A stretch of DNA of 64,000 nucleotides from a virus: positions 47,870 through 111,869 of the IMG/VR virus record IMGVR_UViG_3300028864_000019; one strand, written 5' to 3'. Below, piece after piece: positions 1 through 64,000 of this stretch. Each line of letters opens with the position of its first letter. The stretch's first letter is position 1. The notes beneath the pieces were generated by a model. The model did not search any database and was not told where the DNA came from. It saw only the letters and a program-made list of their open reading frames with translations. The translations under genes and the position numbers were made by a program.

Positions 1-1727
1 TTATCAACTTTTATAAAATATGTCCACCTAATTCAATGCTCCACTCATTTAATCTAAATATTCCATATGCACCATTGTATTTAACCTCATATCCAATTAA
101 ATCATGGTTTGAATTATATAACTCATTACTTATTATTCCTTTATAAGTAATTGTTGTACCACCTATTTTCTTAACACATTTGATAGACCTCAATTCTCCC
201 ACCTCACTTCCAATGAAATTATGATATTATTGCCTTATCTATCAACTTCAACTTCCATTCCTAAATCTTCTAATAAATCTTTAATATTACACGCCAACTC
301 TCTTACACCACATTGCGAATCAAATGACCATCCATTTACCCAAATCATAGTATCTCCTATTTCAATTATAACCTTTTTCTTTTCATCTTCCATTTTCTCT
401 TTCCTCCTAAACTCAATATTTTAATGACTCTTCAATTAGCATCAAAACACAAGCAACCCATATTTTTCAATATATCCTTTTAAATCCATAGGCATGTTAT
501 CAAATAATCTAAACAAAAAGTATTGATAACTATTAACTTTCATTAATTCATCTTTGTGTATACCTACTGTCAGGTTACTAAATTGATATTGAAGATTTTT
601 ATCTATAAAAGATATTCCTAAAACTAAATAATCTGCATCATTGAATCCTTTAATGTTCATTCCAGAAATTTTTGTATGATTGTAATAGTTCATCCAATCC
701 ATAATATTATATTCAATTGTTTGACCAATTTTTATAACTTTAGCATTCTCTTTAAAATTTTTCATATAAATAATCCTCTCTTATATTTTATTTTATTTGC
801 ACTAATTCAACTTCATCAGTTTTCAATCTTCTAATTCCTCCATATGTAAATAATTCAATGGTATCACCTTTAACAAATCCTATAAATACTTTATCCTTTA
901 GTTTATCATCATTTAATATTTTAAAAGCTCCCAATGTTATCTTACCTCCTGAATCCCACTATATTTTTTCTTTGTTTATTCTTAGTAACATCTTTATAGC
1001 TAATTCATATTCTCCAGCTTCTAATAACCCTTTTATAATACCTTTCATTTCAACTACCTCCTATTTGTTATTTTCTTAATCTCTTTTCTATATTATAGCA
1101 TTTATATTTCAATATTGCAATACTTTATATATTAATTTATTTTAATAATTATACAATCCCAGATCTTTATGAATTGCCTTGTAAAATAACGCCATAACTT
1201 CAGCTTCTTTGAGGTAATGACACCTTACATTTCTTTCACCATCTTGATTACTCATTACAAAATCATACGTTAAGAATCCATCTACTGTTATGCTAATTTT
1301 GTAATACTCGTAGCTATCTTCATCTATAATATACTCTAAGCAACCGTTTATATACATATTATCTTTTCTATAAGTAACACACCATTCATCTCCTAAGATT
1401 GCATTTAACTTTAACATTAAATTATATAACATTTCAACTTGCTCCTTATTTAATTTGCTTCTTTGATATATTATATTCAGCTATACTTAAAATAGTACCA
1501 CAAAAATAATAAATTAATATAATAACTTAAAAACTATATATAGATAAACTATCCCAACCAATATGCAAATGCTCCTATACTTAAAATTAATAATATAATC
1601 AATATCCTAACTATTATTCCCATATAATTATAACTCAATTTAACATCAAATATTTTATTGTCTATGTGAAATTTTCTACTTTGGTATAGATACTCACTTA
1701 TTTCTTTTTTAGATTTCATTATATCGC

Positions 1728-2039
1728 CTACTTTCTATTCATTTCCATTTCTAAAATAATATTTACTGTATGCTTACCCATATCATCAAGACTATTATAT
1801 TTATCTAACAGTTTCTTTTCACTTTCAGTTAAATAATTATTATTCCAACCCATTAACCAATCAGGAGCGACTTCTAATATATCAGCTAATCTTTCTATCT
1901 TATCAAAAGGTATATTTGATATTACACCACTTTCATATCTTTGTAATGTTGGCTTACTTACTCCTAGTTTTCTAGATACTTCGTCTAATGTCATATTTAA
2001 TTCTAATCTTCTATTTTTAATATTCTCTTTAAAACTCAT
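1728..2039 (-). CDS. XRE/Cro-C1 family HTH transcriptional regulator
   Basis: IKNRRLELNMTLDEVSRKLGVSKPTLQRYESG is a typical HTH_3 signature; ends with the 'LADILEVAPDWLMG' pattern. Confidence 0.9.
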   Translation of the reverse strand: MSFKENIKNRRLELNMTLDEVSRKLGVSKPTLQRYESGVISNIPFDKIERLADILEVAPDWLMGWNNNYLTESEKKLLDKYNSLDDMGKHTVNIILEMEMNRK

Positions 2040-2226
2040 AATTTTCTTCCTTTATAACTCTTCTTTGCTCTCTTTGAAGAACTAAATTAGCCATATTCAT
2101 ATAAAAATCCTGTTCTTCCTTTGTTTTTGCCTCATTAAATAATTCCTTTAACTCTGAATATGAATACTTTAAAAACTGATTATACAAATTAAAATTCGAT
2201 TTGTTATCCATAATATAATTCTCCAT
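2029..2226 (-). CDS. small hypothetical protein, coupled to the XRE gene
   Basis: 65 aa ORF overlapping the XRE start. Confidence 0.6.
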   Translation of the reverse strand: MENYIMDNKSNFNLYNQFLKYSYSELKELFNEAKTKEEQDFYMNMANLVLQREQRRVIKEENYEF

Positions 2227-2469
2227 TCATTTTATATACATATAATTATATCATATATTTATTTTAATATTATACTATATAATTCTCAAAATATTCCAGT
2301 TATTTTTAACGTAAAATACCGAATTTAATTGCTTATTTTTCTACAGGTCTTATTATATTACCTACCTTATTACAACCTCGTGGTGAGCCTTGTGACGTTA
2401 CTATATAAGTAATTTCTCTGCAACAAAAAAGAGTACAAAGATTTTTCTTTATACTCTCAATAATTTAAT

Positions 2470-2994
2470 TTAGAATCCAGTTACTTCTGCTAATTTATAC
2501 GTTGCAACTGCATCATCTGTATCTATTCCCATTGCTTTAAATTTCCATGTACCGTCTTTGGCTAAATTATTTACATTTGCAATAGCTGTTCCTAATTGAT
2601 TACCATCTTTGTCAAATAAATTATATGTTACTTGAACATAATTTAATTCTTTTCCTGAGTTGTTTTTAATTATCCCTTCTATATGAATAGCAAATGAATC
2701 TTTTGAACTTGTAACTTCTCCAACAAATTCATATTTTTCTTTTGGTTTCTCTTCAACTTTTAGAGTTTCTGTTTTTGTTTCTTGTTTGTCTACACTTGCA
2801 TTTGTTTGAGTTAAATCTGTTTTAGTCTTACTTCCTCCCGATCCTATTGCTCCCAATAAGAAGAATACTACAATAGTAATAAACCACCATCTTAAATAAA
2901 TAGGCTTTTTATTTTTAGCACCACAACTAGGACAAGACTTAGCACTTTTTGCAATTTCAATTCCACAAGTTTTACATTTAATCATTTTAGGCAT
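2470..2994 (-). CDS. zinc-ribbon + transmembrane + FxLYD-domain membrane protein
   Basis: CKTC..CPSCG, hydrophobic WWFITIVVFFLLGAIG, C-terminal YNLFDKDGNQLG (FxLYD-like). Confidence 0.75.
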   Translation of the reverse strand: MPKMIKCKTCGIEIAKSAKSCPSCGAKNKKPIYLRWWFITIVVFFLLGAIGSGGSKTKTDLTQTNASVDKQETKTETLKVEEKPKEKYEFVGEVTSSKDSFAIHIEGIIKNNSGKELNYVQVTYNLFDKDGNQLGTAIANVNNLAKDGTWKFKAMGIDTDDAVATYKLAEVTGF

Positions 2995-3419
2995 TTTCAG
3001 CTCTCCTCATTATTTATTATTATAATTTTAATTTATTTATATAAGCACAACATACAGTTATGTATCTATTTAAAATACCGTATGTTGTGTTAAAGGTCTT
3101 GTTTTTAATGAAATAACGCTTTTAAAAGAATTTAAATTTATTGTCATGTAAATCAAACCTAATTTCATAATTAATGCTCTTTGGTTCTACATGATTTTCT
3201 TCAGATAGCTCTATTATTGATTTTAAATTTTCAAACACTTCATTAACTACTTCTTTGTCAGTTTTATTATGTTCTTCTATTATTGTTTCTACTATATCTG
3301 ATATACATATAACTTTAGAAAAATCATTGTTGTTTATAATCTTGTATTGCTTCATTTTTAATCACTCCTTAATTATTAATTGATAATTATTTTCAATAAA
3401 ACTCTTGATTTATTGTCTT

Positions 3420-3971
3420 TTATTTTTTTAAATCTTCTAAAGCTTTTAATTCTTTTTCATATGCTGACATTTTAGATTCTATATAATCTTTTCTTCTATT
3501 AATTGCTTCAACTAATTCATTTTCATACTCTTCTTTCGTTGCCAACTCATATTCTTTACTATCTTCTAATACATATTCCACTTTTAAACTGCAATTATTC
3601 TTAATTTCATATTTCCCATCAAAGTCATAATCTAGCCACAATCCACCATAAAATTCTTTTGTTCTATTTAGTTTTAATATTTCTTTCTTGTCTTTAATAT
3701 ACTCAGGTAAATCATCTACAAACTCATATTCCCAGTCCTTAAGCCATAATTCTTCATCATTATACTGTATACAAATCATTTCTTCATAGTCATAACTATA
3801 CAAGACATCAAATGTTTTTCCTACTGAATCCTTATATTCACTATTTAATATAGATTCACATTCTAAAACTTTTGCTTTTCTAAATTTAAATGATTCTTTC
3901 TCTAAAATATATTCACCATCTTTTATTAATTGTTCTACAAAGCCATTTTCATATTTCTTCATGAATATCAA
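3420..3971 (-). CDS. hypothetical protein
   Basis: 183 aa ORF with GGAG-type RBS, same orientation as neighbours. Confidence 0.6.
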   Translation of the reverse strand: MIFMKKYENGFVEQLIKDGEYILEKESFKFRKAKVLECESILNSEYKDSVGKTFDVLYSYDYEEMICIQYNDEELWLKDWEYEFVDDLPEYIKDKKEILKLNRTKEFYGGLWLDYDFDGKYEIKNNCSLKVEYVLEDSKEYELATKEEYENELVEAINRRKDYIESKMSAYEKELKALEDLKK

Positions 3972-4017
3972 CTCCTCAATATTTAATTATATTATAACTC
4001 CGATTAAAAGAACTATT

Positions 4018-4797
4018 TTAAGCCAACATATTATTTTTATTGTATAAATATCTTAAACCATCAGCTAAGTTCTTTAAAGCTTCTGGTGATGGTTTATTGC
4101 ATCTTACGGTTATAGTCACTTCTCTACCACCAATAATTCTCTTATCAACCGTTGTAGTCCACTCGCTTTTATTAACAGATTCAACTTCCTCTAAATCAAC
4201 TGCCTTTATTTCCTTTTCATTTAATGATTGACATACAACATTTATTTCTAATGGAATATTTCTTTTTCTATCTCTATAATTTTTAGAAATGAATCTAGCT
4301 ATATATTCTATTTTAATATCAACATCTCTATATTCATTGTTATCTTTTACGAAATCATCATATAAGTATTTTATCATAGAATATTCTTTTTGTATTTTTG
4401 CTAAATTTAATGACATAAATTTATGTTTATAATCATCATATTGTTTAGATGATTTTTTATTGCTCTTTATTAATACAGGAATTAATTTATCTATTATTGT
4501 ATTTATATAATCACTAATATTTTTATAATTTTTTGTAACAGCTTTTAATAAACTTGTATTGAAGTCTTTCTCCCAATTATTACATAACTTAATTAACTTG
4601 AAAATCTCAAACATTTCATATCCTTCGGTTGGAATATGAACAAATTTCAAAGGTTCGTATTTTTCAAATTCTGATTTTATAAAGTTAGCATTAATATTAT
4701 ATTTTTCTAGTTCTAATTTTAATCCTTCTATAGTTGCGTTTCTGTTCCCGTACATATATTTTTTAACTATAGTCTCATATCTTTTTATTTGTGGCAT
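4018..4797 (-). CDS. hypothetical protein
   Basis: 259 aa ORF, AGGAGG RBS. Confidence 0.65.
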   Translation of the reverse strand: MPQIKRYETIVKKYMYGNRNATIEGLKLELEKYNINANFIKSEFEKYEPLKFVHIPTEGYEMFEIFKLIKLCNNWEKDFNTSLLKAVTKNYKNISDYINTIIDKLIPVLIKSNKKSSKQYDDYKHKFMSLNLAKIQKEYSMIKYLYDDFVKDNNEYRDVDIKIEYIARFISKNYRDRKRNIPLEINVVCQSLNEKEIKAVDLEEVESVNKSEWTTTVDKRIIGGREVTITVRCNKPSPEALKNLADGLRYLYNKNNMLA

Positions 4798-4874
4798 ATC
4801 AATATCCTCCTAATTTCATTCTTAATTCTCTTATGATAGTACACGATTTAACATGTACTAAGCTAAAAGAACTC

Positions 4875-5351
4875 TTATTTATTCATTAATACATTTATTA
4901 ACATTCTATACTCATTAGGTATTAAACTCAATACTAAGCTATTGTCTGTGTACTTTAAAGCCTTATCAAAATTATTTTCTATACTAAAAGTTATGAATGA
5001 TTTTATATATCTTTCTTGATTATTTCTAGTAACACCTTCAAAATTATTTAAATAGCTTTCTAACTCGTTAGTATTAATCTCTAAAATATCTTTATCAATT
5101 GCATCTATAAATCTTTTAACTGCACTCTTATATTGAGGTAGGCTTGATTTAGTTTTACCACTGTTACTCTCAAAGTTATTCCAGTATTCTTGATTAATCC
5201 CTTTGATTGAATAAAGTTCTTTTCTAACTTCTAACCCCTTATAAAATTGCTCCCCTTTATGATAATTTCCTTTAGTTGTACTATTTGATGCTATCAAATT
5301 ATTTGATCTAGATTTATAACTTTCAAAATTTACAAGTTCCATATAAAACAC
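4875..5351 (-). CDS. protein resembling an isolated tyrosine-recombinase N-terminal (SAM-like) DNA-binding domain
   Basis: KTKSSLPQYKSAVKRF...ILEINTNELESYL...TRNNQERYIKSFITF pattern; no catalytic domain. Confidence 0.45.
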   Translation of the reverse strand: MFYMELVNFESYKSRSNNLIASNSTTKGNYHKGEQFYKGLEVRKELYSIKGINQEYWNNFESNSGKTKSSLPQYKSAVKRFIDAIDKDILEINTNELESYLNNFEGVTRNNQERYIKSFITFSIENNFDKALKYTDNSLVLSLIPNEYRMLINVLMNK

Positions 5352-5883
5352 TCCTCATTAATATTTAATTACTTTTTATGTAGCATTTCCGTAACTCTTA
5401 TCTTATATTCATTATAAATCTTTTCTTTATAAATTGCAATACTTCTTACATTAATTTATTGAATTATTTTTTATACTAAGCAACTTATATTATTCAAAAT
5501 CCATTCTAATGAAGTACCACGTTCTAATAATTCCTGTACTTTTCCCACAAAGCTTAAATTTATATTGATATTTTCCTTTGTACAACTTTCTACAATCTTA
5601 CTGTATATATTTATACTCATATGTATTACCTCCTTTACCAAACTTGTATATATGGTGTTTTTATAATTTTCTTAGTTGGATTACCTAAAGTACCACCCCA
5701 CTCAACTTTTACATCAACACATTCTTTTACATTACTTAATCTGCAATTACCATTCATCATATCATAAACTTTTATTTCAATATCATCTGGATAATCTTTT
5801 ATTTTTTCTAAAAATTCACCTTTGGTCATTTTATTTCCCTCCTATATTTTACAATTAAAATTTGATTTTTATCAGCTTATTTT

Positions 5884-6372
5884 TTATTTATTACATAAAT
5901 CTTTTCTAATTTTATCCCTTCTTTCTTCTCTACGCTCCTTTAAAGGATGTATAAAGTCATTATTTAAGGAATCTACACAACCATTATTTATACTCCACAC
6001 ATATCCTATTGGAATAATATAATCATTATTAATATCATAAAATAAGCCATCATATGTATATTCTAAAACATTATATAAATCATTGGTATTCCACATATCA
6101 ACTAATAATCCATTATAATTAATTTTATATCCTCCAAAAGAATTCTTTATAAATTCTAATTTGTGATATTCAGTGAATAATTCAATACAATCTGAATCAT
6201 TCAGGACTACTATATCTAAATCTTTTGGCTTTCTATCATTTAAAATATCTTTAACTGCTCCACCTATTAAAAATGTAGGACATTTAAATTCCTGTTCTAA
6301 TATTATAGGAAATTTTTTTTGTAAATAATTTTTAATCTTTTCTTTATTTCTATTTAAATCATTATAATTCAT
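5884..6372 (-). CDS. nucleotidyltransferase (CCA-adding/poly(A) polymerase head domain)
   Basis: LIGGAVKD...PKDLDIVV class II NTase motif. Confidence 0.8.
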   Translation of the reverse strand: MNYNDLNRNKEKIKNYLQKKFPIILEQEFKCPTFLIGGAVKDILNDRKPKDLDIVVLNDSDCIELFTEYHKLEFIKNSFGGYKINYNGLLVDMWNTNDLYNVLEYTYDGLFYDINNDYIIPIGYVWSINNGCVDSLNNDFIHPLKERREERRDKIRKDLCNK

Positions 6373-6385
6373 TTTTACTACTCCT

Positions 6386-6868
6386 TTATATTAAAAAATT
6401 ATCTTTATCCCAATACTTAGCTATATAACCATTCTTATATCTATTGTCATTTGTAACTTCTCTACCAAACCAATTTGGAATAATAAAACTATTACTTTTT
6501 TCTTCAGACTCAAACTCTACTTCAATTACCTTTAATGAATTAGTATCATCAACATATACATTCTCATAAAAATCAACTTCTGCTTTTAGATTATTTTTCA
6601 AAGGCACTATAAATCTAAATTTACTAATTAAACTGTTAGGTTGTCTATTTTTATATAAATCTTCATATGTATTTTGGGATATTTCAAGTTCATATTCTTC
6701 TCTAACTTTATCACCTTTACTTTTAACAGTTAAATAATATTTATCTTGTTTTTCTCTGATCCTTACTTCTGGTGTATATGACAAATAACTTTGTTTTATT
6801 GCTTTTACTGGATATGTCCACATTTTTTCTATATTACCTTTAAATAAAAATTTCCTTTCTATTTCCAC
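6386..6868 (-). CDS. CYTH-domain protein (triphosphate tunnel metalloenzyme)
   Basis: MEIERKFL, RIR, LTVK, EYE, EVEF, WFGREVT..RYKN motifs. Confidence 0.9.
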   Translation of the reverse strand: MEIERKFLFKGNIEKMWTYPVKAIKQSYLSYTPEVRIREKQDKYYLTVKSKGDKVREEYELEISQNTYEDLYKNRQPNSLISKFRFIVPLKNNLKAEVDFYENVYVDDTNSLKVIEVEFESEEKSNSFIIPNWFGREVTNDNRYKNGYIAKYWDKDNFLI

Positions 6869-7631
6869 ATTAGTCTCTCCTTTAATTTATTATTATATAG
6901 TATTTTAAACCATTTAAAAGTGGAATTTGATTAAAAACATTAATATGCATCCCAAAGCATATATTCACCATTCATAAGTTCACTTAGTATTAAAGTTCCT
7001 TCAATTGAAGCACTCCTTAAATAATTTTCTTTTCCATATTCTTCACGCATAAATTCTTCTTCGTATAGATCTGATATAAGTAAATTTTTATCTTTTTTAT
7101 ATTTTTCAATAACATAGTTTATTGCTTCATCTTCATCATCAAATATATAAAACATATCATATACATCTTCACCTCGTAATTCTATTGGAATTTCAAAATT
7201 ATCTTTACATGTTTTCATTAAAATCATCTCCTTAAAATTATTTTTATCTGCTTTGCTTTAAAATGCAAGTTTGATTGGAACTCTAAACAACAAAATACTT
7301 ACTATCCCATCTCTTGAAAATTTTATTTTTATCTCTTTTCTTTACATGAAATAATATATTCTGTCTTCTAAATTGCATATATCCTTTTGTATTTTTATCT
7401 TTATATATTAGTAGTTCTCTATTATATATAAGATGCTTCAAATCATATGTATAATAGCTTATAAATAATATTAAACGCTGATACCAGTATAAATTCTTTA
7501 TATCAATTAAATTTTTCCACATATCGTTAACTTCCTGAAGTTATTTTTTTTTCTCAAAAGAGACTATAAACAACCCTGCAAATAATCCCTCCTTACACCT
7601 TAATTCTTTATGTAGTACTTTATATAATATA

Positions 7632-8471
7632 TTAAATTGCTGGTGCTAAATCTTCTATTACTTTTTCTAAAGGTTTTTCTATAACCTTGCCGTCCTTTAA
7701 TAATTTATTATATATGTATGTAATTCCTATAGGTTTCAAAAGTGTTTTATAGTTAGTTTGTCCTGTCCATTGATTAATTACTGGAATAACTTTAAAATAC
7801 TTTGTATAAGCTTGATAAGGTACATTATTAGACATTAATATCTTTTTATCTTTTAACCAAGCAAATAGTCTTGTTCTCCCTAATTCTTTAGATTCTAATA
7901 TTTTAGCATATGTACCAATATCATAACAATTATTTGTATTTACAAACTTGTCTACCAAACTTACAATAGGTTTCATTTCAGCATTCTCATCTTTTAATAA
8001 TAAATTTTCTTCTTTCAGTCTAGTTACTTTGTTTTGTAAAATAGTCATAGCTTGGAGAATAAATTCATCATCTGACATTTCACCACCAGATACTTTTTCT
8101 TCTCCATTTATGTACGCTCCATCTTTTCTAATTGCAGGGATAACTACTCCTGTGATCCATTTTTTAAAATCTTTAGCTATCTTAAATCTTTCAGGATTTC
8201 TTTTAGTTATAGATAATACTGAATTATATAATCCACTTTCATTAATTACTAAACATTCTTGCTCCCCTCCAAGGGTAAGCAAAGTTTGCGTATCCTTCTC
8301 ATCATCATCTAAATTCCTTGTCATATCAGTAGCTTTGTTATATTGTAATACTTTTGCAACATCTGAACCCATAAACCAAATTACATTGTCAATTTCAATT
8401 GCTCTTACCTCACCAAACCTTTCATTTAAAAATTCTTGTACTTTATTACCCATAATTCTCTCTTCCTTCAT
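7632..8471 (-). CDS. BRO-N / KilAC-type phage antirepressor
   Basis: FGEVRAI...WFMGSDVAKVL, INESGLY, FKKWIT..VIPAIRKDGAY; C-terminal GRTRLFAWLK. Confidence 0.88.
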   Translation of the reverse strand: MKEERIMGNKVQEFLNERFGEVRAIEIDNVIWFMGSDVAKVLQYNKATDMTRNLDDDEKDTQTLLTLGGEQECLVINESGLYNSVLSITKRNPERFKIAKDFKKWITGVVIPAIRKDGAYINGEEKVSGGEMSDDEFILQAMTILQNKVTRLKEENLLLKDENAEMKPIVSLVDKFVNTNNCYDIGTYAKILESKELGRTRLFAWLKDKKILMSNNVPYQAYTKYFKVIPVINQWTGQTNYKTLLKPIGITYIYNKLLKDGKVIEKPLEKVIEDLAPAI

Positions 8472-8546
8472 ATTTATTAAACATATTTTTTATTTAATAT
8501 GCCTGTATAAGGATACCCCCGTATAAGATATCCTTAAGCCTACATA

Positions 8547-9152
8547 CTATTCTGCATCAATTACCACATCTTCAACTATTGCCCTAGTAATATCAATACT
8601 TAACAACTTACAAATTAAATATGTCACATATCCGTCCAATAATATATTTTCTTTATTAATTGTAATATCTTTATCAAATTTTTTATTAACTTTATAATAA
8701 TTTAATCTTTCAGAAATTTTATCTATTGATGGCGGAGTTAATTTGAATGAATCTTGAATATTAATATTTTTTACATTAATATAAATTTTTTCTTTATTAA
8801 ATTCATTGCATTTAGACTGTGCTTCTTCTTTGCTATAGAATAAATTTTCCTCAGCTCTATTTAAATTACTATGTCCACAATATCCTTTATATTTTACAGA
8901 TGCTTTAAGATTACTATCTAAACTGACTTTATAAGATGTTATTTGGAATGGTTCATCACAAACTACATGAATTTGCTTGTTAGATACAAACTTACCTTGT
9001 CCCATACATTCAGGACATCTCATAACTTTATCATTGTATGTAATTGTCTTTTTACCCTCGCATACATGACAAACTTTTTCTTCTTTGATTTGCTTTATTG
9101 TATAGAATATCTCACCTTTTTCAAATTTAACTGGTATTATTAATTCTTTCAT
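8547..9152 (-). CDS. DnaJ-type zinc finger protein with ParB-like C-terminal region
   Basis: CHVCEGKK and CPECMGQG; ILLDGYVTYL. Confidence 0.5.
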   Translation of the reverse strand: MKELIIPVKFEKGEIFYTIKQIKEEKVCHVCEGKKTITYNDKVMRCPECMGQGKFVSNKQIHVVCDEPFQITSYKVSLDSNLKASVKYKGYCGHSNLNRAEENLFYSKEEAQSKCNEFNKEKIYINVKNINIQDSFKLTPPSIDKISERLNYYKVNKKFDKDITINKENILLDGYVTYLICKLLSIDITRAIVEDVVIDAE

Positions 9153-9268
9153 TTTACATTTCTTCTTCTTACTTTAATTTATTTTTATTAATATTAGTAT
9201 AAACTTTCCATTTTTAATTGTCAATTGCTTTTTATATTAATTTATCATAACCTATTCAAATGAGTAAT

Positions 9269-9793
9269 TTAATTACTCCATAAACAAGTTAAATTACCCA
9301 TTGAATTATCAAAACAACCATATAAAAAGTTTAAATCTAAGTAATTATTTTCATTATTTAATCTTTCTTTTAAGAATCCATTATCTTCATTCTCTATATC
9401 ATCTATAAAGTTATTCCAGCTACTTGATATAAAGTTAATAAATCCTTCATCGTTTCCACGCTCTTTAAATCTTCTTATCCATTCTACTTTTAAATCTTTA
9501 TTAGGATATACCATAATAACTTTAATATTATTCTCTTTTAGAGCTTTCCTAACATTATCATGGCTTGATACAAATATTACATCAACTTTTCCTATATTCT
9601 CTTTGATATGCTTAATATAATTCGTAGGAAACTCAGGATTCCTCTCTTTAGTATTATTACTATTCTCGTCTTTAACCCAACTAAATTCACTACTGTCGCT
9701 ATCTAACATAGCATATATATCTTGATGATTCCTAAAACAATAACTCTTTCCACATGCAGGAAATGCACTAATTACAAATGTTTGTTTTCTCAT
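9269..9793 (-). CDS. P-loop nucleotide kinase-like protein
   Basis: N-terminal ISAFPACGKS Walker A; DSDSS; RFKERGN lid-like motif. Confidence 0.65.
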   Translation of the reverse strand: MRKQTFVISAFPACGKSYCFRNHQDIYAMLDSDSSEFSWVKDENSNNTKERNPEFPTNYIKHIKENIGKVDVIFVSSHDNVRKALKENNIKVIMVYPNKDLKVEWIRRFKERGNDEGFINFISSSWNNFIDDIENEDNGFLKERLNNENNYLDLNFLYGCFDNSMGNLTCLWSN

Positions 9794-10668
9794 ATTTTTA
9801 TACCTCTTTCTTTTTTATTTTTTTTAATTTAGTCTATTTCAATATTAATATTATAATCGTTTTTGATATCCATAAATTCATGATCTTGAATATCAAATAT
9901 TCTATATAAAATATCCCCAATTATTTCATCTTTATTAATTAATTCAAGTCTAATTTGACAATCTTCTTTTCTGTAACAACCACCCATATTATTTATAGAT
10001 TTTCTAATATTCATCCTTTCTTGTAATAATGTTTCCATTGCTCTTTCTACATCTCTTTTACTTTGTGTAATTTTTAAAATTCCATTTTCAATTTTCATTT
10101 TCTTCCTCCTAATTTTAATTGATAATTATTATTGATAAAATTCATGTTTTATTTACTATTGATTATTATTTTCAATTAGTTCTATGTAAAAGAAAAGGAA
10201 CTTATTAAAAGCTCCTGAATTATAATTATTACTTATCTACTGCATTTGCTAAAGCTTCAGCAAAATCAAAACTCTCTCTATATTCCTTACAATTAAATTG
10301 AATCTTTTCGTCTGTTATGCCGTCTTCAATACATCTGCAACAATCACCAGTTAACCAATCACCACATGCAGTTGCTCCATGTTTATGAATATATTTTTTA
10401 AATACTTCTTCATTTACAGAAATTTTATCTTCACCTAGACTAATTGTTTTCTTAAATTCAAATAGTTTATCCATTTTTATATTCCTTTCTTTTTTATATA
10501 CTTTTTATTACGGTTTATTTTACTAATTTTAACATACTATTTCATATTCTTCTAATATTATTTTATACGCTCTAGACCTTCTTTTGTTAACTATATAAAA
10601 TCTTTATTAGTTTTTATTAGATTTTAAAAAGGAACTACAAAAAAATAGTAGTTATCTCTTTATTACTA

Positions 10669-11112
10669 TTACCAATCTAACCCAACTAATTTATCGCCCT
10701 TTACTTCCCAACATAGATTTTTTAATTGTTCTAACAAACTCATATTATACCATTGGATACTTCTATTTCTAAAACTTGATGCAGAATGAGCATATATTTT
10801 TTGTTCCTTTAACCATTTTTCTAACTCTGACATGTTATTATTGAAATCTTTTAAATTTATATTACCTTTATAATTTGCTTTTATATCAAATGTTATATAA
10901 ACATCTCTATCAACATTTTCTAGACTTAAAACATTTTTTGTAAATTTTTTTTCTATAATGTCTCTATCACTTTCTTTTTGTTTCTTCAATTCTTCTCTCT
11001 TTTTATCTAAAATTATTTTTAATAAAGTTTCTCTCTTTTCTATTTCTCTTAACTCTTTTTCCATTTCTTCAACTTCATTATTTAATTTATTACTTAGCAT
11101 ATTAACAACCAC
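10669..11112 (-). CDS. hypothetical coiled-coil protein
   Basis: 147 aa ORF. Confidence 0.55.
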   Translation of the reverse strand: MVVNMLSNKLNNEVEEMEKELREIEKRETLLKIILDKKREELKKQKESDRDIIEKKFTKNVLSLENVDRDVYITFDIKANYKGNINLKDFNNNMSELEKWLKEQKIYAHSASSFRNRSIQWYNMSLLEQLKNLCWEVKGDKLVGLDW

Positions 11113-11976
11113 CTTTATATTTAATTTATTTCTTTTATGTATCTCTTATCTATGTACTTAGTATATCATGGTTTAATCTAATTGTACATAGATTTTAAAC
11201 AAATTAATAGAAAACTAATCTACATATTCCCTTAAAATAATCAGTTTATCATAATATTCCTTTACACTATAACTAATATATTATCATTATTATTAAAAAT
11301 TATATCTTTTACAGTTGCGAAAATTATTGTCTTATTATATTCTTTTGCTAACTGTTTTAACATCTCTTTATCTGCCTTGTTAAGTTGTGCACTTCCTACC
11401 ATTAAAATATCTTTTTCATTTTCTTGTAGTTCTTTTAATACTTTAGATACATATATATTCATCGTTAATAACTTCCTTTTCTTTTGATTTAATTATTTCA
11501 CAGTTTTAATTTATTTTAATCCTCCAACTTACCTACTAATCTTTCAAGCTCATCAATTGATAAGTTAAATGTTTCGGGTTTGCCTTTATATCCTATGTAT
11601 TGATGCACTCTTACTGCTACTTTGCCTAGTACTATTATTTTTATAGCTCCTAATTTTTTAGTTTCATATATATTGCCTTGTTTCATATTCAACAACCCCT
11701 TAATCACATTAATTTATTTCCGTGGTATCTCTTATCTATGTATTAATTATAATGCTATATTAAATCAAAGTCAATAACAAATTAATATATAAACAAAAAT
11801 TATTTTCTGGTGGTTTTGTAGTCAATATAGAAGTTTTAAGCGTGTTTTGTTTTTAATGGTAACTTATACTATATTTTGATTTGTGAGCGTTCTGTGGCTT
11901 ATATGAGCTTAATTTTATCTATATATAAGGTTGTTAGTATTAACTAGTATTTATATTAACAACCTTATTTTTTATT

Positions 11977-13197
11977 TTACATTTCATCAATGAACTTTTT
12001 AGTTCTTTCAATTCCTGCATTGTAATCTGCTTCTGAATTGTAAACTTCTGCTATGAAATCACCCTCGCAATAAGTCAATATTGTTTTTAATTCATTGTTA
12101 TATATATTCATTTGGTAATATTCAATATATAAATCCCTATAGCCCTTGTTTTGATAAAGTTCATACAATATACCTTTATCTATTGATCCTCTGTAAATCG
12201 TTCTAGTAGCTTCTATTGTTTCATTATCTGCATAGATATTAATTACCTTTTTAAGTTCCTCATTATCTGTATTTATTTTAAATGGTAATATTTCATAGTT
12301 ATCTAACATCTCATCATATTTGTTATGAGTAACTTTGTTTTTGTTTTCTTGTTTGTCTGCTGATACTTCTAAATTATTTAATGTATAGCCTTTATATAAA
12401 TTCCATTGGAATAGTTCGCCTGCTCCAATACTATTAATTTCTATATCGTGTTTATGATGTCCACTTATTCCAATTGTTACAACTATTTTATTATCTTTAT
12501 ATATTAATACTTCTTGTAGGTTGATCCAATATTTATCACAACTTAAAACATACTCTTGAATTTCTTGAGGTAGTTCGTTCCAGTTTGTAATATATACAGT
12601 TTTTAAAGTTTCAATATTATTAAAATCGTTAGCATTTGGACAAATTTGTTTTTCTATCATTTCATCTAATAAACTATAGTAATATTTTAAATGATTTGCA
12701 ATTCCTTTTAATTCTATTTCGTTTTGTTCATTTTCAAAATTATATTCTTCAATAGTCTTATATATTTTATCTATAAAAGTGCTAACAACTTCAAATGATT
12801 CTTTTTGAGTTTCTAAAGATTCAGTATTGATTGATAAAATTACCTTTGAAGATTCTTTTTTTAATTCTTCTAATACTGAAGGTTCAACTTCTACAATTTC
12901 TTGAACTACTTCAACTGGATTAAGTTCTTTTACTGCTATTATAGTGTCGTTTCTTATAGTTCTTGTATCTTCTTGCATTTCAGAAATCCATTTACCATCT
13001 TCAAGTCTTGCATGTTCATTGATATATTCACAAGTAACTATTACACTTTTACCAGTTTTATTAGATTCAATTCTTATTATTTTTTCAGTTGATCCAAAAT
13101 TAAAAACTCTTTCATCTCCAACCTTTAAGTTAATAGCTTTGATTCCTTCAACTATTCCAATTCCTTGTAGTCTTAAAATTCCTTCAAATTCTCTCAT
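11977..13197 (-). CDS. hypothetical early protein
   Basis: 406 aa ORF, AGGAG RBS, consensus sigmaA promoter upstream. Confidence 0.7.
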   Translation of the reverse strand: MREFEGILRLQGIGIVEGIKAINLKVGDERVFNFGSTEKIIRIESNKTGKSVIVTCEYINEHARLEDGKWISEMQEDTRTIRNDTIIAVKELNPVEVVQEIVEVEPSVLEELKKESSKVILSINTESLETQKESFEVVSTFIDKIYKTIEEYNFENEQNEIELKGIANHLKYYYSLLDEMIEKQICPNANDFNNIETLKTVYITNWNELPQEIQEYVLSCDKYWINLQEVLIYKDNKIVVTIGISGHHKHDIEINSIGAGELFQWNLYKGYTLNNLEVSADKQENKNKVTHNKYDEMLDNYEILPFKINTDNEELKKVINIYADNETIEATRTIYRGSIDKGILYELYQNKGYRDLYIEYYQMNIYNNELKTILTYCEGDFIAEVYNSEADYNAGIERTKKFIDEM

Positions 13198-13320
13198 TTT
13201 GATCTCCTTATATGCTTTTCAGGATTAAGCATAACCATATATTTTTTACTTTTAATATTAATTTGTTTTATTCCTATGTAAGTTACAAGTTGTAACTTGT
13301 TTCTGTTCTCTATATATACT

Positions 13321-13349
13321 ATTATACGCTCGTGTTTAGATAATGTCAA
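13321..13349 (-). promoter_or_regulatory. consensus sigmaA promoter TTGACA-N17-TATAAT
   Basis: Reverse strand reads ttgaca ttatctaaacacgagcg tataat. Confidence 0.85.
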
Positions 13350-13687
13350 CAAATTAATGTAGAAACAACTGATATTTTTTAATTATTTTTAGGCAATAAA
13401 AAGAAGCTTTTTCAAGCTCCAGTTATTTATATTATAGTCAGATAATATTTTAATAAATTTTATCTCTTAAATACTCTCTTATGCTTCCAAATGCTCTAGT
13501 TTTCAAGGGTATAATTAGAATAAAATGGATATTTTAAAGATATATGTAAAGCTCATATGGACGTTTTAAGATTATATATTTTTATATGTGTTATTCGTTG
13601 CTGAATTGATTTAATGTTGATCTGGTGGTTTGTATGATGTTTAGTTTATTAATTTTAGACATTAAAAAAGAAGGTCTTTTAACCTCC

Positions 13688-14077
13688 TTAATTATTAAAC
13701 CATTCTATTAATTCATTTTCGTTATTACACTCGAACAATAATTCATCAAAATTATTGTCCCACCCATAAACCACAAATTTAAAATTATCTGCATCATCTA
13801 TATTAATTGAATATATAAGTTGACCATCTGCACCTGAAATATTGAGTTCATCGTAAGCTCTGTGATTTTTAAACCAAATATGCATATCTTGTGAGTCAAA
13901 TTTTGAATCTTTAATATTTTTAATTATATTCCCCATGTAAATTGTTTTATCCCTTAATTGTCCATCTTTACAGTTCCAATCAAACCAGCCTGCATCAATT
14001 TGTGTATCTATTTTCTTTTTATTAAAATCTCCATTGTTAAATTTTTCAATCCATTGATTCATGTTTATTTTTATCAT
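13688..14077 (-). CDS. hypothetical protein
   Basis: 129 aa ORF with GWFDW motif and RBS. Confidence 0.6.
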   Translation of the reverse strand: MIKINMNQWIEKFNNGDFNKKKIDTQIDAGWFDWNCKDGQLRDKTIYMGNIIKNIKDSKFDSQDMHIWFKNHRAYDELNISGADGQLIYSINIDDADNFKFVVYGWDNNFDELLFECNNENELIEWFNN

Positions 14078-14953
14078 TATTAATTTACTCCTTTATATCT
14101 TAGTTGTTTTGCTTCTTTAATATATTATATGATTTATGCACCTAAAAGATTCCTATTTAAATTAAATATATTAATTTATTTCTGACTACTTAAAAGTTGA
14201 AATTTATTAGCTGACAAACTAAAAAGAAGCCTTTCAGCTTCTTAATTAATTTATACATATTGTTTTTAATGGTCTTGGTGCTACCATATCATCACTCATA
14301 AGTGATAAACTAAAATGTTTTGAAAAACGTTGGCTATTTTTGAAATTGTTATACATCTTTTTAGCTTCTGCAATAGTTGAACATTCAATATTGAATGATT
14401 GTACTTGATCAAAATTTCTTCCCCTTCTGCAAGATATTGAGAATGTTGATATTTTATTCATTTTAAAAACTCCTTTGATATATACCTTAACCGCCTTGTA
14501 GGTCGGTGGTGTTTTTTGTAAGTGACCACTTTTTCAAGTGGTTTCGTATCAATTTTCAGATACTCTTCAGACTTACTTATTTTACTCTGTTTATATATTC
14601 CATTCGTTTGATACTATTTAAACTGCTCCAACTTGGATAAATTCCTAAACTTTCACATTCTGCATAATATAAATCAATTGCTTTTTCTCTTATTTCTAAA
14701 GTTATCATTTTAAAATCTCCTTAATATTTGCCTTAACCACTATTTCTAGTTGGTGGTTTTTAATTTGCTTTATCTTTATAATTTATTATATGCTTATTAG
14801 ATTATAATTACCACAACTTTTTAATAGATTAATGTATAAACCATTCGACAAATTGCGATAAAACTGAGTTTTTATTTGGATATTGATTATTTATTTCAAT
14901 TAAAATAGGAATAAAAAGAAAAGGATATATAAAAATATACCCTCAATACCTTT

Positions 14954-15166
14954 TTAACTAACTTGATTTTTAAATGCAAAATATAATGATTTACTTTTAA
15001 AATATTTGTGACAATCAAACTTAGTATATACTTTCCAATTCCCCTTAATACATGCTATTTGTTTGTCTGTTGGCTTGTCTTTCTTCCATTTAGCATTCTT
15101 ATCTATAAAACTACTTCCATATGTATAAGCCATATTATCAACATTATCTACTAACAATATTCCCAT
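14954..15166 (-). pseudogene. possible C-terminal remnant of an SF2 helicase-like gene behind the GIY-YIG gene
   Basis: AKWKKDKPTDKQI resembles the W-x3-P-x-T/S-x-KQ tail of Irc3-like helicases; overlaps the GIY-YIG stop; no clear RBS. Confidence 0.3.
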
Positions 15167-16212
15167 ACTAAAAGAGTTCCATCTTCTAAACTACCACATG
15201 ATTTTTGATGACTTAAACAACATTGACTTATACCACTTCTATCACAATTATAAAACTCTGAGGCTTCTCCTATACTGTTAAATTCTTTATTAGTTGTAAT
15301 ACATTTTACTTTCTTTTTTCTTTTTATACTTTGTAATTCAAGTGCCTTTTCTTTTGAATTCGCTTCATATATTTTTAAGTTTATATCAGCTTGTGTCATT
15401 TTTATAAAATCACTATATCTCACCCAAATACAAGGTTTATTATTCAGCATTCCTGCATATCTTTGTTTATTATCACAACATTTTAATATTGTACCTATAC
15501 TTATATTTTTTATATCTTTTTCATTATTAATTATATCTGATGGTCTATCATATATAATTTTTGTTTCAATATTTACAATTCTTTTATCATTAATTGAACA
15601 TTCCAATTCATATATTTTATCTTTTATCTTTTCAATATCTTCATTAGTTAATTTAGAATATTCTGATTCGTATATAAAATACATTTTTATACCTTTACCT
15701 TGTACTATATAAGCATTATTCATTGCCTTATATATACTCTTATAACTAGTATTGTAATATATTTTTGCAGTCTCTATAAGTTCAAAATGCTTATTATCTA
15801 TCACATTAACTATTTGTTTTGCATTGGGATTTTTATTTCCATCAAATACTCCTTGTTTCAATTCTGACATTCTTTTTCTAGTTTCTTCATTTTGTACACC
15901 GTTATGTCCACCATCATCATTATTATAACCATATAATCTATTATTGCTCTTATATAATACTATGTAGGATTTTTCTTTAATATCTAATTCATCTTTACTA
16001 AAAGCATAATCAATAATATCTAATTTAAAATTATCTACTCCATATTTTTTAGCAGAATCCTTTAAATGCTTATTCTTTGAATATATCCACCATTCTCCTG
16101 CTGGATATCTCCTATTAAACTTATTTTTAGTTTGTCCAATATAAACTTTTTTATTAATTTGGTTTGTAATTCTATATATGATACCATATATTTTTAAATT
16201 ACCTATTTTCAT
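15151..16212 (-). CDS. GIY-YIG homing endonuclease with NUMOD-type DNA-binding repeats
   Basis: YGIIYRITNQINKKVYIGQT...R, E, GYN motifs; ETRKRMSE; KKVKCITTNKEFNSIGEAS. Confidence 0.9.
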   Translation of the reverse strand: MKIGNLKIYGIIYRITNQINKKVYIGQTKNKFNRRYPAGEWWIYSKNKHLKDSAKKYGVDNFKLDIIDYAFSKDELDIKEKSYIVLYKSNNRLYGYNNDDGGHNGVQNEETRKRMSELKQGVFDGNKNPNAKQIVNVIDNKHFELIETAKIYYNTSYKSIYKAMNNAYIVQGKGIKMYFIYESEYSKLTNEDIEKIKDKIYELECSINDKRIVNIETKIIYDRPSDIINNEKDIKNISIGTILKCCDNKQRYAGMLNNKPCIWVRYSDFIKMTQADINLKIYEANSKEKALELQSIKRKKKVKCITTNKEFNSIGEASEFYNCDRSGISQCCLSHQKSCGSLEDGTLLVWEYC

Positions 16213-16320
16213 GATGCATCAACCTTCCTTTTTTAATTTATTATCAACCTATTTAATATATAAGGGAAAACGTAGGTTGAAACGTCTTTCATTCAATTGA
16301 TCAGATTGAACTATCCCTCT
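16213..16320 (-). ncRNA. structured 5' leader RNA, copy A
   Basis: GGGA..TCCC outer stem; TTCAAT-CTGATCA-ATTGAA hairpin; second hairpin loop TTCAACCT complementary to two downstream AGGTTGA sites; homologous to 26758-26868. Confidence 0.7.
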
Positions 16321-16401
16321 TATATAATACAACATAGCTTTCTATTTTGGGTACTTTTTTATAATTTTTTAATTTATTTTTACTTGAAAACGTCAATCTA
16401 T

Positions 16402-16510
16402 TAGATACTAATAAATGAAAGTTTCGCTATTTATTAGTATCTATAAATTTGACTGTTTGTTTTTATAGATACTAATAAATCAAAGTCTTACCATAGCGTC
16501 AATACTAATA
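16402..16510. repeat. TAGATACTAATAAAT repeats (direct at 16402 and 16466, inverted at 16429)
   Basis: Exact 15-mers read directly; partial copy at 16501. Confidence 0.85.
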
Positions 16511-16611
16511 CGCCAGTATAGTGTAGTAATATAACTAAATAACAATATAATCCATCAGTAATAAAATCCATAAGAAGATGAATTTACAGTTTCGCTAAAG
16601 CTCAACCCCTG

Positions 16612-17538
16612 CTACGCCTTTTCGTTTGGTTTCTTTTCTTCTTTTTCTTTTGTTAGTTCTTCATATTGTTCTGTTAGTAGCTTTATATTTTCAATATCAA
16701 TTATGTTTGCTTGTCCTTCTTCTTGTCTTTTCTTTAGATATTTTAATTTGTTTGTAATTGACCTTTTTAAGTTACTCTTATCTTTGTTTCTTTGATTTAC
16801 TTTTATAAATCCTTTTTTGATTCTTTCAATATTTAATCTTTGTAATAGTAGATCTTCATTTCCTGTTCTAGTATAAAACATATTGCCATTCTTAATTTGT
16901 CCTTTTGAAGTCTCTTTAAATCCTGCATAATCAAATACAAATATGTTTAAATCTCTAAGTATATTTATGTATTTTAAAGCTGTCTTTTCTGTTATTTCAG
17001 ACATCTCAGCTATTTTAATTATACTTGGAAATCCTAATAAATAATCTTCAGCTTGTACATTGTTATTAAAGGTACTGCATATGTATATGTAAGTTTTGAT
17101 TAATGAATATGTATCAATTTTGTTTTTATTACTATAATTTATTAATAACTCAATTTCACTATCTAGTATCATTGTAAAACCACTATCACCTATTTCATTA
17201 AATAACTCTGCAAAGATTAAGTCATTTTTGTTATAATCAATTATACTTTCTATAGTATCTTTGTCTTTTAAATATATATTATTGTAGTAAACTAATATTT
17301 CATCATTATAAAATGTTTGTAATATAGTTCTTATTTCCTTTTTGCCATATGTATTATTAGATTTTATTTGTAAAGATTTATATAACCATTCTAAATTAAA
17401 AATGCATGTGTCCTTTGAGTTCCTAGACATATATAATAATGTTAAAACCGTTAATTCTTTAGGATCAAGCTCCTTATCATCTTTAATTAAATTATTAGGT
17501 ATTCTTGTAAATTTTCCTTGTAGTTGTCTTTCTTCCAT
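16612..17538 (-). CDS. winged-HTH replication-initiator-like protein (paralog of 32893..33870)
   Basis: FTRIPN N-terminus; GFPSIIKIAEMSEITEKTALKYINILRDL HTH. Confidence 0.55.
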   Translation of the reverse strand: MEERQLQGKFTRIPNNLIKDDKELDPKELTVLTLLYMSRNSKDTCIFNLEWLYKSLQIKSNNTYGKKEIRTILQTFYNDEILVYYNNIYLKDKDTIESIIDYNKNDLIFAELFNEIGDSGFTMILDSEIELLINYSNKNKIDTYSLIKTYIYICSTFNNNVQAEDYLLGFPSIIKIAEMSEITEKTALKYINILRDLNIFVFDYAGFKETSKGQIKNGNMFYTRTGNEDLLLQRLNIERIKKGFIKVNQRNKDKSNLKRSITNKLKYLKKRQEEGQANIIDIENIKLLTEQYEELTKEKEEKKPNEKA

Positions 17539-17584
17539 ATATTTTTATATCTCCTTTTGCTTTTTGATTATTTGATTTATGTAA

Positions 17585-17782
17585 TTATTTTTCTAATCCT
17601 TTATATTGACTCATGGCTTCAGTAAGTTCTGGCGTATTTTTGAATAACCATACAACTTTTTTAGGTTCGAATATATTGGGTAAAGTATCAACTATTTCAA
17701 AACCCTTATCAGTTAAAAATTTAGTCATTGCTATAGTTCTAATTACATAATTCTCTTTATTGTTATTATTTACTTTATTCAT
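17585..17782 (-). CDS. small DUF5659-like protein
   Basis: FLTDKGFEI...KKVVWLFKNTPEL pattern. Confidence 0.55.
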   Translation of the reverse strand: MNKVNNNNKENYVIRTIAMTKFLTDKGFEIVDTLPNIFEPKKVVWLFKNTPELTEAMSQYKGLEK

Positions 17783-18099
17783 AATACTTCATTCCTTCTT
17801 TTATATATTCTTTATCCTCTCTTATTCTGTATTAATTTATCATTCATTCAGCATCTTATCAGCAACCTTTCAATGTTATTTATACTTATCATATATAATA
17901 CAAAAGTTTTCTGTGATTTGGGTACTTTTTATATATTAATTTATTGAGTTACTATCATTTGTTTATAGATTACTTAAAAAGTAGTCACTTCTCCCTTCAA
18001 CTTTTATTGTACTACTAAAGGATTATATTGTCAAGCTTGCTTTAATTTGTTATATATTATTATAAAGCTAAATAAAAAGACCAACTATAAAAGCTGATC

Positions 18100-18822
18100 T
18101 TAATTATATAGATTTTGATTTATAGATACATGAGAATGAAGTATACCTTCTTGACCATAATTACTTATAGAACCTTTTGCAATTACTTCAGTTTCAAAAG
18201 TATTTGTTCCATCATTATATTCATTACCTTGTTTTGCCATCTCATAATGTACAAGTTCATGAATTAAAACTTTTTCCGCTTTAATTTGATTTAAGTTACC
18301 TGATAAATCTGAATCTATAATAATTTGTATTGGTTTATTGTCTATTGTAAAAGTTGTTAATCCATTTATTTTCATATTAGAATCTGAGCTATTATATACC
18401 TTATTGAATACAATTGGAATGTTTAAAGTATCATTATAATTATCTTTTAGGAATTGTTGAGCGTATTGTGTTAATTCTGCGTCAGTTTGTAAGCTATTAG
18501 TATATGTAGTTCCGTCTGTTCCTAAGTTATATAGTTCTCTAAAATTTATAGCTGATCGCATTTGAATGATTTCATTATCTTTTAGTGTGATTGTAGCTTT
18601 ATCATTTACTTGCCATCCGTCAGAACCTTCTTCATTTTCCATTAGATAAGTTTTATTATTGTCTGATTGGATTGTTACTGTTGAGTCTGTTACGCTTGTT
18701 ATAGTTGCATTATGATTCTCTATTGTAGTTGCTTGGACTAATTGAGTTGGTGATATGATTATTAATAGTGTAATAACTCCTGTAAATATAGTTGCTTTTA
18801 TTAGAGTTGATATTGATTTCAT
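18100..18822 (-). CDS. secreted SprT-like zinc metalloprotease
   Basis: Signal peptide; VLIHELVHY HExxH motif. Confidence 0.65.
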   Translation of the reverse strand: MKSISTLIKATIFTGVITLLIIISPTQLVQATTIENHNATITSVTDSTVTIQSDNNKTYLMENEEGSDGWQVNDKATITLKDNEIIQMRSAINFRELYNLGTDGTTYTNSLQTDAELTQYAQQFLKDNYNDTLNIPIVFNKVYNSSDSNMKINGLTTFTIDNKPIQIIIDSDLSGNLNQIKAEKVLIHELVHYEMAKQGNEYNDGTNTFETEVIAKGSISNYGQEGILHSHVSINQNLYN

Positions 18823-19503
18823 TATGATTACTCCCCTTTATTTATATATTAATTTGTTATATTTATTATTATACTCTCATTATATGCGTTAATCAAATAA
18901 ATTATAAAATAAATATATACATATATAATGAAGAGATTCTTTAAGTGTTGGTTATTAAGTGATCCAATATAGATTGTTAGCATTGTATTATTTATGTTAT
19001 TAGTTCCATTACAAGGTAGTATATAAGGATTATATGAGGTTCTATTGATTAAGTTATACAATTGTACTGTTATCTAGTTAATTGTTATATAGCCTTTATA
19101 TATGTACATCTTATTAATGTTATTAGTACAATTGGATCTGCTTTATAATGTATACTATTGTTATTGGTATAATAGTATTGTTTGTAATAAGTTATAATAA
19201 AGTTGTGCTTCATATTGACGTTGTATGAGGTCTTAGAGTTGTTAGTAATGTAATTGGTTGTCTTGATAGCTAAGTGTTGTATAAGGTTGTTAAGTTAGTT
19301 ATAATAGATTTGTTATATTGTAGTGTTATTGTATCATTTATTACTGGTATTAGTGTATTGAGTTCATATAGTGTTTGATTATAATTATATGTTAGTGTTT
19401 GCTTTTATTATGATATACTATATAAATATATGTGTTATACTAATTATGTATTGTGATATACTATATAGAAGAGTATTTATATTGTACTATTGTGTTAATA
19501 CAA

Positions 19504-19696
19504 TGTGTATAAGTCTATCTATATTGTGGATAACTATTTTAATTTGTTATACTTATATTGTATTGGCATTATCGGTTACCTGTTATTATGCTTAATTATG
19601 TGCTATTATAAAGGTTATTTGTATAATGTTAGTTATATTGGTTGTGGATAAGTCTGTTGATAACTTGTTCTTTATATGTTGATAACCTGTGTATAA
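19504..19696 (-). promoter_or_regulatory. cluster of six co-oriented DnaA-type boxes
   Basis: Plus-strand TGTGGATAA at 19525 and 19643 (perfect TTATCCACA), TGTGTATAA at 19504 and 19688, TGTTGATAA at 19655 and 19677. Confidence 0.7.
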
Positions 19697-21027
19697 GTTT
19701 AGTTAGTATAATATTGATTATAAGTGTTGCAATCATCGACAACATTTGTCCACGATTATTCAAGTCAACTTCAAAACAATCAATCGTATTTTTAAATTGT
19801 ATTCAATCAAACTGTCTCTTACTATCTATTCAGCTTATACTGGTCAAGTGATCCAATGTCACCTATTTAAGTTAAGATAAAAGCAACATTTTAACAATAG
19901 ATGATATAAGTTATCAATTAAATAGTGTTCGTATCTGTTCAAATTATTCAACTAAATATGTATTTAATGGAATTGTTGTTGAAGTGTTGGTATGACTTGT
20001 CTGTAGGGTTTTATGTTGTGAATTAGTGGTTATTTAATGTGGTTGATAATGGTTATTAATGTTTGGTTATTTGTTTTAATACATAGTATTCCTATAGGGG
20101 CGGTGCATTTACATTGTTATGTTCATTATCTGAACGCAATAGTCGGACATCACATATATCGGCATACCAACTTTGGAGTGTAGCGATTGGTAAAACACGA
20201 ACGTTAATCAAAATGTGTATCGGTTGTGCTTTCGTTCAGCCTTGTTATACCAATACTTTAACTTATTTTTAAGTCATATATTTTACCATATTTACTACCC
20301 AATAACCCTCAAACCCACTAATACCAACCACTCACACGAACTCCACTCTATAACAGTTATATAGCACACATCGTAAAATAAATTCAAACAACCTCAACCT
20401 GTTACTATCACTACTCTAACACCAATTATTCACACCCTATTAAAACCCCGTCACGACAACTCCCTATCGTTAATTAAAATTCAAAAGATAATTAAAAAAC
20501 AATTCAAAATAAAAAAGAGCCTACAGAAAAATATTCTGCAAACTCAATTTGCTAATTATTTAATTATTAATATAAACTCAAAATATCAAAATCAACTACA
20601 ACCACTCTCTCACAAATTCTAAACCCTATCTACACTTATACCTAAAATAATCTATACCCTACTTACAATCCATCTCTAAGCTTGTCTAAATTACAAATCT
20701 ATAAAAATAAATATACCAATCAAATAATTAATTCAGCAAACAAAAAAGAGACTGCTCTAAATTAATTAAAATTCAAAACAGTCCCAATTGGAATAGAATG
20801 TTTACACAACTACATTATATCATTTTGTCTATATCTTAACAACATCCTATATAGGATAAGGGAGGGGGTATATTTTTAAATCCAGAATCTAAGTACCTAA
20901 TATATAATACCCTACCCTATATAAAATTGGACATAAAAATAAGACCATACTAATTAAATATGATCTCAACTTAAATACTAAAAGCCAATACATTATTACT
21001 CCTACTATATAATCTACCAACCAATAA

Positions 21028-21333
21028 TCAAATCCTAGCAATTTCAATATAACTTTTCATTAACTCCTTAACATCAGTATCACTAAGCCTATTTACAATA
21101 TCAACTGTAATATCATTGAATTGGTTTACCTCATTACTCATAAAAATTAAAACCAATACTTGTACTAAAAACATTAATTCTAATCCAACTATACCAATTA
21201 GATTCTTATTTGTTATTATCTTAATTAAACTATTATTCATTTTATTGCTATGTTCTTTTCTTATTTCCTTTAATGTAATTTCACCTGATTTATATTTATT
21301 GTATTGGGCTATTGTCATTGTTGTTGTTTTCAT
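21028..21333 (-). CDS. hypothetical membrane protein
   Basis: One TM segment; GGAG RBS. Confidence 0.55.
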   Translation of the reverse strand: MKTTTMTIAQYNKYKSGEITLKEIRKEHSNKMNNSLIKIITNKNLIGIVGLELMFLVQVLVLIFMSNEVNQFNDITVDIVNRLSDTDVKELMKSYIEIARI

Positions 21334-21842
21334 ATTAATATTCTCTCCATTACTTTATTATAGTATATACTATGAGTCAAACTTTTAATTTGTGCTATAT
21401 TGTTAAATTAAATTTCTAGTATCTAAATCTCATAATAATATAGTATTAAATAACTTTTAACTTTCGTTTGTAATAAAGTATTCATTACTACTTTCCTTAA
21501 CTAATACTATCTTAGATTTAGTTCTTTCTGTTAATAAAAAATATCCTTCTAAAATGCACACCTTATCATAGATTAATATTTGATACCAGTCTATCTTTTC
21601 CATAAGTAACCTAATAACTTGAACCTTATCATAATTATTAAAATCTTCTATATTTATGTTCTTTAATGTAAATTTAAAATCTCCAATAGTAAATTCAATA
21701 TTTGTATAAAAAGATACACCTTCTTGTATCTCTTCATCTGTCATTTCTTTTATTGATTTAGTTTGTCCTTTCGCCATATATAATACAACTCTTTATATAA
21801 TTAATTACTATATAGTATATGCAATAGTATACTTAAAGTTTC

Positions 21843-22253
21843 TTAAAATAACCTTAACGCCATATCAAAAACACAAATAACTAATAATACCCATCCAACA
21901 ATCTCAATTGCTTTATCAAAGATTCCACCTGTTAAGAATAATCTCAATCCATATCTCTTATTTTTTAATGGCATAAATAATGGTATTCCACTTCTAGTCA
22001 TGCTATCCAATACTAAATGACTTGAATAGGACACAAACCAAATTAAGGCAATTTCTTTGCTAAATATATTTATAATTAATGTTGTAAATAACAAAAATAT
22101 CAAACTATGTGTAAATGTTCTATGGAATGTCATACCAAGTTTACAATCCAAATCTGGAGCAATTGAACCAAAAATTCCCAATAACCCTAATGGACTTGCC
22201 AGCATGGGAATACTTACCAATGTACCTATAACTAAATGTGTTTTCTTTGTCAT
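21843..22253 (-). CDS. YdjM-like membrane metal-dependent hydrolase
   Basis: TH, PDLD, HRTFTHS, SHLVLDSMT..G.PLF.P motifs. Confidence 0.85.
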   Translation of the reverse strand: MTKKTHLVIGTLVSIPMLASPLGLLGIFGSIAPDLDCKLGMTFHRTFTHSLIFLLFTTLIINIFSKEIALIWFVSYSSHLVLDSMTRSGIPLFMPLKNKRYGLRLFLTGGIFDKAIEIVGWVLLVICVFDMALRLF

Positions 22254-22743
22254 CGTAAAATCACGCTCCTTTTGTCGCTACGCAAGCCATGCCACTCCTA
22301 CCCTTCCTATCGCTTAGGCTTTTTATTAGGTTAAATAGGGCTTTATACTTGTACTATTTGTCTAGTTATACTTTATGTCCTATAGTCTATATTTCCGTAT
22401 CTATCGTATTACTGTACCTTATATCGTAGTTTACTATATAAAGCTTATTGTATTATTTCTTATCTTCTATATAGTATTCTCTATTTTACTTAAAACTATA
22501 CTATGTATTTAAATTTAAACGCAAAAAATAAGACCATAACTTAATATGATCTTAATAATTTAAGTATTATATAATTTAAAATAGTACCTGACTAAACAAC
22601 AATGCATAGTATTATAATTAATATTGTAAATAATAAATGTGCTATTGTTTACATATCTAGTTTTCTTTCTATTTTATAGATTACAAGCATCATAAATTAC
22701 TTTTTTAAGTTTATACGTATAATTTTCCTATCTCTTAAAACTA

Positions 22744-22968
22744 TTAACTTGCAAAACTAGCTAACCATTTTATAAAACTACCAACCCAACCTTCACTTAT
22801 ACTGAAGCTAACACTATTTAACCATGTAAAAAGGTATATTCCTGTTCCAACCCAACCACATAACACCATTAATTCTCCAAATTCTTTTTTACCCATACAT
22901 TTAAATATTTTAGATGATATAAAACTAGCTGATCCAACTACTATGACATTTGATATCATATTAAACAT
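22744..22968 (-). CDS. small two-TM protein, SpoIIIAC/AD-like
   Basis: SKIFKCMGKKEFGELMVLCGWV pattern. Confidence 0.45.
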   Translation of the reverse strand: MFNMISNVIVVGSASFISSKIFKCMGKKEFGELMVLCGWVGTGIYLFTWLNSVSFSISEGWVGSFIKWLASFAS

Positions 22969-22976
22969 ATTATCAC

Positions 22977-23183
22977 CTATCCTATATGTGAAATTACTTG
23001 AATTAATTTTACTACTCCAGCAATTGCACTTATAGCTATTTGACTATACCCTGCAATGCTTACATATTGTCCCATTTCTGTTTTCCCTAAATTGTTTAAT
23101 ATTTTTTCTCCTACTATTGAAGCTACTCCTAAAGATGTTAAACCTGCTATTACTACTGCGTTCATATTATATCTCTCCCTCAT
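22977..23183 (-). CDS. small two-TM protein, SpoIIIAC/AD-like
   Basis: EKILNNLGKTEMGQYVSIAG pattern. Confidence 0.5.
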   Translation of the reverse strand: MRERYNMNAVVIAGLTSLGVASIVGEKILNNLGKTEMGQYVSIAGYSQIAISAIAGVVKLIQVISHIG

Positions 23184-23475
23184 TATTATTTATTATTTAA
23201 TACAATTCTATTATTTTTCTGTCATAATCTACCTCATAAGATTCCACACTATATAAATCATAAATTACTTCTTCCATATCTTGTTCAGTGTTTATTTTAA
23301 AATCATTACATTCATTATAATATTCTCTATAGTCTTTTATAAAATTTTTAAAAGCAATTGTTTTCATATTTATTTCACCTCACATGTATATTATCTAAAT
23401 TTAAGGTAATACTATTTATCATAAGGGATACAAGAATTTGAATATCATCAGTTTTCAAATTCTTGTATATGAACA

Positions 23476-23820
23476 TTATTTTACGTTGGCTTTTGGAAAT
23501 TGAATCACATTAGATTTAGCCTTGGACTGAGATTGGGACTTTTTAGTTTTAGTCTCAGTTTTTGCTTTAACTTTTTTAGGTTGCTCAATTTCTTTATAAT
23601 TTGCACACATGTTCTTGACAACTTTCCTAAGTTGAATTGTTACAAAATGAGTAACTTTATATGCAGTTTTAAATGTTCCTATAATTAATCTTCTTACGCT
23701 TCTTGGTACAAGTAATAATGCTACATTGACAAGAACCATCATTAATATTAATTGACCTAGTGAGTTTATTATGTATTTCATAAGAAATACCTCCTTCTTA
23801 AAGTTTATTTCATATCTCAA
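23476..23820 (-). CDS. membrane-anchored basic protein
   Basis: N-terminal TM, Lys-rich tail. Confidence 0.55.
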   Translation of the reverse strand: MRYEINFKKEVFLMKYIINSLGQLILMMVLVNVALLLVPRSVRRLIIGTFKTAYKVTHFVTIQLRKVVKNMCANYKEIEQPKKVKAKTETKTKKSQSQSKAKSNVIQFPKANVK

Positions 23821-24163
23821 AAAGTGAGATAGCTTATCGTAAGTTTACTGAAATTGATTTGCTAATTACCAATAACTTATAATATAAATATCATTACAAT
23901 GATTCATCTAGTATATAGTCAACTATTTATACTGAATACCAATTAAGATTAAGTATTCAAACTTGACTTTCATTGCATATCTAGTATAAATAATCAAGCC
24001 ATATACTAGATAAATATTGTAGTGATACCATATCATAAGTCTAGTAATTACATATCAATTCTTAAACTTATGATATATATCTATCTTTTGAAATTAGAAT
24101 AATCTTATTCAGAATATTCTTTCTTTTGTGATATGTATTCCTCCTTCAAGGAGGGGTATTTTA

Positions 24164-24790
24164 TTAATAGCATAATACTTTTGCTATATCTTCCATATTC
24201 ACATCTAATTGAGTTATTTTAAATTGAGTATCATTTTCTGCTTCATAATCTTTATTTGTATTTTGGATTATTATAAGTCGTGGCATTGTTAGTTCTTCTT
24301 CCCCTGTTTCTTCGTTTATTGCCCTTGTTTTATCCAATATGGCATTTATAGTATCGTTATCTTTAAATCGTTTTAAATCTATATAATCATGTCTAATTTG
24401 CATTTCTACAATTTGATAATACATGTTTCCATCAAATTTAAAAGATACATATAGATCTGGTTTAATATTATTAAATACAGGTTCTATCTCTATTTCTTGA
24501 ATATCACATCCTAAAGTTTTCAATCCACACAAATATTCTAAAACTTTTATATTATGAATAGATACTCTTTTTATTTTAGAATCATATGGTACATAAACGA
24601 GTTCGTTGGTTTCTTGATTTTTAAAAACTCTGATATATTCTCCCATTTCAGCAATCTTTTTAAGTCTCTTTCTTGCAACATCATATGCATAACGTTTTTT
24701 TGTAAAATACATATCTGCTATATTTTTTATTGTTGCGTAGCCAATAGTCTCTATAAAATCTATTATCAGTTTATCTCTTTCAACTATCAT
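24164..24790 (-). CDS. replication-relaxation (Replic_Relax)-like protein
   Basis: ERDKLIIDFI wHTH, ARKRLKKI, H, IKPD, IVEMQ PD-(D/E)xK-like; coupled to FtsK gene. Confidence 0.7.
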   Translation of the reverse strand: MIVERDKLIIDFIETIGYATIKNIADMYFTKKRYAYDVARKRLKKIAEMGEYIRVFKNQETNELVYVPYDSKIKRVSIHNIKVLEYLCGLKTLGCDIQEIEIEPVFNNIKPDLYVSFKFDGNMYYQIVEMQIRHDYIDLKRFKDNDTINAILDKTRAINEETGEEELTMPRLIIIQNTNKDYEAENDTQFKITQLDVNMEDIAKVLCY

Positions 24791-26277
24791 AATTTTCTTT
24801 TCCCTTCATTAATTGATTTTTTAGTATTACTAGGTAATTTAGTCTTATCAATAATAGTCATTCCTGTATAATTATCATAAGGAACACAATTAGGTATCTT
24901 AGACATGCCTTCTTCTAGCATTTCCTTTTCTGTTTTAATACGAGTGCCTACTTCTACTAACTTTCTCTTTCCTTGTTTAACTCCATCCCTATGTTGTAAT
25001 TTCTCTAAGTCATCAAACAATGTTCTGTGATTAGGTTTAATAAAAGGTTTTATATATTCATATATTTTTTTATTATCAACTATTGGAACTAATCCGTATT
25101 CCCATGAATCCAAATGATAAACTATTTCTCTTCTCTTTAAATCTAACGCCCTTTTGCTATCATCTGTGGCTATTTCACTTGACTTCTGATTTGCCTGTCT
25201 ATATGATATATTTATATTTGACATTGCTTTTATGAAGCTAGGGATATTATCAACTGTACTTCTTTGTACACTACTATAAAGAAAGACTGAAAGTGAAGCC
25301 CCGTATTGTGCAATGGATTCGATATATCCACTTATTTCTTCTTTAAGTTTCTTTTCATCACTACCATTACCTTTTGTTTGAAAAAGTGCCATCATTTCAT
25401 CAAAAGCAATCAGTATCATAGGTTCTTTTGTAAAAACCTTCTTTAACTCATTATATTCAAAGATATTATCAACTATTGCTTTTTTCCTATAAGGTTTTAT
25501 TTTTGAAATTCTATCAGGTATAATTACTTCTTTTATATATTTCAATACGTCTCTTGTTTTCTCTAAAGTATCTGCAAAAGCTTTAGTATGAATTACATCC
25601 TCATATAGGCAGAGATCATTTTTTGCCACTTGACACAAGTACAATTGTAAATCTTCTGGACTACAATTTACTATTAAATTAGTTATCGTACAATCTTCTC
25701 CTTTTGATTTTCCGCTTCTTGTAGTTCCTGATACTAATAGATGTGGATTTTTTCTCAAATCTCCAAATATAGCATTTCCAGCAAAATCATTGCATATAAA
25801 TAGCTTATAAGGACTTTTCTCTTTAATAATTTCAAATCCCTTTTTGTCATTTTGATTAAATATAAACTTAGCATTTATCCATTTACTAGCCTTTGAATGA
25901 TTAAATATAATACAACAACCTAAATTCTCTTCTATCATATCTCTTTGAGAGTCTAATTTATCAAATGTTAAAGGTGGAACTATATATATCTGTCCAGATA
26001 AACCGTAGGGTGTGAATTTGATTTTATTAAGAGCATAAGTAAAATACATTTTGTTATAAAGCCCTGATAAAGTCATAATATCTAACCATGTATTTTTAAA
26101 TTTATTTATAACCGAAGATTTTTTAGATTCTTTTATTTCTTCTTTTTCCATTATTGCTATACATATTTTTTTGATTTGTTGTTCTAGTCGCCCTTGGCAT
26201 TCTTTTTCTTCAGTGTTATCAGGTATTGTTTTAGGTTCTTTTACTTCTTCTTTTATTTCTTGTTTTAATAATTGCAT
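24787..26277 (-). CDS. FtsK/SpoIIIE-family ATPase
   Basis: PHLLVSGTTRSGKS Walker A, IAFDE Walker B, VQR motif. Confidence 0.88.
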   Translation of the reverse strand: MQLLKQEIKEEVKEPKTIPDNTEEKECQGRLEQQIKKICIAIMEKEEIKESKKSSVINKFKNTWLDIMTLSGLYNKMYFTYALNKIKFTPYGLSGQIYIVPPLTFDKLDSQRDMIEENLGCCIIFNHSKASKWINAKFIFNQNDKKGFEIIKEKSPYKLFICNDFAGNAIFGDLRKNPHLLVSGTTRSGKSKGEDCTITNLIVNCSPEDLQLYLCQVAKNDLCLYEDVIHTKAFADTLEKTRDVLKYIKEVIIPDRISKIKPYRKKAIVDNIFEYNELKKVFTKEPMILIAFDEMMALFQTKGNGSDEKKLKEEISGYIESIAQYGASLSVFLYSSVQRSTVDNIPSFIKAMSNINISYRQANQKSSEIATDDSKRALDLKRREIVYHLDSWEYGLVPIVDNKKIYEYIKPFIKPNHRTLFDDLEKLQHRDGVKQGKRKLVEVGTRIKTEKEMLEEGMSKIPNCVPYDNYTGMTIIDKTKLPSNTKKSINEGKRKL

Positions 26278-26721
26278 ATCGTTTCCTCCTTTCTTTTAAT
26301 ATATACTATGATATTTCTTATTGATGTGTTACAACTTTTTTATTTTAGAATGTGGAATTTTTAGATTCTTTATTTAGTCTATCTATTTTCCTTACTCGTG
26401 ATCTAACATTCATCATTTCTATTTTATTCTCTTTGCTATTACCTTTAAAACAATAAACTGTATATGCAATGGTCATAGAAGCTAACCATCCACCTGCTAA
26501 TATTAATATTTGTTGCATTGTCTTTAACTCCTTATTGATTTCTTATAATATATACTATTCGATAATGATTTAAATGATACCCATTTAATGAAAATAATCA
26601 TTAAATAATTACAAAAATCAGTCAAAAACATCTAAATTTACATAATTTTTAGTAGTTTTAAATGATTATTTTGATTAAAATAGATATAAACTATAATCAA
26701 AACAAATTAATATAATAACAA

Positions 26722-26750
26722 TTGACAAGTAATATTCTTTGTGATATACT
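26722..26750 (+). promoter_or_regulatory. sigmaA promoter TTGACA-N17-TATACT
   Basis: Read directly; predicted start site just before the leader RNA. Confidence 0.8.
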
Positions 26751-26757
26751 AATCTTA

Positions 26758-26868
26758 AGGGATAGTTTAGTCTGATCAACTAAATGATAAAGGAGTATCA
26801 ATCGCCCTTCCCTACTATATTTAGGATTGATAACAAATTAAAATACATATTGAAAGGATTGATTGTTA
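26758..26868 (+). ncRNA. structured 5' leader RNA, copy B
   Basis: GGGATAG-TTTAGT-CTGATCA-ACTAAA-TGA...TCCC; loop TATCAATC complementary to GATTGATA (26825) and GATTGAT (26857, overlapping the SD). Confidence 0.7.
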
Positions 26869-28278
26869 ATGGAAGAAAAGAAAATTAAACAAGAAAAATT
26901 TAAAAAGGTGTTTTTAGATGATTTACCACATGGAGGTAAAGGTGTTAAAAATTCAAGTATAAATTGGTTGGAATCTAAAAATTATAAAGTAAGATTCATT
27001 TATAACAATGTTGAAGGTTGGGTAGAAATTACAGAAGTTAAAAGAGAAAATGGAAAAACTATGTTAGGTATAAAATATTTAGATAATGATATATTTTATA
27101 TATTTACAGGTCACTTTCAACAATGTAAATTAAAAGAATTACTTGGACTAATAAACCATGATTACGTATATAAAGTTAATGAAATAATAAAAGACGAAAA
27201 AAGAAATCTATTAATATTAGAACAATTTTATATAAACGGATATAGATATTATAAATATGAATGTTTGAATTGTAGATATATTGGTACTATAGCTGAAAGT
27301 CATTTAAAAGAAGGAAAAAATTGTTCAATTTGCTCACATCAAAAAGTTCAAAAAGAAATTAATTCAATATGGGCAACTGATAATGAATTAGTTAAATATT
27401 TTGTTAATGAAGAAGAAAGTTATAAATATCCACATTATAGTGAACAATCTATTAAAGTAAAATGTCCTGATTGTGGGTCTATACGAAAAATATCAATAAT
27501 ATCTTTATATATAAATGGATTCACTTGTCCAAAGTGTGGTGATGGAATTTCTATGCCTAATAAAATGATGTTTAACGTATTAGAACAATTATTAGAATTA
27601 GACAATTTCAAAAGAGAATATTCACCAGAATGGATAGGCAGAAGATTATATGATTTTTACTTCATATATAATGAAAAAGAATATATAATTGAAATGGATG
27701 GTGGTTTAGGTCATGGTAATATGGTATATAATGAAAATAATATGACTTCAGAAGAATCCTTAGAAATTGATGACTACAAAGATAAAATGGCTGTTGAACA
27801 TGGAATGCAAAAACCTATTCGAATTGATTGTAATCCCAGCAAATTTGATTATATAAAAAATAATATATTAATGGATGATAGACTAAATAAACTATTTGAT
27901 TTGTCTAAAATTGATTGGAATAATGTTTTTCAATATACTTTAACAAATCAAATGAAAGAAGCTTGTGATTTATGGAATGATGGTAAAAATGTTAAAGAAA
28001 TAAGTAATGTTTTTAAAATTAGTACAGGTGCGATTCGTAGATATTTGAATGATGGAAATAAGTTAAATTTGTGTCATTATAATGGATCTGAAAATAGTAA
28101 GAATAGTAATATAAGAAATGTAATATGTATAGAATATAATTTGATGTTCAATTCCATAACAGAATGTGTAGAACAATTATCAAAAATGTTAAATTTAAAA
28201 TTCAATATATGTAATATATCAGAGGTATGTAAAGGTAATAGAAAAACTCATAATAAATTACACTTTGAATTTGCATAA
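26863..28278 (+). CDS. zinc-ribbon, PD-(D/E)xK/Vsr-like homing endonuclease with NUMOD1-type tail
   Basis: Repeated CxxC; YDFY..IIEMDGGLGH; C-terminal FNSITEC...ISEVCKGNRKTH. Confidence 0.7.
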   Translation: MLMEEKKIKQEKFKKVFLDDLPHGGKGVKNSSINWLESKNYKVRFIYNNVEGWVEITEVKRENGKTMLGIKYLDNDIFYIFTGHFQQCKLKELLGLINHDYVYKVNEIIKDEKRNLLILEQFYINGYRYYKYECLNCRYIGTIAESHLKEGKNCSICSHQKVQKEINSIWATDNELVKYFVNEEESYKYPHYSEQSIKVKCPDCGSIRKISIISLYINGFTCPKCGDGISMPNKMMFNVLEQLLELDNFKREYSPEWIGRRLYDFYFIYNEKEYIIEMDGGLGHGNMVYNENNMTSEESLEIDDYKDKMAVEHGMQKPIRIDCNPSKFDYIKNNILMDDRLNKLFDLSKIDWNNVFQYTLTNQMKEACDLWNDGKNVKEISNVFKISTGAIRRYLNDGNKLNLCHYNGSENSKNSNIRNVICIEYNLMFNSITECVEQLSKMLNLKFNICNISEVCKGNRKTHNKLHFEFA

Positions 28279-28384
28279 ATTTTTAAAGCTTAGATTAATT
28301 TCTAGGCTTATTTTTTAATTGAAAACAAAAAAGCACCTACAATTAAAAAATGTAAGTGCTTGGACTGTTATTATTTATATTTGT

Positions 28385-29467
28385 TTAACTCCAAAAATCT
28401 GCATTCATCATATCTCGTAATTTTTGTTTTGTTGCAACTGGCTCTTCCTTGTTTGTATCTTTAGATGTGGTATTATTACTTTTATTTTTACTACCATTTT
28501 CTCTAAATTCAAATACTTTTTCTTCATCTTCTAATTCTTCGTCTTTCATATTATCATAAGCTTCTTGAAGAGTTTGTATATATTCATCTGGACTTGTTAC
28601 CCCACCAAGTACCATTAAATTCTTACTGCCATAATCGGTCTTTCCCCACATTTTAGCTTTAAATAATTCTTTCCATTCATCTTTATCATATATACCCTTT
28701 TCAAATATACCTCCCATATAAGAACAATCTAAATTATTAGGCATTACAAAAGGAGAATTATCCATACTATAATCTACTGCATCTACTAATGATTTGAATT
28801 TATCAGCCAATGGTAATATTACTTTATATTTGTTTGCTGAATTAATCATTTTAGTATCATTAATATCTACTGCCCCTTCTTGTAATTCATATGAATCTAA
28901 AATTAATTTCATACATAGTTTGTTAAATTCGTCTTCATTTTGCATTTTGTCATTGTCTATATATTGATAAGAATTGACTACCCCTTGAACTCTTAATTTT
29001 GTAATTTTTGAATGTAATTTAAGTGCATTTCCTATTGTTGTCTTTCCTTCTGACAATGCTGGCATAGCAACAACTAAATTAATTGCTAATTTTGAATTTA
29101 AATGCCTTAATACGTTAGTTAATGTTGTAAGTGAACCACCTCCAAATCCGCCACCACTAGCTAGATATATTGACGCAACATCATAATTATCTGTTTTATT
29201 AGCAAGGAAATTTATAAATTTACTTCTATCTTTTGATATGCTTTCTTGTGCTACATCTTGATTCCTTCCTGTACCACCACCATTTATTGCCAAGCCATTA
29301 ATAGTTGAATTATAGTGTTTTAATCTCTTCATTTCATTTATGTTAGAGTTCACAAATACACCATCGTATACCGATTGTAATACGTTTTCTGAATTATCTA
29401 ATAAATCCATGAAAGTATCTAATAGTTTATTACCTGTACCACCTGTCCCAATATTTAGTACGTTCAT
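28385..29467 (-). CDS. tubZ: TubZ, tubulin/FtsZ-like partition GTPase
   Basis: IGTGGTGNK, GGGTGRN, SGGGFGGG signature loop, IDND, VDIND. Confidence 0.85.
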   Translation of the reverse strand: MNVLNIGTGGTGNKLLDTFMDLLDNSENVLQSVYDGVFVNSNINEMKRLKHYNSTINGLAINGGGTGRNQDVAQESISKDRSKFINFLANKTDNYDVASIYLASGGGFGGGSLTTLTNVLRHLNSKLAINLVVAMPALSEGKTTIGNALKLHSKITKLRVQGVVNSYQYIDNDKMQNEDEFNKLCMKLILDSYELQEGAVDINDTKMINSANKYKVILPLADKFKSLVDAVDYSMDNSPFVMPNNLDCSYMGGIFEKGIYDKDEWKELFKAKMWGKTDYGSKNLMVLGGVTSPDEYIQTLQEAYDNMKDEELEDEEKVFEFRENGSKNKSNNTTSKDTNKEEPVATKQKLRDMMNADFWS

Positions 29468-29470
29468 TTC

Positions 29471-29734
29471 TTAACACATCCCCTTTAATTCTAATAATTC
29501 TTTCATTCCCTTTTCAGTAACAATATAACTTTTTGCATTTTTAACTGATAATCCGTTTTCAATCAATCCTTGGTTGAAAAAATTCAATAATGTATTAGTT
29601 ACTTTTGTTATACTCATTCCTGTTTTATCCATAATTTCTTTTTTAGTAGTACCATTTGTTTTTATATTACCTTTGGTTTTATCATTTTCACTTAAAATAC
29701 TTTGAAGTATTTTAAAATCGTTTTGCGTTATCAT
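29471..29734 (-). CDS. tubR: TubR-like winged-helix centromere-binding protein
   Basis: 87 aa wHTH (TKKEIMDKTGMSITKVTNTL...YIVTEKG) immediately upstream of tubZ. Confidence 0.65.
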   Translation of the reverse strand: MITQNDFKILQSILSENDKTKGNIKTNGTTKKEIMDKTGMSITKVTNTLLNFFNQGLIENGLSVKNAKSYIVTEKGMKELLELKGMC

Positions 29735-29845
29735 TATTGTGATTTCACCTCACTTTTAGATAAGTATAACAAATATATAATTATAAATCAATAGTAATTT
29801 TAAAAATATCGTATCTGTATAGTATTTTAATTTTGTAACTGTTTT

Positions 29846-29980
29846 AATATACTATATGTTTAATATACAAATAGTGTTACTATAGTTGTTAAATACTTTA
29901 TAAATAGTGTAACTATAAAAGTATAGTAGTTTATATATACTATATGGATAGTGTATGATTAGTTTATAAATAGTGTGTAA
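29846..29980. repeat. candidate tubC centromere / promoter repeats
   Basis: AAATAGTGT x3, TTTATAAATAGTGT x2, ATATACTATATG x2 between tubR and tubY. Confidence 0.45.
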
Positions 29981-30150
29981 GTAAATCTAAAGTATCTCAT
30001 TTAGTAAGTAAAGTAAAGTGAAACTTAAAATATCAAAAACTTAACTAAATATAAATTATCATAAAAACAAATATAATAATAGTGATTACTTTTTATTACT
30101 TTATGGTATACTTATAATATAATTAGAATTCATAAAGGAGTGATTTAGAT

Positions 30151-30894
30151 TTGGATAACTTTAATGATAATGACAAACATATTGTAGATACTGACTTTAT
30201 AGAAGTTGACATAGAAGAGAAATTAGAAAATATGAATATAAATAAAGAACCGTTATATTACACAAGGGTTCAAACAGCTAAAATATTAGGAGAGAATGAA
30301 AGTACTATTTCATATTGGAGCAAGCAATTTCAACCATTATTAAATTTAAAAATTATTAATATGACTAGGAAATATACAAAAATAGACATAGAAAACTTAA
30401 TGTTTATTCAAAAATTACTTAGACAGGATCATTTAACTATCCAACAAGCACTGGAGTACTGCTCAGAAAAAGGTTTTAATTCAGAATCAGGCTTAGTTGA
30501 TAGTTCAAATCCATTAGCTGTTCAAACATTTATATCAGCTATGACGGTAGAGTTTGATAAAAAGGTATCAGAAATGCAGAATACTATTATTCAGCAACAA
30601 CGAGAAATGATAGAAAATTTACAGAGTATAATCCTTCAAAATAATGAAGAACTCAAGCAAGAAATTTGTTTAACAGTAGATGAGGTGGTCACAGAAAAAA
30701 TTAATGATTTTGAAAAGAATCTTATAGAAGATCAGTCACAACAAATCCAAAATAACTTTAATAACATGAGTAATAAAATCATTAATGAAAATACTAAAAT
30801 GATGAATGAGTTCAAATGTATCAAATTAGAAGAAATTCAAAAACAAGAAGAACCAAAAGGATTCTTTAGCAAAATATTCAATTTTAAGAACTAA
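30151..30894 (+). CDS. tubY: TubY-like MerR-HTH coiled-coil protein
   Basis: YYTRVQTAKILGENESTISYW...RKYT MerR HTH, long coiled coil, amphipathic C-terminus KGFFSKIF; next to tubRZ as in phage c-st. Confidence 0.7.
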   Translation: MDNFNDNDKHIVDTDFIEVDIEEKLENMNINKEPLYYTRVQTAKILGENESTISYWSKQFQPLLNLKIINMTRKYTKIDIENLMFIQKLLRQDHLTIQQALEYCSEKGFNSESGLVDSSNPLAVQTFISAMTVEFDKKVSEMQNTIIQQQREMIENLQSIILQNNEELKQEICLTVDEVVTEKINDFEKNLIEDQSQQIQNNFNNMSNKIINENTKMMNEFKCIKLEEIQKQEEPKGFFSKIFNFKN

Positions 30895-31065
30895 TAACTC
30901 AACATAAACATTAAATATAATATTAATGTCGAATATGGTATTAATTTCTAACCATCAGACAGGTCGTAAGAATGGAGATAGGATTAAAAGAGTATTAGTT
31001 GTTGTCTTAAAATTTTAAGTCTCAGATTTGACGAGAAGGGCAATACAAGCGATATCTAATAAACA

Positions 31066-31413
31066 GGACTAATGTAGGACGAAAAATTCAATATTAACTC
31101 TTTACATTGCAATATTGTGATTAAAACTATTAATAATTATAGTTTCGTACTATATCCGTCCTTTTTATCTACCCCAAAAAGCCTTTTTACGTACACCTAG
31201 AGTAGCTTTCATGTACTATATCCGTCCTTTTTATAAATATAGAACCGTTGATATCACTTAATTAGAAGTGTATGGTAATATAGAATAATTAAAGTTGTTG
31301 TAAAGCAACAACAAATATATTTATTAATAGTGGCTTAAAAAGGATTGATTTAGTAGATAAAAAGGACTAATATAGGACGTGACAACAATAAAAGGGACTG
31401 ATGTAGGACGAAA
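31066..31413. repeat. 19-bp iterons of a plasmid-type replication origin
   Basis: GGAC(T/G)RATRTAG(G/T)ACGAAA-like copies at 31066, 31342 (degenerate), 31364, 31395 on + and 31143, 31209 on -, directly upstream of rep. Confidence 0.8.
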
Positions 31414-31434
31414 ATATATTGAGGTGGGCTATTT

Positions 31435-32604
31435 ATGGCATATGAACAAATATCAATGTTAATGGATAATACAAAACAATTAAATAACGTAAACTATACT
31501 TATAAATCATCGGCACTTATAGAAAGCTCTTATGAATTAACAATTACAGAACAAAGAATAATCGCATTAGGATGTAAAAAATTACAGCCAATATATATAG
31601 AAAACAGACTAACACCGAATGATTTACAAAAAGTTTTAGGAGCAATGAAATTCAGTTTGATTGAAATATCTGTGTCGGAATACAGAGAAGAATATGGAAT
31701 TGTTGGTAATAAAGTATATGATTCAATACAAAATGCTACTGATGATTTATATGAAAAAGAAATAGTATATTTTGATGATAATGGTAAACTTTGCAAAAGA
31801 CGATGGATGTCATCGGTTAATTTTGATAGAAAAAATGGCAACGTACAAATAACCTTTAATATAGATCTTATTTTAGATTTATTAGTTTTTAACGGTAAAT
31901 TTGTTGCTTTGTTTTTTGATATGTCGCAAGATATAAAAAGTAAATATTCATTTCGTATGTATGAAATATTGAAAAATAGTGCTTATTTAGGAAAAATGAA
32001 AATTTCAGTCGAAGAATTTAAATTTAAGCTAAAGATAACGGATAAGTATACTGATTTTGCAGATTTAAATAAAAAGATAATAAAGCCCAATTTAGAAGTA
32101 ATAAATTTATATAGTGATATATCTCTAGAATATAAAACAATTAGGTCTGGAAGGAATGTAAAGTGGTTATGTTTTAATATAACTAAAAAAAGAAATACTA
32201 CTTTTTCAGTAGATAGCAAGTTTAAAGAAAAGATACCTTCGGCATTTAATGAAATTTCTACTGCATTAGAAAAATATAATTGTGAATTAACTTCTACTGA
32301 CGCACAAACATTATTCGATACAGCTATTGAAGTGACTAAAGAGAAATATCCAGATACAAATCCTGTTAATTACATTTTAGAAAAAATCAACTATATGGAT
32401 AGCTATATTACAAAAAAACCTATAGATAATATCATTGGATTCTTAAAAAACGCAATGGAAGAAGATTATGGATTAAAATCAATTGAAGTTCAACAAAAAC
32501 AAACTAAATTCAATAATTTTGAAGGAAGAGAATATAATTTTGATAAACTTGAAGCTGGGTTATTAGGATATGAAGAAGTTGCAATAGAAGATGTAACTAA
32601 ATAA
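31435..32604 (+). CDS. Rep_3 (RepB-type) plasmid replication initiator
   Basis: LIESSYELTITEQRII, KSKYSFRMYEIL, YTDFADLNKKIIKP.LEVIN, GRNV motifs. Confidence 0.9.
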   Translation: MAYEQISMLMDNTKQLNNVNYTYKSSALIESSYELTITEQRIIALGCKKLQPIYIENRLTPNDLQKVLGAMKFSLIEISVSEYREEYGIVGNKVYDSIQNATDDLYEKEIVYFDDNGKLCKRRWMSSVNFDRKNGNVQITFNIDLILDLLVFNGKFVALFFDMSQDIKSKYSFRMYEILKNSAYLGKMKISVEEFKFKLKITDKYTDFADLNKKIIKPNLEVINLYSDISLEYKTIRSGRNVKWLCFNITKKRNTTFSVDSKFKEKIPSAFNEISTALEKYNCELTSTDAQTLFDTAIEVTKEKYPDTNPVNYILEKINYMDSYITKKPIDNIIGFLKNAMEEDYGLKSIEVQQKQTKFNNFEGREYNFDKLEAGLLGYEEVAIEDVTK

Positions 32605-32748
32605 CCCTTACATTAAATTCATTTACTTAAACGCCAAAATACGCCTCAAATTTAAGACTTGTCCTATCAAAGGTAATAGTTGTTGTCTAAAATTAGAACG
32701 TCTTAGAGAGTCGAATAAGGGTAAATAAATCCTATATATAGATATATG

Positions 32749-32781
32749 AGAATGTAGTAGAAATTATTACATTCTTTTTTT
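32749..32781 (+). terminator. intrinsic terminator after rep
   Basis: AGAATGTAGTA-gaaat-TATTACATTCT followed by a T run. Confidence 0.75.
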
Positions 32782-32892
32782 ATGTTTTGAATTAAATTGA
32801 TAATTATATTATTTTAAAACAAATTAATGTATAAATGATTGACAAATAACTTCAACAGGTTTAATATGGTAATTGAGGAAGGAGGGGAAAAT

Positions 32893-33870
32893 ATGGACGA
32901 AAATCTATTCGCAAAGATACCAACAATTTTATTCTATGAAATAATTGAAGATGAAATAACAGAAAGAAACAAATGCGTAAAAGAGAATAGTATCTTAACT
33001 AATATAAGAGATAGTAAGGTTCTACTAATACTATATCAATTATATATAAGAACAAATTATACTAATGAATGTGATACATCTGTCAGCAAGCTAATAAATA
33101 AATGCAACTATTTCAGTAATACTAAAACCAAAGATGAATTTAAATCTATATTAAATAATCTGTGCAATTTAAAATATATTAATACAAGTGATGATATAAA
33201 TAAATTAAAGCATAATGATTTAATAACATTTGGCACAAGTAAGTTAATTGATATGGATAGCTTTGTAATACTAGAACAAAAAGAATTAAATACAATAACT
33301 TCAAGTAGTACAAGTAATAAAGAAATATTAAATCTTTTAAAAGTATATTTATATCTCAAGTGCAAATGTAATAAAAGAAAAGATGGAGATAATATTCAAA
33401 AGGCTGGTGGAAGGGCACAAGTTGCTTATCCTAGCTATAATAACATAACTGAATATACATATACTAGTGAAAGCCATATAGTTGAATACATAACCAAACT
33501 TAAAGAGTTAGGGATGATAGAATATAGAAATCTAGGTAAAAAGTATCTTGAGAATGATCCTAATAAGAAAATAACTGATTGCACTAATTTATATGTTATA
33601 ACAAATTTAGTGCAGGGAGAATATGTTGATTTAGAATTTAAAGAAGGATTAAAACAACAAAGAAATTTTTATGAGAAAGATGGATATATAATAATTAATG
33701 ATAATAGCATAAATGATAAATCTATATATGGACGCAAAGGTTATTTAACTAAGAAACTAAATAATAATACTATAACAGAAAAAGAAATAAAAGAACTTGA
33801 ATTGATAGATACTGATATAGAAGAATATAAAACAAAATACAAACCTAAAAAAGAAAAGAAGAGAGAATAG
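32893..33870 (+). CDS. winged-HTH replication-initiator-like protein (paralog of 16612..17538)
   Basis: FAKIPT, AYPSYNNITEY...YITKLKELGMI; ATG 32893 follows GGAGG. Confidence 0.55.
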   Translation: MDENLFAKIPTILFYEIIEDEITERNKCVKENSILTNIRDSKVLLILYQLYIRTNYTNECDTSVSKLINKCNYFSNTKTKDEFKSILNNLCNLKYINTSDDINKLKHNDLITFGTSKLIDMDSFVILEQKELNTITSSSTSNKEILNLLKVYLYLKCKCNKRKDGDNIQKAGGRAQVAYPSYNNITEYTYTSESHIVEYITKLKELGMIEYRNLGKKYLENDPNKKITDCTNLYVITNLVQGEYVDLEFKEGLKQQRNFYEKDGYIIINDNSINDKSIYGRKGYLTKKLNNNTITEKEIKELELIDTDIEEYKTKYKPKKEKKRE

Positions 33871-33951
33871 TCTGGGCGACTTCCAAGGCGAACAGGAGAG
33901 TCTTACTAATTCTTATTATATATTTATTAGTTCTTATTACACCTCCATTGT

Positions 33952-34013
33952 AGTCTTGTCATAAGACTGTTACATTAAGGGTAAGCTTGAACTAATAGTC
34001 TTGTAATGAGACT
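33952..34013. repeat. two palindromic 17-mers AGTCTTGT(C/A)AT(A/G)AGACT
   Basis: Copies at 33952 and 33997. Confidence 0.8.
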
Positions 34014-34391
34014 AGAATTGAATTCGGCTTGAGAAGTGTGATTAAATGGTGAATAAAACAAATTAATATATAAAGTGTTGACAAATTAATAGAATTATGG
34101 TAAGATAATACTTGTAAGGAGGAAATAAGAAATTTAGTAATTCAACACATTTAAATAAATTAATGTATAAAAAGGTGGTGAAAGATATGAGTAATGTAAT
34201 AGAGTTTAAATCAAGAAGTAATGATATTATAGAAACGCACTTAATCAGGTTTTATCAATTAAAGGTTAAAAATTTCAGTGGAACTCTTGAAGATAATGAG
34301 ATAATAGAGTTTGATAAAGAGTGTGAATGGTTAAAAATACATATAGGTTAGTAGTAAATAATAAAATAATACAAACAAAGGAGATTAAAAA

Positions 34392-35000
34392 GTGAAAATA
34401 GTTATTGATATAGATAGTTCAACCATAGATACTTGCAGGAGTATAATAAACTTACATAACAAACTGTATGATAATAAAATTGAATATCAGGAAGATTATT
34501 CGTGGAATTTCTACCCCATGATAAAAACTATAGAAGAATTAAAGGAATTATTCAAGTTATTTGACCACAAAGATTTTTATAAAAGTGATACATTGGTTGT
34601 TTTTGACAAAGCTATTCAAGTTATAAATGGATTATCTATGCAGAATAAAGTGATTTTTTGTAGTAAACACGATATAGCTAGAAGACCTATAACGAGTAAA
34701 TGGATATATGAGATATTCCCAACTGCCAATTTAGAATTCACAGACACGTTTAATAAAAGTATAGTTGGAAAAGTTGATATAGTTATCGATGATAAACCTG
34801 AAGCACTTTTGAGTGTAGATGCTGATTATAAAATACTGTTTGGAACATATGACTGGAATAAAGACTACAATGGACTAAGAGCAAATAATTGGAAGGAAGT
34901 AGATAATATGATTAAAATAATAGAAAATACAACTAGAAATAACAAATTAAATGACAAAGTAATAAATAATAAAAGGATGGTAGGAGACAATGAAAGATAA
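34392..35000 (+). CDS. HAD-family 5'(3')-deoxyribonucleotidase-like protein
   Basis: IVIDIDS motif I, IDDKP motif IV, WN...NWKEV. Confidence 0.8.
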   Translation: MKIVIDIDSSTIDTCRSIINLHNKLYDNKIEYQEDYSWNFYPMIKTIEELKELFKLFDHKDFYKSDTLVVFDKAIQVINGLSMQNKVIFCSKHDIARRPITSKWIYEIFPTANLEFTDTFNKSIVGKVDIVIDDKPEALLSVDADYKILFGTYDWNKDYNGLRANNWKEVDNMIKIIENTTRNNKLNDKVINNKRMVGDNER

Positions 35001-35247
35001 TTACGGTTGTACAAATGAGAAGTTTGCGAATGAATTTAGACAATACATAGATGGTTTTAACGATACATATGATAAGGACGAGCACTATAGCAATAATGAT
35101 AGAATTACTGAAGCGTTTCTAATTGGGGCTGATATAAGTGATTATAATTTGAGTAGATGGGACAAAGGTAAGTTAGCAAGATATAGAAATGATATGGATA
35201 AAAGATAATACATATTACATAAATTAATACATAAAGGAGAGAATAAA

Positions 35248-35721
35248 ATGAATAAATACATAGGTACATATAGAATATCATGTGAGTTTGATAGAAGAAA
35301 TTTAGAACCAATAAAAGAAGATACATTTATAATTTGTGCTAGTAATGGACAAATATACAGAGTAAGTGATAATTTACTCGCTTATTATAAGCCAAAGCGA
35401 GGTAATTCAGAACAGTTTGCAACTAAACTAATAGATAAGGGAGTTAAAAGTGTTAATAATTGTTCTAGCGATGGAGATATGTTGATTTATTTTAGTGAAG
35501 ATAGTTTAGACATAGTTGCTGAAGAAGTAGGTGCTAGTACAAATGGTGCAGATATAAAACCAAGCAGTATAAAAAACCTTAGAAAATTAGATTGGTTCAA
35601 AAAGAATAAACAATATTATATAGATAAAGGATATTATAAAGAAAAAGAAGAATTGACCGAAGAAGAGAAAGAAGTTTATAGACAACGATTTGTAAATAAT
35701 ATTAATAAGAGTGTGGAGTAG
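35248..35721 (+). CDS. hypothetical phage protein
   Basis: 157 aa ORF, AGGAG RBS. Confidence 0.6.
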   Translation: MNKYIGTYRISCEFDRRNLEPIKEDTFIICASNGQIYRVSDNLLAYYKPKRGNSEQFATKLIDKGVKSVNNCSSDGDMLIYFSEDSLDIVAEEVGASTNGADIKPSSIKNLRKLDWFKKNKQYYIDKGYYKEKEELTEEEKEVYRQRFVNNINKSVE

Positions 35722-36081
35722 TTAAAATTGTTCGATAGAAAGTCGATTACAGGCTTAAGATGAGGTTTTAGAGTAAATAAGGTACAAGTTGTCTAGTTAA
35801 GAATCTAAATCGAAATAAGGCATTATTTTTGAGTTTCTTGTAATAAACTTTAGATGCCGATGAAGAGTTAAAAATATGGGTTGGTTTTAATTTTAAAATG
35901 TAAGGTGATAAGTTCTTCGTTAAATTGTGTAGAACGTCTTAGAAAGTGGGAAGTCGAGTTTTTGTCGAAGAATGTGGATAAGGTATGATAATAGTAAAAG
36001 CATTAAGCATTATTATAAAACAAATTAATGTATAAAATAAAACCCGATATAATGCGTGTTTTATTGGGATTTTGAAATGAG

Positions 36082-38685
36082 ATGGATAATAAAAAAATAA
36101 AGGAGAGTAAAATAATGGATAATATAAATATTTGGTTTGCCAGAAATAAAGATGGTGATATAGTTACAATAGACAAAGTTAATGAGGATAATAGATATGA
36201 AGAATATAAGTGTCCAATATGTGAAAGTAAACTTATTTCAAAATTAGGTGATATTAATAAACATCATTTTGCACATAAAGATGCTAGTAAATGTGATAGT
36301 GAGGCTCAAGTCCATTTCTTTGTTAAGAACGAATTAATAAAACAAGGATATGTTTTTAAAGTTAAATTAGATGATGAAATTAAAGAATTTGTCTGTAAAG
36401 AAGTTTTAATAGAACAATCTTATGAAACTGAATTTGGTACGTATAGACCTGATATAACTATAATAACTAAAAATGATGAAACTATTTACTTTGAAATAGC
36501 CAACACTAATAAAAAGAAAATAGAAGAGTATTTGGATATTTGGGTGAAACTCAATAATATAGTTGTTGAAGTTGAAACGAAAGAATTGATAGATGGAAAT
36601 ATAACTAATGAATTTAAAGCTTTATTCTATGAGGGGAAATGCTTTAATATCAGCAAAGACGAAAATGAATATTACGAACTAATAGGAAAAGTTAAATTAA
36701 ACAAATATAAATATCCAATAGAGCAAGTTAATAAACTAAGCTGGTTATGGAAAGATATTAATAGATATTTATTAGGAGAATTAGAAATATCTGAGTTAAG
36801 TGATTTGATACAAGCTATAGAAGATGAAGAATTAAGAGAAATAGTAGTTTCCATATTGAGAAAAAATAAATGTACAGGAATTATGGAAGATTATATTAAT
36901 TATAATGTGAATAATTTAAAAAATATTGAAATAAGTGAAAATTGCAATATTTCAGTAGATATTCCAACAAAATATTGTGATAAAATTTATGGATATTATG
37001 ATTTGAAATATCTACTAATCGACTATGATAAAACGTTCTACGATAGGGTTAAATTTTATTCTATAAATGAAATAAGTAAGAAAACATTAAAGAATATCGA
37101 AAGATATAAGAAATTTATAGCAGTAAGTAATATAATAAAGGAAAAATATATAGAAGACGAAATAAAAATAAGTTTCCATGAAGATTCAAATATATATCTA
37201 TTTTATTATACAACATTTATATCTAATATAAAAATGGATGATGAAATAGATGATATTGTGACTAATATTAAGAATGAAATAAACAAAGTAGATAAAAAAA
37301 AGATTAAAGCACAATTTGAATTCAATACATTATTAAATATGTGTAAGAATGGTGAGATAAGTTTGGAAGCCCTTGCAGATAATATAAAAAATAACAAATA
37401 TAAAGAATATGTTGAAACAACATTAAAAATTAATAAAAATATTTTAAATGATTATCTAGATTTTAATATAAAAAAACACACAGAAATTTTAAATAATATA
37501 AATAGTTCAATATCATTTAAAACAGAATTACCAAGATTAATTCATGATAGAATTTATGAATATTTTATTTTATCAGTGTATTGGGATGATTCTATTATTT
37601 TAAGTAATAAAATTATAAATTATGATACAAAAAATATATTATATGTATTAAACTATTTAAATGTATTTAATTACATTAAAGAAAAATATAATGAATATAC
37701 TATTAAATATACTTCTTGTCGTGATAATTTTGAATTATATAAAGATTCCATAAAGATATTTGATTATAGTTTAAAGGAAGATATTAAAAATATATATAAT
37801 AAAATAGATAAACAGATATATTCTAGGGATAATTACATTAAAGATATGCAAGTTTTATGTAATTATATAAATAATAACTACAAATGCATATGTGATGCAA
37901 ATCTAAATGATTATAATACATTATTGTCATTTACTTATTATTTTACAAATGACGTATGTAGGAAATATAGTTTAGGAATAGGAAGATGTGTAGATTATAA
38001 TTCAAATACAGAATATTATATAGATCATATAAACAGAATGATTAGAAATGACTATGATGAAATTGTATGTGAAGAAATAAATAAAATAGATTCTAATGTA
38101 AAAACCATACAATTAAATAATAGAGTATATTTAACATATGATACTGGATCGGTTATTACAGAAGATTATTTTGTATTTAATGAATATATTGAGGAAAATA
38201 CCTTAAATACAATAATAAATTTTTATTATGAAAATATAAAAATTTCAGAAAAATATAATAATATATTTAAAGATTATTATATAACATGTAAAAATATTAA
38301 AAATAATTATTCTATTATATTACTAAATAATGGAATAGAAATTTATTACAAAGAAGATTCAGTTTTTAAATCAGCTTATTTTAATATAGATTCTATAGAT
38401 AATATCATTAATAATAAAGAATTTAAATTAGCATTAATTGAAAATGTTGAAGATTTTGAAAATTATAATAAAATAAAAGAATTAGTAGATAATTTAAATC
38501 ATAAATATATTAAAGTTAATAAACAGTGGAGATTTAAATTCAATGTAAGACGTAATACTATAGATATATATGAATCTATATCTAACTTTTTTAACTCTAT
38601 ACAAATTAATGAAATTAAATTTCAAGATATAGAAAAGAAAATAAGTGATAAGATAAGAAATTATGTTTATAAGATGGAGGAGTAA
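36082..38685 (+). CDS. large protein with N-terminal CoiA-like zinc/PD-(D/E)xK nuclease domain
   Basis: YKCPICES...HHFAH, YRPDI, IYFEI; internally repeated helical segments. Confidence 0.65.
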   Translation: MDNKKIKESKIMDNINIWFARNKDGDIVTIDKVNEDNRYEEYKCPICESKLISKLGDINKHHFAHKDASKCDSEAQVHFFVKNELIKQGYVFKVKLDDEIKEFVCKEVLIEQSYETEFGTYRPDITIITKNDETIYFEIANTNKKKIEEYLDIWVKLNNIVVEVETKELIDGNITNEFKALFYEGKCFNISKDENEYYELIGKVKLNKYKYPIEQVNKLSWLWKDINRYLLGELEISELSDLIQAIEDEELREIVVSILRKNKCTGIMEDYINYNVNNLKNIEISENCNISVDIPTKYCDKIYGYYDLKYLLIDYDKTFYDRVKFYSINEISKKTLKNIERYKKFIAVSNIIKEKYIEDEIKISFHEDSNIYLFYYTTFISNIKMDDEIDDIVTNIKNEINKVDKKKIKAQFEFNTLLNMCKNGEISLEALADNIKNNKYKEYVETTLKINKNILNDYLDFNIKKHTEILNNINSSISFKTELPRLIHDRIYEYFILSVYWDDSIILSNKIINYDTKNILYVLNYLNVFNYIKEKYNEYTIKYTSCRDNFELYKDSIKIFDYSLKEDIKNIYNKIDKQIYSRDNYIKDMQVLCNYINNNYKCICDANLNDYNTLLSFTYYFTNDVCRKYSLGIGRCVDYNSNTEYYIDHINRMIRNDYDEIVCEEINKIDSNVKTIQLNNRVYLTYDTGSVITEDYFVFNEYIEENTLNTIINFYYENIKISEKYNNIFKDYYITCKNIKNNYSIILLNNGIEIYYKEDSVFKSAYFNIDSIDNIINNKEFKLALIENVEDFENYNKIKELVDNLNHKYIKVNKQWRFKFNVRRNTIDIYESISNFFNSIQINEIKFQDIEKKISDKIRNYVYKMEE

Positions 38686-38686
38686 T

Positions 38687-38848
38687 ATGGATATTCAAAA
38701 AATATTTAGTAAAAGAGTGGCAATCCAATTACTCAATATGGGAAATATAATACTATACACAGAGCAGAATAAAAAGTTCCCAAAACTTAAAGTATTCTGT
38801 TTTGTGAATACTAATAAATTAAACAATGATTGGAATTTGCTAAAATAA
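38687..38848 (+). CDS. small DUF5659-like protein
   Basis: IFSKRVAIQLLNMGN...KVFCFVNT; GGAGG RBS. Confidence 0.55.
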   Translation: MDIQKIFSKRVAIQLLNMGNIILYTEQNKKFPKLKVFCFVNTNKLNNDWNLLK

Positions 38849-38889
38849 ATATACAAAATTCAAATTATAATTCAAAGGAGACAAAATAT

Positions 38890-41658
38890 ATGGCGATGAA
38901 TAAACAAATTAAACTATATTCTATAAACTTAGGAATGGTTAAAACAGGAGATGAAAAGCAATTATATTCAATGAAGTATGTAAATGATGGCTCTATGTTC
39001 AGAATTAAGCAAAATTTATCAAATAGAATAAAGAATAAACTGGATACTACAGAGTGGACAAGCGAATGTAATACTATTTTTAAAAAGGAATTAAAAGAAA
39101 ATATATTATATAAAATTATTAATCGAGAAAATAAAAAAATAACTAAAATGATACATAACACAATTAATGATTTTAATGAAGTTAGATACGTAGATAGTAA
39201 ATATTTTAAAGAAACTAATGTAATTGCATTCTTTGATAATGTGCTTACAAGAACATTAAAATTAGAAAGTGAAGAACCTACTTTAGACTTTATAGTAATT
39301 GAAGTAGGAAATACTGATATGCTAATAGTAAAACAAGTAATAGAAAAAGGATTAATTATAATAAGTAGAGAAATGGAATATGATAAGGTAATTTCAGTTG
39401 ATAATAAATATAAATTCTTTACTGCTGGAGCTGGGCAAACTCGTCAAAAGAAATTTATGATGATAAAGGAAGATGTTTGGAAAACTTACGAAGAAACATT
39501 AATGTGTGGATTGACTATAGAGCAAGTCAATAAAGTAGGGGGAATGAACATAAATAAGTTTAATGCATATTTAAGTTTGAATAATTCGGCTTCGGAAGTG
39601 GTAGAAAATTTTGATATAGATAAATGTATTGTAGTGGACGATTTTACAGAAATAATAAATGATACAGTTGATTATATTACAAGAGATGATGAAGTAGATA
39701 ACGGGATAACAGAATATACTACAAAAGGAGGCAAGAAAGTCAAACGAAAAAATAAAAAAACTGATTGGAGTATAAAAAGAGAAAAGAAAGATATATCTTT
39801 TGATTTTATGGATGGAGCAGGAATTTGTTTAAGTAATGTATTCAATAAAAATACTCAAATAAGATTACCTTGGTTTAAGGGCTTGTTATGTCCCATAAAT
39901 TATAAAAAATACATAGAAGAAAATAAGGATTGTTCTGTAAAGGTAAAAGACATATATGGAAAAGAGTATGATATTTTAGAAGATGATATTCAAGTTATAT
40001 TTACAAAAAGTCAGTTCAAAATGTGGAAATTCTATAAAGATTGGAATGAATATAAAACATATTTCAAGAAATATGAATGCACATGTAATAAATGTATGGA
40101 AGATGAAGACAAATTAAAGAATATGAGAATAAATTATCAAATGCTTCAAACTCTTACAGAAATGAGTGATGAAGAAATAGAATATTTAACTAAAGATGTT
40201 AAATCGTTAGTTAATGAAGTACATAGTAGTAAAGATAAACAACTTGAATTTTTAGGAGCAACCCTTGAAACAAAATATAGGGATTATATGCAAGAAATAA
40301 TAAGGTTGTACCCCGAGATACTAACAAGCAAGTACATAAAAAAACAACTAAGTGATACAATTACAAGCTTTAAGAAGGAAGCAAATAGTGGAAGAATCAA
40401 ACTTCATGCAAAAAGAACTTTTATAATACCAGACTTAATACATTTTATGAGTGTATTATTTGGAAATGGACAAGACTATGCACTAGGTGAAAATGAAGTA
40501 TTCTTCAATACATATAAAGATAGTAAAAGACTAGCATTATTACGTTCTCCTCATTTAAGCCGAGAATGGTGCTTAAGAAACAATATAAGTAATGAAAAAA
40601 CAAAGTACTTTAAAACTAATGGAATATATGTGAGTGCTAAAGATTTGGCTTATTTGGTATTAATGTTCGATGTAGATGGAGATGAAGCCTTAGTTGTTGA
40701 GGATTGTGAGGAACAAAAATGGTTATTAGATTTGGCTGAAAAACAAATGAGTGAGTTAGTTCCTTTATATTACGAAATGGGTGGGGGAGAAGGAAAAGTT
40801 ATAAATCCTATAAACATATTCAACTCTTTAAAATTTGTATATGAGAAGTCCAATATAGGTAAGGTTAGCAATACATTGACAAATATATTTTCAAAAGATG
40901 ATTCTGAAAAAAATATGGATAACATAAAAAAGCTATGTGCATATAATAACTGGATAATTGATAGTGCAAAAAAATTAGAGCTTCCTAAACTGCCAAAAGA
41001 TATAAAACAACTAATGAATAATAAATTATATCCATACTTTTTTCAATTTGCAAAGAACAAAAAAAGAAATGAGTGTAGAGATATAGGAAACGGAGTAATT
41101 GATAGAATTTGTAAGAGTATTAGCAATATAAAAAATACAGATTTTGATTATTCAAAAGGGTTTGGAAGATTTAATTTAAAGAAATTATTACATAATAACA
41201 AAATAGAAATAGATTATAATGTTATTGATTTTTATTTGAAGTTAGAAAATAGTACAAGAATACTTATTAATCAATATGCAACTAAATATAAGGAGGAAGA
41301 TGCAGAATTTAATTATAAAGAATTAGCTTATAATCAAGCTAAAGAAGATACCTTAAAATATTCAAAAGAGATGAATATTGATTATTTAGATTTAATAGAT
41401 ATGATAATTAAATATGCATTTAATGAGGACGAAATGAAACTAGCTTTTATATTTAATGTATTTGGAGCAGTAATAATCAATAATCTAAATAACAATTTAG
41501 AATTATCATTAAATGATGAGACTGTTGAAATGTGTGATTGTTGTGGCAAAAGATTTGAAAAGAAGTCAAATAATGCAAAATATTGTTATAAGTGTGCTAA
41601 AGACATAGAAAAAGAACTAACAAAGGAAAGAGTAAGAAAATTTAGAAATAAAGAATAA
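38890..41658 (+). CDS. YonO-like single-subunit phage RNA polymerase
   Basis: Catalytic FDVDGD (DxDGD), LLRSPH, DGAG, QIRLPWFKG, IDSAK motifs; C-terminal zinc ribbon; ATG 38890 after AGGAG. Confidence 0.85.
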   Translation: MAMNKQIKLYSINLGMVKTGDEKQLYSMKYVNDGSMFRIKQNLSNRIKNKLDTTEWTSECNTIFKKELKENILYKIINRENKKITKMIHNTINDFNEVRYVDSKYFKETNVIAFFDNVLTRTLKLESEEPTLDFIVIEVGNTDMLIVKQVIEKGLIIISREMEYDKVISVDNKYKFFTAGAGQTRQKKFMMIKEDVWKTYEETLMCGLTIEQVNKVGGMNINKFNAYLSLNNSASEVVENFDIDKCIVVDDFTEIINDTVDYITRDDEVDNGITEYTTKGGKKVKRKNKKTDWSIKREKKDISFDFMDGAGICLSNVFNKNTQIRLPWFKGLLCPINYKKYIEENKDCSVKVKDIYGKEYDILEDDIQVIFTKSQFKMWKFYKDWNEYKTYFKKYECTCNKCMEDEDKLKNMRINYQMLQTLTEMSDEEIEYLTKDVKSLVNEVHSSKDKQLEFLGATLETKYRDYMQEIIRLYPEILTSKYIKKQLSDTITSFKKEANSGRIKLHAKRTFIIPDLIHFMSVLFGNGQDYALGENEVFFNTYKDSKRLALLRSPHLSREWCLRNNISNEKTKYFKTNGIYVSAKDLAYLVLMFDVDGDEALVVEDCEEQKWLLDLAEKQMSELVPLYYEMGGGEGKVINPINIFNSLKFVYEKSNIGKVSNTLTNIFSKDDSEKNMDNIKKLCAYNNWIIDSAKKLELPKLPKDIKQLMNNKLYPYFFQFAKNKKRNECRDIGNGVIDRICKSISNIKNTDFDYSKGFGRFNLKKLLHNNKIEIDYNVIDFYLKLENSTRILINQYATKYKEEDAEFNYKELAYNQAKEDTLKYSKEMNIDYLDLIDMIIKYAFNEDEMKLAFIFNVFGAVIINNLNNNLELSLNDETVEMCDCCGKRFEKKSNNAKYCYKCAKDIEKELTKERVRKFRNKE

Positions 41659-42246
41659 TCATGTAACGGAATAGAAAGTATACTCTAACACGCATGGTTA
41701 TCACGTTTATAAGTGGTCAACATAAAAAATATATTTTATAAAAATGGGTTATAAGCTAGTGATACCAACGTTTGTAGCGTTTTGGTCAAATTCTGTAAAT
41801 GGAAAAGAAAAGACTGAGAAGTCGTAAATTATCAGCACAATGTCTAAGTGTGCAAAGGAGTTGTATTGATATTAAAGTACAATCCAGTAGGGTAGATTAT
41901 GCCTAGCATATTTGCCCTACATAAAAAATAAAACAAATTAAATAAAATAAAAAGATAGTATTGCTCAATTTTGAGTTTATTATACCAACGCCCTTAAGTG
42001 GGCGAAATACCTTTCATTAATTCATTTTTCATAACTCCCTTTATTAATATTTTAATCTCTCTCCTGACATTGGCAAGGTACAAACAGGTATTCTTGCCTT
42101 GTTGGAGAAAGAAATAAGTAGGAGTAATATGAGTTTGTAATAAATTAATGTATAAAGAAATACAGATTTAATAAGATTAATTCAACTTAATTGTTGTTTT
42201 AAATAAATTATAGGGTTGCGAACTGATTACGCAAGGAGGAATAGAA

Positions 42247-42717
42247 ATGGATAATAAAACAATTGAACAAAATAGAGATTCTTTAATTGAATCACTGATA
42301 ACCGAAGAAAATGAATTACTACAAAAGATCAAACATTCAAGAGATAATAAGGATTTTGGTACTTATAAGAATCTAATTAGAGCTTTAGCAGATGTAACTT
42401 CTTTGAAACAAAAGGAATTAGCTAATATACCTAGAGAAACTTGGATAGAAAAGAGTTCTCATTATTACGAGGGTAGAGAAATAGAAAAAGGCGATAATGA
42501 ATATATTGCCACTTGGGAACAAAAAGGTGATGAAATAAGAAATCATAGAACATTTAAAGTAGAAAAAGAAGTACCTACTATAAAAATTGAGCTGAGTAAT
42601 GATTATATTATAGAAGAAGATAGATTAACTATTCCTATGAAGATTGGGAAGTATAATTATGAAATTCATGCTAGAAAAATTGATAATAAGTGGGTTACTG
42701 AAAGCAAAAGTATATAA
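42247..42717 (+). CDS. hypothetical protein
   Basis: 156 aa, AGGAGG RBS. Confidence 0.6.
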   Translation: MDNKTIEQNRDSLIESLITEENELLQKIKHSRDNKDFGTYKNLIRALADVTSLKQKELANIPRETWIEKSSHYYEGREIEKGDNEYIATWEQKGDEIRNHRTFKVEKEVPTIKIELSNDYIIEEDRLTIPMKIGKYNYEIHARKIDNKWVTESKSI

Positions 42718-42824
42718 AATATAACTTTTAAATGACAAATTAATGTATAAACAAATAGTAAATATCCCTAATTAAAGGGTTATAAATAAATTAAATTAAA
42801 ACAGAGAGAAAGAGGAGAAATATT

Positions 42825-43076
42825 ATGTTATTAAATAAAGATAGAAAAGAAGAGTTGTTCGCACAAGGAGAATTTAAGTCAAAAGCTGAAAGATCAAGAG
42901 TCGCTAAAGCCAATGAAGAAGCTCGAGGTGCAGAATTAAATGCAGTTATAAAAGAATATACAGATTTCTTAAAAGTTGGTGAAAAATTAGTAATTGGTAA
43001 TTTACATATAGAAAAGAAGCTAAAAGATGAAGAAGTAATTATTAAAGTTAAATATGTAGAACCAAAGGTTAAGTAA
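42825..43076 (+). CDS. small basic protein, possibly HU-like
   Basis: LKVGEKLVIGNLHIEKK resembles the HU beta-arm entry. Confidence 0.35.
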   Translation: MLLNKDRKEELFAQGEFKSKAERSRVAKANEEARGAELNAVIKEYTDFLKVGEKLVIGNLHIEKKLKDEEVIIKVKYVEPKVK

Positions 43077-43193
43077 TTAAATAAATTGGATATATCAAAA
43101 GAGATTTAATTGAGTTTTACTTATATTAAGTCTCTCTTTGACTATTATTCACTTTGTCAATAGACATAATATATAATAGAGGGAGACTTACTT

Positions 43194-44669
43194 ATGAGCA
43201 AAAAGAATAAGGATAATGATATAATTTTAAGTTTTGTCGGTGGAAGTAGGGACGATATTTGTGGATCTGCTTTATTAATTAGCTATCCTATAGGAAATGA
43301 CAAACATAAATGCGTTTGTCTAGAATGTGGCATGATACAAGGAGAATCAAAACCAGAGATAGAATATTCAATGAATAAAAAAATGGTTGAAAATATTCCA
43401 GTAGGAGGTATTTCGGGAGTGTTTTTAATGCACTCCCACGTCTGAGTAGACCATATTGGGAACACACCTATATTTGGACAAGATATATTCAAAGGTGAAA
43501 TAATTACAACAGAAGAATGTTTAATGATATCTAAAGAATTATTAAAAGATAGTGTGTATTTACATGATTGTTTAATAAAAGGTTTAAAAGCAAAAGGGAA
43601 AAGACCTAAAAACTTATATACTGAATTAGATATGTATAAGATGTTAGAGAAGGTAAAAACAGTTGAAACACATCAAGTATATAAATTTGATGATTGGTTA
43701 AGTTATGAATTTTATAATTCTGGACATGTATTAGGTGGTACTCAATTGAAACTTACTTTTAGACTACCTAACAATAATATAAAATCCTTAGTTTACACAA
43801 GCGATTTGGGATCAGATTACAATTTAAAATATAAACCATTTGTAAAGAAAAGAGATATAATTCCTAAGGCTTCAATGTACGTTTTTGAGGCAACTTATTC
43901 AAACTCTGAAAAGTGCTTTGATAAAAATTTAGTAGAAAAAGAAAGAAATGAACTAAAAGAAACTTTAACTAAATATTTAAAAAGTGGACACCGAGTATTT
44001 TTTCCTTCCTTTTCTTTCGGGCGTACCCAAGAGTTACAATTTTTAATAAATTCGTTTTTTAAAGATGAAGAATGGTTTAATGAAATACCAGTAACAATTG
44101 ATGGAAGATTAACTAATTCTATATGTGATACTTATAGCAAGATATTAAAATATGATGAATTTGAGGACTGGGAGAGAATAAAAAACTGGAAGAATTTTCG
44201 TTATAATAAAGAATATAAAGGTACTTTGGGAATATTATCTAAAAGAGAATGTGGAATTTACATAAGTTCTAGTGGATTTGTTCAACCTAAAACACGTAGT
44301 TGTGACTATGTTAAAAATTTTATGGGAGTTACAGGAGATCTAATTTGTTTCGTAGGATATTACGGAGCTGAAGGTTCAATTTCTCATGAATTAGTTACTA
44401 GACCAATAGGCACTCCTATTAAAATTGATGGAAGTACATTAATAAAAAGTTGTGATGTTCTTACTCAGAAAACATTTTCGAGCCACATTCAACAAGAAGA
44501 AATTTTTAGCTACTGGAGTCAAATAAACACAAATAAGATTCTAATACACCATTGTACTGAAGAAGGAAAAATTGAAATGAAAGAAAAGGGAACTGAATAT
44601 CTACAAAGTAAAAATAAAACAACTAAAATTGTAGGAGTAAGTAAATTTGCTTCACAATTCATTTTATAA
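43194..44669 (+). CDS. MBL-fold beta-CASP nuclease interrupted by in-frame TGA at 43443
   Basis: Both track ORFs share one frame; HSHV*VDH, SGHVLG, YTSDLG, EATY, FSFGRTQE, FSSH, H motifs. Confidence 0.85.
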
Positions 44670-44827
44670 ACAAATTAATGTAGAAATAAGGAGAGAAATA
44701 GAATGAAAAATTCAACTAAGCGTACATTATCAGGATTTAACTATCAGTCCTTAAATAATTTACAAAACCAACCAATTAAAATGTTAAATGAAAAGAAAAA
44801 GAATAACGAAAAGGTGGAGAAATAATT

Positions 44828-45019
44828 ATGAAAGAAACTAAAAATGTAAGTTTTTCAAAAGCAGTAATAACTGAGGAAGATGGAGAATTTAAGATTACAG
44901 AAGTTGGAAAAGATGATTCTAAAACATACAATCTAACAAATCAAATTAGAAAATGGATTGGAGAAGACGGACTAACTGTAACAATTAAAAAGGATAATGA
45001 TATACCATCTGAAGAATAA
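44828..45019 (+). CDS. small YonK-like protein
   Basis: 63 aa acidic beta-rich protein (ITEVGKDDSKTYNL) in SPbeta-like late-region context. Confidence 0.45.
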   Translation: MKETKNVSFSKAVITEEDGEFKITEVGKDDSKTYNLTNQIRKWIGEDGLTVTIKKDNDIPSEE

Positions 45020-45029
45020 AATGTGAACA

Positions 45030-45690
45030 AAGGCATGTACTAGAAATAGACGTGACCTTTCATTAAAAGAACTGTTTTATAAGGAGTAAAAGAATAACGA
45101 TCCTTTCCCTAGTGGGGGAATAATAATACCATGATTTGCTTGGCTATTGGGTAATACATAGTCTGTTATTCAAAGATTATAAAGAACGAGGTATAGATTC
45201 CCAACAAATATTGAAGTGAGTTAGAAACTCAGACAAAGAAGAATTTTGCCCAAGTGGGAATAAGGAAATCAATACTAAAAATTTACTAATAACATACTAA
45301 ATACTACAAACAGTGAATTTTATTAGTTGGTAATATACTTACCTCATACTCAATACTTTAAGTTGAGAGAACGACAATGAAGTATTTGCCTTGTTACGGG
45401 TAAATATGGAGTCTTATTTAGAGTTTTAGGTAAACTTAGGTGTAACTAGAGATTTGATCTTGAAAAATAAAAACCTATGATACAAATACGCTTCACAATG
45501 TGCGACAAAAATACATTGTATTGATAGATGGAGGCATTCTAGCTGTACCATCGTGACTAATTGTTCATTCTAGAATGATTAGATATTGGGTTGGAATATA
45601 TCCACACAAATAATGAATTGAGTTATGATGGCTCTAACAAAAAAGATGTATTCCCTTTTGTGATATATGGGAGGTTAAATAATAATATCA
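45030..45690 (+). ncRNA. candidate large structured ncRNA upstream of tRNA
   Basis: ~660 nt without long ORFs, with many hairpins; strand inferred from flanking genes. Confidence 0.45.
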
Positions 45691-45698
45691 CATTACAC

Positions 45699-45788
45699 GG
45701 AGAGTTGGCAGAGTGTCCGAATGCACTGGTTTGCTAAATCAGCATACGTTTATTCGTATCGAGGGTTAGAATCCCTCACTCTCCTCCA
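45699..45788 (+). tRNA. tRNA-Ser (GCT), atypical
   Basis: GGAGAGT/ACTCTCC acceptor, CTGGT-TTGCTAA-ATCAG anticodon arm, long variable arm, GAGGG-TTAGAAT-CCCTC T arm, encoded CCA. Confidence 0.88.
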
Positions 45789-46112
45789 AATAAAGCCTTC
45801 AACAGGATTAATGAATTACGATAGTTCTTTGTTAACTGGAAAAGCTTCCGATTATATGAAACTCGAAGTACAAGAGTTTTACCCTATGGGATTAGATGAA
45901 TAGAACATTACGGATAGGGATTAAATATTGTTCCAGATAAGTTTATTGTATAATATACCAATTTATATTATAAACTTAAATGTGCAATATGTAAATAGTA
46001 AAATGAATAGGAAATAAATTAAATATATGATAAAACTCATTGCATGTGATGTTATGAGCTTTTAATGTATTTAAAATTAATTAAAAATTAAAGAGTAAAG
46101 GGAAGATATGAG

Positions 46113-46319
46113 ATGTTAAAAGAAGATGGAAGAATGAGTAATAAAGATAAAAAGAAACAACACAAAAAGTATAAAGATGTTAAATGTAAGAATTGCAAAA
46201 GTAATATAGATATTGATGAAAAAGTGTCTTTGCAGGATTTTGAAAAGATAGGCACAAATGAAGAATATATTTTTTATTGCAATAAATGTGGAGAAAGTAC
46301 AGATATTATAAAGCTTTAG
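46113..46319 (+). CDS. small zinc-ribbon protein
   Basis: CKNC...CNKCG. Confidence 0.55.
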   Translation: MLKEDGRMSNKDKKKQHKKYKDVKCKNCKSNIDIDEKVSLQDFEKIGTNEEYIFYCNKCGESTDIIKL

Positions 46320-46362
46320 AAAACAAATTATGAAAGTAAAATAATAATGAGGGAGAATTATT

Positions 46363-47598
46363 ATGGAAGATGAAAGATATTTAAAATCGGAAATCGAGTC
46401 AAGAGAAAAATATATACATAGAATGTATTCTAACAAAACACAATTTAATATGATTAATAGAGAAATTGCAGAAGTAATTAATCAAGAACTTGGAACTGAC
46501 TTCCAAGAGAGTTATTTCCGTGGTATATATAAAATTTATGAAATTGCGTGTGCTGAATGTTTGGAATCTTTAAAAGGTGATAAAGCAGTAAAAAATAAAA
46601 TAGACGAAGTCACTGAATTGATTGGTGAGTTAGATGTTAAAAAGCAATTAATTCGTAATGATACTAATAAACTTAACAGAATAAAGAAAGACTTTATAAA
46701 GAATATTGAAATTGCAAATTACATAAATGAGTATATTGATAGAGAATGTGAAAACTTTCTACCTTTATCTTATAAAAGAATTGAAGATGAATCAGAAAAA
46801 ACACTAATTTGTTGCATTTCAGATTGGCATATAGGATACATTATTAAGGATTATAGAGGAAATAGTTATAATTATGAAATAGCTAAAAAGAGATTATCTA
46901 GATTCTTATCTGAAATAGAAAAAGAAATACATAAAAATGATATATCTAAAGTTATAGTAGTGCAAGCTGGAGATTTAACTGAAGGAATTTATATGCGTGG
47001 ACAAGATCAATCATATAGTTGTGAATTTAATAGTAATGAACAGATTGTTATGGCTGAGGAATTGCTATATGGATTTATTACAAGTATATCAGAAATGAAG
47101 GTAAATGTAGACTTATATTCAGTAGGTGGAAACCATCAGCGTGGAAACCAAGCTTATAAAGATGGAAATATTGAAGGAGATAACAACAATTATACCATAG
47201 TTAAGAATTTAAAGAAGTGGTTTACTTTAGCTAAGAATGATAGAGTCAACGTTTGTGATATTGATTTTAAAGAAGATTGTGGAGAGTTTGACTTAGGTTT
47301 TGGAGTTATAAAAGTTAAACATGGTGATAAAAGTCCTAAAGAAGATAAGAAATTCTATGACACAGAAACAAGTATGAATAATATAAAGTATGCTATGTTA
47401 ATAAGAGGACATTATCATAATTTTGGTGTAAGTTCACAAAATAATGGTGGGTACGTAACAACTATAGGTTCATTATTTGGTATGAATCCATATAGTGTGG
47501 ACAAACTTCAATGTACAACACATGCAAGTCAAACTCTAATTTTAGTTAACTATGATGGAGTTGAATATATAAGAGATATAAATTTACAAATCAATTAA
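46363..47598 (+). CDS. calcineurin-like metallophosphoesterase
   Basis: SDWHIG, GDLTEG, GGNH, HGD, GHYH. Confidence 0.88.
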   Translation: MEDERYLKSEIESREKYIHRMYSNKTQFNMINREIAEVINQELGTDFQESYFRGIYKIYEIACAECLESLKGDKAVKNKIDEVTELIGELDVKKQLIRNDTNKLNRIKKDFIKNIEIANYINEYIDRECENFLPLSYKRIEDESEKTLICCISDWHIGYIIKDYRGNSYNYEIAKKRLSRFLSEIEKEIHKNDISKVIVVQAGDLTEGIYMRGQDQSYSCEFNSNEQIVMAEELLYGFITSISEMKVNVDLYSVGGNHQRGNQAYKDGNIEGDNNNYTIVKNLKKWFTLAKNDRVNVCDIDFKEDCGEFDLGFGVIKVKHGDKSPKEDKKFYDTETSMNNIKYAMLIRGHYHNFGVSSQNNGGYVTTIGSLFGMNPYSVDKLQCTTHASQTLILVNYDGVEYIRDINLQIN

Positions 47599-47628
47599 AA
47601 TAAAATAAAGGATTAATGGTGAAAAGTT

Positions 47629-48225
47629 ATGGGAGAAGTATATCAACAACGGAATTTATTGCTAGAAGAAATCAAATTAGTAGATTACAAAGATAATAAT
47701 ACACTATATATTGATGATGAAATTACAACTGAATTTATAATAATGTTATCAAGACAATTAAAGAAACTTGCCACTAAACAACTATCATTGAGCAAGGAAG
47801 ATAGAACACCAATAAAATTAATCATAGCTTCTCCAGGAGGAAGTTTAGTTGATGGAATGCATTTTTGTGACCTAATGGAATATTACATTAATAAAGGGAT
47901 AGAAATTCATACATATTGTACAAGCTATGCTTATTCAATGGCATTCAAAATATTTATATGTGGATCTAAAAGATTTGTATATAAGAGAAGTGATTTAATG
48001 TGACACCAATGGAATAGATTTAGATACGGTACTGAGACATATCAAGATACTGTAAATGATAGAGAGCAATGCGATAGATGGTACAAGTTAATAGTTGATT
48101 TAATAACTGAGAAAACAGGTATAACTAAAGAACAATTTGATAGCTATACAAAGAGTAATAAAGACTTTTATATGGATGGTGCTACTGCTTTAAAATTAAA
48201 TGTTGCTGATGAAATAATTATATAA
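47629..48225 (+). CDS. ClpP-like serine protease interrupted by in-frame TGA at 48001
   Basis: IASPGGSL, AYSMA (Ser), SDLM*HQ (His), KDFYM (Asp), ALKLNVADEII; frame stays open to TAA at 48223-48225. Confidence 0.85.
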
Positions 48226-48234
48226 AGGATATAG

Positions 48235-48585
48235 GTGAGAATTATGTGTAAAGAAGAGTTAAATAAAGTTGAAGAAATAGAACCAAATCAGCCTATGGAA
48301 GAACAAGAATATTATAGTAAAGATGAAGTTTTAGATATTATAGAAGAAATAACACCTAGGATTGAAATCAATACTGATGAGTTAAATGGATTTGAATTAG
48401 ACGAAGATATATTTAAAAAAGGTTTGAAAGATATTAGTTTTGCTTGTGGGCAATTTATCGGATTAGTATCTGTAGGAGTAAATAATGCTGATGCTTTTCA
48501 ATATATTCTTAATGAAAGTACAGGTAGAATGAATTTAGAAGCCACAAAAATTAAACAAGATATTCAAGATGATAGTCAAGTATAA
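48235..48585 (+). CDS. hypothetical acidic protein
   Basis: 116 aa ORF. Confidence 0.6.
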   Translation: MRIMCKEELNKVEEIEPNQPMEEQEYYSKDEVLDIIEEITPRIEINTDELNGFELDEDIFKKGLKDISFACGQFIGLVSVGVNNADAFQYILNESTGRMNLEATKIKQDIQDDSQV

Positions 48586-48623
48586 AATAAATTAAATATT
48601 ATAAGTGAGGGAGATAATAAAAA

Positions 48624-49253
48624 ATGCAAGAATTAATTAAAGAAATGATACTAAATTCAGAAGAATCAGGTACAGTATTTATTGGTGATGGCATAGAAAT
48701 TGGTGAAACAGTTTTAGAATTAATGGAAGATGGAGTTCAATTCTGTGAAGCTGATTTTGATTATGTTGAAAATCTAATAGAAGAAAATGATATATTAGCA
48801 ATTGCTAAAAACATTTATGAAGATGGAGAAATAGAATATTTTATAGAAAAAGTCTTCAGTAAAGATGGAGAAACATTAGAAGATGATAGTGATATTGTTT
48901 TTATAGACTCCGATTTAGCTGATTGCATTGATATAAAGAAGTTTTCTGGAATGGTAATGTTAGTTGAATGTACATATGAAAATGATTCAGAAGAAGAATG
49001 TAATTATGACTGCGATAATTGTGAATATAGTGACGACGAAGATTACGAAAAAGAAATTGAAGAAGAAGATACAACAGAGATTTTATTTGAAGAACTTTTA
49101 TCAAGCATTGACGAACTGGATTTAGACAAATACTTAGTTGGAAATATCTATAATTTAATTAAAGATACAATTTCTGATGCTATTGAGATGGGCTACGAAG
49201 AAGGATTCGATGATTGTTTAAAGGACGTTAGAGAAAGTATTGATCATATTTAA
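48624..49253 (+). CDS. highly acidic hypothetical protein
   Basis: 209 aa, very D/E rich, CNYDCDNC motif. Confidence 0.65.
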   Translation: MQELIKEMILNSEESGTVFIGDGIEIGETVLELMEDGVQFCEADFDYVENLIEENDILAIAKNIYEDGEIEYFIEKVFSKDGETLEDDSDIVFIDSDLADCIDIKKFSGMVMLVECTYENDSEEECNYDCDNCEYSDDEDYEKEIEEEDTTEILFEELLSSIDELDLDKYLVGNIYNLIKDTISDAIEMGYEEGFDDCLKDVRESIDHI

Positions 49254-49400
49254 GTTAATAAATTAATATAAAAAGCAGTTAAAAGTAAAATTTTATGTCC
49301 TTATTAGGATTAGGTTGAAATATATCTAGTCCTTTTTATATGTAATTTTAGTTATGCTTATCAAGATGGATAGGTAAATAAAGATTATATAAGAAGGAGT

Positions 49401-50015
49401 TTGATAAAAATGAGTGAGATGAGAGTTTATCAAGACAAAATGTTAAATAGTAAAAAGGAAATTGTAGTATGTAATTGGGAACGAGGAGAAGGAAAAACTT
49501 ATTCTGTGTTTAGGAAGATCATAGAGAATAAGAACGGGAAGTATTTATATATTTCACCATTTTCAAGTAGAATACTACAAGATTATTTTAAAGAATACAC
49601 ATATAAAGAAAGTAATTCTATAAAATTATATAAATCATCTAGAGAAAGGGATTCTATAGAATTTAATGATGGTAACAAATTAGAAGTGTTTTATATTAAT
49701 CCTAATACTCAATTTAAAGCGTGTAGAAATATTGAAATTGCTTTCTTTGACGAATGTTATTTAAATAAAGAATATATTGATAGTATATTAAAACCTATGG
49801 ACGTTAAACAAATATATTGCATGATTACTAATGATAATATTGAATATATAGATAGTAGACAGTCTAAAATTACTCGTAGTAGTTTTTGTGATACTCAAAT
49901 AGAAGAATTAATGATTGAATACGCTGAAACACCTAAGAATAAAAATACAACGTTATCAAGGGAAAATATATTAAAGCAAATTAAAGTATTACAAGATATG
50001 AAGCAAGGTAATTAA
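49401..50015 (+). CDS. stand-alone terminase/helicase-like P-loop ATPase domain
   Basis: RVYQ, WERGEGKT Walker A-like, IAFFDE Walker B. Confidence 0.5.
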   Translation: MIKMSEMRVYQDKMLNSKKEIVVCNWERGEGKTYSVFRKIIENKNGKYLYISPFSSRILQDYFKEYTYKESNSIKLYKSSRERDSIEFNDGNKLEVFYINPNTQFKACRNIEIAFFDECYLNKEYIDSILKPMDVKQIYCMITNDNIEYIDSRQSKITRSSFCDTQIEELMIEYAETPKNKNTTLSRENILKQIKVLQDMKQGN

Positions 50016-50118
50016 TAGATTATTATACTCTACGGGGTTGTCATGCTAAAGCATGATTTGTTGTGGCGTAATCAAAGATTACTTACAACATATAATTAAT
50101 TTAATATGGTTTTAAGGT

Positions 50119-50156
50119 GTCTAGATGAGTTGTTGTCTAGATGAGTTGTTGTCTAG
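50119..50156 (+). repeat. tandem 16-bp repeat GTCTAGATGAGTTGTT x2.4
   Basis: Read directly. Confidence 0.85.
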
Positions 50157-50313
50157 TCTATTTTTAACGTATAATGCTTATTGTTTTTATGATATTTGCC
50201 TATTAGGTGGATAGCTAGAAATAATAAATTAATGTAATAAAGTATTGTAAATTAGTATTCTATATGGTAAAATTATCTTGTAGAATACCTAAAATAAATT
50301 ATATAGGAGGAAT

Positions 50314-50610
50314 TTGAATATGGAAAAAGTTAATTACAAATATAGTCAATCTGAAATGGTAGCTTACTTACTTCTTAATGGTTATACATATAATAATATT
50401 GAGGTGAAAGAAAATAAAAGATATAAAAGTGATTACAAAGTATTTTTTTATATTGAAGGCTATAAAGAAGATTTGATTAAATTGGAACAAGATTTTAAAA
50501 ATAAAACTAATATATGTCTACAAGATTATATCAACAAATTATTACAGATAAAAAGGGTAATAGCTGACGCTATTAGAACTCAAAATAATATGAAGAACAA
50601 AGAAGAGTAA
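50314..50610 (+). CDS. small DUF5659-like protein
   Basis: MVAYLLLNGY...KVFFYIE pattern. Confidence 0.45.
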   Translation: MNMEKVNYKYSQSEMVAYLLLNGYTYNNIEVKENKRYKSDYKVFFYIEGYKEDLIKLEQDFKNKTNICLQDYINKLLQIKRVIADAIRTQNNMKNKEE

Positions 50611-50748
50611 GTTTGTAAAGTGCTGATACAACTAATGTTAAATAAATTAAATATGAGTATTAAGTATGAAAGACTGAACTACATGCAGTATTAACTGTTG
50701 TGATATTCAGTCTTTTGTTGTGCGTAAAAATAAATTTAAGGAGGCATT

Positions 50749-51417
50749 ATGAAGATGCAAAACAATAATATAGGTGAATTAATAAGATATTTTATAATTG
50801 AAGAAGATAGTAAATTTTTAGAAATACAAGGTGGTAGTTTTATTCAGTCTGAAACTGGTGAATTTATAACAAAATCAGAGCATGACAAAATAATACAAAC
50901 TAAATTAGAAAAGTATAAAACAGAAATGTTTGCTACTGCTAATTATGTGTCTAATACTGAATTTGGCATAGAGAATGAACAAAGTTTAACTAAGAAGAAA
51001 GTTAAAAGGAAAAAGAGTGGTAAAGCAAGGGAGAATTTTGATAACGGTGAGTTCAATATAGTTTATAGGAATAAAATTGAGGGAGTGATGAATATGAAAT
51101 TAAATACAAATGAAAAGCTAGTATTTTATATAATGAGAGATTTCATTCAGTATCCTACTAATTGTATTGTAATTAATGATCATATTCCTACTATTAAAGA
51201 ACTAGAACCAATTATAGGATTAACTGAAAGAAGTATAATTACTGCTTTAAAATCTTTGGAAGATAAAAATATGTTAAAAAGAGTTCAATATGGTCATAAA
51301 AAAGCTATTTACATAAATCCAGAATATTATGCTTCAGGGAAAGAACTAGATTTAGATAGTTTGAAGTTATTTGGTTTAGTAAAAATTGATGATGAAAAAG
51401 TTAAAAGTTATTTATAG
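50749..51417 (+). CDS. RepL-like winged-HTH DNA-binding protein
   Basis: PTIKELEPIIGLTERSIITALKSLEDK...IYINPEY. Confidence 0.6.
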   Translation: MKMQNNNIGELIRYFIIEEDSKFLEIQGGSFIQSETGEFITKSEHDKIIQTKLEKYKTEMFATANYVSNTEFGIENEQSLTKKKVKRKKSGKARENFDNGEFNIVYRNKIEGVMNMKLNTNEKLVFYIMRDFIQYPTNCIVINDHIPTIKELEPIIGLTERSIITALKSLEDKNMLKRVQYGHKKAIYINPEYYASGKELDLDSLKLFGLVKIDDEKVKSYL

Positions 51418-51468
51418 AAATAAATTATAAAATAATGAGCTATGTGATATTAGCAATTTAGGAGGAAT

Positions 51469-52830
51469 TTGATTATGGAAATAAGAAAATGTAAAAAATG
51501 TGGACAAGAAAAAGAATTAAACGAGGAAAATTTTTATAAAAACAAAAATGGAAGTTTTGAAAATACATGTAAAGCTTGTAGGAATAAAGCAAAAACAGAA
51601 CAAGAAATTAAATATAGAGAAAAGTTCTATGCTAAAGATGGATATAAAGTTTGCAAATGTTGTAATATTAAAAAAGAGGTATCAGAATTTGGATTATATG
51701 CTAAAGCTAAAGATGGATATTTGTCTAAGTGTTTAAATTGTTCTAATGAGAAAGATACATGGAGTCAAAGGGATAAAGATATTATTATAGCTAATTATAA
51801 TAAATTAATAATCAAAGAGATAATTCCATTGCTTAGCGTTAATCGTACTGAAAAATCTGTATTACATATGAGTAAAAAACTAGGATTATATAAAATAAAT
51901 AATGTAGTAGAAGATTATGACAAAATAAAATATAAAGACATTAAAGGCAAAAGATACAAATTATGCAAGTGCTGTAATGAATATTTACCATTAGAATTTT
52001 TATATTTTCCAAAAGATAATACTTGTAGTGATGGTTTTAGAAACGTATGCAAAAAATGTAAAGGTGAGAACTATGCAATATCTGATTCATACATATGGAA
52101 AGATGAAGAAGTAATAATTATTCAAAATAATTATTCAGATATGACCAATAATGAAATGAAGAATGAATTTTTCCCACATTTAACAATTAATCAAATTATG
52201 GATAAAGCTCATAGTTTAAATTTACATAAAAGTGATGAAAGTAAATTAAGAGCAACAAATGACGCACAAACTGAGGAATGGAGAAATAAAATAAGTGAGA
52301 CTCGACTTAAAAATGGAAAATCAAAAGGCGAAAATAATCCAATGTTTGGTTCTGCAAGATTTGGTAGTTTAAATCCTAATTATAAAGGTGGAATTAGTAA
52401 TATAGAAAATGAATTAAGAAGAAATATTAACCAATGGAAATTAGATAGTATGAAAGAATGCAATTTCAAATGTATTATTACAGGGGAAAGGTTTGATCAT
52501 ATTCATCACTTATATAGTTTTGATAATATAGTTAGAGATACTTTAGAAGAATTAAAATTACCTATATATGAAACTATAAGTAATTATACAGATATGGAAA
52601 TAAAACAAATTATATGTAAATGTACAGAAATTCATTACAGGTATCCATTAGGGAAATGTATGAAAGAAGAATATCATAAAATATTTCATCAAAATTATGG
52701 ATATGGAAGAAATACACATAGTCAGTTTGATGAGTTCTTAATTAGATTTTTTGAAGGAGCATTTGACGAACAGTTAGAAGAACAATATAGAAGTAATAAA
52801 ATATTAAAAAAATTAGAAGTTGCTAATTAA
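51469..52830 (+). CDS. HNH-type homing endonuclease with zinc fingers and NUMOD3-like motifs
   Basis: Repeated CxxC, NPMFG/NPNYKGG, CIITG...HIHH...HKIFHQNYG. Confidence 0.75.
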   Translation: MIMEIRKCKKCGQEKELNEENFYKNKNGSFENTCKACRNKAKTEQEIKYREKFYAKDGYKVCKCCNIKKEVSEFGLYAKAKDGYLSKCLNCSNEKDTWSQRDKDIIIANYNKLIIKEIIPLLSVNRTEKSVLHMSKKLGLYKINNVVEDYDKIKYKDIKGKRYKLCKCCNEYLPLEFLYFPKDNTCSDGFRNVCKKCKGENYAISDSYIWKDEEVIIIQNNYSDMTNNEMKNEFFPHLTINQIMDKAHSLNLHKSDESKLRATNDAQTEEWRNKISETRLKNGKSKGENNPMFGSARFGSLNPNYKGGISNIENELRRNINQWKLDSMKECNFKCIITGERFDHIHHLYSFDNIVRDTLEELKLPIYETISNYTDMEIKQIICKCTEIHYRYPLGKCMKEEYHKIFHQNYGYGRNTHSQFDEFLIRFFEGAFDEQLEEQYRSNKILKKLEVAN

Positions 52831-52877
52831 TTTTGGTGACTTTTTATTATGTAAAAAATTAAGTAGGTGAAAATATA

Positions 52878-54251
52878 ATGGCAGATTTTAAGACAAAAGA
52901 TTTAGATGAGCAGATGAAAGGGAAAACTAGATGTACTAAGTGTGGAACAATACTTAGTAATACAAATAATTTTTACACATCGAGTTCAAAATTACATACT
53001 TATACTGGAAGAGTATCTTTATGTAAAGATTGTTTAACTAATTTTTATGTATCACTTTTAGAAGAAACTAATGATATAAAAATATCAATATATAAAATAT
53101 GTGAGTTATTGGATTTTGTATATCTCGAAGGAATATACAATAGTTCATTAACAGAAGCAGGATGGAATAAAGATTTCACTATAGTACAAAATGGATTAGA
53201 AGTATGGAAAAAATACATAAAAACAATAAATTCTCTTAAAAATTATAAAGGTTATGCTTTTGAACATGGAGATAAAATTGATTTAGGAATGAGTATTGTT
53301 GAGGATGATACTACCAAAGAAAAAGAAAATAGCTTAATTATATCTAAGCCTAAAGAGTTTACTGACGAAGAAATTGAACAACGAGTAAGAGATAAACAAA
53401 ATAAAGAAGATATTATTAGAATAATCGGATATGATCCTTTTCAGAATGAAATAGAAGAAGATAAATCAAAAATGTATGCCAAGTTGATAAATATGCTAGA
53501 TGAAGATAGTCAAAATGATGAGCTTAAAAATAGTGCAATAATAAGTATTATAAAAGGTCAAAATCAAGAAAATAAAATAAATGATGTTATAACAAATTTA
53601 AGTTCTGATATAAAAAGTATAAAAGACAATATTGGAACTATTAAAAGCTTAACCGACACTAAAGAAAAACTAAATAAAAGTTTATTGGCTTTAGCGAAAG
53701 ACAATAAGATTAGTGATTTATATAGTGGTCATAAAACAATCGGTGCAAATACATTAACGGGCATGGTTAAAAAGTTAAAAGAAATAGATTTAAAAGAAGC
53801 ACAAGTTAATTTATTTGATATTCAGACTTCTAATGGTATGTTACAAACAGCAAGATTATCCGCAAAAGCAATTGTAGAAAATCTTAATTTTGGCGATGAT
53901 GATTTAATAGATATGGTAAAATTCCAAAACGAAAAAATAAATTTTTATGAACAAGAATACAGTAAATTAAGAGAAGAAAATAGAAAATTAAAGGCGATTT
54001 GCTCTTTCAATGATGTAGATTATAAACAAGATGTTTTAGAAACAGATTATTATGATGTTTTGGACTACGGAGACATAAAGGATGGACAAGACTCTATTCA
54101 AAAGCAGAATTATAAAGAAGACCAAATAAGTTTTAATAATATGGTTGAGGAAATAGTACCTATTGACACTATGGAGCATATTGATAAGGTTATTAAAAAT
54201 AAAAAAGAAATTGAAAAACAAAAAATATTGAATAGTGTTATAAGTGAATAA
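52878..54251 (+). CDS. putative terminase small subunit / packaging accessory protein
   Basis: N-terminal CTKC..CKDC; directly upstream of the large terminase. Confidence 0.5.
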   Translation: MADFKTKDLDEQMKGKTRCTKCGTILSNTNNFYTSSSKLHTYTGRVSLCKDCLTNFYVSLLEETNDIKISIYKICELLDFVYLEGIYNSSLTEAGWNKDFTIVQNGLEVWKKYIKTINSLKNYKGYAFEHGDKIDLGMSIVEDDTTKEKENSLIISKPKEFTDEEIEQRVRDKQNKEDIIRIIGYDPFQNEIEEDKSKMYAKLINMLDEDSQNDELKNSAIISIIKGQNQENKINDVITNLSSDIKSIKDNIGTIKSLTDTKEKLNKSLLALAKDNKISDLYSGHKTIGANTLTGMVKKLKEIDLKEAQVNLFDIQTSNGMLQTARLSAKAIVENLNFGDDDLIDMVKFQNEKINFYEQEYSKLREENRKLKAICSFNDVDYKQDVLETDYYDVLDYGDIKDGQDSIQKQNYKEDQISFNNMVEEIVPIDTMEHIDKVIKNKKEIEKQKILNSVISE

Positions 54252-54442
54252 GCGAAGCTTCAAAATTAGTGGGTATTAGTAGAGATAAATTAAGATTGTT
54301 ATTAAATGATAATAATAATAATAATAGTGAATAGGCATTTAAATAAAAAAATATGTTTCAATAACTGAAGGCATGGTAACATGTCTTTTGTTGCGTTTAA
54401 GCAAACTTTATTGATATAAGAAGGAGGTGAATTAAATTCATT

Positions 54443-56337
54443 ATGGGTATCACAATTATAAATAAAGGTAATTTGACTCAAAAAAAGTTAGAAGGTTATT
54501 TAAAATACAATGAAATACTTGTATGGGGAAGAAGAAATCCTGTAAAGTTCGCAGAATTAGTGTTGGGACTTGAACTTATGGATTATCAAAAATATACATT
54601 TCAAGAATCATGGAGCAAACAATTTGCATTATGGTTGATGTCTCGTAATGGAGGCTGAGTAAATCAACTTTAAGTTCTCCATTTATAATGACAAAAATGA
54701 TGTTATTTCCAAACTTTCAAAGCTTTATACTTTCATTAACCGCAAGTCAAAGCCAAGATACCTTTCTTTGACAACTTAAAATGGAGTCAATAGCAAAAAA
54801 ACAAATAGAATCTTTTTGTGGATTAACAGATATATTTTTAGGAGAAGTTTCTGCAAGTGCTAACCATGATGGATTTGTTCACTCTCCTCAAGGATTTAGA
54901 TGTAAGCTATTTAACAACAGTCAAGTTACTACTGTTTCTGGGGAAGAAGATAATATTAGAGGGAAAAGATCAAATTTAAATTTGTATGATGAAAGTGGTT
55001 TCATAAGTGAAAACTATATTTCAGTTACAAAATCATTTTGTACACAGGATTCGTCGTTTAAGTTAGGTGGTGGTATAAACACCGAAACTATACCGATGAA
55101 TATTCCTAATCAATTATTGTTTTGTTCATCTGCTAGTAGTACGGATTCTGCATTTTATACATTATATAAAGAGTGGGCAAAGTTAATGTTTGCAGGAAGT
55201 AAAGACCATTTTGTAGCTGACTTAAATTGTGAGGTTATAATAGGAGCTACATTAAAAGGTAAAAAATTAAATATACCATTGTTATCACAATCTAAAGTTG
55301 ATGATGAAATAAGGTCAAACTCAGAGAAAGCAAATCGAGAATATTTTAATCGTTTTGATGCTGATGGTGGAAATAAACAACCTATAAAACGTGCAGTAAT
55401 TATGAAAAATTCATCAGTTAGAAAACCATTATTAATTAATGAAGGAAATATAAAAAGACACATTGCAATTTCATATGATCCAGCACATGATTATGATAAT
55501 TCAGCGACATCAGTAGGAGAATATATATATGATGAACAAGTTGGATGGAAATTAATAATTCAAAACTGTGTAAGTCTTGTGGATTTAGGGAAAAAGAAAA
55601 AAACTCCAATGAGAACGCCAGAACAAATTAAAGAGATAAAACAAATGCTAATAAATTATAACGGAAAAGGCAAGGCTGATTATGAGAATATAGATTGTTT
55701 ACTAGTTGATGCTGGTTCAGGAGGTGGTGGTCCGATAATCGCAGATTATTTTATGGACGACTGGGAAGATGAACAAGGAAATAAACATAGGGGATTAATT
55801 GATAAAGAAGCCTGTGCTGAACATGTAAATTCTTATCCGAATGCAGTAGGAAAATTAAAATTAGTATCACCTAAAAAATATAAAACAGAAATGTATGATG
55901 ATTTTGTAGAATTATTAAATTTAGGACTAATTGAATTTACAGATAATTATGATATGAAAGGGTACTTAAGTCTACCACAGGAAGGAAAAGAGATTGAAGA
56001 AATTGATGAGGATACGAATGAAAAGAAAAAGGTAAAATCAATAGATTATAAACAATACAATCTATCTTGGGACGAAGAATTGGCATTAAAGCAAATTGAT
56101 AACGCAAAAGAAGAATTAATTGCAATAAGAAGACAAGGTGATGATATAAATTATAAATATGAACTGCCTCCTGATAAAAAGAGTAAAATGCATGATGATA
56201 GAGCTTACACAATGGTAATGTTAGCTTGGCATTTAAAAAACCTTAGACGTGACGGAATAGTTAATAAGCAAGCACCACAAGTTGATTGGTCAACAGCACC
56301 AACATTTGTTTCATCAGTAAATTTCAATTCTATATAA
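54443..56337 (+). CDS. terminase large subunit interrupted by two UGA-containing inserts (54656-54660, 54769-54777)
   Basis: MDYQ adenine motif, SRNGG|KST split Walker A, IRGKRSN.NLYDESGF Walker B, YDPA and HDDRAY nuclease motifs; about 626 aa if both inserts are skipped. Confidence 0.88.
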
Positions 56338-56362
56338 TTAAAGCAAGAAAGGAGGAATCCGA

Positions 56363-58111
56363 TTGACAAAAAAACAATCTACAGAAATCCCAATCCCTCA
56401 ACTACAAAAGATAGATTTAACTATACCAGTTCTATCAGAAGGCGAAACAAAACAAGTGTCTAATATCGGTGGGAATTACATCTTATCAGATATAGAAACA
56501 TCTACTACTAAAGATTATTTTGATCCAAACTACATACAACAAGCTACATATGATGCACAAAGATTAAGTAATATTTATAGTACTGTATTAGATAAAAATA
56601 CATCATCTTATGTTACAACTATGGACGAATTATCCTCATTAGCACAGAACACTCAAACTAGTATAGATAAAATAAAGAAAATAAACGGAATAGTTAAATA
56701 TTACATAAACAAAGAAGATTTAATTGGTAGAGTGGTTGAAACTATAGAAAATAATATAAACATAAATTACAAAATTGATTATCCATCTCCTAGCAGTAAA
56801 AAAGGTACTAAACTAAAAAAAGAACAAAAAATGGAAGACGAATTAAAAGTAGTAATAGAAAAGTTTAATAAACAAATTAATATACCTAAGTTAATAGCCG
56901 ATAATGCAGTTATTACATATACAGAAGGTAATTTTATATTCTATTTAATGGGTGATAGTGAAAATGGTTATTCTATAGTAAATTATCCAATGGATATTAC
57001 TGAAATCACACCAATGAGAATTGATGACGACCCAGTAGTGTCTTTTAATGTTACTGAATTATCATCAAGGTTACAAGAGAGTAGAACAAAATATGGAAGA
57101 TTAAAAACAAATAAACTTATTGATATTGAAAAAACAATAGAAGACGAAGTTAAAAAATGTTATCCTACTGAAATATATGACGCTTATAAAGGGAAAGACC
57201 AATATGCTTTATTAAATCCACAAAAAATAGGATTAAATAGGATAAATAATTTAAAAGGGCTATATGGATTAACACCTATATTTAAAGCACTACAACCTCA
57301 ATTAATGTTGGAAACGGTTGATAAAAGTGACCAAAAAGTATTAATTCAAAAGACTAAAAAGATTTATTTGCAATTAACTGAAAAAGAATTAATGGAAAAG
57401 CCAAATGCCATTAATATGATAGGTCATGCACATGTGAGTTTACTTGAAGCTATGTCAAAAGATACTATTATATATACTGCTGACCCACAAGTACAAGATT
57501 TAAAATTGATTGAACCTAAAACTGAGTTGACTGATGAAAAAACTAAATCAGGTTATAAGTTAAGAATATTAGAAGCATTAGGAATATCATTTATTAGTTC
57601 AGAAGGTTCTAAATCTATAACAACTACTAAAATAAACTATGACGAACTATTAAAAATGGTTAATAGAATAACTAAGAGTTTAGAACCAATCCTTAATAAA
57701 TACTATCAGTTGGTATGTGAAGAAAATGGTTTTCCTTTGGAATATTCACCTACTATAACTATTGAATCTACTAAGTTGCTGGATTTAGAAACATTATTAA
57801 GGTTAGTAGAAACTATGTACTCAAAAATTGGATTAAGCTACGATACTATTTTGACAATGCTAGGATTAAATCCTGAAATTGAAATTAATAAACGTGTAAA
57901 AGAAAATAAAGTAACAATAGATGGCGTAGAAATGACTACTGATGATATTATGAGTCCTCATATAACATCTTTCACAACATCGGGAAAAGACGGAGACACG
58001 GTAACACATAATAATCTAGATTCTAATACCAATAAGAATAATAGTAAAAAAAATGAAAATATAGATAAGCAAGAATCAGATCAATCACGAAAAGAAGCAT
58101 TAAAAGTATGA
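56363..58111 (+). CDS. portal protein
   Basis: 582 aa directly after terminase; YGLTPIFKAL portal-like motif. Confidence 0.75.
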   Translation: MTKKQSTEIPIPQLQKIDLTIPVLSEGETKQVSNIGGNYILSDIETSTTKDYFDPNYIQQATYDAQRLSNIYSTVLDKNTSSYVTTMDELSSLAQNTQTSIDKIKKINGIVKYYINKEDLIGRVVETIENNININYKIDYPSPSSKKGTKLKKEQKMEDELKVVIEKFNKQINIPKLIADNAVITYTEGNFIFYLMGDSENGYSIVNYPMDITEITPMRIDDDPVVSFNVTELSSRLQESRTKYGRLKTNKLIDIEKTIEDEVKKCYPTEIYDAYKGKDQYALLNPQKIGLNRINNLKGLYGLTPIFKALQPQLMLETVDKSDQKVLIQKTKKIYLQLTEKELMEKPNAINMIGHAHVSLLEAMSKDTIIYTADPQVQDLKLIEPKTELTDEKTKSGYKLRILEALGISFISSEGSKSITTTKINYDELLKMVNRITKSLEPILNKYYQLVCEENGFPLEYSPTITIESTKLLDLETLLRLVETMYSKIGLSYDTILTMLGLNPEIEINKRVKENKVTIDGVEMTTDDIMSPHITSFTTSGKDGDTVTHNNLDSNTNKNNSKKNENIDKQESDQSRKEALKV

Positions 58112-58132
58112 TTTGAAAGGTGGTGATATAGA

Positions 58133-59716
58133 TTGGACGAAGATAAAATAATTTTATATAGTAATAACAAAATAGAAATATCAGAATCTCAAGATGATTC
58201 ATATATGAATGTAAAATTCATTATATGTAATTTTGATCCCAATAGAAATAATGTAATGTTAAATAGAGATACTATAGAAAATTGGTTAAATACTTTAGTA
58301 ATGAAGCCACTAGTTGGATTAATAAAACCAAATAAGGATGATGAGTTGGATTTTACTTCACATCAAGCAAAAAAAGTTTATGAGTTAATTAATGGACAAC
58401 TTCAAGAAAAATTAAAGTTTGGAACTGATGCCTTTGGAGTATTTGATACTGTTCAAATTGAAACTATTGATGAGGTAGAATATATTACAGCTAATTGTAG
58501 AGTTTGGCGTAGGTTTGAAAATTGTTGCAAAATAATACAAGATAGATTTGATAGTGATGAACCATTAAATACATCTTGGGAAATATCAATTGTAAATAGT
58601 AATATAAATGCAATAGGTGGAAAACAAGTTAAAGTTATTAACGATGGTATTTTTATAGGACATGCGTTGCTTTCTAAATATACAAGTCCTGCATATGATT
58701 GTAGTGGTATGTTAGAAGTTGCCGAAGAAACACAACAAGAAGACGAATTTGCAGAAGCATTTATAAACGATTTAAGTGAAATCAATAGTTTTGAACAAAT
58801 ATCAGAGAACCAAGAAAACATAGAAACAAGCATTCAGTCTGATGAAAAATCAGTTGAAAATAAATTAAACGAAAACATAGAAGAAAAAGGAGGAATTGTC
58901 GATATGGCAGAAAATAAAAACAAAACAGAAGTGTCATCTATAACAACAAATGATTTATATGATAAATTAAGAGTTGCTATTAATTCAATAGACACAAACA
59001 AATGGATTTGCATATCAAGAGTATATCCGTATGAATTTAGAGCAGTAGGGTATGATTGGAATGCAGAGAGCGAAGATGACTTTATAGAATATGCTTACAC
59101 TGTTAATTCAGATGAAAGTATATCTATTACAAGCCAAACACCAGTTAAAATGACTTTTGTTCCATCAGTTCAAATTGATGAACAAATTCAAGAAATTCAA
59201 GCACAATTAAATGGTGTTAATGATGAATTATCAACTAAGAACGAGGAACTTTCTACAAAAATAGATGAAATTGTGAAACTTGGTGAGACAATTACAAGTC
59301 AACAAGAAACTATTGCAGAAAAAGAAAAGGCTATAGCTGAATTAGAACCACTTAGAATTGAAAAGGCTGAAGCTGATGCAAAGAAATTAGAAGCCGAAAT
59401 TGCAGAAAAAAAAGAAAACTTAAAGAAAATGGCTTTATCTAGTAAATATTTTACAGAAGAAGATATTGAGAATTCAGAAGCAATTAAAGAAGCAATTTCA
59501 AATTTAGACGAAAAACAAATTAAATGTCTAATAGCTGAAAGAGTTGTTGAACAAGCTTCAAAAGTAGAAATAACTACTAAAGAAGAAAAAGCAGAAGTTG
59601 AAACAAGTGAAAAAGAAGTAGAAGTTTCTACTGATTTAAACGCAAATACAAACTATAAGTATGAAAATTCAAGTTCTGCATTATTAAATTATGCTAGAAG
59701 AAATATTAAAAGATAA
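58133..59716 (+). CDS. prohead protease / scaffold fusion
   Basis: N-terminal H...SWEI...GHALL..PAY protease-like domain, acidic coiled-coil C-terminus. Confidence 0.7.
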   Translation: MDEDKIILYSNNKIEISESQDDSYMNVKFIICNFDPNRNNVMLNRDTIENWLNTLVMKPLVGLIKPNKDDELDFTSHQAKKVYELINGQLQEKLKFGTDAFGVFDTVQIETIDEVEYITANCRVWRRFENCCKIIQDRFDSDEPLNTSWEISIVNSNINAIGGKQVKVINDGIFIGHALLSKYTSPAYDCSGMLEVAEETQQEDEFAEAFINDLSEINSFEQISENQENIETSIQSDEKSVENKLNENIEEKGGIVDMAENKNKTEVSSITTNDLYDKLRVAINSIDTNKWICISRVYPYEFRAVGYDWNAESEDDFIEYAYTVNSDESISITSQTPVKMTFVPSVQIDEQIQEIQAQLNGVNDELSTKNEELSTKIDEIVKLGETITSQQETIAEKEKAIAELEPLRIEKAEADAKKLEAEIAEKKENLKKMALSSKYFTEEDIENSEAIKEAISNLDEKQIKCLIAERVVEQASKVEITTKEEKAEVETSEKEVEVSTDLNANTNYKYENSSSALLNYARRNIKR

Positions 59717-59774
59717 TTAATTTAAATTAATTAAATAATAAATTAAAATAATAAAAGAAAGAAGGAATATTAAT

Positions 59775-60236
59775 ATGTATAGAAGATTACAAGTAAACTC
59801 AGGAAAAGTATTTAATGCTCAAAACACAGTAAAGGTTGATATGAAAAGGGGGACATTCGTAAACGAGAGTTATGATGCCACTAATAAAATCACAACATTG
59901 ATAAAAGCAGTTGCAGACGCAAATGTTGTAGGAATTTTAACAAGAGATGTAGTTGTTGATGTAGATGTAGCAATGGGTATGCCAGTTTCAGATTATTCTA
60001 CTTCTCAAGATCTTGTTTTAACAGGTGCATACGCTGGAGTTGAAACAATTCAAAAAGGAGAAAGATATGCAACAGAATTATTTGCTTCTGCATTAGTTGA
60101 TGCTGATGTGGTTGAAGGTTCTTTATTAACTGTTGTAAATGGAGAATTAGCAAAAGGAACTACTGGTTCTGCTTTTTATAGCCTTGGTTGGATTTATGAC
60201 AATGGACACAAATTATTAGGATTTAGATTAGTTTAA
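59775..60236 (+). CDS. capsid decoration / head protein
   Basis: 153 aa Gly/Val-rich protein between scaffold and MCP. Confidence 0.6.
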   Translation: MYRRLQVNSGKVFNAQNTVKVDMKRGTFVNESYDATNKITTLIKAVADANVVGILTRDVVVDVDVAMGMPVSDYSTSQDLVLTGAYAGVETIQKGERYATELFASALVDADVVEGSLLTVVNGELAKGTTGSAFYSLGWIYDNGHKLLGFRLV

Positions 60237-60271
60237 TAAAAAAATAATAAAAGAAAGAAGGAATATTAATT

Positions 60272-61312
60272 ATGATAAACAGAAACATAGAATTAAGCGA
60301 AGAAGAAGTAGTAAAAAGATTTAAAAGTGGAGAAGCATATCAATGGGCTAAAAATGTATATTCTAAAAATGTATTAAGAGAAAAGGATATAGTATTATCA
60401 GAAGACGAAGAAGCATTTTCACAAGTAGTTAATACAATGGTAAATGATGCTTGGAAATATGGTAAAACAGAAGCTAGAGAAAGTATTGCACAAATAGTTG
60501 TAGATATAATTGAACCAATTATATTTGAAGTACCAAATGAAGTATTAACTCAATTCTTAACAGATAAGGGTTCTTATGGCGAATTTGATATGGTTAGAAT
60601 TAGAAAATCACCAAAGAATACATTAGTTGCAAGACAAGTTGCTAACAGAACAGGTAACGTAGATAAATCTTACCTAGATGTAGCAGAAGGAAACACAATG
60701 GAAACAGTTTTACAAATCGAAACTGAAATCCCAATGTCTAATTTAAGAAGAGACGGTGCAGTTGGAGTAGCAACTTTAGCTATGTATGCTATTGAAGAAT
60801 TTGACAAACAAAAATTTAAAGCAATATTAAGCTATGTAGATAAATTAATCACTGGTGGAACTCAAGTATTTGGTGTTACTGGTGCATGGACTGCTGGTGC
60901 TACTCAAAGCTTAACTGATTATACATATGATAATGCAGTTACAGGTAAAGAACCATTAATTGTTGGATTATCTAACAGAATAAGAGAAATGTGCAGAGCC
61001 ATCGGTGCTGATTTCTATTCTGAAACAATGAAAGGAACATTAAATGATTTATCATTACTACAAGTATTAAATGGTTGTAAGTTAGTTCCAGTATTAAAAG
61101 GTAAGAAAACAGGAGACGATCAAACATTATTACCAGAAAATAGAGTATTTGGTTTTTCAGGAACAATTGGAGAAATGTATACAAAAGGACAAATGTTTAC
61201 TAGAACTACTGAAGAAAACAATGGTGAAAAGATTTCATTCAAATTCTCTGGAGTTGAATTTGGAATTTGTGTAACTGATACTCAATACATTTCAAAAATA
61301 ACTATTTCTTAG
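60272..61312 (+). CDS. major capsid protein
   Basis: 346 aa, position in head module, highly expressed codon style, strong terminator after it. Confidence 0.75.
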   Translation: MINRNIELSEEEVVKRFKSGEAYQWAKNVYSKNVLREKDIVLSEDEEAFSQVVNTMVNDAWKYGKTEARESIAQIVVDIIEPIIFEVPNEVLTQFLTDKGSYGEFDMVRIRKSPKNTLVARQVANRTGNVDKSYLDVAEGNTMETVLQIETEIPMSNLRRDGAVGVATLAMYAIEEFDKQKFKAILSYVDKLITGGTQVFGVTGAWTAGATQSLTDYTYDNAVTGKEPLIVGLSNRIREMCRAIGADFYSETMKGTLNDLSLLQVLNGCKLVPVLKGKKTGDDQTLLPENRVFGFSGTIGEMYTKGQMFTRTTEENNGEKISFKFSGVEFGICVTDTQYISKITIS

Positions 61313-61322
61313 TTATAACATT

Positions 61323-61350
61323 AGGGTGTGTATTAATTTACATGCCCTTT
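61323..61350 (+). terminator. intrinsic terminator after MCP
   Basis: AGGGTGTGTA-loop-TACATGCCCT then TTT. Confidence 0.7.
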
Positions 61351-61391
61351 CTTAATAAAATAAATAATATAAAATTCAAGGAGAGATAATT

Positions 61392-62003
61392 ATGGAAATG
61401 ATAAAAGAAATAGACTATGTGGATGTATACCACGATTATGATTATAAAACATTTATAGCAAGTGAAAATCCTTTAGACGCAGGATATGAATTACCTCCTA
61501 AGATTGATGGAGAACCATATTATGTATCTGTACTATGGAAAGATATTATGAAAGCTAATATGAAATCAGAAAACTTCAAGAATCAAGCTATTAGATTCTC
61601 ACCAAATATTGAAGACCAAGCCTATAAACAATTAAGAATAGACGTTAATAAAGACAAAAACTCTTATTCAAGAGATGAAATAGAAAGAATGATCCTACAA
61701 CCTAATGACACAATATTAACAAAGATAACTCAAATAGATAAAATGTCAACAATAGACTCTTTCTTATCATTATTAGTTTATTTGAAAAATACTAACAAAT
61801 ATCTTATTGCCGAAAAAGTGGAATTATATATAAGAGCAAGAAAAGAAGAAATTGCTGAAGGTATAAGAAAATCAGAATTAGAAGTTGACGCAACTGAAAA
61901 TATCGAATTAGCAGTAGCTCCAAATGAAGAAAATGTTGAAGATATTCAAGAACCTATTGTAACAAAAACAACAACTAAGAAAACTACTACAACTAAGAAA
62001 TAA
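61392..62003 (+). CDS. head-module protein
   Basis: 203 aa after MCP, T/K-rich tail. Confidence 0.6.
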   Translation: MEMIKEIDYVDVYHDYDYKTFIASENPLDAGYELPPKIDGEPYYVSVLWKDIMKANMKSENFKNQAIRFSPNIEDQAYKQLRIDVNKDKNSYSRDEIERMILQPNDTILTKITQIDKMSTIDSFLSLLVYLKNTNKYLIAEKVELYIRARKEEIAEGIRKSELEVDATENIELAVAPNEENVEDIQEPIVTKTTTKKTTTTKK

Positions 62004-62057
62004 TAAGGGAGATATATAAATCTTCCTTTAATGAATTATAGAAAGGAATGATTAATA

Positions 62058-62528
62058 TTGACGCCTTATTCAGAAGTAATAGATAGATTTGAACGTAAAA
62101 TAAAAGAATACAAAGATTTCTTTTGTTATGAAAATGTTACAGAAGAAGAATTTATAGAAATTACAAATAGAAGAGAAATGGGTTTATTAGAAGATGCAGT
62201 AAGTGACTTGCAATTAGTTGTTTCCATCTCTCAAAATGTAGATTTTTTAGATAAAAATGATGATTTAGAAACATTTAATTTTGAGTTAGTTCCATTGGAA
62301 AAGGATTTAATTAGTGATTGTATGGTTATTAAAATGTTTGATGAAGGAATAGTCAGGTTGAAAAAATATCAAGAATACTTTGGAGATGATATTAAAATGC
62401 CCAATTCTAATACAGAAAGGACTACCTATTTAAAAGTTGCTGAATATAGACAAATACAATTTGATAAAAAAGTTGTTAGCTATAACAGTAAGAATAGAAA
62501 AACTGGTGGTCATTTATTGGCATATTGA
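62058..62528 (+). CDS. putative head-tail adaptor
   Basis: MTPYSEVIDRF start, helical, position in module. Confidence 0.5.
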   Translation: MTPYSEVIDRFERKIKEYKDFFCYENVTEEEFIEITNRREMGLLEDAVSDLQLVVSISQNVDFLDKNDDLETFNFELVPLEKDLISDCMVIKMFDEGIVRLKKYQEYFGDDIKMPNSNTERTTYLKVAEYRQIQFDKKVVSYNSKNRKTGGHLLAY

Positions 62529-62529
62529 T

Positions 62530-63861
62530 ATGAATAAAGAAGATTTAAAATATTATAGAACTATAAACAAAGTTTCTAATAATCAAACAAGCAAAGAATC
62601 ACTCATTTCTGGAATTACACAAGACTATAATAACGCTAGAGAACATGCAATATATAGATTTGATGTATTAATAAATTCAATCGATGCAAAAGATGTATTT
62701 ATAAATAACTTAGAAGCTCCAATCAAAGGAGTAATTGACATATCAAGAAAACAAACTGCTGATACTGAAATGGAAGAAAAATTGCAAGTATATCCTAATC
62801 AGATTAAACGTGGAGACTATGTTAAATTCAAAGTCAATGAAACTGATACACTAAGAACTTATCTTATTAAATCCAAGATAGATAAAAAACATGGATATGA
62901 TGAAGGTATCTTTGAAGAGTGTAATTATGATTTGAAATTCATAGTTGATAACACTTTATATACTATTCCCACAATTGTGACGAATAATACGAAATATACA
63001 TTGGGAATAAAAAGTATTGGTGGAAGTTCAATAATTGAGGGAGATGGAATGTTTGGATTAGTACTCTCAAATAATGATATATCAAAACTGATAAAAATAG
63101 ATCAAAGATTCATAGTAAATGGTCAGGCTTGGAAAGCAACACAAACGGATAGGGTTACTACTAAAGGCGTATTAGCTGTATTACTTGGAGAAACAGCCAT
63201 AAATTATGAAATAGATGATATGGTTTTAGGTATAGCGGACTATAAAACTGTAATTCCACATACATATACATATAATGTCCCCACTACATTTGAAGTAACT
63301 AAGGGAACATCGGCAAATTTAGTATATTCTATTAAAGATGAATTAGGTTCTGAGATTGATTATAGTGGAGTTATGGTTACAAGTAATAGTCCCTTAGCAA
63401 CTATTACTAATACAAATGGAGTTATTTCAATAAGTGGAGTAAATATAGGTTTAGGTAGTATGAAACTACAAGTTACATTAGATAGAGTTTTAAAAGAATT
63501 TGATATTGCATTTGAAGTTAAAACAGATGTAATTGTTCCTGTAATATCATATTCGTGTGAATGGTCAACAGGAAAAGTATCTAATGGCGTTAGCTTGAAA
63601 ACTTATATGTCAAGTACTGCAAATTGCAAAGAAACCATTAATGGTGTCGCTGATTCAACATTGATAGTAAATTATTCATTAGATTCTATTGGAAGTTCTT
63701 TAGTAGCGACAGGGTCAGTAACAATCACTAGAAAATCTAATGTTGACTTCTTAGTTAAAAATGTTAGTGTAAGCACATCAAAAAGTTTCATAATAACATT
63801 TACTAATAGTGTAGATAATTCAATAATTTCTACTCAAACTGTTAGTCTTAGTGGCATGTAA
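62530..63861 (+). CDS. head-closure / neck protein with Ig-like C-terminal domains
   Basis: IKRGDYV, CNYDLKF motifs; beta-rich S/T/V C-terminus; likely start ATG 62530. Confidence 0.55.
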   Translation: MNKEDLKYYRTINKVSNNQTSKESLISGITQDYNNAREHAIYRFDVLINSIDAKDVFINNLEAPIKGVIDISRKQTADTEMEEKLQVYPNQIKRGDYVKFKVNETDTLRTYLIKSKIDKKHGYDEGIFEECNYDLKFIVDNTLYTIPTIVTNNTKYTLGIKSIGGSSIIEGDGMFGLVLSNNDISKLIKIDQRFIVNGQAWKATQTDRVTTKGVLAVLLGETAINYEIDDMVLGIADYKTVIPHTYTYNVPTTFEVTKGTSANLVYSIKDELGSEIDYSGVMVTSNSPLATITNTNGVISISGVNIGLGSMKLQVTLDRVLKEFDIAFEVKTDVIVPVISYSCEWSTGKVSNGVSLKTYMSSTANCKETINGVADSTLIVNYSLDSIGSSLVATGSVTITRKSNVDFLVKNVSVSTSKSFIITFTNSVDNSIISTQTVSLSGM

Positions 63862-64000
63862 TAAAATAAATTAATGCATAAATAATGAGTTGATAAAACA
63901 GAACTTTTATTGGGTTTTTAAGTTTTGAGAATGTGGCTATAGGCTAGGTGTAGAAAATTAAAATTAATTAAAATGATGGAGGTGATAGTAAATAATTATG

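What the first reader, a model, noticed from the sequence alone, without database searches (positions are those of the whole stretch)
54757..54786. Second terminase insert with perfectly matched take-off and landing codons (CTT TGA CAA CTT)
The region reads D-T-F-L-*-Q-L-K-M-E. A CTT to CTT hop over 9 nt gives QDTFLKME. Readthrough (UGA-CAA context) would add 3 residues. Two interruptions within ~120 nt of one essential gene would make terminase output the product of two efficiencies, giving very tight repression. The annotated 518 aa ORF from 54781 lacks Walker A and should not be an active ATPase alone.
Basis: partly seen in the sequence, partly recalled or inferred. Interest (0 to 1): 0.82.

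Follow-up and report, generated by a model that had tools for sequence, protein, structure and literature searches.

The report
Stop-hop gaps in phage terminase gene
The DNA-packaging enzyme gene of this uncultured clostridial-type phage carries a 9-base, stop-led insert that no relative's protein has. Its design, and about two dozen similar tiny inserts in related phages, indicate that ribosomes hop over it, a decoding trick with very few natural examples.

Summary
At 54766-54780 the large terminase gene (terL, 54443-56337) reads CTT TGA CAA CTT AAA. All 20 aligned homologs read QDTF[L/M/I]KME with no gap, so exactly 9 nt (TGA CAA CTT) are extra.

A 5-nt insert (TGAGT, 54656-54660) splits the Walker A motif 110 nt upstream. 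A 6-nt insert (GTC TGA GTA) splits the HxHxDH motif of a nuclease gene at 43443.

I catalogued 24 such alleles at about 15 positions in related terL genes, including two Clostridiaceae genomes. In 18 the last triplet of the insert lies in the same codon box as the codon before it (0.9 expected, P about 1e-21). In 21 the next codon is a stop, 17 of them TGA. Gaps are 2-15 nt, many out of frame, and two carry two stops.

Interrupted genes stay under strong purifying selection (dN/dS 0.02-0.12). The window's broken ORFs recur exactly on 16-21 independent contigs.

The best reading is ribosomal stop-hopping. No protein evidence exists. Readthrough remains possible for this in-frame site.

The scan's earlier notes report similar terminase gaps on other DNA.

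The parts
54443..54655 (+). terL segment 1, codons 1-71, ending ..LMSRNGG with GGC as the take-off codon (54653-55)
   Evidence: ORF list and alignment A1. The exact ORF is on 21 contigs.
54656..54660 (+). Site 1 gap TGAGT (5 nt) inside Walker A. TGA follows the take-off codon. The landing triplet AGT (54658-60) matches GGC at positions 2-3 only. Reading resumes at AAA 54661.
   Evidence: Homologs read SRNGGKSTLSS and DNA relatives lack the 5 nt. Near-identical variants P0378 and P0379 read straight through as GGKST. The same +5 design occurs in L054 and L135.
54661..54768 (+). terL segment 2, K72..L107 (KSTLSS..SQSQDTFL), ending in the take-off codon CTT 54766-68
   Evidence: Frame-3 translation and alignment A1.
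54769..54777 (+). Site 2, the finding: 9 extra nt made of TGA (the A-site stop), CAA and the landing codon CTT. CTT TGA C is the same heptamer as the prfB +1 shift site.
   Evidence: Absent from all 20 homologs and from 6 related loci at DNA level. The heptamer is found in the prfB genes of two related hosts.
54778..56337 (+). terL segment 3 (KMESIAKK... to the stop TAA). It holds Walker B (LNLYDESG) and the nuclease domain. The 518-aa ORF called from ATG 54781 lies within it.
   Evidence: The TerL fold is supported. No Shine-Dalgarno sequence precedes ATG 54781.
54746..54772 (+). Predicted 7-bp stem GUCAAAG (54746-52) / CUUUGAC (54766-72). Its 3' arm is the take-off codon plus UGA plus C.
   Evidence: Folds (z = -1.6). 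This is weak evidence, and any role is inferred.
43440..43451 (+). Same design in another gene, a beta-CASP/MBL nuclease (43194-44669): GTC | TGA GTA | GAC. The 6 extra nt lie inside HxHxDH, with matched Val codons.
   Evidence: Seventeen homologs read H.H--[VIC]DH. The site is identical in a 95% relative from another metagenome. A 4-bp tetraloop hairpin is predicted at the site.
48001..48003 (+). In-frame TGA in the ClpP-like gene (47629-48222). It is not hop-type: it replaces a conserved Cys codon and there is no extra DNA.
   Evidence: Alignment A7 shows 11 of 11 homologs with C at this position. Pfam CLP_protease match.

Best explanation
The 9 nt TGA CAA CTT are a short coding gap that ribosomes skip by stop-hopping.

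Proposed steps:
- Peptidyl-tRNA-Leu sits on CUU (54766-68) with UGA in the A site.
- RF2 termination at UGA-C is slow enough for the tRNA to unpair.
- The mRNA slides 9 nt and the same tRNA re-pairs with the next CUU (54775-77).
- Decoding resumes at AAA, giving the conserved ..QDTFLKME.. TerL sequence.

An active terminase also needs the 5-nt hop at site 1 inside Walker A. Most ribosomes probably terminate or shift +1 into a frame that closes after 8 codons. If so, TerL output would be low and would depend on RF2 activity.

Shown here: the insert is real and absent from homologs; the flanking-codon and stop design recurs far beyond chance; interrupted genes are under purifying selection.

Inferred: the ribosomal mechanism, its efficiency, and its purpose. 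The purpose could be dosage or timing control through RF2. It could also be tolerated indels that block homing endonucleases or inteins.
For: 1. Twenty of 20 homologs lack the three codons, and 6 related loci lack the 9 nt at DNA level.

2. The take-off and landing codons are both CTT, and the stop follows the take-off codon directly.

3. The family catalogue holds 24 alleles at about 15 positions. Removing the stretch from the stop to the landing codon restores the conserved protein each time. In 18 of 24 the landing triplet is in the take-off codon's box, against 0.9 expected (P = 8e-22). Collapsing possibly related alleles gives 13 of 19 (P = 2e-15).

4. Take-off and landing codons differ together at one position: GAA/GAG, GAG/GAA and GAT/GAC in three lineages.

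5. The codon after take-off is TGA in 17 alleles, TAA in 2, TAG in 2 and a rare sense codon in 3. Ordinary ORF ends in this window are mostly TAA (40 of 53).

6. Many gaps are out of frame (2, 4, 5, 7, 8 or 14 nt). Two in-frame gaps hold two stops: TGA TGA AAG, and TAG GTT AAC TAG. Readthrough cannot serve as the common mechanism.

7. dN/dS is 0.02-0.12 between interrupted genes, on both sides of the breaks.

8. Two Clostridiaceae genomes carry 3-4 sites each.

9. The broken ORFs of this phage recur exactly on 16-21 contigs from three assembly sources. Near-identical variants with other combinations of sites exist, so each insert is viable.

10. Both related hosts have RF2, and their prfB genes carry the CTT TGA C shift site.

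11. The family has the TerL fold. Only one terL match was found on the contig.
Against: - There is no peptide, reporter or ribosome-profiling evidence.
- From my memory of Weiss et al. 1987, synthetic stop-hops in E. coli run at around 1%. Two hops in series could give very little TerL unless these hosts or the phage raise the efficiency.
- I found no shared stimulator. Nascent peptides differ between sites, and local folding is only mildly stronger than in shuffles (mean z about -0.7 over 20 sites).
- This site is in frame and UGA-C is a leaky context, so a +3-residue (W-Q-L) readthrough product is also possible. The model places the site inside a helix.
- The same phage has a TGA at a conserved Cys codon of its ClpP gene. 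That site needs readthrough or Sec insertion, or is a null allele.
- Six of 24 alleles lack a landing triplet in the take-off codon's box: four match at two of three positions, and two (L075, L028 q107) match only at the middle position.
- The contig is only about 54% complete, so a second terL elsewhere in the phage is not excluded.
Confidence: 0.66

Rival explanations
1. UGA readthrough. A near-cognate tRNA, most likely tRNA-Trp, reads the in-frame TGA. TerL then carries three extra residues (W-Q-L) and that product is the functional one.
For: The site is in frame. UGA-C is a known leaky context (general knowledge). The ClpP gene of the same phage has a TGA at a sense (Cys) position. Three residues are close to one helical turn in the predicted helix 99-113.
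Against: No homolog tolerates any indel in QSQDTF.KME. Readthrough gives no reason for the insert to end in a copy of the take-off codon. It cannot rescue site 1 (5 nt, with TAA four codons on) in the same gene. It cannot explain the out-of-frame or double-stop gaps of relatives. No suppressor tRNA is present on the contig.
Confidence: 0.14
2. Non-functional allele. The inserts are inactivating lesions in a defective phage or prophage and no active TerL is made from this gene.
For: There are two lesions in one essential gene, plus lesions in two other genes. The contig is incomplete. One relative (L002) carries an extra 4-nt deletion that looks truly disruptive.
Against: All three insertion-type lesions have the hop design, and all four interruptions are TGA in a 26% GC genome where TAA dominates. 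The same alleles recur on 16-21 contigs. Interrupted relatives show dN/dS of 0.02-0.12. An ORF-boundary scan of the 112-kb contig, admittedly insensitive, found no other frame breaks.
Confidence: 0.08
3. Removal before translation. The extra bases are absent from part of the templates, through DNA-level polymorphism or slippage between the 3-nt repeats, or through an unknown RNA-level excision.
For: Near-identical contigs exist without the site 1 insert (P0378, P0379) and without the site 2 insert (P0370).
Against: Three-nucleotide repeats are too short for frequent slippage. Nothing in such a mechanism would demand a stop codon right after the first repeat, or a tRNA-cognate rather than identical second repeat (GAA/GAG, CTT/CTA, GGC/GGT). 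No bacterial micro-excision of RNA is known.
Confidence: 0.06
4. Split gene. Translation terminates at TGA and re-initiates at ATG 54781, and the pieces assemble without a covalent link.
For: ATG lies 9 nt after the stop. Gene callers annotate the 518-aa ORF.
Against: No Shine-Dalgarno sequence precedes the ATG. The cut would fall inside a predicted helix. Site 1 cuts the P-loop between G and K, where no start codon follows. In relatives the resuming frame often has no start codon at all.
Confidence: 0.03

Closest known systems
Candidate UUA-led translational bypassing in the large terminase of Streptomyces phage phiHau3, prophage StrepC.1 and a S. catenulae prophage (Smith 2013; Antonov et al. 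2023, PMC10732093)
   Same: The gene is the same (terL). There are two short non-coding inserts at highly conserved junctions. A slow-to-decode codon sits in the A site at take-off. The authors propose that the inserts make terminase synthesis depend on the host's translational state.
   Different: Here the A-site codon is the stop UGA, read by RF2, not a rare sense codon. The gaps are 5 and 9 nt rather than 7-10 nt. The hosts are low-GC Firmicutes. The take-off and landing codons match explicitly. The phenomenon spans about 15 positions and 24 alleles in one family, against 3 of 100 ter genes in that study. No experiment has been done here.
Synthetic 'stop-hops' in E. coli, with matched codons flanking a stop so that 9 nt specify one residue (Weiss et al. 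1987; O'Connor et al. 1989; as reviewed in PMC5009743)
   Same: The architecture is the same: codon X, a stop, then a cognate codon X', with re-pairing of the P-site peptidyl-tRNA.
   Different: Those were engineered constructs. The 2016 review states that no natural in-frame stop-hop was known. Here the design sits in natural, essential, selected genes and extends to 12-15 nt and to out-of-frame landings.
Phage T4 gene 60 50-nt bypass, part of the MobA homing-endonuclease cassette
   Same: Matched take-off and landing codons (GGA/GGA). A stop directly after take-off. A link to homing-endonuclease traffic: in that system the insert protects the target site.
   Different: The T4 gap is 50 nt and needs a nascent-peptide signal and a take-off stem-loop, with about 40% efficiency as cited in PMC10732093. 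Here the gaps are 2-15 nt and I found no shared peptide or strong structure. A protective role is only inferred, from site 1 lying 3 nt from the family's intein insertion point.
prfB (RF2) programmed +1 frameshift at CUU UGA C
   Same: The heptamer CTT TGA C is identical, and the competition is the same: RF2 termination against movement of peptidyl-tRNA-Leu. The motif is present in the prfB genes of two related hosts.
   Different: At site 2 the +1 frame closes after 8 codons and no Shine-Dalgarno-like sequence lies 3 nt upstream. The productive event must therefore be a 9-nt hop to CTT, not a +1 slip to UUU.
Magnusiomyces capitatus mitochondrial 'byp' elements (Lang et al. 2014; as cited in PMC10732093)
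   Same: Many bypassed inserts occur per genome and per gene, and their distribution is mosaic and fast-changing.
   Different: Byps are 27-55 nt, GC-rich, mobile elements in a eukaryotic organelle. Here the inserts are 2-15 nt with no recognisable element sequence.

Membership tests
Translational bypass / stop-hop site | The skipped nucleotides are absent from homologous genes, and the protein junction is conserved without them. | tested here: met
   Twenty of 20 homolog proteins and 6 related DNA loci lack the 9 nt.
Translational bypass / stop-hop site | The take-off and landing codons are cognate to the same peptidyl-tRNA. | tested here: met
   CTT/CTT at site 2. Across the family 18 of 24 alleles match, P = 8e-22. 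Site 1 matches at only 2 of 3 positions.
Translational bypass / stop-hop site | A slow-to-decode codon (a stop or a rare codon) sits in the A site at take-off. | tested here: met
   TGA directly follows CTT. In 21 of 24 alleles a stop is at that position, and in the other 3 a rare ACG or CGG codon.
Translational bypass / stop-hop site | The protein product lacks the residues encoded by the gap. | not testable with these tools
   This needs mass spectrometry of the junction peptide or a reporter assay.
Translational bypass / stop-hop site | Stimulatory signals are present, such as mRNA structure at take-off, a nascent peptide or a Shine-Dalgarno-like element. | tested here: inconclusive
   A 7-bp stem includes the take-off codon and the stop (z = -1.6). 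Mean z over 20 sites is about -0.7. No common peptide was found.
Programmed stop-codon readthrough | Homologs carry a sense codon at the stop position, and the flanking residues align without a gap. | tested here: not met
   There is a three-column gap in all homologs. The ClpP TGA at 48001, by contrast, does meet this feature.
Selenocysteine insertion | The UGA aligns with Cys or Sec in homologs, and a SECIS hairpin lies downstream. | tested here: not met
   Homologs have no residue at this position. Downstream folding is weak (-6.9 kcal/mol, z = -0.2).
Alternative genetic code (TGA as a sense codon, tables 4 or 25) | TGA is used as a sense codon throughout and never as a gene end. | tested here: not met
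   TGA ends the portal-like gene (56363-58111) and at least two other genes. Trp is encoded by TGG. Only four in-frame TGAs lie inside long coding frames. Related hosts have RF2.
prfB-type +1 frameshift | The +1 frame after CUU U is open and encodes the rest of the protein. | tested here: not met
   The +1 frame reads FFDNLKWSQ and then stops.
Large terminase subunit (TerL) | An ASCE ATPase domain with Walker A and Walker B, followed by an RNase H-like nuclease domain, encoded next to the portal gene. | tested here: met
   The AF2 model has pLDDT 88. Foldseek top hits are T4 gp17, HK97, Sf6 and D6E TerL at E about 1e-13. The motifs SRNGGKST and LNLYDESG are present. Pfam, PHROGs, NCBIfam and PDB sequence searches found nothing.
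Pseudogene | Selection is relaxed (dN/dS near 1) and lesions are unpatterned. | tested here: not met
   dN/dS is 0.02-0.12. The lesions are patterned. The alleles recur on 16-21 contigs.

The most novel reading that the evidence does not exclude
A lineage of large phages of clostridia and bacilli uses many short, UGA-led stop-hop gaps as a working genetic device. The gaps are gained, lost and reshuffled quickly. They sit at homing-endonuclease and intein hot spots such as the P-loop. They couple the output of terminase, and of other enzymes such as the MBL nuclease, to the host's RF2 activity. This would be a phage-side counterpart of the prfB CUU-UGA-C sensor, possibly helped by an as yet unidentified phage or host factor that makes hopping efficient.
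Probability: 0.3. Interest if true: 0.92.

Novelty: new variant of a known kind. Interest (0 to 1): 0.85.

Why it matters
Natural translational bypassing rests on very few cases: T4 gene 60 and its relatives, yeast mitochondrial byps, and the candidate phiHau3 terminase. A major 2016 review states that no natural in-frame stop-hop was known (PMC5009743).

This family offers about two dozen natural alleles with graded gap lengths (2-15 nt), in-frame and out-of-frame landings, and single or double stops. Take-off and landing codons also differ together between lineages. That amounts to a ready-made mutational series for working out the rules of short-range ribosome hopping in Gram-positive hosts.

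There are practical consequences too. Gene callers split these essential genes or mistranslate them: public databases hold table-4 read-through versions with W at the stop. Phage completeness and 'defective prophage' calls may therefore be wrong.

The finding also suggests that phages can tie packaging to RF2 activity, or can protect conserved motifs from inteins and homing endonucleases with bypassable micro-inserts.

Tried and rejected
I could not fetch DNA for the protein-only variants P0003, P0008, P0370, P0378 and P0379.
No read-level check or RNA evidence was possible, and read laying went unused.

Searches that found nothing:
- Pfam, PHROGs, NCBIfam and a PDB profile search gave no terminase hit. 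Only the fold search did.
- There is no suppressor tRNA. The only tRNA on the 112-kb contig is tRNA-Ser(GCT).
- Rfam gave no hit at the sites or in the roughly 250-nt inserts of relatives.
- Two pattern scans of viral contigs for site-2 inserts found only L028's contig.
- Scans for further in-frame or frame-shifted breaks in this contig and two related contigs were too noisy in AT-rich DNA to add sites.
- Five literature searches found no description of this family's gaps.

Readings I rejected:
- Tables 4 and 25. TGA is a genuine gene end here.
- A productive prfB-like +1 shift. The +1 frame is closed.
- Sec insertion at site 2.
- A hop at the ClpP TGA. It replaces a Cys codon and no DNA is extra.
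- An ungapped HMMER alignment placed the MBL TGA on the second His of HxHxDH. Close homologs showed that a two-codon insert is the right reading.

Full report
**What is there.** The window is the 3' 64 kb of a 111,869-bp IMG/VR viral contig that CheckV rates about 54% complete. Its GC content is 25.9%. The frame carrying it runs without another stop from 54661 to the TAA at 56335-37.

Upstream, a 71-codon ORF (54443-54658) ends ..LMSRNGG-TGA in a different frame. Together the three pieces form one gene. Sequence libraries do not recognise it. An AlphaFold model of the intact homolog P0005 has pLDDT 88. Its best structural matches are the large terminases of T4, HK97, Sf6 and D6E, at Foldseek E about 1e-13. 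The gene lies directly upstream of a 582-aa ORF that the position suggests is the portal gene, although no library confirms that.

**The discriminating test.** A search of 5.8 billion proteins found 1,811 relatives. Twenty were aligned. Every one reads QSQDTF-[L/M/I]-KME, while the window has L-*-Q-L at that point. So three codons are extra.
- At DNA level, loci 77-84% identical to the window lack precisely these 9 nt. They also lack the 5 nt TGAGT that separate GGC from AAA in SRNGG|KST.
The gap is what is seen.

**The pattern is general in this family.** I compared the intact homolog with 120 related loci from viral, metagenome and genome collections. This gave 24 distinct interrupted alleles at about 15 positions, all within the first 185 codons.

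Examples, written as take-off | skipped | next codon:
- GAA|T GAG|TTA
- GAG|T GAA|TTC
- GAT|T GAC|TTT
- CTT|TGAA CTA|GGA
- CTG|TGAG CTA|GGA
- CAG|TGA CAA|AAG
- CTT|TAA CTA|GAC
- GGC|TGACATAATAC GGT|AAA
- CGC|TAG GTT AAC TAG CGT|AGA
- CTT|TGA TGA AAG CTT|TCT
- CTT|TGA CGA AGG CTT|TCT
- CAA|TGACC CAA|AGT
- GTG|TA|ATG, which re-pairs on the overlapping GTA

Removing the skipped stretch restores the conserved protein every time.
- In 18 of 24 alleles the last skipped triplet lies in the same codon box as the take-off codon. Base composition predicts 0.9 (P = 8e-22). After collapsing alleles that may share descent the count is 13 of 19 (P = 2e-15).
- At one position, three lineages carry GAA/GAG, GAG/GAA and GAT/GAC. 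The two codons therefore differ together between lineages.
- The three +5 alleles follow one rule. They are window site 1 (GGC/AGT), L054 (CTT/ATT) and L135 (TCA/ACA). In each, the landing triplet is the A of TGA followed by bases that pair like the take-off codon's second and third bases, with a C/T wobble at site 1.
- The codon after take-off is TGA in 17 alleles, TAA in 2, TAG in 2 and a rare ACG or CGG in 3. Open segments of at least 120 codons in this window end mostly in TAA (40 of 53).

**Why this is not decay, artefact or another code.**
- dN/dS between pairs of interrupted genes is 0.02-0.12, both upstream and downstream of the breaks.
- Every one of the 12 unique sequences in the window's clade is interrupted.
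- About 70 of the top 120 homolog clusters are ORF calls that start inside the gene. Five of them start exactly at the Met after site 2.
- The window's 518-aa and 71-aa ORFs are on record, letter for letter, from 16 and 21 contigs in three assembly sources.
- Two Clostridiaceae genomes carry such genes. Clostridium cuniculi has four TGAs in its single copy. A second genome, at 40% identity, has three sites.
- TGA is a real stop in this phage: it ends the portal-like gene and two others. No suppressor tRNA is encoded. Both related hosts have RF2.

**Turnover.** Relatives at 90% identity or more show other combinations:
- site 2 without site 1 (P0378 and P0379, which read ..SRNGGKSTLSS.. straight through, confirming the inferred junction)
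- a break at codon 44 plus site 2 (P0383)
- site 1 without site 2 (P0370, QDTFMKME)
- a fully intact 630-aa gene beside 519-aa versions in a single 90% cluster (P0385 and P0008)

L028, only 66% identical to the reference homolog, has gaps at both of the window's positions but with different sequences. So the inserts are individually viable and are gained, lost or recombined quickly.

**Other genes of this phage.** I tested both.
- The beta-CASP/MBL nuclease (43194-44669) reads CAC TCC CAC GTC TGA GTA GAC CAT. Seventeen homologs read H.H--[VIC]DH. So 6 nt are extra inside the metal-binding motif and are flanked by Val codons. The site is identical in a 95% relative from another metagenome.
- The ClpP-like gene is different. 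Its TGA (48001) replaces a Cys that is conserved in 11 of 11 homologs, and no DNA is extra. It needs readthrough or Sec insertion, or it is a null allele.

**Mechanism (inferred).** With peptidyl-tRNA-Leu on CUU and UGA-C in the A site, termination competes with unpairing of the tRNA. CUU UGA C is the heptamer at which RF2 synthesis is autoregulated. The prfB genes of both related hosts carry it.
- At site 2 a +1 slip is unproductive, because that frame stops after 8 codons. Re-pairing on the CUU 9 nt downstream restores the protein.
- A 7-bp stem pairs GUCAAAG (54746-52) with CUUUGAC (54766-72). The take-off codon and the stop form its 3' arm. Refolding behind the ribosome could favour forward movement.
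- The structural signal is weak, however: z = -1.6 here and a mean of about -0.7 over 20 sites.
- TerL needs both hops, so its yield would be the product of two efficiencies and would fall as RF2 activity rises. It is plausible but untested.

**A second possible role.** The inteins of this family insert between K72 and S73 of the P-loop. That is 3 nt from site 1, and three lineages have gaps at exactly that G|K junction. In the window's clade, the gap after Walker B (codon 183) and a roughly 250-nt non-coding insert at codon 170 do not occur together. In T4, the gene 60 gap protects the target of the MobA endonuclease. Micro-inserts that ribosomes can skip could play the same part here. The sample is small and the argument is an inference.

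**Comparison with what is known.** The nearest precedent is the phiHau3 terminase, with two 10-nt UUA-led inserts. Experiments there support bypassing but do not prove it. The architecture equals the synthetic stop-hops of the 1980s. For those, the 2016 review says no natural occurrence was known. Five full-text searches found no description of this family. I class the finding as a new variant of a known kind.

The scan's own earlier notes report similar terminase gaps in many other genomes. One of them looks like the L038 allele seen here. Those notes are unchecked and I did not use them as evidence.

**Limits.**
- No protein or read-level data could be obtained.
- For this in-frame site, a readthrough product may coexist with the hop product.
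- Hop efficiency is unknown.

Noticed in passing
window 48001-48003 (ClpP-like gene 47629-48222): An in-frame TGA sits where 11 of 11 homologs have Cys (..DLM-C-HQW..), next to the catalytic His. It is a single-base change from TGY with no extra DNA. The truncated 124-aa ORF is on 15 contigs. It could be Sec insertion, readthrough or a null allele. A weak hairpin starts 24 nt downstream (z = -1.5).
   Followed up: partly
window 43440-43451 (beta-CASP/MBL nuclease 43194-44669): A 6-nt stop-hop-type insert, GTC|TGA GTA|GAC, lies inside the HxHxDH motif. It is conserved identically in a 95% relative (L124). A GUCU-GAGU-AGAC mini-hairpin is predicted at the site.
   Followed up: yes
L084:2051-2296; L086:2022-2282; L005:3352-3554 and 4077-4393: Relatives carry inserts of about 200-320 nt in terL at codons ~170 (just before Walker B) and ~342. 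All three frames are closed. The inserts are conserved between L084 and L086. Rfam gave no hit at E <= 0.01. They may be small introns of an undescribed kind.
   Followed up: partly
proteins P0018, P0042, P0045, P0066, P0074, P0088; loci L072, L075, L078, L085, L087-L089, L098-L100, L110: LAGLIDADG inteins that start with Ala (GGK|ALALD...THN|STL) are inserted between K72 and S73 of the terL P-loop. This is 3 nt from the window's site 1 gap.
   Followed up: partly
L002:2913-2990 (IMGVR_UViG_3300030114_000066): This relative has the 4-nt GAA|T GAG gap plus a 4-nt deletion 41 nt downstream. The deletion would put hopping ribosomes out of frame, and on readthrough it would replace the invariant D47 and Q49. 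It is a truly defective allele, an assembly error, or something not understood.
   Followed up: no
proteins P0369, P0371, P0376, P0381 (public collection): Public gene calls of this same phage read the TGAs as Trp (..DTFLWQLKME.., ..NGGWVNQL). They were evidently called under table 4, so the databases hold mistranslated versions of the broken gene.
   Followed up: partly
window sites 54655-54661 and 43442-43448; L128, L003, L084: The gap sequence often begins TGAG(T): C-TGA-GTA occurs twice in the window, and L128 has GAC TGA GTC, L003 has GAA TGA GTT and L084 has CTG TGA GCT. This could be a GAG Shine-Dalgarno-like element or shared origin. I did not test it.
   Followed up: no
window 45372-45481 and 45699-45788: A near-threshold match to the 'drum' sRNA family (40.2 bits against a gathering score of 43) lies about 220 nt upstream of the contig's only tRNA, tRNA-Ser(GCT).
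   Followed up: no
window 51469-52830: A 453-aa protein with repeated zinc-ribbon motifs matches HNH/endonuclease VII PHROGs. It lies two genes upstream of terL and could be a free-standing homing endonuclease relevant to the cluster of gaps at terL codons 30-50.
   Followed up: no
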